A DNA stretch of 63,984 nt, counting the filler, from Phoronis australis (taxonomy: Eukaryota; Animalia; Phoronida): the NCBI GenBank assembly GCA_002633005.1. It is 7 parts of 7 records of this genome, joined end to end, with 100 filler letters (N's around TTAATTAATTAA, not from the genome) between each part and the next. Parts side by side here need not be neighbours in the genome. Positions count along the whole stretch, not along the records: positions 35,088 to 62,715 come from NMRA01000247.1; 6 more parts are not named here. The stretch is one strand, 5' to 3'. Positions 1 to 63,984 of this stretch are shown here, one piece after another (within the stretch, counting starts at the first letter, position 1; each line of letters starts with the position of its first letter). Made by a program: the position numbers and the translations under genes. A model generated the notes under the pieces. It searched no databases. It was not told the origin of the DNA and worked only from the letters and a program-made list of their open reading frames with translations.

Positions 1-3000
1 TAGTGCGCGGTTTTGCGCCAATTGACGAAAATTCAACCGTTGAAAGTCAATTCTTTTTCTTTTTCTCTACTGATGGAGGTCCAGAGGACCTAGGAACGGA
101 GGAGCATCGATTTTCAACGGTTAGTTTTCCGGCAATAGACGTTTCCACTGAGGAGGCGGAATCTCCGTAAAATTCTCCGTATTTCGGGGTAGGGCAAAGT
201 CGTGAGGGGCTTTGTGAAGATTGACGGAAACTTAACTATAAAAATTCAGTTCTTTTTCTTTTCCTCTACTGAGGGATGGCCATAGGACTTAGGAACGCAG
301 GGGCATCGATTTTCAAAGGTTAGTTTTTCAGCAACAGACGTTTGAACTGAGGAGGCGGAATCTCCGAAAAATTCTCGGTTTTTCGAGGTAGGGCAAAGTC
401 GTGCGCGGTTTTGCGCCAATTGACGAAAACTCAACGGTTGAAAGTCAATTCTTTTTCCCTTCCTCTACTGATGGAGGGCCAGAGTACCTAGGAACGGAGG
501 GGCATCGATTTTCAACGGTTAGTTTTCCGGCAATAGACGTTTCAACTGAAGAGGCGGATTCTCCGTAAAATTCTCATTTTTTCGGGGTAGGGCAAAACCG
601 TGCGGGGCTTTGTGCCGATTGGCGAAAACTTAAATGTTGAAAGTCAATTCTTTTTCCTTTTCTCTACTGAGGGCGGGCCAGAGGACTTAGGAACGGAGGG
701 GCATCGATTTTCAATGGTTAGTTTTTCAGCAATAGACGTTTGAACTGAGGAGGCGGAATCTCCGTAAAATTCTCGGTTTTTCGGGGTAGGGCAAAATAGT
801 GCGCGGTTTTGCGCCAATTGACGAAAACTCAACCGTTGAAAGTCAATACTTTTTCTTTTCCTCTACTGATAGAGGGCCCGAGGACCTAGGAACGGAGGAG
901 CATCGATTTTCAACGGTTAGTTTTCCGGCAATAGACGTTTCAACTGAGGAGACGGAATCTCCGTAAAAGTATCGGTTTTTCGGGGTAGGGCAAAGTCGTG
1001 CTGGGCTTTGTGCCGATTGACGAAAACTTAACTGTTGAAAGTCAATTCTTTTTCTTTTCCTCTACTGATGGAGGGCCAGAGTACCTAGGAACGGAGGAGC
1101 ATCGATTTTCAACGGATAGTTTTCCGGCAATAGACGTTTGAATTGAGTAGGCGGAATCTCCGTAAAATTCTCGGTTTTTCGGGGTAAGGCAAAGTAGTGC
1201 GCGGTTTTGCGCCAATTGACGAAAACTCAACTCTTGAAAGTCATTTATTTTTGTTTTCCTCTACTGGTGGAGGGCCAGAATACCTACAAACGGAGGAGCA
1301 TGGATTTTCAACGGTTAGTTTTCCGGCAATAGACGTTTCAACTGAGGAGGCGGAATCTCCGTAAAATTCTCGGTTTTTCGGGGTAGGGCAAAGTCGTGCG
1401 GGGCTTTGTGCCGATTGACGAAAACTTAACCTTTGAAAGTCAATTCTTTTTCCTATCCTCTACTGATGGAAGGCCAGAGTACCTAGGAACGGAGGGGCAT
1501 CGATTTTCAACGGTTAGTTTTCCGGCAATAGATGTTTGAATTGAGGAGGCGGAATCTCCGTAAAATTCTTGGTTTTTCGGGGTAAGGCAAAGTAGTGCGC
1601 GGTTTTGACCAAATTGACGAAAACTCAACGGTTTAAGGTCAATTCTTTTTCTTTTTCTCTACTGATGGAGGTCCAGAGGACCTAGGAACGGAGGAGTATC
1701 GATTTTCAACGGTTAGTTTTCCGGCAATAGACGTTTCAACTGAGGAGGCGGATTCTCCGTAAAATTCTCGTTTTTTCGGGGTAGGGCAAAATCGTGCGGG
1801 GCTTTGTGACGATTGACGAAACTTTAACCGTTAAAAGTCAATTCTTTTTCTTTTTCTCTACTGATGGAGGGCCAGAGGACCTAGGAACGGAGGATCATCT
1901 ATTTCCAACGGTTAGTTTTCCGGCAATAGACGTTTCAACTGAGGAGGCGAAATCTCCGTAAAATTCTCGGTTTTTCGGGGTAGGGCAAAGTCGTGCGGGT
2001 CTTTGTGCCGATTGACGAAAACTTAATCGTTGAAAGTCAATTCTTTTTCTTTTCCTCTATTGATGGAGGGCCAGAGTACCTAGGAACGGAGGGGCATCAA
2101 TTTTCAACGGTTAGTTTTGCGGCAATAGATGTTTGAATTGAGGAGGCGGAATCTCCGTAAAATTCTCGTTTTTTCGGGGTAGGGCAAGGTAGTGCGCTGG
2201 TTTGCGCCAATTGACGAAAACTCAACGGTTTAAAGTCAATTCTTTTTCTTTTTCTCTACTGAAGGAGGTCCAGAGGACCTAGGAACGGAGGAGTATCGAT
2301 TTTCAACCGTTAATTTTCCGGCAGTAGGCGTTTCAACTGAGGAGGCGGAATCTCCGTAAAATTCTCGGTTTTTCGGGGTAGGGCAAAGTCGTGCGGGGCT
2401 TTGTGCTGATTGACGATAACTTAACCGTTGAAAGTCAGTTTTTTTTCTTTTTGTCTACTGAGGGATGGCCATAGGACTTATTAACGGAGGGGCATCGATT
2501 TTCAACGGTTAGTTTTTCAGCAATAGACGTTTGAACTGAGGAGGCGGAATCTCCGTAAAATTCTCGGTTTTTCGGGGTAGGGCAAAGTCGTGCGCGGTTT
2601 TGCGCCAATTGACGAAAACTCAACGGTTGAAAGTCATTTCTTTTTCTTTTCCTCTACTGGTGGAGGGCCAGAGTGCCTAGGAACGGAGGATCATCTGTTT
2701 TCAACGGTTAGTTTTCCGGCAATAGACGTTTCAACTGAGGAGGCGGAATCTCGGCGTAGGGCAAAGTCGTGCGGGGCTTTGTGCCGATTGACGATAACTT
2801 AACCGTTGGAAGTCAATTCTTTTTCTCTTCCTCTACTGAGGGATGACCATAGGATATAGGAACGGAGGGGCATCAATTTTCAACGGTTAGTTTTGCGGCA
2901 ATAGATGTTTGAATTGAGGAGGCGGAATGTCCGTAAAATTCTCGTTTTTTCGGGATAGGGCAAGGTAGTGCGCGGGTTTGCGCGAATTGACGAAAACTCA

Positions 3001-5969
3001 ACGGTTTAAAGTCAATTCTTTTTCTTTTTCTCTATTTATGGAGGGCCAGAGGACCTAGGAACGGAGGAGCATCGATTTTCAACGGTTAGTTTTCCGGAAA
3101 TAGACGTTACAACTGAGGAGGCGGATTCTCCGTAAAATTCTCGGTTTTTCGGGGTAAGGCAAAGTAGTGCGCGGTTTTGCGCCAATTGACGAAAAATCAA
3201 CCGTTGAAAGTCAATTCTTTTTGTTTTTCTCTACTGATGGAGGGCCAGAGGACCTAGGAACGGAGGAGCATCGATTTTCAACGGTTAGTTTTCCGGCAAT
3301 AGACGTTTCAACTGAGGAGGCGGATTCTCCGTGAAATTCTCGTTTTTTCGGGGTAGGGCAAAATCGTACGGGGCTTTGTGCCGATTGACGAAAACTTAAC
3401 CGTTGAAAGTCAATTTTTTTCCTTTTCTCTACTGAGGGAGGGCCAGAGAACTTAGGAACGGAGGGGCATCGATTTTCAACGGTTAGTTTTTCAGCAATAG
3501 ACGTTTGAACTGAGGGGGCGGAATCTCCGTAAAATTCTCGGTTTTTCGGGGAAGGGCAAAATAGTGCGCGGTTTTGCGCCAATTGACGAAAACTCAACCG
3601 TTGAAAGTCAATTCTTTTTCTTTTGCTCTACTGATAGAGGGCCAGAGGACCTAGGAACGGAGGAGCATCGATTTTCAACGGTTAGTTTTCCGGCAATAGA
3701 CGTTTCAACTGAGGAGACGGAATCTCCGTAAAATTCTCATTTTTTCGGGGTAGGGCAAGGTAGTGCGAGGCTTTGCGCCAATTGAAGAAAATTCAACCGT
3801 TGAAAGTCAATTCTTTTTCTTTTTCTCTACTGGTGGAGGTCCAGAGGACCTAGGAACGGAGGAGCATCGATTTTCAACGGTTAGTTTTCCGGCAATAGAC
3901 GTTTCCACTGAGGAGGCGGAATCTCCGTAAATTTCTCGGTATTTCGGGGTAGGGCAAAGTCGTGCTTGGCTTTGTGAAGATTGACGGAAACTTCACTATT
4001 AAAAGTCAGTTCTTTTTCTTTTCCTATACTGAGGGATGGCCATAGGACTTAGGAACGGAGGGGCATCGATTTTCAAAGGCTAGTTTTTCAGCAACAGACG
4101 TTTTAACTGAGGAGGCGAAATCTCCGTAAAATTCTCGTGTTTTCGGGGTAAGGCAAAGTAGTGCGCGGTTTTGCGCCAATTGACGAAAACTCAACCGTTG
4201 AAAGTCAATTCTTTTTGTTTTTCTCTACTGATGGAGGGCCAGAGGACCTACGAACGGAGGAGCATCGATTTTCAACGGTTAGTTTTCCGGCAATAGACGT
4301 TTCAACTGAGGAGGCGGATTCTCCGTAAAATTCTCGTTTTTTCGGGGTAGGGCAAAATCGTGCGGGGCTTTGTGCCGATTGACGAAAACCTAACCGTTGA
4401 AAGTCAATTCTTTTTCTTTTCCTCTATTGATGGAGGGCAAGAGTACCTAGGAACGGAGGGGCATCAATTTTCAACGTTAGTTTTGCGGCAATAGATGTTT
4501 GAATTGAGGAGGCGGAATCTCCGTAAAATTCTCGTTTTTTCGGGGTAGGGCAAGGTAGTGCGCGGGTTTGCGCCAATTGACGAAAACTCAACGGTTTAAG
4601 GTCAATTCTTTTTCTTTTTCTCTACTGATGGATGTCCAGAGGACTTAGGAACGGAGGAGTATCGATTTTCAACCGTTAATTTTCCGGCAATAGGCGTTTC
4701 AACTGAGGAGGCGGAATCTCCGTAAAATTCTCGGTTTTTCGGAGTAGGGCAAAGTCGTGCGGGGCTTTGTGCTGATTGACGATAACTTAACCGTTGAAAG
4801 TCAGTTTTTTTCTTTTCATCTACTGAGGGATGGCCATAGGACTTAGGAATGGAGGGACATCGATTTTCAAAGGTTAGTTTTTCAGCATCAGGCGTTTGAA
4901 CTGAGGAGGCGGAATCTCGCAAAATTCTCGGTTTTTCGAGGTANACTTAGGAACGGAGGGACATCGATTTTCAAAGGTTAGTTTTTCAGCAACAGACGTT
5001 TGAACTGAGGAGGCGGAATCTGGCAAAATTCTCGGTTTTTCGAGGTAGGGCAAAGTCGTGCGCGGTTTTGCGCCAATTGACGAAAACTCAACGGTTGAAA
5101 GTCATTTCTTTTTCTTTTCCTCTACTGGTGGAGGGCCAGAATACCTAGGAAAGGAGGATCATCTATTTTCAGCGGTTAGTTTTCCGGCAATAGACGTTTC
5201 AACTGAGGAAGCGGAATCTCCGTAAATTTCTCGGTTTTTCGGGGTAGGGCAAAATCGTGCGGGGCTTTGTGCCGATTGACGAAAACTTAACAGTTGAAAG
5301 TCAATTCTTTTTCCTTTTCTCTACTGATGTAGGGACAGAGCACCTAGGAACGGAGGGGCATCGATTTTCAGCGGTTAGTTTTCCAGCAATAGATGTTTGA
5401 ATTAAGGAGGCGGAATCTCCGTAAAATTCTCGGTTTTTCGGGGTAAGGCAAAGTAGTGCGCGGTTTTGCGCCAATTGACGAAAACTCAACCGTTGAAAGT
5501 CAATTCTTTTTGTTTTTCTCTACTTACGGAGGGCCAGAGGACCTAGGAACGGAGGAGCATCGATTTTCAACGGTTAGTTTTCCGGAAATAGACGTTTCAA
5601 CTGAGGAGGCGGATTCTCCGTAAAATTCTCGGTTTTTCGAAAGTCAATTCTTTTTGTTTTAACGGTTGAAACTCGATGCCCCTCCGTTTTTTCGGGGTAG
5701 GGCAAAGTCGTGCTGGGCTTTGTGCCGATTGACGAAAACTTAACTGTTGAAAGTCAATTCTTTTTCTTTTCCTCTACTGATGGAGGGCCAGAGTACCTAG
5801 GAACGGAGGAGCATCGATTTTCAACTTTAAGTTTTCCGGCAATAGACGTTTGAATTGAGGAGGCGGAATCTCCGTAAAATTCTCGGTTTTTCGGGGTAAG
5901 GGAAAGTAGTGCGCGGTTTTGCGCCAATTGACGAAAACTCAATCGTTGAAAGTCAATTCTTTTTGTTTT
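1..5969 (+). repeat. 199-bp satellite array, block A (largely alternating two monomer types)
   Basis: Monomer landmarks (GAAAGTCAATTC, CCTAGGAACGGAG, GAGGAGGCGGAATCTCCGTAAAA) recur every 199 bp; repeated 62-aa ORFs are spaced 398 bp apart. Confidence 0.98.
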
Positions 5970-7380
5970 AACGGTTGAAAATCGATGCCCCTCCGTTATT
6001 AGGTCCACTGGCCCTCCATCAGTAGAGGAAAAGATTAAGAATTGACTTTCAACTGTTGAGTCTTCGTCAATTGGCGAAAAACGGCGCACGCTTTTGCCCT
6101 ACCCCGAAAAACCGAGAATTTTACGGAGATTCCGCCTCCTCAACTCAAAGGTCTATTGCCGGAAAACTAACCTTTGGAAATCGATGCCCCTCCGCTCCTA
6201 GGACAAAACCGCGTACTACCTTGCCCTACCCCGAAAAACCGAGAATTTTACGGAGAATCCGCCTCCTCAGTTGAAACGTATATTGCCGGAAAACTAACGG
6301 TTGAAAATCGATGCCACTCCGTTCCTATGTACTCTGGCCCTCCATCAGTAGAGGAAAAGAAAAAAAATGACTTTTAACGGTTGAGTTTTCGTCAATTGGC
6401 GCAAAACCGCGCACTACTTTACCCTACCCCGAAAAACCGAGAATTTTACTTAGATTTCGACTTCTCAATTCAAACGTTTATTGCCCGAAACCTAACCGTT
6501 GAAAATCGATGACCCTCTGTTCCTATGTACTCTGGCCCTCCATCAGTAGAGAAAAAGAAAAAGAATTGACTTTCAACGGTTGAGTTTTCGTCAATTGGTG
6601 CAAAACCGCGCACTACTTTGCCCTACCCCGAAAAACCGAGAATTTTACTTAGATTTCGCCTCCTCAATTCAAACGTCTTTTGCCGAAAACCTAACCGTTG
6701 AAAATCGATGCCCCTCCGTTCCTATGTACTCTGGCCCTCCATCAGTAGAGGAAAAGAACAAAAATTGACTTTCAACATTTGAATTTTCGTCAACCTCCGT
6801 TCCTAGGTCCTCTGGCCCTCCCTCAGCAGAGGAAAGAAAGAATTGACTTTCAACGGTTGAGTTTTCGTCAATTGGCGCAAAACCGCGCACTACCTTGCCC
6901 TACCCCGAAAAACCGAGAATTCTACGGTGAATCCGCCTCCTCAGTTGAAACGTATATTGCCGGAAAACTATCCGTTGAAAATTGATGCAGCTCCGTTCCT
7001 AGGTCCTCTGGCCCTCCATCAGTAGAGGAAAAGAAAAAGAATTGACTTTCAACGGTTGAGTTTTCGTCAATTGGCGCAAAACCGCGCACAACTTTGCCCT
7101 ACCCCGAAAAACCGAGAATTTTACATAGATTTCGCCTCCTGAATTCAAACGCTTATTGCCGGAAACCTAACCGTTGAAAATCGATGCCCCTCCGTTCCTA
7201 TGTACTCTGGCCCTCCATCAGTAGGGGAAAAGAAAAAAAATTGACTTTCAACAGTTGAGTTTTCGTCAATTGGCGCAAAACCGCGCACTACCTTGCCCTA
7301 CCCGGAAAAACCCAGAATTTTACGCAGAATCCGCCTCCTCAGTTGAAACGTATATTGCCGGAAAACAAAGCGTTGAAAAT
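5970..7380 (-). repeat. 199-bp satellite, inverted block
   Basis: Reverse complement of the monomer (CCGTTGAAAATCGATGCCCCTCCGTTCCTAGG) up to the N gap at 7381-7778. Confidence 0.97.
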
Positions 7381-7778
7381 NNNNNNNNNNNNNNNNNNNN
7401 NNNNNNNNNNNNNNNNNNNNNNNNNNNNNNNNNNNNNNNNNNNNNNNNNNNNNNNNNNNNNNNNNNNNNNNNNNNNNNNNNNNNNNNNNNNNNNNNNNNN
7501 NNNNNNNNNNNNNNNNNNNNNNNNNNNNNNNNNNNNNNNNNNNNNNNNNNNNNNNNNNNNNNNNNNNNNNNNNNNNNNNNNNNNNNNNNNNNNNNNNNNN
7601 NNNNNNNNNNNNNNNNNNNNNNNNNNNNNNNNNNNNNNNNNNNNNNNNNNNNNNNNNNNNNNNNNNNNNNNNNNNNNNNNNNNNNNNNNNNNNNNNNNNN
7701 NNNNNNNNNNNNNNNNNNNNNNNNNNNNNNNNNNNNNNNNNNNNNNNNNNNNNNNNNNNNNNNNNNNNNNNNNNNNNA

Positions 7779-10700
7779 TTGACGAAGACTCAACCGTTGA
7801 AAGTCAATTATTATTCTTTTCCTCTACTGATGGAGGGCCAGAAGACCTAGGAAAGGAGGAGCATCAATTTTCAACGGTTAGTTTTCCGGCAATAGACGTT
7901 TCAACTGAGGAGGCGGAATCTCCGTATAATTCTCGGTTTTTCGGGGGAGGGTAAAGTAGTGCGCGGTTTTGCGCCAATTGACGAAAACTCAACCGTTGAA
8001 AGTCAATTCTTTTTCTTTTCCTCTACTGATGGAGGGCCAGAGGACCTAGGAACGGAGGAGCATCAATTTTCAACGGTTAGTTTTCCGGCAATAGACGTTT
8101 CAACTGAGGAGGCGGAATCTCCGTATAATTCTCGGTTTTNGGAGCATCGATTTTCAACGGTTAGTTTTCCGGCAATAGACGTTTCAACTGAGGAGGCGGA
8201 ATCTCCGTATAATTCTCGGTTTTTCGGGGTGGGGCAAAGTCGTGCGCCGTTTTGCGCCAATTGACGAAAACTCAACCGTTGTAAGTCAATTCTTTTTATT
8301 TTCCTCTACTGATGGAGGGCCAGAGTACCTAGGAACGGAGGGGCATCGATTTCCAACGGTTAGTTTTCCGGCCTTAGACGTTTGAGTTGAGGAGGCGGAA
8401 TCTCCGTAAAGTTCTCTGTTTTTCGAGGTAGGGCAAAGTCGTGCGCGGTTTTGCGCCAATTGAAGAAAACTCAACCGTTGAAATTCAATTTTTTTTCTTT
8501 TCCTCTACTGATGGAGGAACAGAGTACCAAGGAACGGAGGGGCATCGATTTCCAACGGTTTGTTTTCCGGCAATAGACGTTTGAGTTGAGGAGGAGGAAT
8601 CTCCGTAAAATTCTCGGTTTTTCGGAGAAGGGCAAAGTAGTGCGCGGTTTTTCGCCAATTGACGAAGACTCAACCGTCGAAAGTCAATTTTTATTCTTTT
8701 CTTCTACTGATGGAGGGCCAGAGTACCTAGGAACGGAGGGGCATCGATTTTCAACGGTTAGTTTTTCAGTAATAGACGTTTGAACTGAGGAGGCGGAATC
8801 TCCGTAAAATTCTCGGTTTTTCGAGGTAGGGCAAAGTCGTGCGCGGTTTTGCGCCAATTGACGAAAACTCAACCGTTGAAAGTCATTTTTTTTATTTTCC
8901 TCTACTGATGGATGGCCAGAGTACCTAGGAACGGAGGGGCATCGATTTCCAACGGTTAGTTTTCCCGGCCTTAGACGTTTGAGTTGAGGAGGCGGAATCT
9001 CCGTAAAGTTCTCTGTTTTTCGAGGTAGGGCAAAGTCGTGCGCGGTTTTGCGCCAATTGAAGAAAACTCAACAATGAAATTCAATTTTTTTTCTTTTCCT
9101 CTACTGATGGAGGAACAGAGTACCTAGGAACGGAGGGGCATCGATTTCCAACGGTTTGTTTTCCGGCAATAGACGTTTGAGTTGAGGAGGAGGAATATCC
9201 GTAAAATTCTCGGTTTTTCGGAGAAGGGCAAAGTAGTGCGCGGTTTTTCGCCAATTGACGAAGACTCAACCGTTGAAAGGCAATTCTTATTCTTTTCCTC
9301 TACTGATGGAGGGCCAGAGGACCTAGGAACGGAGGGGCATCGATTTTCAACGGTTAGTTTTTCAGCAATAGACGTTTGAACTGAGAAGGCGGAATATTTC
9401 TGCTACTGAGGAAGGGTAAGAGGACCTAGGAACGGAGGGGCATCGATTTTGAACGGTTAGTTTTACGGCAATAGACGTTTGAAGTGAGGAGGCGGAATTT
9501 CCGTAAAATTCTCGGTTTTTCGAGGAAGGGCAAAGTCGTGCTAGTTTTGCGCCTATTGACGAAAACCCAACCATTAAAAGTCAAGTTTATTTCTGTTCCT
9601 TTACTAAGGGAAGGCCAGAGAACCTAGGAACGGAGGGGCATCGATTTTCAACATTTAGTTTTCCGGCAATAGACGTTTGAATTAAGGAGTCGGAATCTAC
9701 GAAATATTCTCGGTTTTTCGGGGTAGCGCAAAGTCGGGCGCGGTTTTTCGTGGATTGTCGAAAACTTAACCGTTGAAAGTCTTTTTTTTCTTTTCCTTTA
9801 CTGGGTTAGGGCCAGAAAACCTAGGAACGGAGGGGCATCGATTTCCAAGCTTTAGTTTTCAGCCAATGTACGTTTGAAGTGAGGAGGCGGAATCTAAGTA
9901 AAATTCTCGAATTTTCGAGGTAGGGCAAAGTTGTGCGCGGTTTTTTGCCGATTGACGAAAACTTAAGACCTGAAAGTCAATTATTTTTCTTTTCCTATAC
10001 TAAGGATGGGTCAAAGGACCTAGGAACGGAGGGGTATCGATTTTCAACGGTTAGTTTTCCGGCAATAGACGTTTGAAGTGAGGAGGCGGAATCTCCGTAA
10101 AATTCTCGGTTTTTCGAGGTAGGGCAAAGTGGTGCGGGTTTTGCGCCGATTGACGAAAACTTAACGGTTGAAAGTCAATTATTTTTCTTTTTTTCTACTG
10201 AGGAAGGGTAACAGGACCTAGGAACGGAGGGGCATCGATTTTCAACGGTTAGTTTTCCGGCAATAGACGTTTGAAGTGAGGAGGCGGAATTTCCGTAAAA
10301 TTCTCGGTTTTTCGAGGTATGGCAAAGTCGTGCTTGTTTTGCGCCTATTGACGAAAACCCAAATATTAAAAGTCAAGTTTATTTCTGTTCCTTTAATAAG
10401 GGAGGGCCAGAGAACCTAGGAACGGAGGGACATCGATTTTCAACCTTTAGTTTTCCGGCAATAGACGTTTGAATTAAGGAGTCGAAATCTACGAAATATT
10501 CTCGGTTTTTCGGGGTAGGGCAAAGTCTTCCACGGTTTTTCGCCAATTGACGAAAATTTAACCGTTGAAAGTCAATTTTTTTCTTTTCCCTTACTGAGAA
10601 AGGGCCAGAGGACCTAGGAACGGAGGGGCATAGATTTTCAACGGTTAATTTCCCGGCAATAGACTTTTGAAGTGAAGAGGCGGAATCTCCGTAAAATTCT

Positions 10701-13700
10701 CTGTTTTTCGGGGTAGTGCAAAGTCGTGCGGGGTTTTGCGCTGATTGTCAAAAACCCAACAGTTGAAAGTTATTTTTTTCTTTTCCTTTACTGGGGGAGG
10801 GCCAGAGAACCTACGAACGGAGGGGCATTGATTTCCAAGGGTTAGTTTTCAGCCAATAGACATTTGAAGTGAGGAGGCGGAATCTAAGTAAAATTCTTGA
10901 TATTTCGAGGTAGGGCAAAGTTGTGCGGGTCTTGCGCCGATTGACGAACTCTTAACGGTTGAAAGTCAATTATTTTTTCTTTTCCCCTACTGAGGAAGGC
11001 TCAGAGGACCTAGGAACGGAGGGGCATCGATTTTCAACGGTTAGTTTTCCGGCAATAGACGTTTGAAATGAGGAGGCGGAATTTCCGTAAAGTTCTCGGT
11101 TTTTCGAGGTAGGGCAAAGTCGTGCTTGCTTGCGCCTATTGACGAAAACCCAACCATTAAAAGTCAAGTTTATTTCTGTTACTTTACTAAGGGAGGGCCA
11201 GAGAACCCCAGGAACGGAGGGGCATCGATTTTCAACGGTTAGATTCTCAGCAATAGACGTTTGAAATGAGGAGGCGGAATGACCGTAAAATTCTCGGGTT
11301 TTCGAGGAAGGGCAAAAGTGTGCGCGGTTTTTTGCCGATTGACGAAAACTTAACGGTTGAAAGTCAATTATTTTTCATTTCCTCTACTAAAGAACGGTCG
11401 GGGGACCTAGGAACGAAAGGGTATGGATTTTCAACAGTTAGTTTTCCGGTAATAGACGTTTGAAGTGAGGAGGCGGAATCTCCGAAAAATTCTCGGTTTT
11501 TCGAGGTAGGGCAAAGTCGTGCGCGGTTTTTCGCCGATCGTCGAAAACCTAAACGTTGAAAGTCAAGTTTATTTCTGTTCATCTACTATGGGTGGCCCAG
11601 AGAACCTAGGAACGGAGGGGCATCGATTTTCAACGGTTAGTTTTCAGGCAATAGACGTTTGAGGTGAGGAGGCGGAATCTCCGAAAAATTCTCGTTTTTT
11701 GAGGTAGGGCAAAGTCGTGAGCGGTTTTTCGCCGATTGACGAAAACTTAACCGTTGAAAGTCAATTATTTTTCATTTCCTTTACTGAGGAAGAGCCGGAG
11801 GAGGTAGGAACGGAGGGGCATCGATTTTCAACGGTTAGATTTCCGACAATAGACGTTTGAATTAAAGAAGACGGAATCTCCGTTAAATTCTCGGTTTTTC
11901 GAGGTAGGGCAAACTCGTGCGGGTTTTGCGCCGATTGACGAAAACCCAACCGTTGAAAGTCAATTTTTTTCTTCTCCTTTACTGGGGGAGGGCCAGAAAA
12001 CCTGGGAACGGAGAGGCATCGATTTTCAACGCTTAGTTTTCCGAAAATAGACGTTTGAATTGAGGAGGCAGAATCTCCTTAACATTCTCGGTTTTTCTTG
12101 GTAGGGCAAAGTCGTACAGGGTTTTCCACCGATGGACGAAAACCCAACTGCTGAAAGTCAAGTTTTTGCTATTATTTTAATGTGGGAGTGCCAGAGGACC
12201 TAGGTGAGGAGGGGCATCGACTTTCAAAGGTTAGTTTTCCGGAAATAGACGTTTGATGTGAGGAGGCGGAAGCTCCGTAAAATTATCGGGGTTGGGCAAA
12301 GTCGTGCGGGTTTGCGCCCATTGACGAAAACCCAACCTTTGAAAGTCAATTTTTTTCTCTTCCTTTACTGGGGGAGGGCCAGAGGACCTGGGAACGGAGG
12401 GGCATTGATTTTCAACGGTTAGTTTTCCGGGAATAGACGTTTGAAATGAGGAGGCGGAATCTCCGTAAAATTCTCGGTTTTTCGAGATAGGGCAAANTGA
12501 ACGAAGGGGCATCGATTTTCAACGGTTAGTTTTCCGGCAATAGACATTTGAAATGAGGAGGCGGAATCTCCGTAAAATTTTAGATTTTTCGAGGTAGGGC
12601 AAACTCGTGCGGGGTTTTGCGCCGATTGACGAAAACCCAACCGTTGAAAGTCAAGTTTTGTTCTTTTCCTTTACTGGGGGAGGGCCAGAGGACCTAGAAA
12701 CGGAGGGGCTTTGATTTTCAACGGTTAGTTTTCCGGCAATAGACGTTTGAAGTGAGGAAGCGGAATCTAGAAAACCTAGGAACGGAAGGTCGTCGATTTT
12801 CAAATGCTAGTTTTCCGACAATAGACATGTGAATTGAGGAGGCGGAATCTCCGTAAAATTCTCGGTTTTTCTTGGTATGGCAAAGTCGTGCGAGGTTTCG
12901 CGCCGATTGACGAAAACCTAACTGCTGAAAGTCAAGTTTTTTCTTTTATTTTACGGGGGGAGGGCCAGAGCACCCAGGAACTGTGGGGCATCGATTTTCA
13001 ACGGTTATTTTTCAGGCAACAGACGTTTCAATTGAGGAGGAGGAATCTCCGTAAAATTTTAGATTTTTCGAGGTAGGGCAAAGTCGTGCGGGGTTTTGCG
13101 CCGATTGACGAAAACCCAACAGTTAAAACTCATTTTTTTCTTTTCCTCTACTGAAGTAGGGCCAGAAGACCTAGGAACTGAGGGGCATCGATTTTCAACT
13201 GTAAGTTTTCCGACAATAGGCATGTGAATTGAGGAGGCGGAATCTCCGTAAAATTCTCGGTTTTTGGGGTAGGGCAAAGTTGTACGTGGTCTTGCAACGA
13301 TTGACGAAAACCCAACTGTTGAACGTGACGTTTTTTTCTTTTCCTTTACTGAAGAAGGGCCAGAGGACCTATGAACGAAGGGGCATCGATTTTCAACGGT
13401 TAGTTTTCCGGCAATAGACATTTGAAATGAGGAGGCGGAATCTCCGTGAAATTCTCGGTTTTTCGAGTTAGGGCAAAGTCATGCTGGGTTTTGCGCCGAT
13501 TCACGGAAACCCAACCGTTGAAAGTAAAGTTTTGTTCTTTTCCATTTTTGGGGGAGGGCCAGATGACTTTGGAACGGAGGGGCATCGATGTTCAAAGGCT
13601 AGTTTTCCTACAATAGACGTTTCAATTGAGGAAGCGGAATCTCCGTAAAATTTTAGATTTTTCGAGGTAGGGCAAACTCGTGCGGGGTTTTGCGCCGATT

Positions 13701-16700
13701 GACGAAAACCCAACCGTTGAAAGTCAAGTTTTGTTCTTTTCCTTTACNGCAATAGACGTTTGAAGTGAGGAGGCGGAATCTCCGTAAAATTCTCGGTTTT
13801 TCGATGTAGGGCAAAGGCGTTTGCGGTTTTGCGCCGACTGACGGAAACCCAACCGTTGAAAGTCAATCTTTTTCTTTTCCTCTACTGAGGGTGGGCCAGA
13901 GGACCTAGGAACGGAGGAGCATGGACATTCATCGATTTGTTTTCCGGCAATAGACGTTTGAAAAGAGGAGGTGGAATCTCCGTAAAATTCTCGGTTTTTT
14001 GGCATAGGGTAAAGTTGTGCGGGATTTTGCAACGATTGACGAAAACCCAACAGTTGAAAGTCTAATTTTTTTCTCTTCCTTTACTGGGGGAGGGCCAGAG
14101 GACCTAGGAACGGAGGGGCATTGATTTTCAACGGTTAGTTTTCCCGCAATAGACGTTTGAAATGAGGAGGCGGAATCTCCGAAAAATTCTCGGTTTCTCG
14201 AGTTAGGGCAATGTCGTGCGCGGTTTTGCGCCGATTGAGGAAAACCAAACCGTTGAAAGTCAAGTTTTTTTTCTTTTCCATTACTGGAGGAGGGCCAGAG
14301 GACCTAGGAACGGAAAGGCAATGATTTTCAAATGTTAGTTTTCCTACAATAGACGTTTCAATTGAGGAGGCGGATTTTCCATAAAATTTTAGATTTTTCG
14401 AGGTAGGGCAAAGTCATGCGGGGTTTGCGCCCATTGACGAGAACCCAACCGTTGAAAGTCAATTTTTTTTCGTTTCCTTTACTGGAGGAGGGCCAGAAGA
14501 CCTAGGAACGGAGGGGCATCGATTTTCAACGGTTACATTTCCAGCAATAGACGTTTGAATTGAGGAGGCGGAAGCTCCGTAAAATTCTCGTTTTTTCAGG
14601 GTTGGGCAAAGTCGTGCAGGTTTTGCGCCGATTGACGAAAACCCAACCGTTGAAAGTCAATTCTTTTTCTTTTCCTCAACTGATGAAGGGCCAGAGAACC
14701 TATGAACGGAGGAGCATCGATTTTCAACGGTTAGTTTTTCAGCAATAGACGTTTGAACTGAGGAGGCGGAAACTCCGTAAAATTCTCGGTTTTTCGGGGT
14801 AGGGCAAAGTCGTGCGCGGTTTTGCGCCAATTGACGAAAACTCAACCGTTGAAAGTCAATTCTTTTTCATTTCCTCTATTGATGGAGGGCCAGAGTACCT
14901 AGGAACGGAGGGGCATCGATTTTCAACGGTTAGTTTTTCAGCAATAGACGTTTGAACTGAGGAGGCGGAATCTCCGTAAAATTCTCGGTTTTTCGAGGTA
15001 GGGCAAAGTCGTGCGCGGTTTTGCGCCAATTGACGAAAACTCAACCGTTGAAAGTCAATTCTTTTTCTTTTCCTCTACTGATGGAGGGCCAGAGTACCTA
15101 GGAACGGAGGGGCATCGATTTTCAACGGTTAGTTTTTCAGCAATAGACGTTTGAACTGAGGAGGCGGAATCTCCGTAAAATTCTCGGTTTTTCGAGGTAG
15201 GGCAAAGTCGTGCGCGGTTTTGCGCCAATTGACGAAAACTCAACCGTTGAAAGTCAATTCTTTTTCTTTTCCTCTACTGATGGAGGGCCAGAGTACCTAG
15301 GAACGGAGGGGCATCGATTTTCAACGGTTAGTTTTTCAGCAATAGACGTTTGAACTGAGGAGGCGGAATCTCCGTAAAATTCTCGGTTTTTCGAGGTAGG
15401 GCAAAGTCGTGCGCTGTCTTGCTCCAATTGACGAAAACTCAACCGTTGAAAGTCAATTCTTTTTCTTTTCCTCTATTGATGGAGGGCCAGAGTACCTAGG
15501 AACGGAGGGGCATCGATTTTCAACGGTTAGTTTTCCGGCAATAGACGTTTGAATTGAGGAGGCGGAATTTCCGTAAAATTCTCGGTTTTTCGAGGTAGGG
15601 CAAAGTCGTGCGCGGTTTTGCGCCAATTGACGAAGACTCAACCGTTGAAAGTCAATTCTTTTTCTATTCCTCTACTGATGGAGGGCCAGAGGACCTAGGA
15701 ACGGAGTGGCATCGATTTTCAACTGTTAGTTTTCCGGCAATAGACTTTTCAACTGAGGAGGCGAATTCTCCGTAAAATTCTAGGTTTTTCGGCGTAGGGC
15801 AAGGTAGTGCGCGGTTTTGCGCCGATTGACGAAAACTTAACAGTTGAAACTCAATTCTTTTTCTGTTCCTCTACTGAGGGAGGGCCAGAGGACTTAGGAA
15901 CGGAGGGGCATCGATTTTCAACGGTTAGTTTTCCGGCAATAGACGTTTCAAATGAGGATGCGGAATCTCCGTAAAATTCTCGGTTTTTCGGGGTAGGGCA
16001 AAATAGTGCGCGGTTTTACGCCAATTGACGAAGACTCAACCGTTGAAAATCAATTCTTATTCTTTTNCGTTGCAAGTCAATTCTTTTTCTTTTCCTCTAT
16101 TGATGGAGGGCCAGAGTACCTAGGAATGGAGGGGCATCGATTTTCAACGGTTAGTTTTTCAGCGATAGACGTTTGAACTGAGGAGGCGGAATCTCCGTAA
16201 AATTCTCGGTTTTTCGAGGTAGGTCAAAGTCGTGAGCGGTTTTGCGCCAATTGATGAAAACTCCACCGTTGAAAGTCAATTCTTTTTCTTTTCCTCTACT
16301 GATGGAGGGCCAGAGTACCTAGGAACGGAGGGGCATCGATTTTCAACGGTTAGTTTTTCAGTAATAGACGTTTGAACTGAGGAGGCGGAATCTACGTAAA
16401 ATTCTCGGTTTTTCGGGGTAGGGCAAAGTCGTGCGCGGTTTTGCGCCAATTGACGAAGACTCAACCATTGAAAGTCAATTCTTATTCTTTCCCTCTACTG
16501 ATGGAGGGCCAGAAGACCTAGGAACGGAGGGGCATCGATTTTCAACGGTTAGTTTTTCAGCAATAGACGTTTGAACTGAGGAGGCGGAATCTACGTAAAA
16601 CTCTCGGTTTTTCGGGGTAGGGCAAAGTCGTGCACAGTTTGGCGCCAATTGACGAAAACTCAACCGTTCCAAGTCAATTCTTTTCCTTTTCCTCTATTGA

Positions 16701-17082
16701 TGGAGGGCCAGAGTACCTAGGAACGGAGGGGCATCGATTTTCAACGGTTAATTTTTCAGCAATAGACGTTTGAACTGAGGAGGCGGAATCTACGTAAAAC
16801 TCTCGGTTTTTCGGGGTAGGGCAAAGTCGTGCGCAGTTTTGCGCCAATTGACGAAAACTCAACCGTTGAAAGTCAATTCTTTTCCTTTTCCTCTATTGAT
16901 GGTGGGCCAGAGTACCTAGGAACGGAGGGGCATCGATTTTCAACAGTTAGTTTTTCAGCAATAGACGTTTGAACTGAGGAGGCGGAATCTCCGTAAAATT
17001 CTCGGTTTTTCGAGGTAGGTTAAAGTCGTGCGCGGTTTTGCGCCAATTGACGAAAACTCAACCATTGAAAGTCAATTCTTTT
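7779..17082 (+). repeat. 199-bp satellite array; divergent subfamily at about 9400-14640 and a homogeneous block at about 14640-17082
   Basis: Same monomer; ORF spacing exactly 199 bp at 14657/14856/15055/15254/15453; the divergent part carries GAAAACCCAAC variants. Confidence 0.97.
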
Positions 17083-17156
17083 AACAGCTTATTATTTAAA
17101 ATGACTTATTCTTATTAAAATGACATAGGCAAAAAATTGAATTTCGGTCCTCAAAA

Positions 17157-17310
17157 GCGAGGCCCCCTATATTAATATAGGGGGCCTCGCTGAAAGGAGG
17201 CCGGAGAGCGGGGCCGCCTATATTAATATAGGCGGCCCCGCCGAAAGGTGGCCGGAGAGCGGGGCTTCCTATATTAATATAGGGGCCCCGCCGAAAGGCT
17301 GCCGGAGAGC
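17157..17310. repeat. Three tandem ~51-bp units, each with a GC-armed palindrome centred on TATATTAATATA
   Basis: 17157-17190 and 17208-17241 are perfect 34-bp palindromes; 17259-17291 is imperfect. Confidence 0.95.
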
Positions 17311-17380
17311 GAAAAATTTTGAAGTAATTGGGCATCACAAACAGCATGCTTCTTGTGACATCTATTTGTATCATAAAAAA

Positions 17381-17538
17381 TGGCCACCAGATGGCGCAAA
17401 ACATGTCAACTCCATCCGAAAACAGAAACATCGTTTCTTTAATAGAAAGTATTTACCAATTTCCATAAATATCTGTCAAGAAACTATAGAGAAACAAAGG
17501 AAGACCGGAAAAAATGGAATGGCCACTAGGGGGCACCT
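17381..17538 (+). promoter_or_regulatory. Two putative CTCF-binding motifs
   Basis: TGGCCACCAGATGGCGC (17381) and TGGCCACTAGGGGGCAC (17520) match the CCASYAGRKGGCRS consensus; binding is not shown. Confidence 0.55.
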
Positions 17539-17544
17539 GAAAGT

Positions 17545-18613
17545 TGAGGAATCTCTGTAAAATTCTTGGTTTTTCGAGTTAGGGCAAAGTCGTGCTGGGT
17601 TTTGCGCCGATTCACGGAAACCCAACCGTTGAAAGTAAAGTTTTGTTCTTTTCCGTTTTGGGGGGAGGGCCAGAGGACCTAGGAATGGAGGGGCATCGAT
17701 GTTCAAAGGCTAGTTTACCTACAATAGACGTTTCAAGTGAGGAGGCGGAATCTCCGTAAAATTTTAGATTTTTCGAGGTAGGGCAAACTCGTGCGGGGTT
17801 TTGCGCCGATTGACGAAAACCCAACCGTTGAAAGTCATTTTTTTCTTTTCCTCTACTGAGGGAGGGCCAGAGAACCTCGGAACGGAGGGGCGTCGATTTT
17901 CAACTGTTAGTTTTCCGACAATAGACATGTGAATTGAGGAGGCGGAATCTCAGTAAAATTCTCGGTTTTTCAGGGTAGGGCAAAGTTGTGCGGGGTTTTG
18001 CAACGATTGAAGAAAAACCCAACAGTTAAATGTCAAGTTTTTTCTTTTCTTTTACGGAGGAAAGGCCAGAGGACCTAGGAACGAAGGGGCATCGATTTTC
18101 AACAGTTAGTTTTCCGGCAATAGACGTTTGAATAGAGGAGGCGGAAGCTCCGTAAAATTCTCGGTTTTTCAGGGTTGGCCAAAGTCGTTCGGGTTTTCTG
18201 CCGATTGACGAAACCCCAACCTTGGAAAGTCAATTTTTTTTCTCTTCCTTTACTGGGGGAGGGCTAGAAAACCTAGGAACGGAAGGTCGTCGATTTTCAA
18301 ATGCTAGTTTTCCGACAATAGACATGTGAATTGAGGAGGCGGAATCTCCGTAAAATTCTCGGGTTTTCTTGGTAGGGCAAAGTCGTGCGAGGTTTTGCGC
18401 CGATTGACGAAAACCTAACTGCAGAAAGTCAAGTTTTTTTCTTTTATTTTACTGGGGGAGGGCCAGAGCACCCAGGAACTGTAGGGCATCGATTTTCAAC
18501 GGTTAGTTTTCCGGCAACAGACGTTTGATGTGAGGAGGCGAAAGCTCCGTAAAATTCTCAGTTTTTCGGGGTTGGGCAAAGTCGTACGTGTTTCGCGCCG
18601 ATTGACGAAAACT
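17545..18613 (+). repeat. 199-bp satellite, divergent subfamily
   Basis: Monomers closely resemble those at about 12700-13750 (e.g. TCACGGAAACCCAACCGTTGAAAGTAAAG). Confidence 0.95.
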
Positions 18614-21600
18614 TGATTTTCAGCGGTTGGGTTTTAGTCAATCGGCGCAAAACCCCGCAGGCCTTTGCCCTAGCCCGAAAAACCGAGAATTTTACGGAGA
18701 TTCCGCCTCCCCAGTTCAAACGTCTATTGCCGGAAAAATAACACTTGCAAATCGATGCCCCTCCGTTCCTAGGTCCTCTGGCCCTTCCTCAGTAAACGAA
18801 AAGAAAAAAACTTGACTTTCAGCGGTTGGGTTTTCGTCAATCTGCGCAAAACCCCGCACGACTTTGCCCTACCTTGAAAAACGGAGAATTTGACGGAGAT
18901 TCCGCCTTCTCATGTCAAACGTCTATTGCCGGAAAACTAACTGTTGAAAATCGAAGACCCTCCTTTCCTAGGTCCTCTGGCCCTCCCTCAGTAAAGGAAA
19001 AGAAAAAAAACTTGAGGTTCAACTGTTGGGTTTTCGTCAATCGGCGCAAACCCGCACGACTTTGCCCTTCCCGAAAAACCAAGAATTTTACGGAGATTCC
19101 GTATCCTCACTACAAACGCCTATTGCCGGAAAACTAACCGTTGAAAATCGAAGCCCCTCCATTCCTAGGTCCTCTGGCCCTTCCTTCGTAAAGGAAAGGA
19201 AAGAAAAATTGCCTTTCAACTGTTGGGTTTTTGTCAATCGGCGCAATACCCCGCACCTTTTACCCTACCCCGAAAAACCGAGATTTTTCCGGAGATGCTG
19301 CCTCCTCATTTCAAAAGTCTATTGCCGGAAAACTGGCCATCCGTTCGTAGGTCCTCTGGCCCTCCCTCAGTAAAGTAAATGAAAAAACTTGACTTCCAAA
19401 GGTTGAGTTTTCGTAAATCGCCGCAAAACCCGCACGACTTTGCAATACACCGAAAAACCGAGAATTTTACGAAGATTCCGCCTCCTCACTCCAAACGTCT
19501 ATTGCCCTAAATTTAACCGTTGGATATCGATGCCCCTCCGTTCCTATGTCTTCTGGCTCTTCCTCAGTAAAGAAAAAGCAATAACCTTGTCTTTCAGCGG
19601 TTCGGTTTTTGTCAATCGGCACAAAACCCCACACGACTTTGCCCTACCCTGAAAAACCGAGAATTTTACGGAGATTCCGCATCCTCACTACAAACGCATA
19701 TTACCGGATAACTAACCGTTGAAAATCGAAGCCTCACCATTCCTAGGTCCTCTGGCCCTTTGTCAGTAAAGGAAAAGAAAAAATCTTGACTTTCAGCGGT
19801 TGCCTTTTCGTCAATTGACGCAAAAACCCGCACGACTTTGCCCTACCTCGAAAAACCGAAAATTTTACGGAGATTCCGCCTCCTCGTTTTAATCGTCTAT
19901 TGCCGGAAAACTAACCGTTGAAAATCGAAGCCCCTCCGATCCTAGGTCCTCTGGCCCTCCCTCAGTAAAGGAAAAGAAAAAAATTTGACTTTCAACGGTT
20001 GGGTTTTCGTCAATCGGCGCAAAACCCGTACGACTTTGCCCTACCCCGAAAAACAGAGAATTTTACGGAGATTCCGCCTCCTCAATTCAAAAGTCTATTG
20101 CCGGAAAACTGATTGTTGAAAATCGACGCCCCTTCGTTCCTAGGTCATATGGTCCTCCCTCAGTAAAGGAAATGAAAAACACTTGACTTTCAAAGTTGAG
20201 TTTTCGTCAATCGGCGAAAACCCCGCACGACTTTGCCCTACACGAAAAACCGAGAATTTTACGAAGATTTCGCCTCCTCAATTCAAACGTCTATTGCCGG
20301 AAAACTAAACGTTGAAAATCGATGCCCCTCCGTTGCTAGGTCCTCTGGCGCTTCCTCAGTAGAGAAAAGGAAAAATAATTGACTTTCAAGGGTTAAGTGT
20401 TCGCCAATCGGCGCAAAACTGCGCACGGCTTTGCCCTAACCCGAAAAATCGAGAATTTTACGGAGATTCCGCCTCCTCACTTCAAACGTCTATTGCCGGA
20501 AAACCAACAGTTAAAAATCGATGCCCTTCCGTTCCTAGGTCCTCTGTACCTCCCTCAATAAAGAAAAATAAAAAACTTGACTTTTAACCTTCAAGTTTTC
20601 GTCAATCGGCTCAAAACCACGCACGACTTTGCCTTACCCCGAAAATTAGAGAATTTTTACGGAGATTCCGCCTCCTCAACTCAAACGTCAATTGCCGGAA
20701 AACTAACCGTTGAAAATCGATGCCCCTACGTTCCTAGGTCCTCTGACCCTCAGTCAGTAGAGGAAAAGAAAAAGAATTGACTTTCAACGGTTGGGTTTTC
20801 GTCAATCGGTGCAAAAACCGCGCACGACTTTGCCCTACCTCGAAAAATGAAAACTTTTAGGAGATTCCGCCTCCTCAATTCAAAAGTCTTATGCCGGAAA
20901 ACTGATTGTTGAAAATCGATGCCCCTACGTTCCTAGGTCATCTGGTCCTCCCTCAGTAAAGGAAATGAAAAACACTTGACTTTCAAAGTTGAGTTTTCGT
21001 CAATCGGCGAAAAACCCGCACGTCTTTGCCCTACACGAAAAACCGAGAATTTTACAAAGATTCCGCCTCCTCAATTCAAACGTCTATTGCCGGAAAACTA
21101 AACGTTGAAAATCGATGCCCCTCCGTTGCTAGGTCCTCTGGCGCTCCCTCAGTAGAGAAAAGGAAAAATAATTGACTTTCAAGGGTTAAGTGTTCGTCAA
21201 TCGGCGCAAAACTGCGCACGGCTTTGCCCTACCCCGATTAACCGGGAATTTTACGGAGATTCCGCCTCCTCAATTCAAACGTCTATTGCCGGAAAACTAA
21301 CAGTTGCAAATCGATGCCCCTCGTTCCTAGGTCCTCTGCCCCTCCTTCAATAAAGGAAAAGAAAAAAAATTAACTTTCAACGGTTGGGTTTTCGTCAATC
21401 GGTGCAAAACCCGCACGACTTTGCCCTAACTCGAAAAATCGAGAATTTTACGGAGATTCCGCCTCCTCACTTCAAACGTCTATTGCAACAGTTAAAAATC
21501 GATGCCCTTCCGTTCTTAGGTCCTCTGTACCTCCCTCAATAAAGAAAAATAAAAAACTTGACTTTTAACCTTCAAGTTTTCGTCAATCGGCTCAAAACCA

Positions 21601-21745
21601 CGCACGACTTTGCCTTACCCCGAAAAATCGATAATTTTTACGGAGATTCCGCCTCCTCAACTCAAACGTCAATTGCCGGAAAACTAACCGTTGAAAATCG
21701 ATGCCCCTACGTTCCTAGGTCCTCTGACCCTCAGTCAGTAGAGGA
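18614..21745 (-). repeat. 199-bp satellite, inverted divergent block
   Basis: Reverse-complement monomers up to the contig end. Confidence 0.96.
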
Positions 21746-21845
21746 NNNNNNNNNNNNNNNNNNNNNNNNNNNNNNNNNNNNNNNNNNNNTTAATTAATTA
21801 ANNNNNNNNNNNNNNNNNNNNNNNNNNNNNNNNNNNNNNNNNNNN
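21746..21845. other. Artificial contig linker; identical linkers at 25581-25680, 27804-27903, 31651-31750, 34988-35087 and 62716-62815
   Basis: 44 N + TTAATTAATTAA (stops in all six frames) + 44 N, six times. Confidence 0.99.
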
Positions 21846-22534
21846 GATTACCAAATACTGTTTTATACATGTAATTGGACGAGCTTACTAGTAAATGTCC
21901 AGTATTACTAGATGGAGACCGGAGACTATGAAATTAGCATGAACTGAAACTGAACTGGATTGTTTATTAGTCTACTTAAACAAAATCCATCTTCCAAATT
22001 TCTAATACCGTCTAAAATCAAAAAGAGACTAAAACAATTAAATATAAAATCCAATCAGTGAAGTTGACATTATGATTACAAAAACACGACATAAACTTGT
22101 ACCTTCTTATAGCCTAAAACAAACAACTCATAGGTTTGTTATGTTCTGCTATGAATCATTCTAAGCTGGACACTGTCAGGCTCCAGAATTATGCAGTATG
22201 CATTTCTTTTGGGATTTTATCAAATCACCACTCAAGACAATTGTGGTCATAGGACTACACTCAAGACTGCATTTACTATTTAGACTATGGATCATTAAAA
22301 TCCAGCACCTGGGTATCACACAAGTGGGGACCTTTGGCAGGCAGACATAATCATGAGCAAGGCCTTGAGGCTCATGACTGCGAAAGCACAGTAACCATTG
22401 CTTGTTGGCCGCATGTTTAAGTGTTACAAATTTACCGGTACTTGTATTTTAGAGTTGGAGATTTTTGCCTCATGTTCACTAACTTGACCTGCTTATTGAG
22501 TGGCCAATAAATTCTCTGCTACTCTCTCACGGTT

Positions 22535-22718
22535 CGTAGAGGAACGTCGAGGCCCCCGTTTGCATAACTGCTTCGTTTCTTTTTCCCTGTCAAAACAGCT
22601 TATGGTACATCCAGTTTCTATGAACTGTCGACTGAGTCCAGAAATGTCCCTGGGCATGTGCCCGACCGTAATGCAGCCCCACTGCACTCGCACCCAGTCT
22701 TTGTCGTGCGAGTTGTAT
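22535..22718 (-). pseudogene. Frameshifted HIRAN-like domain remnant, probably transposon-borne
   Basis: NSHDKDWVRVQWGCITVGHMPRDISGLSRQFIETGCTISC, then after a frameshift TGKKKRSSYANGGLDVP; fits the N-x-x-D...VGH-x-PR...GGL-x-VP pattern. Confidence 0.6.
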
Positions 22719-24197
22719 AATGAAACCTCGGCCCGTAGCGGAGATCTCAATCCGCAGACTATCATAAAAAATAAATTGAACTTTTGACAAGCTGACGGCA
22801 CTGTTAACGGGCCGGAGTGAACATACGACAGAGAAACTTTATTACAATTTAGTAACAGCAGAACCAGGATTGTAAGGGCCTCGATTACCGGAACGAACCA
22901 GGATTGCAAGGGCCTAGGTTAGCGGAATGAACCGCGTTCATAATAAAGCGTAATTAGCATGGAAGAACGTAACACAGTGACACCTGTAGCAGCAACTTGA
23001 ACAGTCAGTGGTGTTTTGCGGTTAGAACTACGTGGGGCCTAGTCCAAGGTTAAATTGTGATCTGGCCTACTCCACGTTTGGGAATAGCAACTCCAAACTT
23101 TTGTTGATTGAATATACACCAGTCGCATAAAGCAACAGTTCTAAAATGTTCAAATTAATTCCTAGATACGTAACCGAACTTACCACGAAGACCTAAATTT
23201 ACTATCTCGTTGACGGGAACGGTGTTTCGCTAAGATCTGTTTGAGCGACAGGTCGCACACGCTGCCCCAGAAACAAACCCATGTTACATATACTGCAGCT
23301 GCGTCGTCTGTTTGGTGTGCGAACAGTTTAACGTGCAGATGTTGAACACCAATGGATACAATTGCGAATAATCAGTCAAATAAATATATTTCCTGTTACA
23401 AAGTTTGATAAGTCGATTGTGTTCAGAGTCAGAACATAGCTGTTTACATTTTTGAGGACATTGTGTGAATTTGCACGGATGTTAAAACTGTCTGAAACTG
23501 CAAATCAAAATGTTGCTGGCATTCGTTCCCATAAATTCGAAGATTTCGGACACGGCCGATTTTCTGGTCTTCCTCACATTTTTCGAATTTCGGACAGCCA
23601 ATGTTGCCTAGTTCTAAAATTTAGGACAGGCTCAAAATATTTACAAATTTCCTAGTTGTTGAGTACATAAACAGCATAAGTGTCACGTCTTTTGTGAAAT
23701 TTTCACTGAACTGTTCCAGTGCATCCCAATAGGTCATTCGGCCAGGGCAACATTTAACAGATTTTTTCGACAGGATGTTTTCAAACATAGAGTTAAGTTG
23801 CAAAGTCTGGACTGCGAACAAAAATTGGAGGGCGTTTGCACTGAGAGTCTGAGAGTTACATTACAGTTTGGATATTTAACGACTTTGATATCAGTCTTAT
23901 AGCAGGTCAGACCTACCAGATACTTTTTCAATGAGTATTTTCTCCCTTTTCCCGTTGCTAACTTAACTAGTCGAATGCACGTGTCGGTTACTAGAGAGCA
24001 TCGATTCAACTTTCACGTCAGCAACTAACCTTGCGCACTACAGCACTTCAAAGGCAGTCATGAAGAACAGTAACGCCGTACCTGCATGTAAGAACTCAAC
24101 TTTGCGACTTGAAATTTGTGAGTATACAACGCTGCATAATCTAAACATTTTCTCGATCATCTAAAAAACAATTTTGGTGCATAAAAAGGGCGGAAAA

Positions 24198-24305
24198 TTT
24201 TGCGACCTGGCATTTATGAATGCGAGCTGGATTTTCAAAATGCGACCTGGGATTTTGGCTAGGTCTCGAAATGCAACCTGGCAATTGTGATAACGTCGAG
24301 CCCTG
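24198..24305. mobile_element. Probable right end of a hAT-like DNA transposon
   Basis: Four TGCGACCTGG-like subterminal repeats ending in GAGCCCTG (reverse complement CAGGGCTC); left end not identified. Confidence 0.4.
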
Positions 24306-24334
24306 ATTCAGTTGCCCAAATCAGCAAATGGCCA

Positions 24335-24796
24335 CAGGCCTTTATCCAGGATTTCGAAAACAGGGTTTCCAAAATGGGGTTCCCAATATTCCAGGGCGTC
24401 CATGATTCCGACGCGTAACCCCCCACCCCCAGCAATCCCCCCAAACACACAGATTTTTTTACAAAAAATGCATAGACCAAGGTTTTTACATCTAAGTTTA
24501 CAAAACAGCCTTCTGCAGTGAGCATTTTTACTAAAAAAAAACTGTGTAGACCAAGACTTTTACAATGCTATCAACCAAGTGTGAGCATAGCAACATTGTA
24601 TATATACTTTGTATTTCTTCCTGATTTGAAAAAAGAGCCACCACTGTGAGTCTTCATAGGCTTCCTAGTAATCATTTCAATGTGTGTGTCCAAACTTGAA
24701 AGGTTCCTATTGATAGTGGGTGTCCAAATGATACATTGGGCATCCTTGCCTGGGCGTCCATTTGGACGCCCAGGACATACGCTGCATAAAGGCCAT
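24335..24796. mobile_element. hAT-type MITE, copy 1
   Basis: Termini CAGGCCTTTATCCAG / CTGCATAAAGGCC(AT); flanks AATGGCCA / TATGGCCA (7 of 8 match); homologous to 25947-26491. Confidence 0.8.
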
Positions 24797-24969
24797 TATG
24801 GCCATTGATGCACTGCTCGCATCTTGGGGGATATGATGGTCGGTATATCCCCTAGGATGCGACCAGTGAAAAAATGGCCAGTTGACGATTTGGGCACAAC
24901 TGAACAAATGACCGCTCAAAAACCTTGATTGCAGGGGAATTTGATCATGCTTGGTAGGCTTTTAAATTG

Positions 24970-25105
24970 ACATCAACGGCCTCATAAGGACCTAAGGCGT
25001 CCCTCTATGTGTAAAAAGTACTTATAGCAACGTAATTTTGAGGGTTTGATCAGTGCGAGATAATTCACCGAAAACCTTCCGGTGTATGGAAGGCCGGGCC
25101 ACCGT
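24970..25105. mobile_element. Fragment related to the long TIR of the 29972-30707 element
   Basis: ACATCAACGGCCTC...CTAAGGCGTCCCTC...ATAATTCACCGAAAACCTTCCGGTGTATG aligns with about 30530-30645. Confidence 0.6.
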
Positions 25106-25732
25106 CTCTGCGCCCAGCTCTGAGGGTGGAACTATCTAACAGGCTACGTGAGTAGGTAAGCCACAGTGCTGACTGTTCAACACTTGTACCCAGTTTTGTG
25201 AGCGAAAAACAAAATGGTGGAAGCGGCTGAGATATTGAGGGAACAAGTATGAAGTTAGAATTAGCAGGAAGAGATAACCAGGAAGGGACAACTAGCTAAA
25301 CCGCCGTTTTTGGCCTCCTTCCCCGGTCTAATTTCAGGACTTAAGTTTCGTTTAAAAAGAAACAGATCATTTTATCAGAGAGAATAAAGCTTTTTCTATA
25401 GAAGGATATCAAAAAACTCACTTTTCAACCTTAAACAGTGGTGTAATTGTACATTGAAAATATCGACTTCAGCGCACGCAATCGCAATTTCCCACACGCA
25501 GTCACGGGTATTTAAGGTTTTCCGTCGATGTATAGATGGCGCAGTAGTCAAGTACTCCCTCATTTGCATATCAAATTTGCNNNNNNNNNNNNNNNNNNNN
25601 NNNNNNNNNNNNNNNNNNNNNNNNTTAATTAATTAANNNNNNNNNNNNNNNNNNNNNNNNNNNNNNNNNNNNNNNNNNNNTCCTCATGGAATCCAGATTT
25701 AATTGATCACCTGATCGTGTAACCATGAACAC

Positions 25733-26600
25733 AGCCTATCCTAGAACAATTTGCACCAGTGCAACTTACTCCACTTTTAAGTGGAGTGTCCACTTTAGCT
25801 AGGGTAAGGCAGAAGTTGTCACTCTGTGCATGACGATGAATGTCTGTATGTAACCACAGCAGACAAATACTTCCACCTTGCCCCAGGTTTGCTGCCACAC
25901 AAGAAGTAGAACTGGCACAAGACATTCTAAAACAAGTTACCCTACCCAGGCCTTTATCCAGGATTTCGAAAATAGGGTGTCCAAAATGGGGGTTCCCAAT
26001 ATTCCAGGGCATCCATGACTCTGACGCGTAACCCCCCACCAGCAGCAATACCCCCAGACATACACATTTTTTACAAAAAAATGCATAGACCAAGGTTTTT
26101 ACATTTAAGTTTACAAAACAGCCTTCTGTAGTGAGCATTTTTACTAAAAAAACTCTAGACCAAGACTTTTACAATGCTATCAACCAAGTGTGACCATAGC
26201 TACATTGTATATACTTTGTATATACATTGTACATTTCTCCCTGCTTTGAAAAACAGCCCCCACTGTGAGCCTTCAGAGGCTTCCCAGTATTCAATACAAT
26301 GTGTGAGCCCAAACTTGAAAGGTTAGGATTGACAGTGGACATCCAAATGATACATTGGGCCTCCTTGCCAGGGCCTCCTTGCCAGGGCCTCCTTGCCAGG
26401 GCCTCCTTGCCAGGGCCTCCTTGCCAGGGCCTCCAGATTAGTGCTAGGGCGTCCATTTGGATGTCCAGGACATACGCTGCATAAAGGCCTGACCCTACCT
26501 CGATAAGGTGGAGTACAAGTTGTCACAAGTGGGGCAAGTTGCACTAGATTAAATAGTGACTGCGTCCACACAGCCACCCAACCTAGCGACAACTTGTTCC
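25733..26600. repeat. Unclassified interspersed repeat, interrupted by the hAT MITE; related copy at about 34635-34987
   Basis: Shared blocks CAGCCTAYCCTAGAA, GGGTAAGGCAGAAGTTGTC and CAAGTGG(G/C)GCAAGTTGC. Confidence 0.55.
25947..26491. mobile_element. hAT-type MITE, copy 2, with an internal 14-bp minisatellite
   Basis: TIRs CAGGCCTTTATCCAG / CTGCATAAAGGCCTG; perfect 8-bp TSD ACCCTACC; (GGGCCTCCTTGCCA) x5.5 at 26357-26434. Confidence 0.9.
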
Positions 26601-27903
26601 AGGAGTAACTTGTTCTGGGGTGGAGGGCGCTACTAGAAACTCTGACCTATATGCACCATATCCAAACCAGGACAAAAGAAACTCATATAAAGAAATGCAC
26701 AAAAACTGAACAGACTGGTCACAGTCTATGATGAATGTTGGATTTCTGGAGAGTGGAGGCCCAGCTTGCTAGTACACTTAGCTAGTCACTATTTCAGCAA
26801 GAGTCCAAGATGGCTGGCATGTAGGCCAAGTAAGGTGACAGTGTTCAAATGGTTTCACGTAACAAGTTGAACTCTGTGATGAGAAGAGAACTGAGATTCC
26901 TTCCCGTAGTGATGATTCCTATGCCATTGTTCATAATGCTGTCAAGAATGCTCACCATACGTCCGGAGACAAATCTTCAGAATATCCTTCCATGAAGCCT
27001 GATACCTTCCCACACCAAGTCGGAACGATCTAGGCAGTTTAGAGAAGAGCAGCTTGCCATGCGATGGAAGACCAGATTTAGCAAATATCAGCTGTGAAAG
27101 TTTCATTTTAGCAATCACAAGCAGTGTCAAAACCTTTGAACTTTAATTTTACAACCATATTTTGCTTCCAGAATGAGCATTTCTGAACAGGTTAAAACAA
27201 AAAAGCAAATTTGAAAAAACAGGTATGTTGATCAGGTGCTTACGCTACATTTGAAAGCTGACAAGGTCAGTCCAAGAGATCCACTAAAAGCGGGAATACA
27301 TTCAAGCACAGCAGAATCTCGACAATTTCAAACTATCAATATAGCCAGATTATAACCCCTCTAATTTTTGAAGCTTCTACCTTGAGAATGCTCACCGATT
27401 TGTTACTAGTCTCAGTCTCTCAGAGTAGCCTGAAAATGATAGCGGTATTTTTGCACGTCATTAGTGAAAAAAACTGCCTTTGTCTGCACTTTTCTGTCCT
27501 AAGATGTCGATTCACATACTCAAATTCTGGTAGAATCACGCACTTCACCAGCAGTGAGCATGCACTCTAGACAATAGACCTTCCTCTTGTCGCAAAATAT
27601 ACCTACATTAAACATGTGCTTAAAATATACATAAATAAATACAACTATTGTACTCACCCAGGTTAGCAGACATGCTTGCCTTACCCCCCACACCAGAAAT
27701 TTTCACAGTTAAGCACCCACGCATGTCTTACCAGTGCCCGCACACGATTATATGAATAAAATTTCCTTAAATGTGTCTAGAGTTATTGTAAAGGCTCGTC
27801 TCANNNNNNNNNNNNNNNNNNNNNNNNNNNNNNNNNNNNNNNNNNNNTTAATTAATTAANNNNNNNNNNNNNNNNNNNNNNNNNNNNNNNNNNNNNNNNN
27901 NNN

Positions 27904-28030
27904 GGCGATGGTGGTGGTGGCGGTGTGACGTGGTGGCGGTGTGACGTGGTGGCGGCGTGCGTAGTGGCGGCGTGACATAGTGGCGGCGGTGATGCTGGTG
28001 GACGGTGTGCTGGTGCTGGGTGGTTTACGG
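27904..28030. repeat. GGT/GGC-rich degenerate tandem repeat
   Basis: GTGACGTGGTGGCGGT-like units. Confidence 0.7.
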
Positions 28031-28282
28031 CATGCTCAACATAGCGGCGGTAGTCGCTGCAGCAAACTGAGTTGAGGTGAAGTTAACTCCGTTTTTCCTC
28101 ATGAAATAATAAATAAAGGATCACTGGAGGTCGCGGTTCAACCGCCGAGCTACGCTGACTGTTTTTACCTAGAATGTTCAATATTTTGTGACGACAACAT
28201 ATCTTTCATCATCCACTTGCAAACTGCCTTCTCATGAGCAAACAAGTTCAGTTAGATGAGAGGGTTCTTTTCATACTTGCAG

Positions 28283-28464
28283 AGTTTGGCTGGCTAGTAA
28301 CTTCCTTGGCAATGCTTGGCAAGTTAAGTAGCACTTCGTTCTTTGCCGTTATCTACTTGTACACGCCAGAAATGTATCCGACTCCCCTCAGGGTGGTTGC
28401 CACCAGTACGATTTCGACTTTTGGCCGAATTGGCGCCATTGTTGCTCCGTACATCGCTATCACG
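28283..28464 (+). CDS. SLC22-family organic cation/anion transporter, exon covering about TM10-11
   Basis: AG acceptor and GTAAGA donor; LAMLGKLSSTSFFAVIYLYTPEMYPTPLR...FGRIGAIVAPYI is the SLC22 signature region. Confidence 0.9.
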
Positions 28465-29379
28465 GTAAGAATCGTATCTCTTTAGTAACTGAGCTTCAGC
28501 CCAAGCAACAATGAAGAGGCTGTTTTGACCAAGTTTTTAAACTTTTTGAAAGTGTTGGGTTCTCAAAAACAAATGTCTCAGCTAATTGTTGAGAGAACTC
28601 TGCTTTCATTATGCACCACGGCCAAAATAATTTTTGCTAACATTCTAAACTAGGTTATCAACAAAAAGTATGGACCTTTCATCTTCTGAATTTCACGTGG
28701 TGGTGATTTGCCTGACTGCGACTACGCTGTTATCAATCACGTGGTGGTAATTTGCCTGAGTGCGCCTGCGCTGTTATCGATACGTTGTTACAGTATTGGT
28801 AACAACTCAGTGTCATAATAATTGTAAAGTTTGCTTTGTATCAAGGTCATGTGGAGTGGAACGGGTGTAAAATTCTGTTTTTCTTTTGTTAGCGTCGTCC
28901 AATGATAGTTTAAGATTTCAAAGTCAGCTCATATATAAACAAAGACAGTGTATTAATCGACGTTTCGATTGTCACTAAATCATTCTCAAGACATATGTTC
29001 GCAATGTTCCACACAAATAACATAAGTGGAGAAATGGAGAAGAGTGTCCACAAGTACACGTCAAAATGCATTGTGAGGGGAGAGACCAGAAACAAAAACA
29101 GTTGGAGTTCAAATGAAACAAGGTTTCTATTAAGATAGCGCTCTGCGTCATTCAACCGTACATGTATGTGCATAGGTTAGTTTATGAGGAGTCTGAGGGT
29201 GGCGCCTTGAGCAGCATCTGAACACCAGAGTCATGGTATAGCCAGTGAAGTTCGTACACGTTTTTTTGGCCAAAAACACTTGGGAGTAGTCAAAGATTTC
29301 TTATGCAAAAAGTGTACTGATCGTATGGATTGCACCTGGTACCTAACATCGATCAACTTACCGTTTTCCGTACTTACAG

Positions 29380-29544
29380 GGAAAGATATACTTCCGGGAA
29401 CTTCCGTTGATGATTTTTGGATTGGTATCACTAGCTGTGGCCGGGACAATATTTTTACTTCCTGAAACGGGATCCACTTCACTGCCAGATACGTTTGACG
29501 ACGTCAAGAATCTAATGGAGCACAGAATATCATGCAGTCGGTAG
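29380..29544 (+). CDS. SLC22-family transporter, exon with TM12 and C-terminal tail
   Basis: Phase-0 join to the previous exon; GKIYFRELPLMIFGLVSLAVAGTIFLLPETGSTSLPDTFDDV (LPET...LPDT motif); ends at a GT donor at 29541 or TAG at 29542-29544. Confidence 0.88.
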   Translation, partial: GKIYFRELPLMIFGLVSLAVAGTIFLLPETGSTSLPDTFDDVKNLMEHRISCSR

Positions 29545-29625
29545 GCCGCGTGAAATTTTATTACCTAGTGCTAGAAGGCGAATCGGGCCACAGTTGTCGC
29601 GTATTCTTTGTGTTGGAACTGTTTA

Positions 29626-29700
29626 CCGTGTATAGTTAGCGGAGCATAAATGCTATCCACTCACTCCGGCGACCCAAGTTCGATTCCGGACGTGATCAGG
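29626..29700 (+). mobile_element. tRNA-derived SINE-like head
   Basis: Degenerate A box and B box GTTCGATTCC; no clean cloverleaf. Confidence 0.4.
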
Positions 29701-29971
29701 ACCATCATGACGTCAGTCTGTTTAGTCAAATCCAGGTTTTTGTAGCACGCCTTGGGTGAATAGATACACTGTAAATAGGCTGCCTACTCCTCAAATTGTT
29801 GAATTATGAGTCTGTAAAAGGGTCAACTCTGACTGACGTATTGTTTTGAACACTGTTGTCGACCTTTCAGTGCAGGCTCTGCCATAATTAAGAAAAGATT
29901 TCGCATCGGCGACTTGGGTGGATGTGAAGTATTAAATATTAAATCAACCGACATACCTGCAGAACTCATCG

Positions 29972-30707
29972 TACACAGTGACCACTGTCTCTAGTTAACT
30001 TAGCAGAGGCGGTGAACTCCTGTAGGAGCTTCATACGCCCGAAACTTTTCGGCTAATTATGCCTCACAATGATTTAAAACATCAAAGTCACGTTGTTATA
30101 ACTACCTTTTGCGCGTAGACCGGGGATACCTTAGGAAGCCGTCGAAGTCTTTAATTCCTTCCAACTCTGACAAAATGTTCACGTTATCTGCCCTTTTCTT
30201 CTTTCCGTCGTTCAGTTCTCAAAATCGTAAACTAGCCGTTTTTATTAGTGCGCGTGGCAGGTGGAATGACGTCATGTCCCCTGGCTTACGCAGTGTGAAA
30301 ATGGCTAGTTACCGATTTTGGAACTGAACGTAGAGAAAGTTTGATAACAGTAGTATTTGTTCGAACTGGAAGGAATTAGCATGGGCGGCGCACCATAGGG
30401 GGCTGGGGGCTATAGCCCCCACTTTTTTTCAGTGCTACGCCGCACATGGTCTACATGCGGTGCACCACAGGGGGGCTGGGGGGCTTTAGCCCCTCACTTT
30501 TTTTCGGTGCTGCGCCGCCCATGATTAGAGACATCGACGGCCTCCTAAGGCGTCCCTCAATGCGCAAAATGTATTTACAACAACATGACTTTGATGTTTT
30601 TAGTCGGTGTAAGGCATAATTCGCCGAAAAGCTTCCGGCGTATGAAGCTCCTTATAGGAGCTACACACCTTCTCTACTGGCCAGCAAGAGACGGTGGTCA
30701 CTGTCTA
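29972..30707. mobile_element. Non-autonomous DNA transposon with long TIRs and 9-bp TSD (Mutator- or AcademH-like)
   Basis: About 175-bp imperfect TIRs starting TACACAGTGACC / TAGACAGTGACC; TSD AACTCATCG at 29963-29971 and 30708-30716. Confidence 0.85.
30380..30523. mobile_element. Small dimeric MITE nested in the previous element
   Basis: TIR CATGGGCGGCGCA / TGCGCCGCCCATG; ATTAG on both flanks; two ~72-bp tandem halves. Confidence 0.75.
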
Positions 30708-31830
30708 AACTCATCGTGGCTTCATTTCAAAATGACTGCCTAAACTAACATTTCACTACTCTTCCACCTAAAGTTTGAAAATGTCTCATATAACAATAGC
30801 CCAAACGTCACGACTTCAAGGATAATGAACTAGAATGCAAGTTGAATTAGACGCAATCAATTAGACTGTTCATAACCCACTACTGGTTTCAGCTCACTCT
30901 TGGAGCGACGTAGCTCAGTGGTTGGTATATTGACGTAATCGGTCCGGTTACAGCGGAAAGTTGTAATAGTTTCGGATTTCTCATCTGAGTAACTCTCGGT
31001 TGACACTCCACTGTGATGTATCCTATAGGTCAGATTGTCCTCGCATTTCTCCACGGGTGATTAAAGGACGCGTCCCTCGTTGTCCAGTCATGGTCAGATC
31101 AAACATGCACAGAACCCTACGATAACATGCACACTCTGCATCGCTATATTACTTCAGTTTGACTAACGGGTCATCAATTTGTTCTTCAAAACTTCCTTGA
31201 AGCAAATCGGGATGTGTCATTGGTTTCGGCTTCAGAGAATTAACGCCTGGAGGCAACCTTCTGATGGTGACTCTCCTACCACTGAAGTTTCATCTACAAA
31301 TCTGCACCCTCGTATTCATTCTTCCTCTCTCGTTATGTGGCACAGTTCATAGTTGTCACCCTTCATCAGTTATCGCGTGTGCTTTGCCAGAAGCTTTGTG
31401 TTTCAGTCCACACTAGATATGAGTATGACGACGTGGACGACGACAGTGCCACCCACGTCTGTCTTTAAATCTGCAAGTTATAGGGTCATGCGTGCTTGTC
31501 CATCGTCAGCGTCGCTTTCACTGTTCCACAGGTCGACTGTTTTGAAGGCTACCTGTCCTGGCCTTTTTAATTGCAATAACCTTTTAAGTACTTGATATTG
31601 GCCTTGTGCCGCAACATCCGGCATGTCTTCAGGTCGTTAGTGTGCCGCAANNNNNNNNNNNNNNNNNNNNNNNNNNNNNNNNNNNNNNNNNNNNTTAATT
31701 AATTAANNNNNNNNNNNNNNNNNNNNNNNNNNNNNNNNNNNNNNNNNNNNACAACATATTACCTCACTGTATTTTTCTGAAATCAAAACCGTATTGGCAA
31801 CGTGGACGGATGGATGATGGGAATACTCAC

Positions 31831-31897
31831 TTTTTTGTATGTCCAGGAAAGTATCGGATGTATTTGTTGTCATGAAGGGAGAGATACCGGACCGTGT
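31831..31897 (-). CDS. WDR82: WD repeat protein 82, exon 3 (gene truncated by contig end)
   Basis: [22 protein letters not shown] with AG/GT boundaries. Confidence 0.95.
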
Positions 31898-32033
31898 CTG
31901 AAAAACAATAAATAAATAAATAAATAAATATGACCCAATGAGTAATTTGTATACACTACCCAAGTCTCCAATGGTAAAACTTTCTATCCTGCTCTTTATT
32001 TGCCAGTCTGAAAATTTGTCTGCATTGACTCAC

Positions 32034-32131
32034 CGTCTACTTTGGTAGAACTGTGTATGGCAGTGTTGGTGGCGTGTGTATAACTAATCAGATCCACTCC
32101 GTACTTCTTACTGTTTAATGTTCTTTTGGGG
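32034..32131 (-). CDS. WDR82: WD repeat protein 82, exon 2
   Basis: [32 protein letters not shown]; phases compatible with exons 1 and 3. Confidence 0.95.
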
Positions 32132-33672
32132 CTGAAATGATAAGGAAATAAGAAACAAGTGCTTTGACAGTAATTAGTGTCATGTTAACATACAGACGTC
32201 CAAACAACTCAAAGCATCATCACTAGAATAACGCAAACAACTAATCACTCAAAGCATAGCCCGTCTGCTGACACACAGAGGGGGTGGGGGGACCTGCCTA
32301 GCGCCCATTTGCCCGGCGTACGCAACGATACCAAAATAACTCTAAAGGGAGCTTCTTTAAACCTTGTTTCCTAAAGAAACACCATGGGGGAATCTTTCCT
32401 GATGGGAGCTCTTTCAGAAATCCTTGGTATTTCTCTGCTGTTTCACTCTGTTGGCTTCAAAATGATTTACTTTATTTTGGTTCTCACTTGACGATAAATC
32501 TATTAAATGCCAACTGGCCTTAATTACACGAATGATATAAACATACTGTTAGGATCATTATCTTCACTCCTTGTTTTGTATCGTAGAGATCCAAATTGAT
32601 CAGCTATTCTTCCTAGTCGGCTGTATTAAGTTTACGTCAAGATCTGAACAGTCATATTAAAAATTATCTAGCTGTACTGTAGCCACGAAGTGTTGTCATT
32701 TAAAGAAAGTCCTCATATTTCTGTTTTCGTACTTGACACCAGTATACATGTCAAATTTCAATTTCCAATAGAGTATTTTTGCAGTGAAAGTCTCAGTAAC
32801 ACAGTGGCCCATGACATGGATAAAGACACAGTACAAACTGCACAACACCTATACATGTAATGTAGGCTATTTTCTCACCTGTACCAAGACAGCTGAGTGA
32901 AATTTATGTTTAACCAGTTTATGATTTATCTACAATGAATACAAGACGGCTTTTGACAACTTTTAAAGCACAATCTGTAGAAAACACTGGATGATGACGA
33001 GGTCTTTATTTTAACAAGTCGATATTTTTTCAAATCTGGTTGCAGGTAATTCAAACAATTGTTGCAAGTCCTGGCAGAATGGGTCACAGCAACACATTAA
33101 AACAGGTTGCAGAGAACACTGGGCTAAACTAAAGAGAGACCCAGAGATGTATATGTAAGTCTTTCAATTACCGAAGGAGAGGCCAGAGGGTGCTGGCCTG
33201 GTGGTAGTGGATCCAGGACAAGGGTCGTGTCGCTGAGACCTGAAGCCAGGGGGAAGAAGTGCTGTATCGCGTTTGACATGATTTCAGGTTGTTTCATGCT
33301 AAAAAGGCCTCTTTTAGTCTTAAATCGCTCGCTAAAGGGCAATTGCCCAATGGCTAATATTTGGATGCCATATTTTGGTTCAAGGGTTCGCTTGCCGGAT
33401 GAGCCCAGAAAATGTAAAGATGACTTTGTCTTTGAAGTTTGATAATAATCCCACAGTCACATTCCACCTCACATTCAACATAATGTTGTAGATGTGCTTC
33501 TGATGAATCATATCCACTCGCTAACAGGCAAGTTGATGACCTGTATGCGAGACAACCTGGTGTTCACCTTCCTGGTGTCCACCTGTTCTGTAGGAAAGGG
33601 GGAGGGGGTTGTTGTAGATACGTTTCTGGTGAATCATATGAGCTTCTGTAAGCCACTCGCTGACAGGCAATT

Positions 33673-33743
33673 GCCTATTAGCTGAATGGTTAGCACGCTC
33701 GCCGGTTTTATAGGGGTCGCTGGTTCAATTTCCGGGTCGGGTA
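33673..33743 (+). mobile_element. tRNA-derived SINE-like head or tRNA relic in WDR82 intron 1
   Basis: TAGCTGAATGG (A box) and GGTTCAATTTCC (B box-like) at tRNA-like spacing. Confidence 0.45.
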
Positions 33744-33832
33744 ATCTCGGCTATTACTTCACTACAGACAGTACGTCTACAAAGCAGACAATACAATACA
33801 ATACAAAACAAATGACCGGTCAGTCGACTTAC

Positions 33833-33993
33833 GTTCCACTCTGACAGTCGTAGATAACAATTTGGTCATCGTCACTGCTCGAGATCAACGTCTCGCCATT
33901 TGCAGAGTAATTTATGCTGTTGATGCGATCAGTGTTCTCTCGGAAAACCTTGGCAACTTTAAATGTTTTCACAACCTGATCTGTCAGCTTCAT
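33833..33993 (-). CDS. WDR82: WD repeat protein 82 (Swd2; COMPASS subunit), exon 1
   Basis: [53 protein letters not shown] followed by a GTAAGT donor. Confidence 0.96.
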
Positions 33994-34694
33994 GGTTGAG
34001 ACGCACAGACAGACATAGTAAGTGCGCGATACACCAATACGTTTATTTATTAAAATAAATTTACAGTATTGAGACATTATATGTCCTCATCAGTGGTACT
34101 AATAATGCCATTTTAATATTTTAATGAAACAATTTTTGCATTTTCACAATCTATTTTCTCTACTTTTTTGTTTGGAATTTTGCAGAAGATGTTTTGTCCA
34201 CCTATTGGACAACCAAGAAAACGAAGACTGCTCTGATATTTTTCGATTCGTAAGCTAAAACTGGGGCAAAATCCCATGTCATGCAGATTCATTTCGTCAA
34301 CTTTTTATTAGAGAGATGGCGCATTAGAACACATTTAAGTTGGACTCGACAATTGATGACTAAATGTCCACTCTGACCTGAGATGGGGTCTGTCTGACTT
34401 TTGACCTTATCCCTCGCCTCGCCTCAGCTGACCTCGCACTCTCGACTCTGTGACCCAGAAAAATATCTTCTAAGGTGTATTTGGGACGTGCCACTTCGAT
34501 ATGTTACATTTCATTTATCTGTAGAACACGTTTCTGATTAGATTGAGTTGTAAGTATGAGACTCTACAAAATATAGGTTCATCTTTGCAACAAAATTCTA
34601 CAGAACTGGGTTTGTATATGGAATTAAGGGCCACCCAGCCTACCCTAGAAAAACTTGCATTTGTGCAACTGTGTCTGTAGGCTACCCTACTTTT

Positions 34695-34790
34695 GCACAC
34701 ACACGCACGCACACGCACGCACACACACGCACGCACACGCACGCACACACACACATGCATACACACACCGGCACGCACACACACACACAC
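34695..34790. repeat. (CA)n/(CACG)n compound microsatellite
   Basis: Seen directly. Confidence 0.95.
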
Positions 34791-35445
34791 ATATCTGATA
34801 ACTGGGGTAAGGCAGAAGTTGTCGCTTTGTTGTGCATGTTGTCTTGTTGAACAGCTGATGCGAATACGGCACACAAAAAAGAGCTGTTAGTGTTATATAA
34901 CTGCAGCTGATTATTACTGCTACCTTACCGTCCTTACCCCACTTGCAAGTGGCGCAAGTTGCTCTAGAACAAGTTACTACACCTCGGNNNNNNNNNNNNN
35001 NNNNNNNNNNNNNNNNNNNNNNNNNNNNNNNTTAATTAATTAANNNNNNNNNNNNNNNNNNNNNNNNNNNNNNNNNNNNNNNNNNNNGTTTTCATAACGA
35101 AGTGGACATACCTCAGCGGCACTCAAACCACGCCAAAATTTGACACACTTTGTGCAGTAATTACCAGCAAACAGATGGAAATTTGTCATGACAAAATAGC
35201 TTTGGTGTCTCACTTTAGTCAAAATTAATTAGACATCATTGCAGCTACCCGCTAACTCTTTTAGTCAGTGTGGGAAAACAGGTACATCTCCATATTAAGC
35301 AAAAAAGTGTTAGAGGTTTCCATAGATAAATTGAAACAGATTTGTGTCAAAATGAAAAGAATATCGATACGTACTTTTGTGAATAGAGATTTTGTCAAAA
35401 TTTAGTGATGTCCAAAACTAGCCGTATAATCAATGGCCTACTTAC

Positions 35446-35510
35446 GTAGCCCACAAAAAGAAACGGCAAGACAAAGACTAGGCCTCTCCACATCCATGAC
35501 TGAAAACCCT
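35446..35510 (-). CDS. TMEM120: TMEM120-family internal exon
   Basis: TTTTTTTCAG acceptor, (E)GFQSWMWRGLVFVLPFLFVGY, GTAAGT donor; hallmark TMEM120 motif. Confidence 0.88.
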
Positions 35511-35557
35511 CTGAAAAAAAGCAAAAATAAATGAAATTTCGGACACAATAAGAAGTA

Positions 35558-36947
35558 CCATATTCGCCGTAATAACCGCCCAGGGCGCTTAGAAAAGTTC
35601 GGTTCAGGGGGGGGCGCTTATTATAACCCAAGGCGGTTGAAACCCGGTCTCCGAAACGGGTGAAATCGGAAGCTAAGATTCATCAAATTTACGCTCTGTG
35701 ATGCATGTAATCTATGAAAGACTTTCAACAAAACTGTGGTGCATTGCTATCAAACTTTGCTGCTAAATTACGATCATTTTACAGAAAATTGTGCTGAAAT
35801 CCCAGGGCGAAAACTCGCCAACTGACTGCTTCACAATCGCCGTCTTCGATATGACGACCTCAATTCTTGAATAAAAATGGTTTCGATAAAGTACCTGAAA
35901 TCCTCATTAAATTTTATAAGTAGCGTCTCTAAGGTTTTTAAGTTCCCGTGGAGTCTGGATTAACGGCAGGTTTAAGTATAAATCTGTGCAACATCGTGCC
36001 ATCTACATGCATGATCGGCAACACAGCGAGAAAAATGTCTGGACGAACACACATGTTGTTGTCACGTGACGTTCGTTTTGAAGTTCGTCTGCAAGTAAGC
36101 GAGCGCGTGCGTGTCACCAGAGTTCATTTGCCAAAGCAGAGACCGTCTTTTGGCCAGAGCCATGCAATCTTATTAGCTAGATGTGTCTAAAGAAATTTGC
36201 ACAAGCAGTAGACCTAAACCAGAGCGTGTTTCATTCAGCACTTGCCGGTCTCGTGCTAAAAACTTTCGACATTTGTCTCGGCAAGGCCGATATTAGTTGC
36301 CGTGTAGCTGGATGCGTACGTAACTATCTGACATTTATTTTTCGGTGTAAGGGTGTGTAACTGTGTAAGCATTCAGTGTCAGTTGTCATTTTATCAGATA
36401 TTCGGCTTAATAACACCAATTACGGTTAATCAAACAATGCATCTCAAAAATAACGCAAACATGTTGATAGTATTAGAAATTGACGAAAATTAGTTCCAAT
36501 ATTCATTCGATGCTATGCTACCCGCTTCATGAATAGATAGTTCCCAACTAATGTCTTTGATGACAGGTTATGTAGCGCGCGCTTCCTGGCCACGTGCGTT
36601 TAACACCGAGTTATTTTTATTCATGAGACAGTCGATGTGTCTACTGAAAGGTCAGACCATGGGACACGGTCGTCACGAGAGCGTAGCAACGCTGTTGCTT
36701 TCTTTTTGAAGCGCTGCGTTACTTTGTCACCGCTAAATACAAACGTAGCAGTGCCGCTGGTGGTCTAGAAGACCCGTGCAAATTTTTTTTGATAAATTGA
36801 AGACGTTACTGTAGCCGAGTTTTAGGACTGTTTGTACGTCGTTGTTCGCATGAACACGTTCATGGACTGGGCGCTTATTTCAGCAAAGTCTGAAAACGCG
36901 TGGGGGGGCGCTTATAGGGGCATGGGCGGTTATTACGGCGAATACGG
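35558..36947. mobile_element. Non-autonomous Tc1/mariner-superfamily (Tc2/pogo-like) element
   Basis: TIR CC(A/G)TATTCGCCGTAATAACCGCCCA, TA on both flanks, subterminal GGGCGCTTA repeats. Confidence 0.88.
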
Positions 36948-39900
36948 TACATAGTCAACATCAAAAACTAAGAGTGCAAGGAGCTGAGTGTCAAGTCAGA
37001 CATATACCTGTATGTTCCAGCAGCACACGGGATTGGTTCAGTACTTCCTTCAGGACAATAGTGACCAATGGGACACCTGCCTCCTGTACCACTGCTATTA
37101 GTGGATGGCGTTGATTGGTCCACACCTGAAATAGGTTGGTAGGGATTACAGCACTTGGCATTTGGTTCAGATGTCCACACTCAACACAATAGAATTGTGA
37201 AAGTGCCAGAGTCAGAACAGATTTGTGAGTAATAGTCACTTACATGGGTGCGACATTTTGAGAACCAGTTTTCTCAACTGAATAACGGGCATCAGCTGGT
37301 CCAAGACCACTGTAAGTAAATACTGCTGATTTGTGTAAGATAAATGTGCATGTAAGAACGAGACAAAAGGAGTCCAGAAAGCTTGAAGACAAAGTTAGGT
37401 TACTGTATTTAGGTGTCTAAGTACCCGGCACAGGAAATAAGGAAGGTGTCTACCATTAATACGAAACTTATCAGGCGTTGACATTGATAAGTATCGCTGT
37501 CATCACTCAATTATAGCATTAAAGCCTAACTTCAACTGAGTTTTGTTAATTTAGATGTACTGGACTAACCAGATAGTCCCAGCAAAGCATTAGTGAAATA
37601 AGAAAACGCAGGTTTAATCACTCAAATGCAGACCTGTCAAATGATAGGAGAAGTCGCCTTTTTGTACCATATTGCGTCAACGCGACAACTCAGCACAAAC
37701 AACAAATAGCCGATAACAGTTGTATTGAATGGGTGTCTGAATAGTACACCATTGCGTGTAGGTGTTATTCACACCTGTTTGAATTAAAGGGTGATTCTTG
37801 CGATGACGTAGACAAAAGCAAGCCAGTAAATCTAACATTTCATTACATTTGCCAATTTATGGCCTTGGTGGACTCAGAGAGATGCTCTTAACATACTCCA
37901 GAAACCAAATTTACATGTGTTACTATTCAAGATAAGCTTTAAACTAGTACTACATTTTATGCATTCAATAGTTTAAAATTATTTATAATGGGTTTACACA
38001 ATATTCACTAGGTGGTGCTAATGAATAAAAATTGTTCTTTTTGACATCTGAATAGATTGAGACCATAAAGCAGTTCATGAGCATAGATATTTCTGTGAGA
38101 AGGTCCCCTCTTTCACTTGAAACACTTAGTGAACTTGGAGTTTGTCATTGCTGAACAATACTAACCTATAGTACAGTAGTATCCAGCTGAACAGTTTCCA
38201 CTGACGACTGCCAGACCAGGCACATGGCAGTATTTTCCTCCAGGGCATTGTGTGCATTCGGACACTGACCGGATGCCATATGTAGGGTTGTATGTTCCTG
38301 CTGGGCACATCTGAAGGTCATTCCCTGTGCTGGCTGGACAATAATAACCAGGCAAACATTGGTCAGCACGGTCGCGGTTGACACAGAAGTATCCCTCCGG
38401 ACATGGATCACAGACACTTGCACCAGTGTAGTTAGTGTAAGTGCCATTTGTACAGTACAGATGTTTAGTAGACCCGACTGGACAGTAAGATCCCTGTGGA
38501 CAAATGTCACCTGTGACTCCATCTGTTGGAGCTTTGTTCTTAGCACTGAGAGTACAGTAGTATCCAGCATCACAATCTCCACTGACACTGGATAGCCCAG
38601 CAAGTTTGCAATACTTTCCAGGATCACATGGCAAACAAGCGGTAATATTAGTCATACGTGTGTTGGGATTGTAAGATCCAGGACTGCAGGCAATGGGCTC
38701 ATAGCTCCCCTCAGGACAGTAATGGCCAACGGGACACTCGTCACCATATGCTTGGCCAACAGGATTGGCTTCTTCAGATCTGTTGCTGCAGTAGAAGCCC
38801 GCAAGGCAAGAACCATTGGTGGCCGTCAAACCAACCTCAGAACAATACTCACCAGGGGGACAAATGGTGCAGTCACCTTCAGCGGTGAGTTGTGGTGCAG
38901 CGCCATAGGTTCCCTTGGGACAGTTGGTAGGCCAAGAGCTCCCAGACTCACAGTACGTCCCCTGAGGGCATGGGCCTCCCTCGACTGACAAGGTTGGATT
39001 GGGTGCTGAAGCACCAAGGATACAATAGAAACCAGCAAAGCACTTGTTAGTGGGTTCAGTGATATTCTCAGCCTCACAGTAGTATCCTTCAAGGCAAGGT
39101 CGGCATTCGCTGCGATTCTCCAATCCAGTTGAGTTGCTGAATGTTCCGACAGGGCAGGGGTTTTCGCGTGCAGTCTTTGTGCCATTTGGACAATAGAATC
39201 CAGACGGACAGGTCTTTGGTATTACTACACCATGTGATGGCGCAGAAACACCACTCTGCTGTTCAGCAATAGCTTCATTTTGGTCACAGTACATACCACC
39301 AGGACACTGCAGGCATTCTCCCTGTTCCACAATTGGCTGATACGATCCTGACAGACACGGTGTTTGTTGGGGACTACCAATAGGACACGCATGGCCAGCA
39401 AGACACTGGTTACCAGGTGGCTGGGGAACTGTCATGTTCTCAGGACAGAACCATCCCTGGTCACAATAGTCGTTGGGAAGATCACGACCGTAGCCAGAAC
39501 AATACTTGCCAGCTGTGCAGAAGAGGCAATTTGTTTCATTGTGGCTGGCGAATCTGTTGTTGTAAGAACCTGGGTCACATGGTATGGGGTAGGAGCTTCC
39601 TGTTGGACAATAGTGGCCTTTTGGGCATATGTCGCCTGTGGTTTCATTNATACTTTCCAGGATCACATGGCACACAAGCGGTAATATTAGTCATACGTGT
39701 GTTGGGATTGTAAGATCCAGGACTGCAGGCAATGGGCTCATAGCTCCCCTCAGGACAGTAATGGCCAATGGGACACTCGTCACCATATGCTTGGCCAACA
39801 GGATTGGCTTCTTCAGATCTGTTGCTGCAGTAGAAGCCCGCAAGGCAAGAACCGTTGGTGGCCGTCAAACCAACCTCAGAACAGTACTCACCAGGGGGAC

Positions 39901-41799
39901 AAATGGTGCAGTCACCTTCAGCGGTGAGTTGTGGTGCAGCGCCATAGGTTCCCTTGGGACAGTTGGTAGGCCAAGAGCTCCCAGACTCACAGTACGTCCC
40001 CTGAGGGCATGGTCCTCCCTCAACTGACAAGGTTGGATTGGGTGCCGAAGCACCAAGGATACAATAGAAACCAGCAAAGCACTTGTTAGTGGGTTCAGTG
40101 ATATTTTCAGCCTCACAGTAGTATCCTTCAAGGCAAGGTCGGCATTCGCTGCGATTCTCCAATCCAGTTGAGTTGCTGAATGTTCCGACAGGGCAGGGGT
40201 TTTCGCGTCCAGTCTTTGTGCCATTTGGACAATAGAATCCAGACGGACAGGTCTTTGGTATTACTACACCATGCGATGGCGCAGAAACACCACTCTGCTG
40301 TTCAGCAATAGCTTCATTTTGGTCACAGTACATACCACCAGGACAATGCAGGCATTCTCCCTGTTCCACAATTGGCTGATACGATCCTGACGGACACGGT
40401 GTTTGTTGGGGACTACCAATAGGACACGCATGGCCAGCAAGACACTGGTTACCAGGTGGCTGAGGAACTGTCATGTTCTCAGGACAGAACCATCCCTGGT
40501 CACAATAGTCGTTGGGAAGGTCACGACCATAGCCAGAACAATACTTGCCAGCTGTGCAGAAGAGGCAATTTGTTTCATTGTGGCTGGCGAATCTGTTGTT
40601 GTAAGAACCTGGGTCACATGGTATGGGGTAGGAGCTTCCTGTTGGACAATAGTGGCCTTTTGGACATATGTCGCCTGTGGTTTCATTGACAGGATTTGGT
40701 AAGATTGTGCTGCCACTACAGTAATAGCCTGCCAGACAGTCTCCACTCACTGCTGCCAATTCATTGGACAGACAATACTTGCCGCTATCACATGGTATGG
40801 GTGCTGCCGCTCCAGGGGGGCAGTATGTTCCTGCTCGGCACATGCCACCAGTCATCTGCGATGGGCACGCGCATGTGCTTCCTGCGTCATTACCAAGAGT
40901 TGTTGGCTTGTTGGACTAAGCAGCAAGGGTGCAGTACCACCCAGGGGCACAGACCCCAGCAGGTTCAGACATTCTGTGGTGAGGGCAGTAGTAGCCAGGA
41001 AGGCACATTTGGCATGATGTGTCATTGGAGATTTCGGTCTCCTTGTTGAATGTACCATTGTTGCAGGGGAACTGGGTGGCAAACTCCATATTAACAGGGC
41101 AGTAGTGACCTGCAAAAAGAATCACAGTACACTGTAATATCAGTAATTGGTCAATACTGTGCCATTAAAAGAACATGTTAATCACACCGTTCTGTATTCC
41201 TGAAGTCTACTTCATTCTAGAGAGAAAAAAACACTTTCAAAATCTCAAACCCTTCGAATTTGGTCTCGACAATAAAAGAACAGAGCATGTCAAAATCTAT
41301 GGAAATATTACACCCTTGCTTAAACAACAGTGTCACAGCGCTTTGTGTATTCGAATCAAGTCTTGACTCATTTATCTAAATGTTGAATTATCAAGGGTCA
41401 TCAGTTATTGTCCAGCAGGTGGCTAGCCAATGCTGATGCTGTTAGTGTATATTTTTAAAAAAAGTGGTCCCAGTGTGAATCATATTGGGTTGACAACTAA
41501 GTAGACATAACAACCTATCTATGAGCATATGCCATAAAACTTTGACAAGTTTCATGCCTTCTTTTGGTACACAGAGGAAACAAAACACCAGTTAATGATC
41601 CTGCACCAATAAACAACTTTGACACTACAGAATCAAGAACAAACAACTACATGATTGGGCACTAAATACAACAATACATTTGAACATGAAATATACTGTG
41701 TGTTTCATGTTTAGATGATGTTTTGTGGTGCTCACTGATGATGATTTAAGATCAAAAGCAAATAAGATCGAATCTACCATACATACATATTGCTACGTC

Positions 41800-44230
41800 C
41801 AAATTACCAGAAAGACAACCTCAGGACTCTCCGAGAGGGAAGATGCAAGAAGAGTCCAACGACAGACCTCAAATGGCAACAACCGGACCAAATAGGACTA
41901 CGATTACGAACACCGATTTAGCATCAAGAACCTGTGTGTGTGGAAAGATTCTGAAGAATTTAAGAGGGTTGAAGATCCACCAAGGAAAGATGAAGTGCTT
42001 ACGTCAGGTCGCAAGGCAACGCTTGGGCGCCACGTCCAGCGAGACGGGGGAGGGATTGAGCCAGGTCTCAAACCACAGTGCAGAAGACCTCCCAGCTACG
42101 CATCAGATGGAAGCATTAGTAGTAGAAGCTGAAGTATTTCAGAATCCAGTTCCAGCCAGTTCAGCAGGTCCACCAGATACTGCAAAGAAGGATCGAATCA
42201 AGTGGCCATCAGCAGCTGATAAGAAGGCGTGGTCAGCCTTAGACGATGATCTGGATAGCATCTTACGTGTCACTCTTCGAGGTCCAGCAGAGACAAAGAT
42301 TGAGGCTATGACTAGGATTGTTTACCAAGTCAGTGTGGACCGCTTTGGAACAGTAGAGAAAAGAAAGGAAACATNGGTCTAGAGGCTGAAGATCTACCAG
42401 ACAAAGGTTTTGATCTGGGGACATAAAGAAGTCATAAGTGGATAGCACTGTGAAGAAAGCCCGATCGGGGTCAGCCCCTGCTCCAAGTAGAATTTCCTAC
42501 AAGGTCTATAAGATGTGTCCCAAGTTGAGAGAAAGGCTCTGGAAGCTGTTTAAGATCCTCTGGAGGAAGTGCGTAGTTCCAACCCAGTGGGGGCGAGCTG
42601 AAGGAGTTTATGTTCCGAAAGAAGAAGGCTCGAAGCAGATTAGCCAGTTTCGACCAATTTCACTGCTCAGCGTGGAAGGAAAGATCTACTTATAGCAATC
42701 TTATCCGGCAGAATGACAAACTTCATGATCAAGAACAAGTATATTGAAACATCTTCACAGAAAGGCGGGGTACCAGGCTTTTCTGGATGCCTGGAACATA
42801 ATTCTATCATAAGTGAACTCATACACCGAGCGAAGAAGGGCAAGAAGAATCTGTCTATGGTGTGGCTCGACATGGCAAATGCGTACGGTTCGGTACCACA
42901 TGTATTAGTTTATCGTGCCATGGACTTCTACCACATTCCTGAGAAAGTCAAGAATATAGTGAAGTCATACTATAGCTCCTGTGTGATGCGTTTCACAGTC
43001 GGCAACTTCACTACGAAGTGGCAACATCTTGAAAAAGGAATTATGACAGGCTGTACCATTTCAGTCATCCTGTTTATCATGGCAATGAATGTCCTGCTGA
43101 AGAGAGCCCAATCTGAGCGAAGAGGTCCCAAGCTAGATGAAGTCAGACAGCCATCATGTAGAGCTTTTGTTGACGACATTACAATTAAGACAGAGTCACC
43201 AGTGGGAGCCAGAACAATTCTCTGTTGCCTAGAAGAGCTCACTAAATGGGCCCGTATGTCATTCAAGGCAGAGAAGTCCAGATCACTAATTATCAACAGA
43301 GGCGTTTTGCTCAAGAGACAGACGTTTTCGATAGCAGGTTGCAGAATTCCAACAATAAGTGAACAACCAGTCAAGTGCCTTGGCAAGTACTATGATAGCA
43401 GCCTACGAGACACATCCCGTGTCAAGGATGTGAAAGCTCAGCTCAAGGTTGGGCTTGAGAAGATCGACAAAGACGGCAGACCCGGAAGATTCAAGCATTG
43501 GTGCTACCAGTTCATCTTGCTCCCGAAGCTTATGTGGCCACTGTTAATCTACAACGTCACGTCGTCTTCAGCTGAGGAAATGGAAAGAGCAGCGAGCCGG
43601 TTCATTCGAAGGTGGCTTGGTCTACCTGCATCATTCAGCAACGTCGGGCTGTACTGCAAGTCATCGAAACTCGTTCTTCCGGTCTCATCTGTGGTGGAGG
43701 AATATAAAGTTACCAAAGTGCGAGCCAGTATCACTCTGCGGAATACTTCTGACCAGGCTATCAGTGGTTGCATCAACCAGTCACGTACCGGCAGTAAGTG
43801 GTCCACCACGTCGGCAATCAGCGAAGCAGAAAGCCGGCTGAGGCACAAGCAACTAATAGGAAGTGCTTGCCAGGGTAGGCAAGGACTGGGCTACAAGACC
43901 GGGAATCCAGCAAGGAAGAGACTTAAAAACCCAGACAGAGAAGTTAGATTGTCAGAGAATGAAGGAAGGTATGCCCGAGCAGTTCAGATGGGTCAGCAGG
44001 GGGCGTGGACGAAGTGGGGCAAAGTCTTGCAAAGGGAAATAAAGTGGGTGGACTTGTGGAAGATGTCGCCTTTGAAAGCAAAGTTTCTCATCAGATCTCT
44101 TTATGATGTACTGCCTACTCCCAGCAACCTTGCTATTTGGGGTCTTACTGACAACCCGAGCTGTATTCAGTGTGGACGCAGATGTTCTTTAGAACACATT
44201 CTGTCATATTGCAGCGTGTCTTTGGCATCA
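41800..44230 (+). mobile_element. Hero-type (RLE/R2-group) non-LTR retrotransposon A, 3'-truncated and frameshifted; 5' boundary uncertain
   Basis: N-terminal zinc finger CVCGKILKNLRGLKIHQGKMKC; RT motifs FRPISLL, WLDMANAYGSV, KGIMTGCTIS, AFVDD; CCHC CIQCGRRCSLEHILSYC; frameshift near 42690; N at 42375; endonuclease missing. Confidence 0.9.
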
Positions 44231-45104
44231 GAACACAACTGTCAGGCTGTGTTGTATTGGAGCCCAGACTACAGTAGTACCCAGCATCACAAGGAGCTGA
44301 TGGTGAGCCTAGTCCAGGGGTCTCGCAGGCATAGCCCAGCAAGCAGTCCTGGCACTGGGCCAGTGTTGTCAGTCCTGTTTGGTTGTTGAATGTTCCAGCC
44401 GGGCAGGCAACAGGATCCTGGGTCTTTTGAGAGCAGTAATAGCCAACAGGACATGGGCCAGCATCTCCAGTGCCTGAACCAGATGGCCGTTGAGCATCTG
44501 ATCCAGTGCGGCAATAATACCTAAGGCAAGATAACACTTATTAAGAGCCATAAAAAGATCACTGTTTAACTAAATGTATCACGTGCTCTTTGTCTAAATG
44601 CACCATACTCACATCAATTACTTATGCATCATATCCAGGCTCACATTCACATCCTTCTAGCCATCTTATAAAATGATTGTATGCAGACAGTAGTTAATGA
44701 ATAATGACGAATTAAAAAAAAATACAATAAGCATTTGTCACAGAGTAACTAAATTGTCCGTGTCAGGATATATATTTTAAGGCGCTATAATTTCATTTTG
44801 GAAACTTTTAGATTATTTCTGGATGTCAGCAAGAAATGCTATATCACATGAAAATTCATTTCCAAATCAGTTTTCATATTAATTTTGAGCATTGTAATCA
44901 GTAGTCATTTTCAGCTATATCTCCAATAACTTGTTGCAAATATATTTATATTAAATAAAAAGTTAATTATCACATAAAATTTTAGCCATAAACCATGGCA
45001 AAGACAATCAAGATTTCTGCTTCAACTCAAGGCAAAACTGGGCATCAGTGCCTACGTGGAAGTCTAGCTTCTCATGGCAGTTTTCTGTTTAATGTAAATG
45101 CGGA

Positions 45105-45258
45105 TGTATAATGTTTTAGTCATAAACACAACCCATCCAGATCCACACTTCCCAGTCTCTGATGTACCATTAACAATACTGTGTGTGTATAGTGTTTTAG
45201 TCATAAAGACAACCTACCCAGAATCACACTCCCCAGTCTCTGATGTACCATTCACATC
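45105..45258. repeat. About 81-bp tandem duplication of an exon end and its donor
   Basis: TGTTTTAGTCATAAA...CCCAGTCTCTGATGTACCATT twice; the distal copy has lost the GT. Confidence 0.8.
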
Positions 45259-48200
45259 ACTGCAGTAGTAGCCCCCTGTACACTGAGTACACTGGGATAT
45301 GTTGGGTAGTCCTGTATGGGGACTGAATGTTCCAGCAGGGCAAGGCTGCCACACGTATCCTGTCCCCTTGGGACAGTAGAGGCCAGCAGGACAGGGTTGA
45401 GGGTGAGAACCATTGGTGCAGTAATGCCTTGGGAAAGACAAAAGTGATCACGTGAAAATTGGCTGTATAATGTGAAGAACACAAGATGAAAAAAATTTGT
45501 TTGAATTCATTTAATTTGTCATACAAGCAGCACATTAAGAACATGGATTTGAATTACATCAGTCGATCAAGAATACAACAGAAGCACTAAATAAATAAAT
45601 CAGATATTGTCAAGCCATTTCGTGTATCTTCTTTTTTTGTCTAGTGACAATAAAAATTTAACAGATCTTAACAGTTACAAAGTTCACTAAACTATAAAAC
45701 AAACAATAAACTACTGCAAAAAAGCAGAAAGGATGCAACAGAGTAACTATGAAAATATTGCCCAACATTACGAACCTGGTGTACATTGAAGACATGAGAT
45801 TGTGATCTCGGCATCAGTGAAGGTGCCAGGCTCACACAATACAGGTGCACCAGAGCCAGCCTTACAGTAGTGGCCGACAGGGCACTTGTTTCCAGTGACA
45901 CCATCCGTTGGTGCAGCCACAAAAGCGTTACCACTACACTAATATCCTTCAGTGCAGTTACCCGATGGAAACGCGTTACCATAGTTGGCGCAGTACTTGC
46001 CCGGGTCACATGACGTACACTGGGCCTCAGACTGTAGTCCTGTAAATGGATTATCATGAGTATAATCATAGAAAGTGAATAATATGTAATAAATATCAAG
46101 TCTGGGTATTCGGATAGGTCAAAAGGTTTTCAACACCAGTTAAACCATAAAGGATTATAGGCAAGATGGCGTATAGCACCATGCAGCACCACCTTTAGAC
46201 CAGTTCATACTTTAAGGTGGAACCCTTTGTTTTTGATCATTAATGCAGTGAGTTAACATTTCAAATTACACGTGATAAAACCATGAACTGAATGGAGTTC
46301 ATGGGAAAATTCACTAACTTAGCATAATTTCAAATCAATAATCTAGCATCCATTTATAAATACAGAAAAAAATTTCAAAGCATTATTGATATCACACCAA
46401 TTTTTAATTCCACAGAACAGTTTGAATTTCAACTCCGATGTGCCTGAACCATCATACCTGTGTTTGGTGTGTATGAGCCTGGTGGACAGTCAGTGGTGTC
46501 GTTGGAGCCAGCTGGACAGTAATGGCAAGCACTATAGATGTCACTGGTGGTACCATCTGTCGGTCTGTTTGTCCATGCACCTTGTGTACAGTAGTAGCCA
46601 GCCGCACAGCCACCAGATGGACTAGACAGACCCTCCTGGCCACAGTACTGACCTCCTGGGCAAGGTGTGCAATCAGATGCCTGCTTCAGTTGTGTACGGT
46701 CACTAAAAGAGAAAAAGGGGAAGGTTTTCAAAAGTTCATGAACAGTTTCCACTCACTCCCCTAGACCTCACAGCTAGGCCCCTTGATGACTTTGTAAACA
46801 TTTATTTGGATTGCTAACTTCGAATTATTTAAATCAACTTTTCAGTGAACATACCACACAAACAAAGGTGTACTAATAAATAAATGGTCAATTAAAAGTG
46901 GCATGTGGCATAACCTCACAATTTTTGGACAAAAATATTTACCAAAACTAGGCTTCTAACACTGTTGTAATGTCCACAGTTCCTCACTAGTTGTACACCG
47001 TGGTTGATTTTTTCTTAGAAACCGACTAAAAATGATTAGGTTGTACAAAATTAAGGAATTAGGATAGTCTATGCTAATTCAAGAACTACTTATCTTTTCC
47101 TTTAAAAATTAAATGACCAAGAAGAAATTAAATAACCAATCAATCAATCAATCAGATATAACTCAAATGTTAGTACTGGGAATTGATCAGTCTCAGAATA
47201 GCCACATGAAGATGAACTGTTGCCTTTAAATAATTTTTGCAAAAGGTTTGATTTTAGTTTAAATTCTAGAGCGAGTTATGTACATTACATTCTCACCTAT
47301 AAGTTCCATTAGGACAGCCAAACTCCAGTGCATACTTGGTACCATTGAGACAGTAGTGGCCCACAGGACACGGCTGAGGGTTTTGAACGCCATGAGAGCA
47401 GACGGTGTGGTTCTGTATGGAGGCATCACAATAGTAACCCTCAGGGCATTCTTTACAATCCAGCTAAAAGTGATACATTGCCATGTTAATGAGTGTATGT
47501 TAATGTATTCTTCACAGGAAATATTTACTTGTGGACCACAAACACAAGTCTAAGAAATACATCAATACATCAATACATCAATACACAAATAAATAAATAA
47601 GAGGAGATCAATTACAGAGATGCATTTGATGTTTCTTAAACAATTCAAATTTCTACTGGAAAATAGACAACAGGGATATTAACAAGAACCGTCAGAAATT
47701 ATCTATCAAAACCAAATATCAAATTAAAACAGTTTACTTCCTAAAGTTATATCAAATTTTCAAAGACTGTTGAATTAATTGTGTAGGTAGAAATGCGACA
47801 TAACAGAAATACAGTCTCAATAAATATTTTAAATGATACAAGAGATTCTTCCAAAAATAAATTTGAATATCTTTAATATGTCATTAACACATCACCAATA
47901 CCCATAGTTATAAGGCCCTCAGTGCATGCGTCACATTTTTTAACAAAGCATGGATTTAATGCCAATTTAAAGCTAATTTCCCAAGACCAAGCTGTAAATA
48001 CAATTCTAGTAACTTGAAATTTAAGAAAAAATGCAATTACTATGTCATTTCATGTCATTTCTGAGGAGTCGTGTGTACTTTTAAGGTGATAAACCTACCT
48101 CACTTAAAAACACAGTTTGGCCTTACTCTTGATTTAGACATTTGACTGTTAAAAACATGCCTCAACCTACTCCTTACTATGATTAGAAAGATTTCTGGGT

Positions 48201-49367
48201 TTTAGAAAGAACTGACAGTTCAATATTGCTCAAAACCAGGATTAATAAGTTGGATTGACCATGGCATTTAATATATGGTGTCCAGTGTGGTCAGATCTTC
48301 CTCAGCATAGAGTAGGGAACTATTTCAAACCAACTTTATAATTAGTGAATACTTTAAATCAGAAGTTTGCATTTTTTTACAAATGGCAGCTTTAACAAGT
48401 AAACACAATAGTGCAGCCCATCACCAGTGTCACAGTGCATAACAATGAGAAGTGACCAGTTGACCAATTTACCAGTTGACCACAGTGCAGCAAGAAGCAG
48501 GTGATTAACAAATGAAACATAGTGATTGGTTTGCTTGACTTACTATGCTAGTCTGTGAAGCAAAACAGATAAGTTTCAGAAATTATATTACATTAAACCA
48601 GCTAAATAATACCTAATGATATTTGATAAACAGTGTCATACAAAAACATTATGCCAGAAAATACAAACACCAAGTACCAAACACCAAGTACCAAACACCA
48701 CCAGAGATATCCTCTTTATGAAAACTGAATGACATCAAAACTGTGCCAAACAATGCTGTTATGAAAAGCCAATTTTACAAGTTTTGGAACTTCATAATAA
48801 TCACAGAACAGGCAATCCTTAGCATCAAGATCGATTTCCTTTACTAGACCTCTCTGGCAACACACTTTACTGAATATTTAAATCTACCACACAGATGACA
48901 CACTCTAATCTAGACTGACAAGCCGGAGCTCTTCATGTTGGATGAACACAAAATATCAACTGACAACAGAATCAAGGATTGCAATCCAAACAGAACTTTT
49001 ATGTGGTTTCCACTCTCAGTAAGTAGCTGCTGCCTTCAAATGTGCCAGACGCAGTTCTAATTACCATAATTATAATGCCCAATTATGTAATTTGAACAAA
49101 ACCATCCATGTCAAACATAAGACCATCAGAGGTAGCCTCTGTTTCAAGAAGGACAAAAACTAATTCCAAATGAATCAGTACACCTCAGCTGGTACCTAAA
49201 ATGGCTGACTTTTGCCAGTTAAATGTACACCCCTATATAATTTTGCCAATTAAATGCGAGGCTGAAAAAAGAACAAGACCGGGCTACACTCTTGAGTGCT
49301 GCATGGTTAGCAGTTGCTATACAGTCCATCTGTAACTTGGTAAGTGCTCCAGGCTGTCAGCTTAATT

Positions 49368-49410
49368 TCAACAACAACAACTACAACAGCAACAGCAACA
49401 GCAACAGCAA

Positions 49411-49441
<31 letters not shown>

Positions 49442-49443
49442 AA
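49368..49443. repeat. (CAA/CAG)n trinucleotide microsatellite
   Basis: Seen directly. Confidence 0.95.
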
Positions 49444-52400
49444 TGCCCCCCACTGATGTGTGACTCCATTGTCCAACAATATTTGTCAATGAAACAACAC
49501 AGGTCACCTACTTCCCAACCACATCCAATGCATGAACAAGTGACATGACCCACAGGTTAACCCTTTCCTTATTTATCCCAGAGTTGTTCATGCAAGGAAA
49601 CTGTGTTGACCTTTTCAAAGTTCAACACATGAAAGGGACATAATCAGTTTTACAACAGTATCAAAGAACACATTTTGGTATTAATGTTGGATAGCATAGA
49701 CTTTGCGAAGTTATTACTTTTGACCAGAGCCAGGAAGCTACAAAATTTCTTGTTTTGGTAATTTTATTATGAATCACCACTTTTTGCCGTTGTTTGCCAA
49801 CTATTCGCTGAAATCAAGGCCATACTAGTTGAACACACTTTCCTCAGCCAATAAATGAGCCAGTAATACATTGGGCTGCAATAAGTGAAGTTGTGAAATT
49901 TATCACCGGGATTGTCTCAAAAACCCTTTTCTCACTGATGATGTCACTTTAAATGGGCTAGATGAGCTACTAGACAAGTTGTCATACACAAACATGGAAC
50001 ACCTTCAATGAATTAAGGAAAATCCAAGGCACAGTTTCATGAAAGTTAAAGTCTCGCGCTCAATAGTTGGCATGATGTCACCAGCATTGTTCAACAGGCG
50101 CAACATTACATGTGACAGAATGACAGCTTTGTTATTTTGGTTAATTTAAGACTTAAATAAGCTAAGACTTAAATCATAGTTTCATGAAATGGAGCCCAGT
50201 AGATGACAGGGAACCAACCGCTTCTCTCAGTGAATTCATCTCCTTTGCCCATGCCAAGCTATATGTAAAATTCACAACCTTCACATAACTCACCTGTACA
50301 AATTCATCTTGGTAAGTGCCAGACAGACAGGCTATCTGTGTGGGAGTCCCTATAGGGCAGTAGTGTCCAGGGGTACACTGATAGTCAGCAGGGGCACTGA
50401 CATTCTGACCTTCTGGACACAGGCCAGACCACTGTGTTAGCCCAGATAGTTGGCAGTAGGATCCTACATAAAATTGATGTGGTCTGGTTAATCAAGTGAC
50501 TGAGTAACTTATACTTGGAAGTGAAATAGTGCAAATTGGAACAGGTGAGCTACTAGGGGTCACAATTACTTTCATGTTGTACAAGAGTCTGACATTTCAA
50601 TTCTTACCGGTCATTTAAAATGCCACAGAGGGACTGCCAAATAGTCTTGAAATTTTTGTCATATCAAGCACTAGTCAGAATTCTACCTACCCATTTTGGA
50701 GCCTAAGCGTAGACATATAATTAGACATAGTTAGAGCCATACAAAATGAGTCCAGAAAATTGGCAACAAATTAAATAAAAAATCACTTCTTTATGAATCC
50801 ACCTTAACTCAAAAAGTTTCTTTTAAATTCTTTCAGTGGTTTTAGAAATTTTCAGTGAAACAGAAAATTAATACTGAAAACTGATTAGCTGTCACTGAGT
50901 AAGAAGCCAAAACAATGTTTCTGATTTTACCTTTACCAAAATAAAGATTCCCCAATTTTCTTGGAGAGATATTTTCATGATTAATAACTTGTTCCCTATA
51001 CGTCTCTACAGCTGGGCTACCCAACCCCAGCCATATGTAGAAGCTAAACTGTATCAATGACTAATCCAAGGCCTAAAATACCTTCGTCCAGTTGTGACAT
51101 GACTTTGAGACTTGAGCAGAACTGGCTGGTCATTATCATTTCGACCAGGTCCAGTTCAGTTGCTTGTCGGATTTAGCTTCAGTCGCCAAGGCAGTATGGT
51201 GATGTCAGGAATTTCAGGTAAATTAATTAAACCAATTTCAATTCAAACAGAGGATATGAGTGCTGTAGAATTGTTTCAGAACAGTAAATGCGCCAACAAA
51301 GAAAGTTTCAACACCAGAACATGGTTGATAGCGACTTAAGAATTCTCAATCATTTTGATAGACAGATCAATGTGAGCTTGCATTTTGTATTTGTTTACAA
51401 TAATCATATCTTACATTAATAATAATAATAATAATTGTAATGATAATAATCAACACATGATTGTAATCACAAACCTGTAGTGCAGAGTTGGCAGTCTCCA
51501 AATGCCACGTTGCCTGTGGCGTTTGAGAAGTAACCTGCAGGACATAGCTCAGGTTTGCCAGTGCCTTGTGGACAGTAGTGACCTCTGGTGCACTTGTCTC
51601 CAGTGGTGCTATCTGTTGGTCTTGCAGTCAATGCACCCAATGTGCAGTAATAGCCCTGGTCACAAGGTCCAGAGACCTTGGCTAGGCCATATGTCTCGCA
51701 GTAAGATCGGCTGTCATGAAGAAAATTTAATTACTCAAACGTAACCTCACAGCACGTCTCATCTGCAAGCTTTCAGTGTATAAAGTTGTCAGGTGTAGCA
51801 TAATCTAAACCATTCCAACTTATACCCTGTGTAACATTGATAAAACAAATTGCAACGAAATCTTGTGAAAAATTTCCCTCACTACATCAAAGCAGCACTG
51901 TGGAAAACCATTTATTTTGAAAATGTTTTATGAGAACACTATTTAACATGGCTTAACACTTCTAAATAGCATGTCACCTCACAGTCGTGATGACACTCAT
52001 TAGATACAATATTTGGCATTTTCCGTACGACGATATATCTATATATAGGTATAGCTAGAGAGACACTTTTTTTGGTGCCAACTGGGACCTTCCTCAGAAT
52101 TTTAAGGTACTGGACATGTTTTTTCAATAGCCTAAAACCATAAAGGCGTATGCAGTGAAGATTTCTTTCATTCACTGTGACTATTCAGCACTAACTTAAT
52201 TAATTGATGCAAAAATTGGTTATCTGTTGAAAAAATACAGATTTTATCTGACCTTGTCCGCATTACAAAGTCTTTCTTTACTTAAAGTTGAGATGGAATG
52301 AGTTACCCTAAAGGGCTTAGTTGACACATACTTCATCCTAACACAATGTGCGATTTTAGTTCTAGTCTAACTGAGAAATTCAGCCAACGAGCGAGTGGCC

Positions 52401-52723
52401 TTCAGGTCGGATTCTTGGTTCGAAATGTGGAAATTCGAAAATTTAAGACGTATTTTGAGTACATTGAACGGAAGATGAGATGGAGACAATTGACAAGATA
52501 TCAGTGCCTATCCACAAAGCCTTGGAGTTTGATGGGAAAGCCTATGCATTTAAATTTATTCAAAAATACAGAAAACATGCCAAAAACTTTGCAAAAACTC
52601 TACTAATATGAGACAAACTTGGTATCAAATGAGCGTAGTTGTGATTGTCCTTCTAATGACAGTGCATATCTATTGACTTGCTTTATTTAGCATGCAAGCA
52701 AACAAGACAAAGTATTTCAACAT

Positions 52724-54157
52724 CACGGGTGATAAACAACATGACCGCCGGTCCTCCAAATCGGACCGACTCACCCAAAACAGGACTGACGTACCCAAAA
52801 ACATGACTGCTCCACCACAAAATAGGACTGACGCACCTAAAAACATGACCGCCCCACCACAAAACAGGACTGCCGGGGACTGAGTAGTTAAGGCCTTTGT
52901 GTGATACTGCGGGCTATGACGTAACCGGTCATATAGCTGTGTAAAGACTATCGCCAAAATAAAGCTTGACAGCTTTGCGTTATTGAGCTCCATTACATCC
53001 CCGAAATTTCCCACAGCCCAGGTAGTTCTGCTCGTCACCTCGTCGTGAAACTTACATCAACATGTAGTAGAGCGCGCGACTGACGCAAGCGCATGCAAAA
53101 TCTAGGCGTCAATCAACACTCACCTTACAGTTTGCAACTGCTTGAGTGAAAAACAATCTAATGAACTGTTGTAACAATAAGTCTGTCGCCCTTGTGACAT
53201 GTGCACGCGCCATTTCCTCAGAAAAATTTTGCGACATCTTTCGAAAGATGATGACAACTTGGCAGCAACAAGATTTGTTATGAAATTCGGTTTGCTGGTA
53301 TCAAAATACTAAAAACTTATAAGGAAATGAAACCAGTTTCGATAATTCTTTGTGCCAGATACGCAACCTTGTAGAAGAACAGTTGACTGAACAATCAGGG
53401 GAAAAGGAACCGGCCAATGTAAGCCAACTTAAGAGAACGCAGAATAACGACAGAACAACAATTTTTCTCAAGCGCCGATGAAATAATTTAATTTACTCAA
53501 GGAAGAGTGTCGTTAATAACACAAATTCGCCGGGTGAAGATTTTACATGTTCAGTTTTTTTACCCACATCGGCGCAAAGCTGTATATTTAGTATAAAGCT
53601 TTGCCACACAAAGGCAGCTAGTATGATGATGCTTCACCCGACAACGCCCGTTTTTTTACTTGACTAACTTTAAACGTCAAATTAGAGAAAATGATTTTCA
53701 TTTTGTTCTAAAACTTACACATTGGATAAAATCATAATCATTTAGCTCAAAAGCGTACAACGAGGTTGTTTTGTGTTAGATTTATTAAATGTTGACCTTT
53801 CAACTGTTTATAAGTTACATACCGCAGCTGGTAACCTGGTGATGAGTAAAACTCAAAAGCGCCGCGTATTACAAAGCAAAGTGTCCTCTGTTGCTCACAA
53901 AAGATTTCGGTGGATTAATCGGCACAAGACCTGCATATGCATACGTATATAGCACCATTGTATGATCTGTGTAGGCCTAACGGTAATAAATCTTAGCCTG
54001 TTTGTCATTGCAGTTTTAGTCCCTGGCGGTCCTGTTTTGTGGTGGGGCGGTCATGTTTTTAGGTGCGTCAGTCCCATAAAGTTCTGGTGCGGCAGTCCCA
54101 TTTGATCCCCGGAGGTCCTGTTTAGAGGATGGGTGGTCATATTGTTTCTCACCCGTG
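52724..54157. mobile_element. Non-autonomous DNA transposon, CAC...GTG termini and 5-bp TSD (Transib-like)
   Basis: TIR CACGGGTGA(T/G)AAACAA(C/T)ATGACC; AACAT at 52719-52723 and 54158-54162; 42-bp subterminal repeats mirrored at both ends. Confidence 0.85.
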
Positions 54158-57100
54158 AACATGTCGTCTAAAATATTTCATGACGTTTTGAGTAGCAATT
54201 TTACAAATTTGCTTGTTAGTGAACACTTCAGTCTACAAATACGATAATTGAAAAAATGAAAAGGCTGCAAATTAATGAATGTACACAACAGAGTTGTGAT
54301 CAGCCTTAATGGACATTTTCAACAATGAAATGTTGACATATTAGCTTTTCTTAAATCGCAATACTTCTGGACCAAATAAACAAGTTGCTTGAGACAACAT
54401 CAATTGATTTCAATTACGTGGCAAATTTGTATCTGGATATTAAAAGCTTTAAAACAATGATTTCTCTTCAGCCCTGAATGAACTCAAATTAAATTTTCCA
54501 TGCTAAATTCATAGTCTATGGCCTAGGAAAGAGTATTTCAAGATTTTTTAATTTTCCTTCAAACAAAGAAAACATGAAGACTTGGGATGTTTTTAAAGAG
54601 GCGCTTCGATGGCTGATATGTGTTATATGAGGGTAAAGCAATCATCTGAGACACTAATCTGCATGTAAAGTCCCTAGAATAATTAAACATGAAGTCTACT
54701 TTCCATTTTTCACAAAAAATGGCCACCACGTCATGTTGTAAGACACGAGTTCAGATTTTTTTCAGGCATTGAGAATTCATAAACTATATAACTTGATGAG
54801 TCCAAAGATAATGGTTAATTTAATAAGTTCTTTGATGAAAAGGAAGACGACTTCACAAAAGATGACAAATCAAAAAGATATCACTGCTAAGATATTAAAC
54901 CCAAATATCACTGTTTTATTACCTGTAGTACAGGGTACAGGCTCATTGGATCCTTCTGGGCAGTATTGTCCGGGCTGACACTGCCCCCCAGTGGCATTCA
55001 CTGAACAGTAGCAGTTATTTGTGACCGATGCATTAGAATATGTGATGTTGCCAATATCAGTGGGTTGTGCAGCCCAGGCACCACGCACACAGTACCAGCC
55101 TTCAGCACACGGGCCAGTAGGATTGGTGAGGCCAGGCGTGGCGCAGTAATAGCCAGGTGGACAGAGCATGCAGTCAGAGCTACTCTATTTTCCTGCAAGT
55201 GCAAGTTCAAAAGCATTCTCACAAATGCCGCAGAGCTCTCTTAAGATAAAGATAATTATGCAGTCAGTCAACATACCTCACCTGAGGCAACAAATTGCAG
55301 TGTTCAATTATGAGATTATCACGAGCATGCACACTGGAACCAAAAGAAGGTTGATACACTTTGAAGCTTTTTTCCCAGGAAAAGTCAAAATGTGCTAGCA
55401 CTTTCAATGTTTCTCCACTGACAAGTAAAACATCTATTAATGTAACAACTACTGCATAATATAAGCACGCATCACAGCAAGTGTTAACATACTTACAAAT
55501 TCTTTAACAATTAATACCATGTTGGACAAAATGTTAAAATTACATTTTACAAACGAAATGACAATCCTTCAAGGCATTTAGGAGATATTGAGGTGAAAGC
55601 TGAATGTCTGCCCAGACTGAGATCATAGCAATACGCACCATAGAGCTTAGAAAGCACACCATACTAACCTGTCACATTGTTGAAGTAACCTTTATCACAA
55701 AGGACCTCGTTTCCTTACTTAGTCCCCAGAGGGCAGTAGTGTCCAGTGAAACACGAGGTGCCTGAAAAATCAGTGGCAGGAGTTCTCCAGGCAGTAGTAT
55801 CCAGTGGGACAGGTGATGCACTCGGCAAGACCTGTTGATGGGTTGTAGGTACCTGCTGGACATCCCAAGGGATACGATGTTCCATTTGGACAGTAGTGAC
55901 CAATTGGACAGGGTCCTCTCGTAGAGTCCAGTGTGGGATTATTGGGTGCACCAGGACCCTCAAGACAGTAGAAGTCGCCCCAGCATGGACCTGCAATAGT
56001 AGAAAAGGAAGTATTCAACTGTGAGAAATAGTTGGATCAAGCCTTATTTGTATAACACTGAAAGGACAATCAATTGTACAATCATAGTGGGCAAAACTGT
56101 AATAAAAAGTACGGAAAAAAGTTTCTAAAATTGATGCAAAAACAGGTAAGCAACAAAACAAAATCAGCATTATTTTTGAGATTGATTTGTGTCCAAAGAA
56201 GAACAGCACACTGTGGAGACATCAGGGAAATGACGAAAAGTATAAATGGTGCAGACTTGGCACATGCTTAACTTCTAGTTTATTAAACAAAATAGTTGTT
56301 CACTCTTGTCAAGGAGATTTTTCATAAATAAAGAAAAAAATGGGTTATGCAACAGGCACGCTGATATCTTAAAGGAACACTAATAATTCGTTTTAGGGCC
56401 GTAGTATTTGTGTGTTTTTATTACAAATCACCAGTTCTTGTCAGACATTTGCTATAACTAAGGTGGATGTCTTAACAATTTGCACACACTTAACATTCTC
56501 TGCTATTCATCAGTTGGACTTGGCTCAGCAACACAGCATTTAGCTCATTGCAGAACTAGTAGATTTGATTCTGCAGTACAGCTAATTTCTGGAAAAAACA
56601 AAACTAAAAGCAATGAGTCTACATGTCCTCACAGCTCCCCTTGTTTAGGTCATAGGTCACTAAATGCTGATTGGCTGATCCCACTTACCAGTCGGCTCAG
56701 TGAGTCCCCCTGTACCGCAATACATTCCTAAGCTGCAATTGGTGCTTTGTGTTGTCACTAAATGTCCCGACTGGACAAGGCAGTGGGGTCGTCGTCCTCT
56801 TTGGACAGTAATGACCAGCTGGGCATGGTCCAGAAGTCCCTTTGCTGTTGACGTCCGGCATAGCTGTGTCTGAGCCGAGTGTGCAGTAGTAGCCACGGCT
56901 GCATTCACCAGACACAATTGTAGAGTTGATCTGGTCGCAGTAATAACCACCATTTCATTGGATAACTTCTGCTGAGCACTATAGGTGCCCGTAGGACATG
57001 GCTGCCAGACAACACCTATAAAAGAAATGATTCGCTGATACCAGGTGGAATACATCACTCATGACGAATTTATTCCTGCTGAAAATTCAAGCCAAAACCC

Positions 57101-57613
57101 AATTAAATTTGTTAACTGAAGCGCAAATTTCAATTACCCCATTCCCTGCCAACAGAGCCAGCTGGCTGGCCTGCCTCAGTTAAGATGGCATCATAAAATT
57201 CTCCAACTGAATAGGACTACTTGTGACCTTCTTTTTGACCGGGATTTTCATGTGGAGGAACCAGAAACCTCTTAAACGGTAGTTACATTGGCTGAGAACG
57301 AATTTTGTAGAAACGATACATCCCAATAGGTTGGTTGCACTTACATTGCAATTATTTTACATAAATGAAGTAATATGAAAGATAAGCAATATATCTAATC
57401 ACACAAGTTTTTATTTTTAAAACATGCATACAAATAGATATAATAGGAAAAAGGAAACAACTTTACCCAGAAAATAAACATGACTGTACAATACTCTAGT
57501 TTATAAAAAATAATATTGAGAACCTAGGGACAAAGTGAGATCTGTTAAAAAATACACATCTGTAAATGCTGCGCATCAGAATATATAAATACCTCAACTT
57601 ACATAATATACAC

Positions 57614-60490
57614 ATGTTTAGGTTGGTTTACTCCATTTGCAAAGAGAGATTTGGGGAAGAGGAGAGGAGAAAACCCAGAGAACCAGCAGGCCCAAGTAGA
57701 AGACAGATAGAGATTTCTCAAATCAGGCAGGAATTGCGACATATGAAGAAGTTGTGGAAGAAGGCTGTTCAGCAGGAGAAAGAAGGTTTGGCACAGCTTC
57801 GGTTCGAGTTAAGGTCTAGGCTTTTGAGATTAAGCAAAGCTGAACGTCTGAGGAAGAAGAGAGCCGAGCGTACACGCACAAGAGAGAGGTTTATGGCTAA
57901 CCCTTTCAAGTTTGTAAAGGGCATTCTGGGGAAGGAGGCCTGTGGGCGTCTGAAGTGTACACAGGAGGAGCTGGAAAACCATCTGAAGGACGTGCACAGT
58001 GACGGGGCCAGGAATGCACAGTTGGCGGACTTCGATTGGCTGGATGTTGAGGATGCACCAAGTGTAGCCTTGGAAATGGGGGACATCAAGTTCTCAGAGG
58101 TGAAGAATGTCATAGAAAAGTCAAGATCAGGGTCAGCCCCAGGGCCGTCGGGTCTGCCTTATAAAGTGTATAAGAAGTGTCCAAGGCTGTTGAGGCGTCT
58201 GTGGAAGCTTCTGAGAGTTATATGGAAACAGAAGATTCTGCCTGACACTTGGGGTAAAGCAGAAGGGGTGTATATCCCGAAGGTGAAGGGAGCCATCAGG
58301 ATCGGTGATTTTCGTCCCATCTCGCTTCTAGATGTGGAAGGGAAGATCTTCTTTGCAGTCATTTCAGCCAGGATGACGAGTTATCTCCTGAGCAACAAGT
58401 TTGTGGATCCAACAGTACAGAAGGGTGGAATTCCTGGATATGCAGGGTGTCTGGAGCATAATAGCGCCATAACAGAGCTCATTAAAGATGCTAAGCGAAA
58501 CAAGGCTGATTTAGCAGTGGTATGGTTGGACATGGCAAATGCCTATGGATCGATGCCCCATGCACTAATTGAATTGGCAATGGAGACCTACCATATCCCT
58601 AGAGAACTTCGAGATCTCATTACAAGTTACTTCCGTGGGACTTATATGAGGTTCACAGTCAACGACTTCACTACAGGTTGGCAGCCGCTCGAGAAGGGGA
58701 TAATGACAGGGTGCACCATATCGATCATCCTTTTCATCATGGCTATGAATGTCATCATCAAGCGGGCTAGTAAAGAGTGCAGAGGACCTTTGTTGCAAGG
58801 TAAAAGGATGCCACCTTGCAGAGCATTTGTGGACGATTTGACGATTACGACAGGGTTTGCGGTAGGTGCCGCTTGGGTGGTCAAGACACTGGGCGAGCTG
58901 GCTAATTGGGCACGCATGAGTTTCAAGGTGGAGAAGTCCCGTAGCCTTGTCATTGTTAAGGGAAAAATCAACCAACATCATACGTTCAAGATAGGTTCAG
59001 AGGCCATTCCATCTGTGAGCAGAAAACCAGTTAAGTACTTAGGGAAGTTCTACAGCGGGTCTTTGAAAGATGTGGAGCATGTAAAGGCAGCCATCAAAGA
59101 GCTGAGTGACAATTTGATCAAGATTGAGAAGAGCGGTCTCCCGGGCAGATTCAAAATCTGGTGCTACCAGTTTGGACTTTTCCCTAAAGTTATGTGGCCA
59201 CTGACAACGTACGATTTCTCAATTTCAACTGCAGAGAAAATGGAAAGGATGGTGAGCAGATGGTTAAGAAAGTGGTTGGGTGTCCCACCAAGTTTTGCAA
59301 GACTCGGCTTATACATCAAAGGAGGCGCAGTTTTTCTGCCTGTGACATCGATTGTGGAGGAGTTCACGGTGATAAAGTACAAAACATTATTGACTCTGCG
59401 GAACTCGAGAGATGAGATGATCAGAGAGAGTGAATTATCGGTAGATTCTGGAAGAAAGTGGAAGGCTGCTGTAGCACTGGAGGAGGCAGAGAGCAGGTTA
59501 CGGCATACAGATATCGTGGGAACCGTCTGCCATGGAAGACAGGGATTGGGAATGGTTCCGGGGAAGAGGTGTAAGTTGTCAACAGGCAAAGAGAGGCGCA
59601 AAATGGTTTTGGATGAAGTTAGATCCCAGGAGAACGAGAGAAGGTATGCTGAAGCGGTCGGACTGAGGAGACAGGGTGCATGGATATCATGGGAAGGAGT
59701 GAACAGCAGAAGGATAACTGGTAAAGACCTTCTGTCTTCAGACCAATTCAGATTGGGCTTTTTACCTGGTTCCATATATGACACTCTCCCAACACCTGTA
59801 AATCTTCGAATGTGGGGCAAAACTGAGGATGACAGCTGCAGGGGCTGTGGCAAGCGGTGTACCTTAGAACACGTTCTATCCAGCTGTAGAGAAGCTCTCA
59901 CTTCAGGGAAGTACACTTGGCGCCATGATAAGATTCTCAAGTGTATTGCACATGTTTTAGATCTGGAGAGAAGGAAGGCGACTAACTCTGGCAAAGCACT
60001 CATTCGATTCAACAAAGGCAGGGTATCCACTAAGAGGCGTGATTCAGGTATTCTAGGTATGGCTGTCGACTGGAAGATGGAGACGGATGTGGTAACTAGG
60101 GGTTCATTCCCAAGCCATATTGCAGTAACCCAGTTACAACCAGACATAGTGTTGTGGGCAGACAGCAAGAAGATAGTGACTTTGATCGAGTTAACGGTGC
60201 CGTGGGAGACTAGGATGCAAGAGGCTCACGAGAGGAAACTACTCAAGTACGCAGAGCTATCGCAGGAATGTGCAGCGAATGGCTGGAAATGCTTCCGTCT
60301 CCCCATAGAAGTTGGATGTCGGGGGTTTATTGCTGGAAGCATGTGGCGGATGACGAAGCTACTGGGCATTTCATCAAAAGGGCGAGCTGATATGTTTAAG
60401 TCTACTGTAAGAGCAGCAGAGGAAGCAACCGTGTGGCTGTGGTTACAGCGTGAGAACAAATGGCAACCCCAGCGTTGGCTGGAGGTCTGA
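57614..60490 (+). CDS. Hero retrotransposon RT-CCHC-RLE polyprotein lacking the N-terminal zinc finger
   Basis: Uninterrupted ORF: FRPISLL, WLDMANAYGS, AFVDD, CRGCGKRCTLEHVLSSC, YTWRHD, QPDIVLW...IELTVPWE...ERKLLKY. Confidence 0.93.
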   Translation: MFRLVYSICKERFGEEERRKPREPAGPSRRQIEISQIRQELRHMKKLWKKAVQQEKEGLAQLRFELRSRLLRLSKAERLRKKRAERTRTRERFMANPFKFVKGILGKEACGRLKCTQEELENHLKDVHSDGARNAQLADFDWLDVEDAPSVALEMGDIKFSEVKNVIEKSRSGSAPGPSGLPYKVYKKCPRLLRRLWKLLRVIWKQKILPDTWGKAEGVYIPKVKGAIRIGDFRPISLLDVEGKIFFAVISARMTSYLLSNKFVDPTVQKGGIPGYAGCLEHNSAITELIKDAKRNKADLAVVWLDMANAYGSMPHALIELAMETYHIPRELRDLITSYFRGTYMRFTVNDFTTGWQPLEKGIMTGCTISIILFIMAMNVIIKRASKECRGPLLQGKRMPPCRAFVDDLTITTGFAVGAAWVVKTLGELANWARMSFKVEKSRSLVIVKGKINQHHTFKIGSEAIPSVSRKPVKYLGKFYSGSLKDVEHVKAAIKELSDNLIKIEKSGLPGRFKIWCYQFGLFPKVMWPLTTYDFSISTAEKMERMVSRWLRKWLGVPPSFARLGLYIKGGAVFLPVTSIVEEFTVIKYKTLLTLRNSRDEMIRESELSVDSGRKWKAAVALEEAESRLRHTDIVGTVCHGRQGLGMVPGKRCKLSTGKERRKMVLDEVRSQENERRYAEAVGLRRQGAWISWEGVNSRRITGKDLLSSDQFRLGFLPGSIYDTLPTPVNLRMWGKTEDDSCRGCGKRCTLEHVLSSCREALTSGKYTWRHDKILKCIAHVLDLERRKATNSGKALIRFNKGRVSTKRRDSGILGMAVDWKMETDVVTRGSFPSHIAVTQLQPDIVLWADSKKIVTLIELTVPWETRMQEAHERKLLKYAELSQECAANGWKCFRLPIEVGCRGFIAGSMWRMTKLLGISSKGRADMFKSTVRAAEEATVWLWLQRENKWQPQRWLEV

Positions 60491-60594
60491 TCAGCCTTCA
60501 GAGACCTACCATCGGAGAGGGTTCTAGGTCAAGGTCGAAACCCACGATGAAGATCGACTCCTAGCTGACGACGACGCTGGGTAGCAGATACTAC
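57621..60594 (+). mobile_element. Hero-type non-LTR retrotransposon B, 5'-truncated with intact 3' end
   Basis: ORF above; CATGTTTA direct repeat at 57613-57620 and 60595-60602; ~100-nt 3' UTR with no poly(A). Confidence 0.92.
60510..60578 (+). ncRNA. Putative non-circularly permuted hammerhead ribozyme in the Hero 3' UTR
   Basis: Core motifs GUU (60521-23), GAAA (60537-40) and CUGACGA (60565-71); stem I CUAGG/CCUAG, stem III GGGU/ACCC plus CAUCG/CGAUG, stem II GUC/GAC; folded by hand. Confidence 0.7.
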
Positions 60595-61607
60595 CATGTT
60601 TACAAGTAAGTGAGCTTCCAAGTTAACAAAATATGATCAACAAAATACTTATTGTTGAAGGTAAAAACATACCAGAACCATTGTGATGATAGAAAAAATT
60701 ATGCATACCTTTAATCGCATTTGTTTGGGACAAAATATGAGTACGAACTTTAAAATCAGCGCATATGTGAACAACAGCAACAACACCAACAACAAAATAC
60801 TTGTAATTGGAGGTAAAAACAGACCAATACAATTCTGATAATAGAAGAAACCGATGCATATCTTTAATCACACTAGTTTTTAGCCAAAATATGCTTTTAA
60901 GGGGCCTTCAACAACAGGATGCAATACAGTACAATATAATACATAAAACAATAATTAGATACAGGTAACAAAGCAGTAATTAAAAACAGGTTATGGGTGA
61001 AATTTTGACCAGGAGAGATTAAATAAAGAGACAGAAAAACCACAATTACCCAGCATCACACTGGCCTGATGGTGCTGTCAATGCTGTTCCATTGCAGTAG
61101 TATCCTGGAGAGCACGCCTGACAATTGGCAGCCTCCTCCAGCCCTGTACTGTCTGACCACGAGCCCAGAGGACACTCCACAGGTGACGTGGTGCCATATG
61201 GGCAGTGATGACCCTTTGGACAGCCTGAACCTGTCATGCCATCTGTTGGTATGGGAATGCTTGATCCACTGATGCATAAGTAGCCAGCATCACAACTTCC
61301 TGTAGGAAATTAAGAGAAAAACATGAAATAGAAATATGATCTTCAGAAACATTATAAATTATGGACAAACTGCAGCACAAAATTTGCATAACTTACATTG
61401 TGTATTTAGGTACATCAGCCAATATATTTAATAACCTAAATGTTGAATCATATACATGCACTTATAAGTGAAAGACTATTAGACAAAAGTCAAGTAAAAC
61501 AAAGGAGAATTTTTAAAAAATATAATGAGAGTGAAATTTGACTTATTCATTATAGAATGGTAGAAGTTAACATGCGTTCAATGTCTAACAGTAACTACAA
61601 AATGAAG

Positions 61608-61675
61608 AGTATTAAGTGGTAAGAGCACAAGACTAGCAATCTATAGACCTGTGGTTTGATTCCCAGTTGGGGTTC
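61608..61675 (+). mobile_element. tRNA-derived SINE-like relic
   Basis: AAGTGGTAAGAGC and GGTTTGATTCCC at tRNA-like spacing. Confidence 0.35.
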
Positions 61676-62069
61676 ATGATGTTTCTGTGTATATTTTGTA
61701 TAAAAGTATTAATAATGGACAAAAAGGCAACAATAACACCCAGTTTCAGACATTGTCATATAGAAGAAATAGCTGGCTATGTCTATAAGAGAAGTTTAGA
61801 AGCATCTGCGAAACATCTGAGCAAAAACGGCATTTTGAAAAACACATGCATACATGGCAATGAGAAGCCCTTTCCAGGAAAAAGCATGTCAAAACCTTTT
61901 ATTCCCTGCAAGAATATATTACTTGAATGATTATTTACGAATCATTCAATAACCACATTGTAAGAGGTACAAGTTAGAAAATGTGAAATTATAAAGAAAT
62001 GGATCCGACCTTCAATGAAATCACAAAAACATCTCATAAATGAATTCCTTTTATTGGTAATACAACTTA

Positions 62070-62715
62070 CCGTAATCGTTCCGGTTAACGCCCATGCTCA
62101 GTTTACCACCTATCCCCCACTTTAAGTGGATTTTCGATTTAACCGCCCACTGCTCAGTTAAGCGCCGCCCTGCGATTTTTTAAGATTTCCAGTTAAGCGT
62201 CCACCTCTCAGTTAAGCGCCCATCCCCGACTTTTAAAGAATGAAGATTTAGCGCCTAGTGCTAAGGAAACGCGCGATTCCCGGACTTTTAGAAAAAGATC
62301 GATGATCACAATGAGTGCAACGACGCGGGGACTCCGAGACAGTGATTTAGCAATCTGAATTACAAAACAGGTAACGAGTTATTGTGTTGGGTCATGAACT
62401 CACTTCAAAATATAATACTTGAACCTTTTTGTCACTTTATTTTCTTCCCTTGTTTGCAAAGTTTAAGAACGCTGGCGGCGTCAAAAGCTCCGCTTTCAGC
62501 AACTTTGCCGCGCTGAGTGTCCGTCTGCAGTGCACTAGATAAAACATATATTCGAAAAAATCAGGCCAGAGAAATGTGACAATGGTTTTGCCAACCCTCC
62601 AAATTCTATTAAGGTGGGAAGCTCTCGTATTTTGAACAAATCTCACAACTCACGGAAAGATGTCAAATTCTCAATATTTTGATGAATATAACTGCCGGGT
62701 TATAGAGGATGTGGG
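62070..62715. mobile_element. Left end of a Tc2/pogo-like element, cut by the contig end
   Basis: TA|CCGTAATC terminus and repeated CAGTTAAGCGCC subterminal motifs. Confidence 0.6.
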
Positions 62716-62989
62716 NNNNNNNNNNNNNNNNNNNNNNNNNNNNNNNNNNNNNNNNNNNNTTAATTAATTAANNNNNNNNNNNNNNNNNNNNNNNNNNNNN
62801 NNNNNNNNNNNNNNNTTTAGGTTATAGGGCACATTTGGCAAAAACCTCAAGTAGTCAGTAAAACCATGGACAGACTGGGTTTGTTCAAGTTTCGGTCATT
62901 CAAGACAAATAGAAAACTTATGAAAAGGTAAAGAAGAAGGATAAAAGGGTCAAGCAGGAGTGACGTACTTGTAAGTAGAAGTGACCTAC

Positions 62990-63134
62990 TTGTAAGCCAA
63001 GTAAAGCGACCAACAACAGATGGCGCAGTAGATGCTGTCTCTCACATGTGACTCGTGCCGCTTGTCTGGCTCAGCCAAGTTGCATGGAAACAGGCCTGTT
63101 GTGGGACTTTGAAAACGCAGGATCTGTCGACATA
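62990..63134 (-). CDS. PHKB: Phosphorylase b kinase beta subunit, second coding exon
   Basis: (V)CRQILRFQSPTTGLFP...HVRDSIYCAICCWSLYLAY matches the PHKB QSPTTGLFP...DSLYCA...W...AY region; AG/GT flanks. Confidence 0.9.
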
Positions 63135-63469
63135 CTGCAAAACATAGTGCAATATTTGGTAAGTGTGTTTACTAAAGTGCTCAACAAATCATGTAAATGA
63201 ACACTACATAGTTATGTAATATTACCGAGGTTAAGCGTGAATGGACACTACATATGTAATATTGCTGAGGTTCAGCAATGTCAACCATAATAGCTTGGAT
63301 TAAGTCTTGAGTTTGCAAAAATACGAATTCTCTATCTACAAATAGATCATACTCACTTATCCTGAAAGATAACATTAAAAACTGAAATTAACAGCCTAAG
63401 TAAGTTTATGAACCCACACAGATAGACTATATCTCCAAAAACCCACATCACATGTTTTTCACACAATAC

Positions 63470-63635
63470 CTATTCTGTAATACTCATCAAGCCTCTTGAC
63501 AGCTGACGTGTAGTCGAACTCTCCCGGGGCGTAATCTTCCGAATCGCCTGCGCTAGACGACTGTCGACGAGTTCTTCTCCAGCCCATACGGGTATCATAG
63601 CGAACAGGCTTTGCTAGCTCAGCTGCAGTCTCCAT
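63470..63635 (-). CDS. PHKB: Phosphorylase b kinase beta subunit, first coding exon
   Basis: METAAELAK...AVKRLDEYYRI with a phase-1 donor joining the next exon; resembles PHKB KLDHYYRIV. Confidence 0.85.
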
Positions 63636-63984
63636 ATTGAAATTCACAGCTTACACTAAGTTGAAAACCTTCTCCACATGGTCGACAGTCTAGAAAAAGG
63701 AGATGAAACTTTTCAAAAGCAATAAAGCTCACTGGCTCATACAGTTACAGACACGCATAATGAACAGCAATTTTCAGTAATGAGTCTGAATTAACAAGAA
63801 GCTCGAAATTTGCTAAGTAGCAGCCCTCCACCTGTTGGTGTATTTACGTACTATCAGACAGTCACGTGGGGCTATTACTACATGCATGATCTCACACACT
63901 GTACAGTCCTTGGTTAAATATGAGTGTTTATTTACTATCACATCAATGTTATCAGTCAACATGGAATTTTAAGTGCGTGAACAC

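Follow-up and report, generated by a model that had tools for sequence, protein, structure and literature searches.

Six permutations of the hammerhead ribozyme were defined by Eckert, Friedrich, Weinberg and Weinberg in 2023, with block C assumed to be uninterruptible (PMC10085705). In the accessible parts of that report, cleavage by type SGC (HRIMA-1, SGC variant) is validated, with rates of 0.007-0.19 per minute; a short link connects stems I and II, a helix 'I' joins the far sides of both stems, and most rows of its alignment have one extra U between A9 and G10.1. The rows carry metagenome or metatranscriptome accessions and no retrotransposon host is named for them there, whereas the motif described here resides in a retrotransposon. 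According to the accessible text of two other reports, an extra base between 9 and 10.1 is tolerated in a viroid hammerhead (PMC3705267) and in Penelope hammerheads (PMC4209133).

The hammerheads of Penelope-like elements and non-LTR retrozymes, as far as the accessible sources describe them (PMC4209133, PMC11167929, bioRxiv 10.64898/2026.07.22.740005), are of type I, often minimal and dimeric, and belong to GIY-YIG elements. The present motif has in common with them the retrotransposon setting, the head-to-tail copies, an extra base at 9/10.1, a presumed internal start of reverse transcription and a template proposed to be circular, but it is split and pseudoknotted, belongs to an RLE-type LINE and is located about 85 nt inside the 3′ end. 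The HDV-like ribozymes that occur in R2 and in other non-LTR elements, in the accessible parts of the reports (PMC7650587, PMC13580325), represent another class, are found at the 5′ end and release the element from a co-transcript; the likeness lies in a self-cleaving RNA within an R2-group element, although in the element studied here the cleavage is predicted and the hammerhead core is located in the 3′ UTR. The element itself resembles the Hero clade (PMC4640811, PMC3636483), whose members, in the accessible descriptions, likewise have a single ORF with a reverse transcriptase (RT), a zinc knuckle and a restriction-like endonuclease, and are dispersed and found in fish and marine invertebrates. 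In the open-access literature no ribozyme or conserved 3′ fold was found described for Hero elements, and neither a hammerhead split at A9/G10.1 nor a tested precedent for such a break with an inserted two-helix domain was found; subscription papers, Repbase reports, preprint supplements and the Eckert supplement, which was mostly term-searched, could contain either.

Results

Host element and insertion site

The window, by which we mean the whole stretch of DNA analysed, is 63,984 nt long and comes from the Phoronis australis assembly GCA_002633005.1, with positions 35,088-62,715 taken from NMRA01000247.1. A Hero-like RLE retrotransposon carries the RNA motif in its 3′ UTR, as an earlier note on this DNA had claimed; the motif begins within the final codons of the ORF, with the TGA stop codon at 60488-90 placed inside the loop of hairpin H (Table 1). 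The Hero label is taken from the domain order and the host range, and not from a tree with named Hero references. The open frame spans 57566-60490, its initial 60 nt being host flank by the empty-site comparison. It has a Pfam RVT_1 match (1e-17) and matches the L1 and R2 RT structures, and the endonuclease is recognized by the motif PDIV...ELTVPWE alone, with no Pfam family returned for that region. At least 370 relatives of the ORF are listed, with fish, amphioxus and bivalve proteins among them. The single ORF, with the RT followed by a zinc knuckle and a PD-(D/E)xK endonuclease, places the element in the R2 group (RLE) as defined in the accessible part of PMC3636483.

The element spans approximately 57625-60610 and ends at about 60609-60611, that is, at +86 to +88 if nucleotides are counted downstream of the predicted cut after 60523, as is done throughout; the end 71 nt past the cut that had been proposed earlier is thus superseded. 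Reads from the empty site fuse the 5′ flank (to about 57624) straight to 60611 in three RNA runs (24, 13 and 9 reads), as does one DNA contig, and the match to a contig of another copy extends through 60611. Reverse transcription presumably starts near this end. No clear target duplication is seen at the 57624/60611 junctions in the empty-site comparison. The sequence CATGTTTA was considered as a target duplication and ruled out, since the relative L061 has the same tail letters and 60611 is where the empty site joins. The insertion is missing from the reads of other samples with the same species label; it is polymorphic and probably recent.

A second Hero-like copy at 41750-44230 (+), with 52% protein identity to the first, is frameshifted, ends after the zinc knuckle and has no endonuclease, 3′ UTR or motif. 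Both copies lie antisense inside a large cysteine-rich host gene, the exons of which, with CPxGxYC-type repeats and a weak Ephrin_rec_like match, occupy approximately 38161-63000 (-), where 38161-40915 is a near-duplicated exon block. Positions 1-21745 of the window hold a 199-bp satellite array with inverted blocks.

Table 1 Coordinates of the retrotransposon ORF and of the parts of the RNA motif in the window.
Feature	Position	Strand	Remarks
Hero-like RLE non-LTR retrotransposon ORF, 5′-truncated, single	57625..60490	+	RT, CCHC zinc knuckle, PD-(D/E)xK-type endonuclease region
P0, 5′ strand	60468..60477	+	closing helix of the whole domain, partner strand 60572-81; overlap with the final ORF codons
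Hairpin H	60479..60501	+	6/6 pairs covary; loop hexamer UGAUCA 60488-93, self-complementary
Stem II, 5′ strand (G10.1 = 60503)	60503..60507	+	91% paired, 45/62 complete; not part of the covariance model
P4, 5′ strand (60509-13), and GA (60515-16) of the k-turn-like loop	60509..60516	+	93% paired
Block S	60517..60528	+	stem III 5′ strand, U16.1 60522, U17 60523, stem I 5′ strand 60524-28
Predicted cut	after 60523	+	core descriptor
Block G	60532..60545	+	stem II 3′ strand AGGUC, G12-A13-A14-A15.1 60537-40, stem III 3′ strand
k-turn-like loop (3-nt bulge, GA) and P4 3′ strand (60552-56)	60546..60556	+	
Block C, truncated	60560..60571	+	stem I 3′ strand, C3-U4-G5-A6-C7-G8-A9
P0, 3′ strand, immediately 3′ of A9	60572..60581	+	covariation, pair probabilities
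Tail: weak hairpin 60580-95, element 3′ end near 60609-60611	60580..60610	+	empty-site reads, contig piece ending at 60611

A hammerhead core in the order S-G-C

The three core strands that the earlier note had pointed out are present in the sequence as GGGU-U^CUAGG (60519-28), GGUC-GAAA-CCC (60533-43) and CCUAG-CUGACGA-C-GAC (60560-75). A descriptor search of the 64 kb for all six permutations on both strands gave a single match, which has the order S-G-C and places the cut after 60523. When 60 order-2 Markov copies of the window were searched likewise, the loose setting yielded 0.033 matches per window in any order and none with SGC (0/60), and strict stems yielded no match of any order. Rfam returned no ribozyme match in 54000-63984 and two chance snoRNA matches alone, and the minimum-energy fold of 60460-60610 tells little, with a z-score of -1.27.

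The family bears out the proposed stem I (60524-28/60560-64) as well as the core of stem III, the two being paired in 94% and 97% of cells, respectively, in 62 rows. The non-circular order of the strands, with its double pseudoknot, also stands, and rearranged hammerheads have indeed been reported recently as type SGC (PMC10085705); the plain SGC fold does not, since the strand with G10.1 is found upstream of the cleavage strand. Instead of a GUC/GAC stem II after a bulged C, the family pairs AGGUC at 60532-36 with the upstream GACCU at 60503-07. The C-GAC at 60572-75, immediately after A9, belongs to the 10-bp P0 helix with 60468-77, with pair probabilities at these bases in the window copy of 0.79 to 0.99 compared with 0.00 for the pairs claimed earlier. 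The extension of stem III by CAUCG/CGAUG has likewise been given up in favour of a separate helix P4 (60509-13/60552-56) past a GA/NNN-GA internal loop. A kink-turn consists of a C helix, a 3-nt bulge and tandem G-A/A-G pairs; a sequence pattern of this kind is present between P4 and stem III in 42/62 rows and absent from 20/62.

Other copies in the host carry T>C at 60476, which turns a U-G pair of P0 into C-G, and G at 60555 in place of the mismatched C of the window copy, which completes P4, while about half of them have A at 60514. They back the family fold because the changes at 60476 and 60555 suit P0 and P4, whereas 60514 G>A breaks the claimed extension. A further change, 60592 T>C, weakens the tail hairpin 60580-95, and the window copy has an A60518 x A60544 mismatch in stem III. 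When folded with nested pairs only, the window copy gives probabilities of 0.02 for stem II and 0.04 for stem I; low values are expected for pseudoknots, but they lend the two stems no support.

Conservation and covariation in the family

The last 450 residues of the ORF were aligned with 22 homologues, and 80 of 225 confirmed loci, chosen by protein only, were taken as the family set; all of their DNA comes from short-read metagenome contigs, and the loci are labelled L001 and so on. A locus counted as evaluable if it extends to the C-terminus and is followed there by at least 110 nt; among the 70 such loci, the motif is present in 66, with the core descriptor matching 56 and the covariance model 60. 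The other four are L026, which ends at the cut, L032, which is wrapped round the contig ends, and L058 and L065, both of them without the motif. All 67 covariance-model matches are on the sense strand. The motif-bearing relatives have 29-50% protein identity to the window ORF, and in a protein tree of 74 rows, made by a quick method, the motif is found on all main branches. A protein-based scan of viral contigs found no relative of the ORF, and one of prokaryote genomes found four loci, apparently stray eukaryotic pieces, none of which has the motif. Twelve core-pattern matches in viral contigs were dismissed as chance, as none has a stem I longer than 2 bp or a model score above 13 bits.

The covariance model contains the nested helices P0, H, P4 and III only, therefore stems I and II represent independent tests; the model was built from 24 of the 67 rows, which match it by construction. 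Five rows were dropped (three 5′-cut duplicates, one 3′-cut, one core-deleted), leaving 62 to be counted. Stem I, anchored on H17 and C3, is paired in 94% of cells and complete in 53/62 rows, compared with 50% in row shuffles. The upstream stem II, formed with the five bases before G12, reaches 91% (45/62 complete; row shuffles 61%), with GC, CG, AU and UA types at three positions and a near-constant G10.1-C11.1. Among the helices fitted in the model, 9/9 pairs of P0 covary with 95% paired, and 4/5 pairs of P4 with 93%. Over all 31 pairs, the nested part of which is fitted, 95% of cells are paired, compared with 30-42% in slid controls, and both sides change in 28 pairs. The 38 non-redundant rows provide the same picture for the stems. 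Conservation and covariation among relatives, on which the earlier note had let its proposal depend beforehand, are present for the core and for stems I and III. As far as sequences can tell, the RNA motif is real, family-wide and strongly covarying, with five to six covarying helices.

Within the core, U4, G5 and A6 are found in 62/62 rows, G8, A9, A13, A14, A15.1 and U16.1 in 61/62, C3 in 59, G12 in 57, G10.1 in 56 and C11.1 in 53, and N7 is free. Position 17 is U in 26, A in 19, C in 15 and G in two of the 62 rows; both G rows are misaligned and actually read C. The core is complete in the window copy and perfect in 49/62 rows as aligned, or in 51 after correction of two misaligned rows.

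An ordinary type SGC hammerhead, with GUC/GAC as stem II after a bulged C, seems very improbable. Three GUC/GAC pairs are possible in the window copy, and the register is paired slightly above shuffles, both in the family rows (59% versus 48%) and in a structure-blind MAFFT alignment of 40 rows (54% versus 43%). Nevertheless, it is complete in 12/60 rows and in 5/36 non-redundant rows, the upstream stem II reaches 81-87% in the same MAFFT alignment, and the bases concerned are taken by P0, at -17.4 kcal/mol versus -0.5 kcal/mol for the GUC/GAC stem II.

Comparison with known hammerheads

As expected for a hammerhead, stems I, II (with G10.1-C11.1) and III flank the core and show many compensatory types, but A9 is not joined to G10.1 directly or over one or two bases, as the G10.1 strand is placed upstream. 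With type SGC the motif shares the S-G-C order, the full core, two pseudoknots and a link of 3-7 nt between stems I and II; P4, which bridges the far sides of both stems, corresponds to the 'I' helix in place and spacing, with the geometry judged by eye. Type SGC has an intact block C, in which CUGANGA is followed by a single bulged U and the stem II strand, whereas here (12/60 rows complete for such a strand compared with 45/62 for the upstream one) the chain is open at this point, G10.1 comes from upstream, and P0 and H are inserted. The ends that are free in type SGC, the 5′ end of stem III and the 3′ end of the 'I' helix, are joined by the k-turn-like loop. Read circularly, the order of blocks is that of the SGC/CSG/GCS class, opened where SGC carries its bulged U. 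The alignments therefore point to a core that is opened between A9 and G10.1, with two extra helices, P0 and H, filling the gap. The S-G-C order alone has already been published (PMC10085705), and what appears to be new is a hammerhead opened at A9/G10.1 and its genetic setting.

Indications for and against cleavage

The motif probably self-cleaves, a prediction based on the invariance of the core, the avoidance of G at position 17 and the match of P4 and of the short link between stems I and II to those of the validated SGC ribozymes. The free N7, the retained G5, G8 and G12 and the U, A or C at position 17 are together the signature of hammerhead chemistry. In three RNA runs with the same species label there is no pile of read ends at the cut site and no indel at 60523, and reads cross the site; 18-19% of each run was read, with 254, 257 and 150 reads placed and a depth below 20. 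The reads derive from other copies, since the sampled animals carry the empty site. In the accessible part of PMC11167929, an active Penelope hammerhead is likewise reported with no pile of RNA ends. A search of sequencing runs listed no RNA run with the stretch, and near-identical copies among the metagenome loci have no scars at the cut.

Copy ends and tandem arrangements

In four families, near-identical dispersed copies cease to be alike at +82 to +103, with one copy at +63-67 and one pair at +121 as exceptions; in other families they do so at +121 to +342. The tails of 19/56 copies contain, at +71 to +95, a short hairpin whose terminal (A/C)UGUAU is about 10 nt away from the 3′ end; it is a candidate priming signal. 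Among the 56 copies with enough flank, ten have the conserved 5′ UTR head motif directly behind the tail, and several contigs repeat at 3.6-3.8 kb. The head (L003:2293, L004:118, L020:721, L038:593 and others) contains a conserved small hairpin with GUGAC and further short hairpins that are repeated; it may be an internal promoter or a protein-binding site. In L038 and L020, both full-length, the copy begins with the head motif and not at the cut.

In L053 another unit follows a 5′-truncated one, and the differences between the two are near-neutral (5 synonymous to 9 non-synonymous). The differences also look neutral in L037 (8:13), and in L007 (6:4) they lean to lineage mixing. L006 joins two lineages with 69% identity (10-1081 versus 3740-4811) tail to head with no spacer, with 136 synonymous to 33 non-synonymous differences; template jumping, self-targeting or an assembly mosaic are candidate explanations, and short-read assembly can produce mosaics that look like tandem joins. 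Anecdotally, the L001 contig starts at +2 and the L026 contig ends at exactly 0. The latter may be a k-mer effect, the last difference being located 95 nt before the L026 end. The full-length copy L066 has about 30 nt repeated at both ends (64-94 and 3918-3948), for which run-on past one unit and a long target duplication are both candidates.

Discussion

We agree with the earlier note that the intact integrated motif is a puzzle. In the reading that we favour, with a probability of roughly 0.4, tandem transcripts are cut in a controlled manner to unit length, their ends are held by helices or ligated, and priming occurs internally near +85. The hammerhead opened at A9/G10.1 would self-cleave after U60523 under control, and head-to-tail transcripts cut at two successive ribozymes would yield a unit-length RNA, the ends of which would remain base-paired through stems I, II, III, P4 and P0. 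Because its ends stay paired, such a unit would in effect be a circle, ligated or not. Reverse transcription would prime about 85 nt downstream of the cut, copying across the junction would restore an intact ribozyme in the DNA, and copying beyond one round would produce tandems. Priming at +85 together with copying of the junction would thus resolve the puzzle. The support from sequence consists of the core, the covarying helices, the S-G-C order with the upstream stem II, the copy ends near +85 and the seamless tail-to-head joins. A precedent, in the accessible parts of the reports, is Penelope, with a hammerhead, tandem copies and internal initiation (PMC4209133, PMC11167929), although cleavage is described there as dispensable for insertion of a Penelope element in vitro (PMC11167929), which counts against this reading. 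That Hero LINEs retrotranspose via a ribozyme-made RNA circle, with the ends held or religated and the RT priming inside and rolling, is possible but somewhat doubtful. Partial tests of the circle gave a mixed outcome: the two-lineage join in L006 counts against it, as one circular template cannot make such a join, and so do the start of L038 and L020 at the head, the absence of an RNA-end pile and the unscarred cut.

The main rival is a linear, protein-gated off-switch, which we consider rather unlikely. Here an active ribozyme would act as a switch on linear head-to-tail RNA, the uncut RNA protected by protein would be the template, and cutting would remove the 85-nt priming tail and so limit or time retrotransposition, with tandems arising from template jumping or from insertion at the element's own ends. 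Such a switch agrees with the full-length copies that begin at the head, the heterologous tandem of L006 and the cut site that is unscarred in all integrated copies, and the accessible part of PMC11167929 describes a Penelope ribozyme that is protein-gated, with uncut RNA as the main substrate in vitro. That a selfish element should retain a site for its own destruction over 29-50% protein identity is hard to explain, however, and the seamless tail-to-head joins in 10/56 copies and the L053 array fit a continuous template.

The fold may have a role apart from catalysis, since non-LTR proteins bind their RNA in the 3′ UTR region where it is located. It could be a scaffold for RT binding like the R2 3′ UTR pseudoknot, with a hammerhead-like core that is inactive because A9 and G10.1 are disconnected. 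With its position, the absence of RNA ends at the site would agree, as would the A in place of G12 in 5/62 rows, three of which are near-identical copies of one family; yet that family also includes a copy with G, L080, and a position 17 that is free among U, A and C but avoids G, next to a free N7 and conserved G5, G8 and G12, corresponds to hammerhead chemistry and not to a generic scaffold, which makes this explanation improbable. Even less is to be expected of an activity confined to RNA dimers, in which the H loops would pair two RNAs, stem II or I would be intermolecular, and cutting would take place in tandem or paired transcripts only. The loop switches between UGAUCA (29/62 rows) and UGGCCA (7/62), both self-complementary, so that 36/62 rows could pair in this way, the self-duplex of the loop is worth -10.2 kcal/mol, and Penelope and satellite hammerheads act as dimers according to the accessible text of PMC4209133. 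On the other hand, 26/62 rows have neither hexamer, UGA is the stop codon in many copies and alone conserves half of the hexamer, and the length of stems I-III suffices for a monomer.

A natural and widespread hammerhead opened at A9/G10.1 would break the rule of the uninterruptible block C and provide a new site for inserting RNA domains into the ribozyme. The range of non-circularly permuted hammerheads would extend beyond viroid-like metatranscriptome RNAs to animal genomes, and the R2-group LINEs, which are now under development for gene insertion, would include one with a hammerhead inside its 3′ end. The definition of Hero RNA ends and the formation of tandems become testable with a 125-nt transcript. 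If the circle reading is true, an R2-group LINE would replicate like a viroid or a retrozyme, and the split core would represent a fourth wiring of the hammerhead fold.
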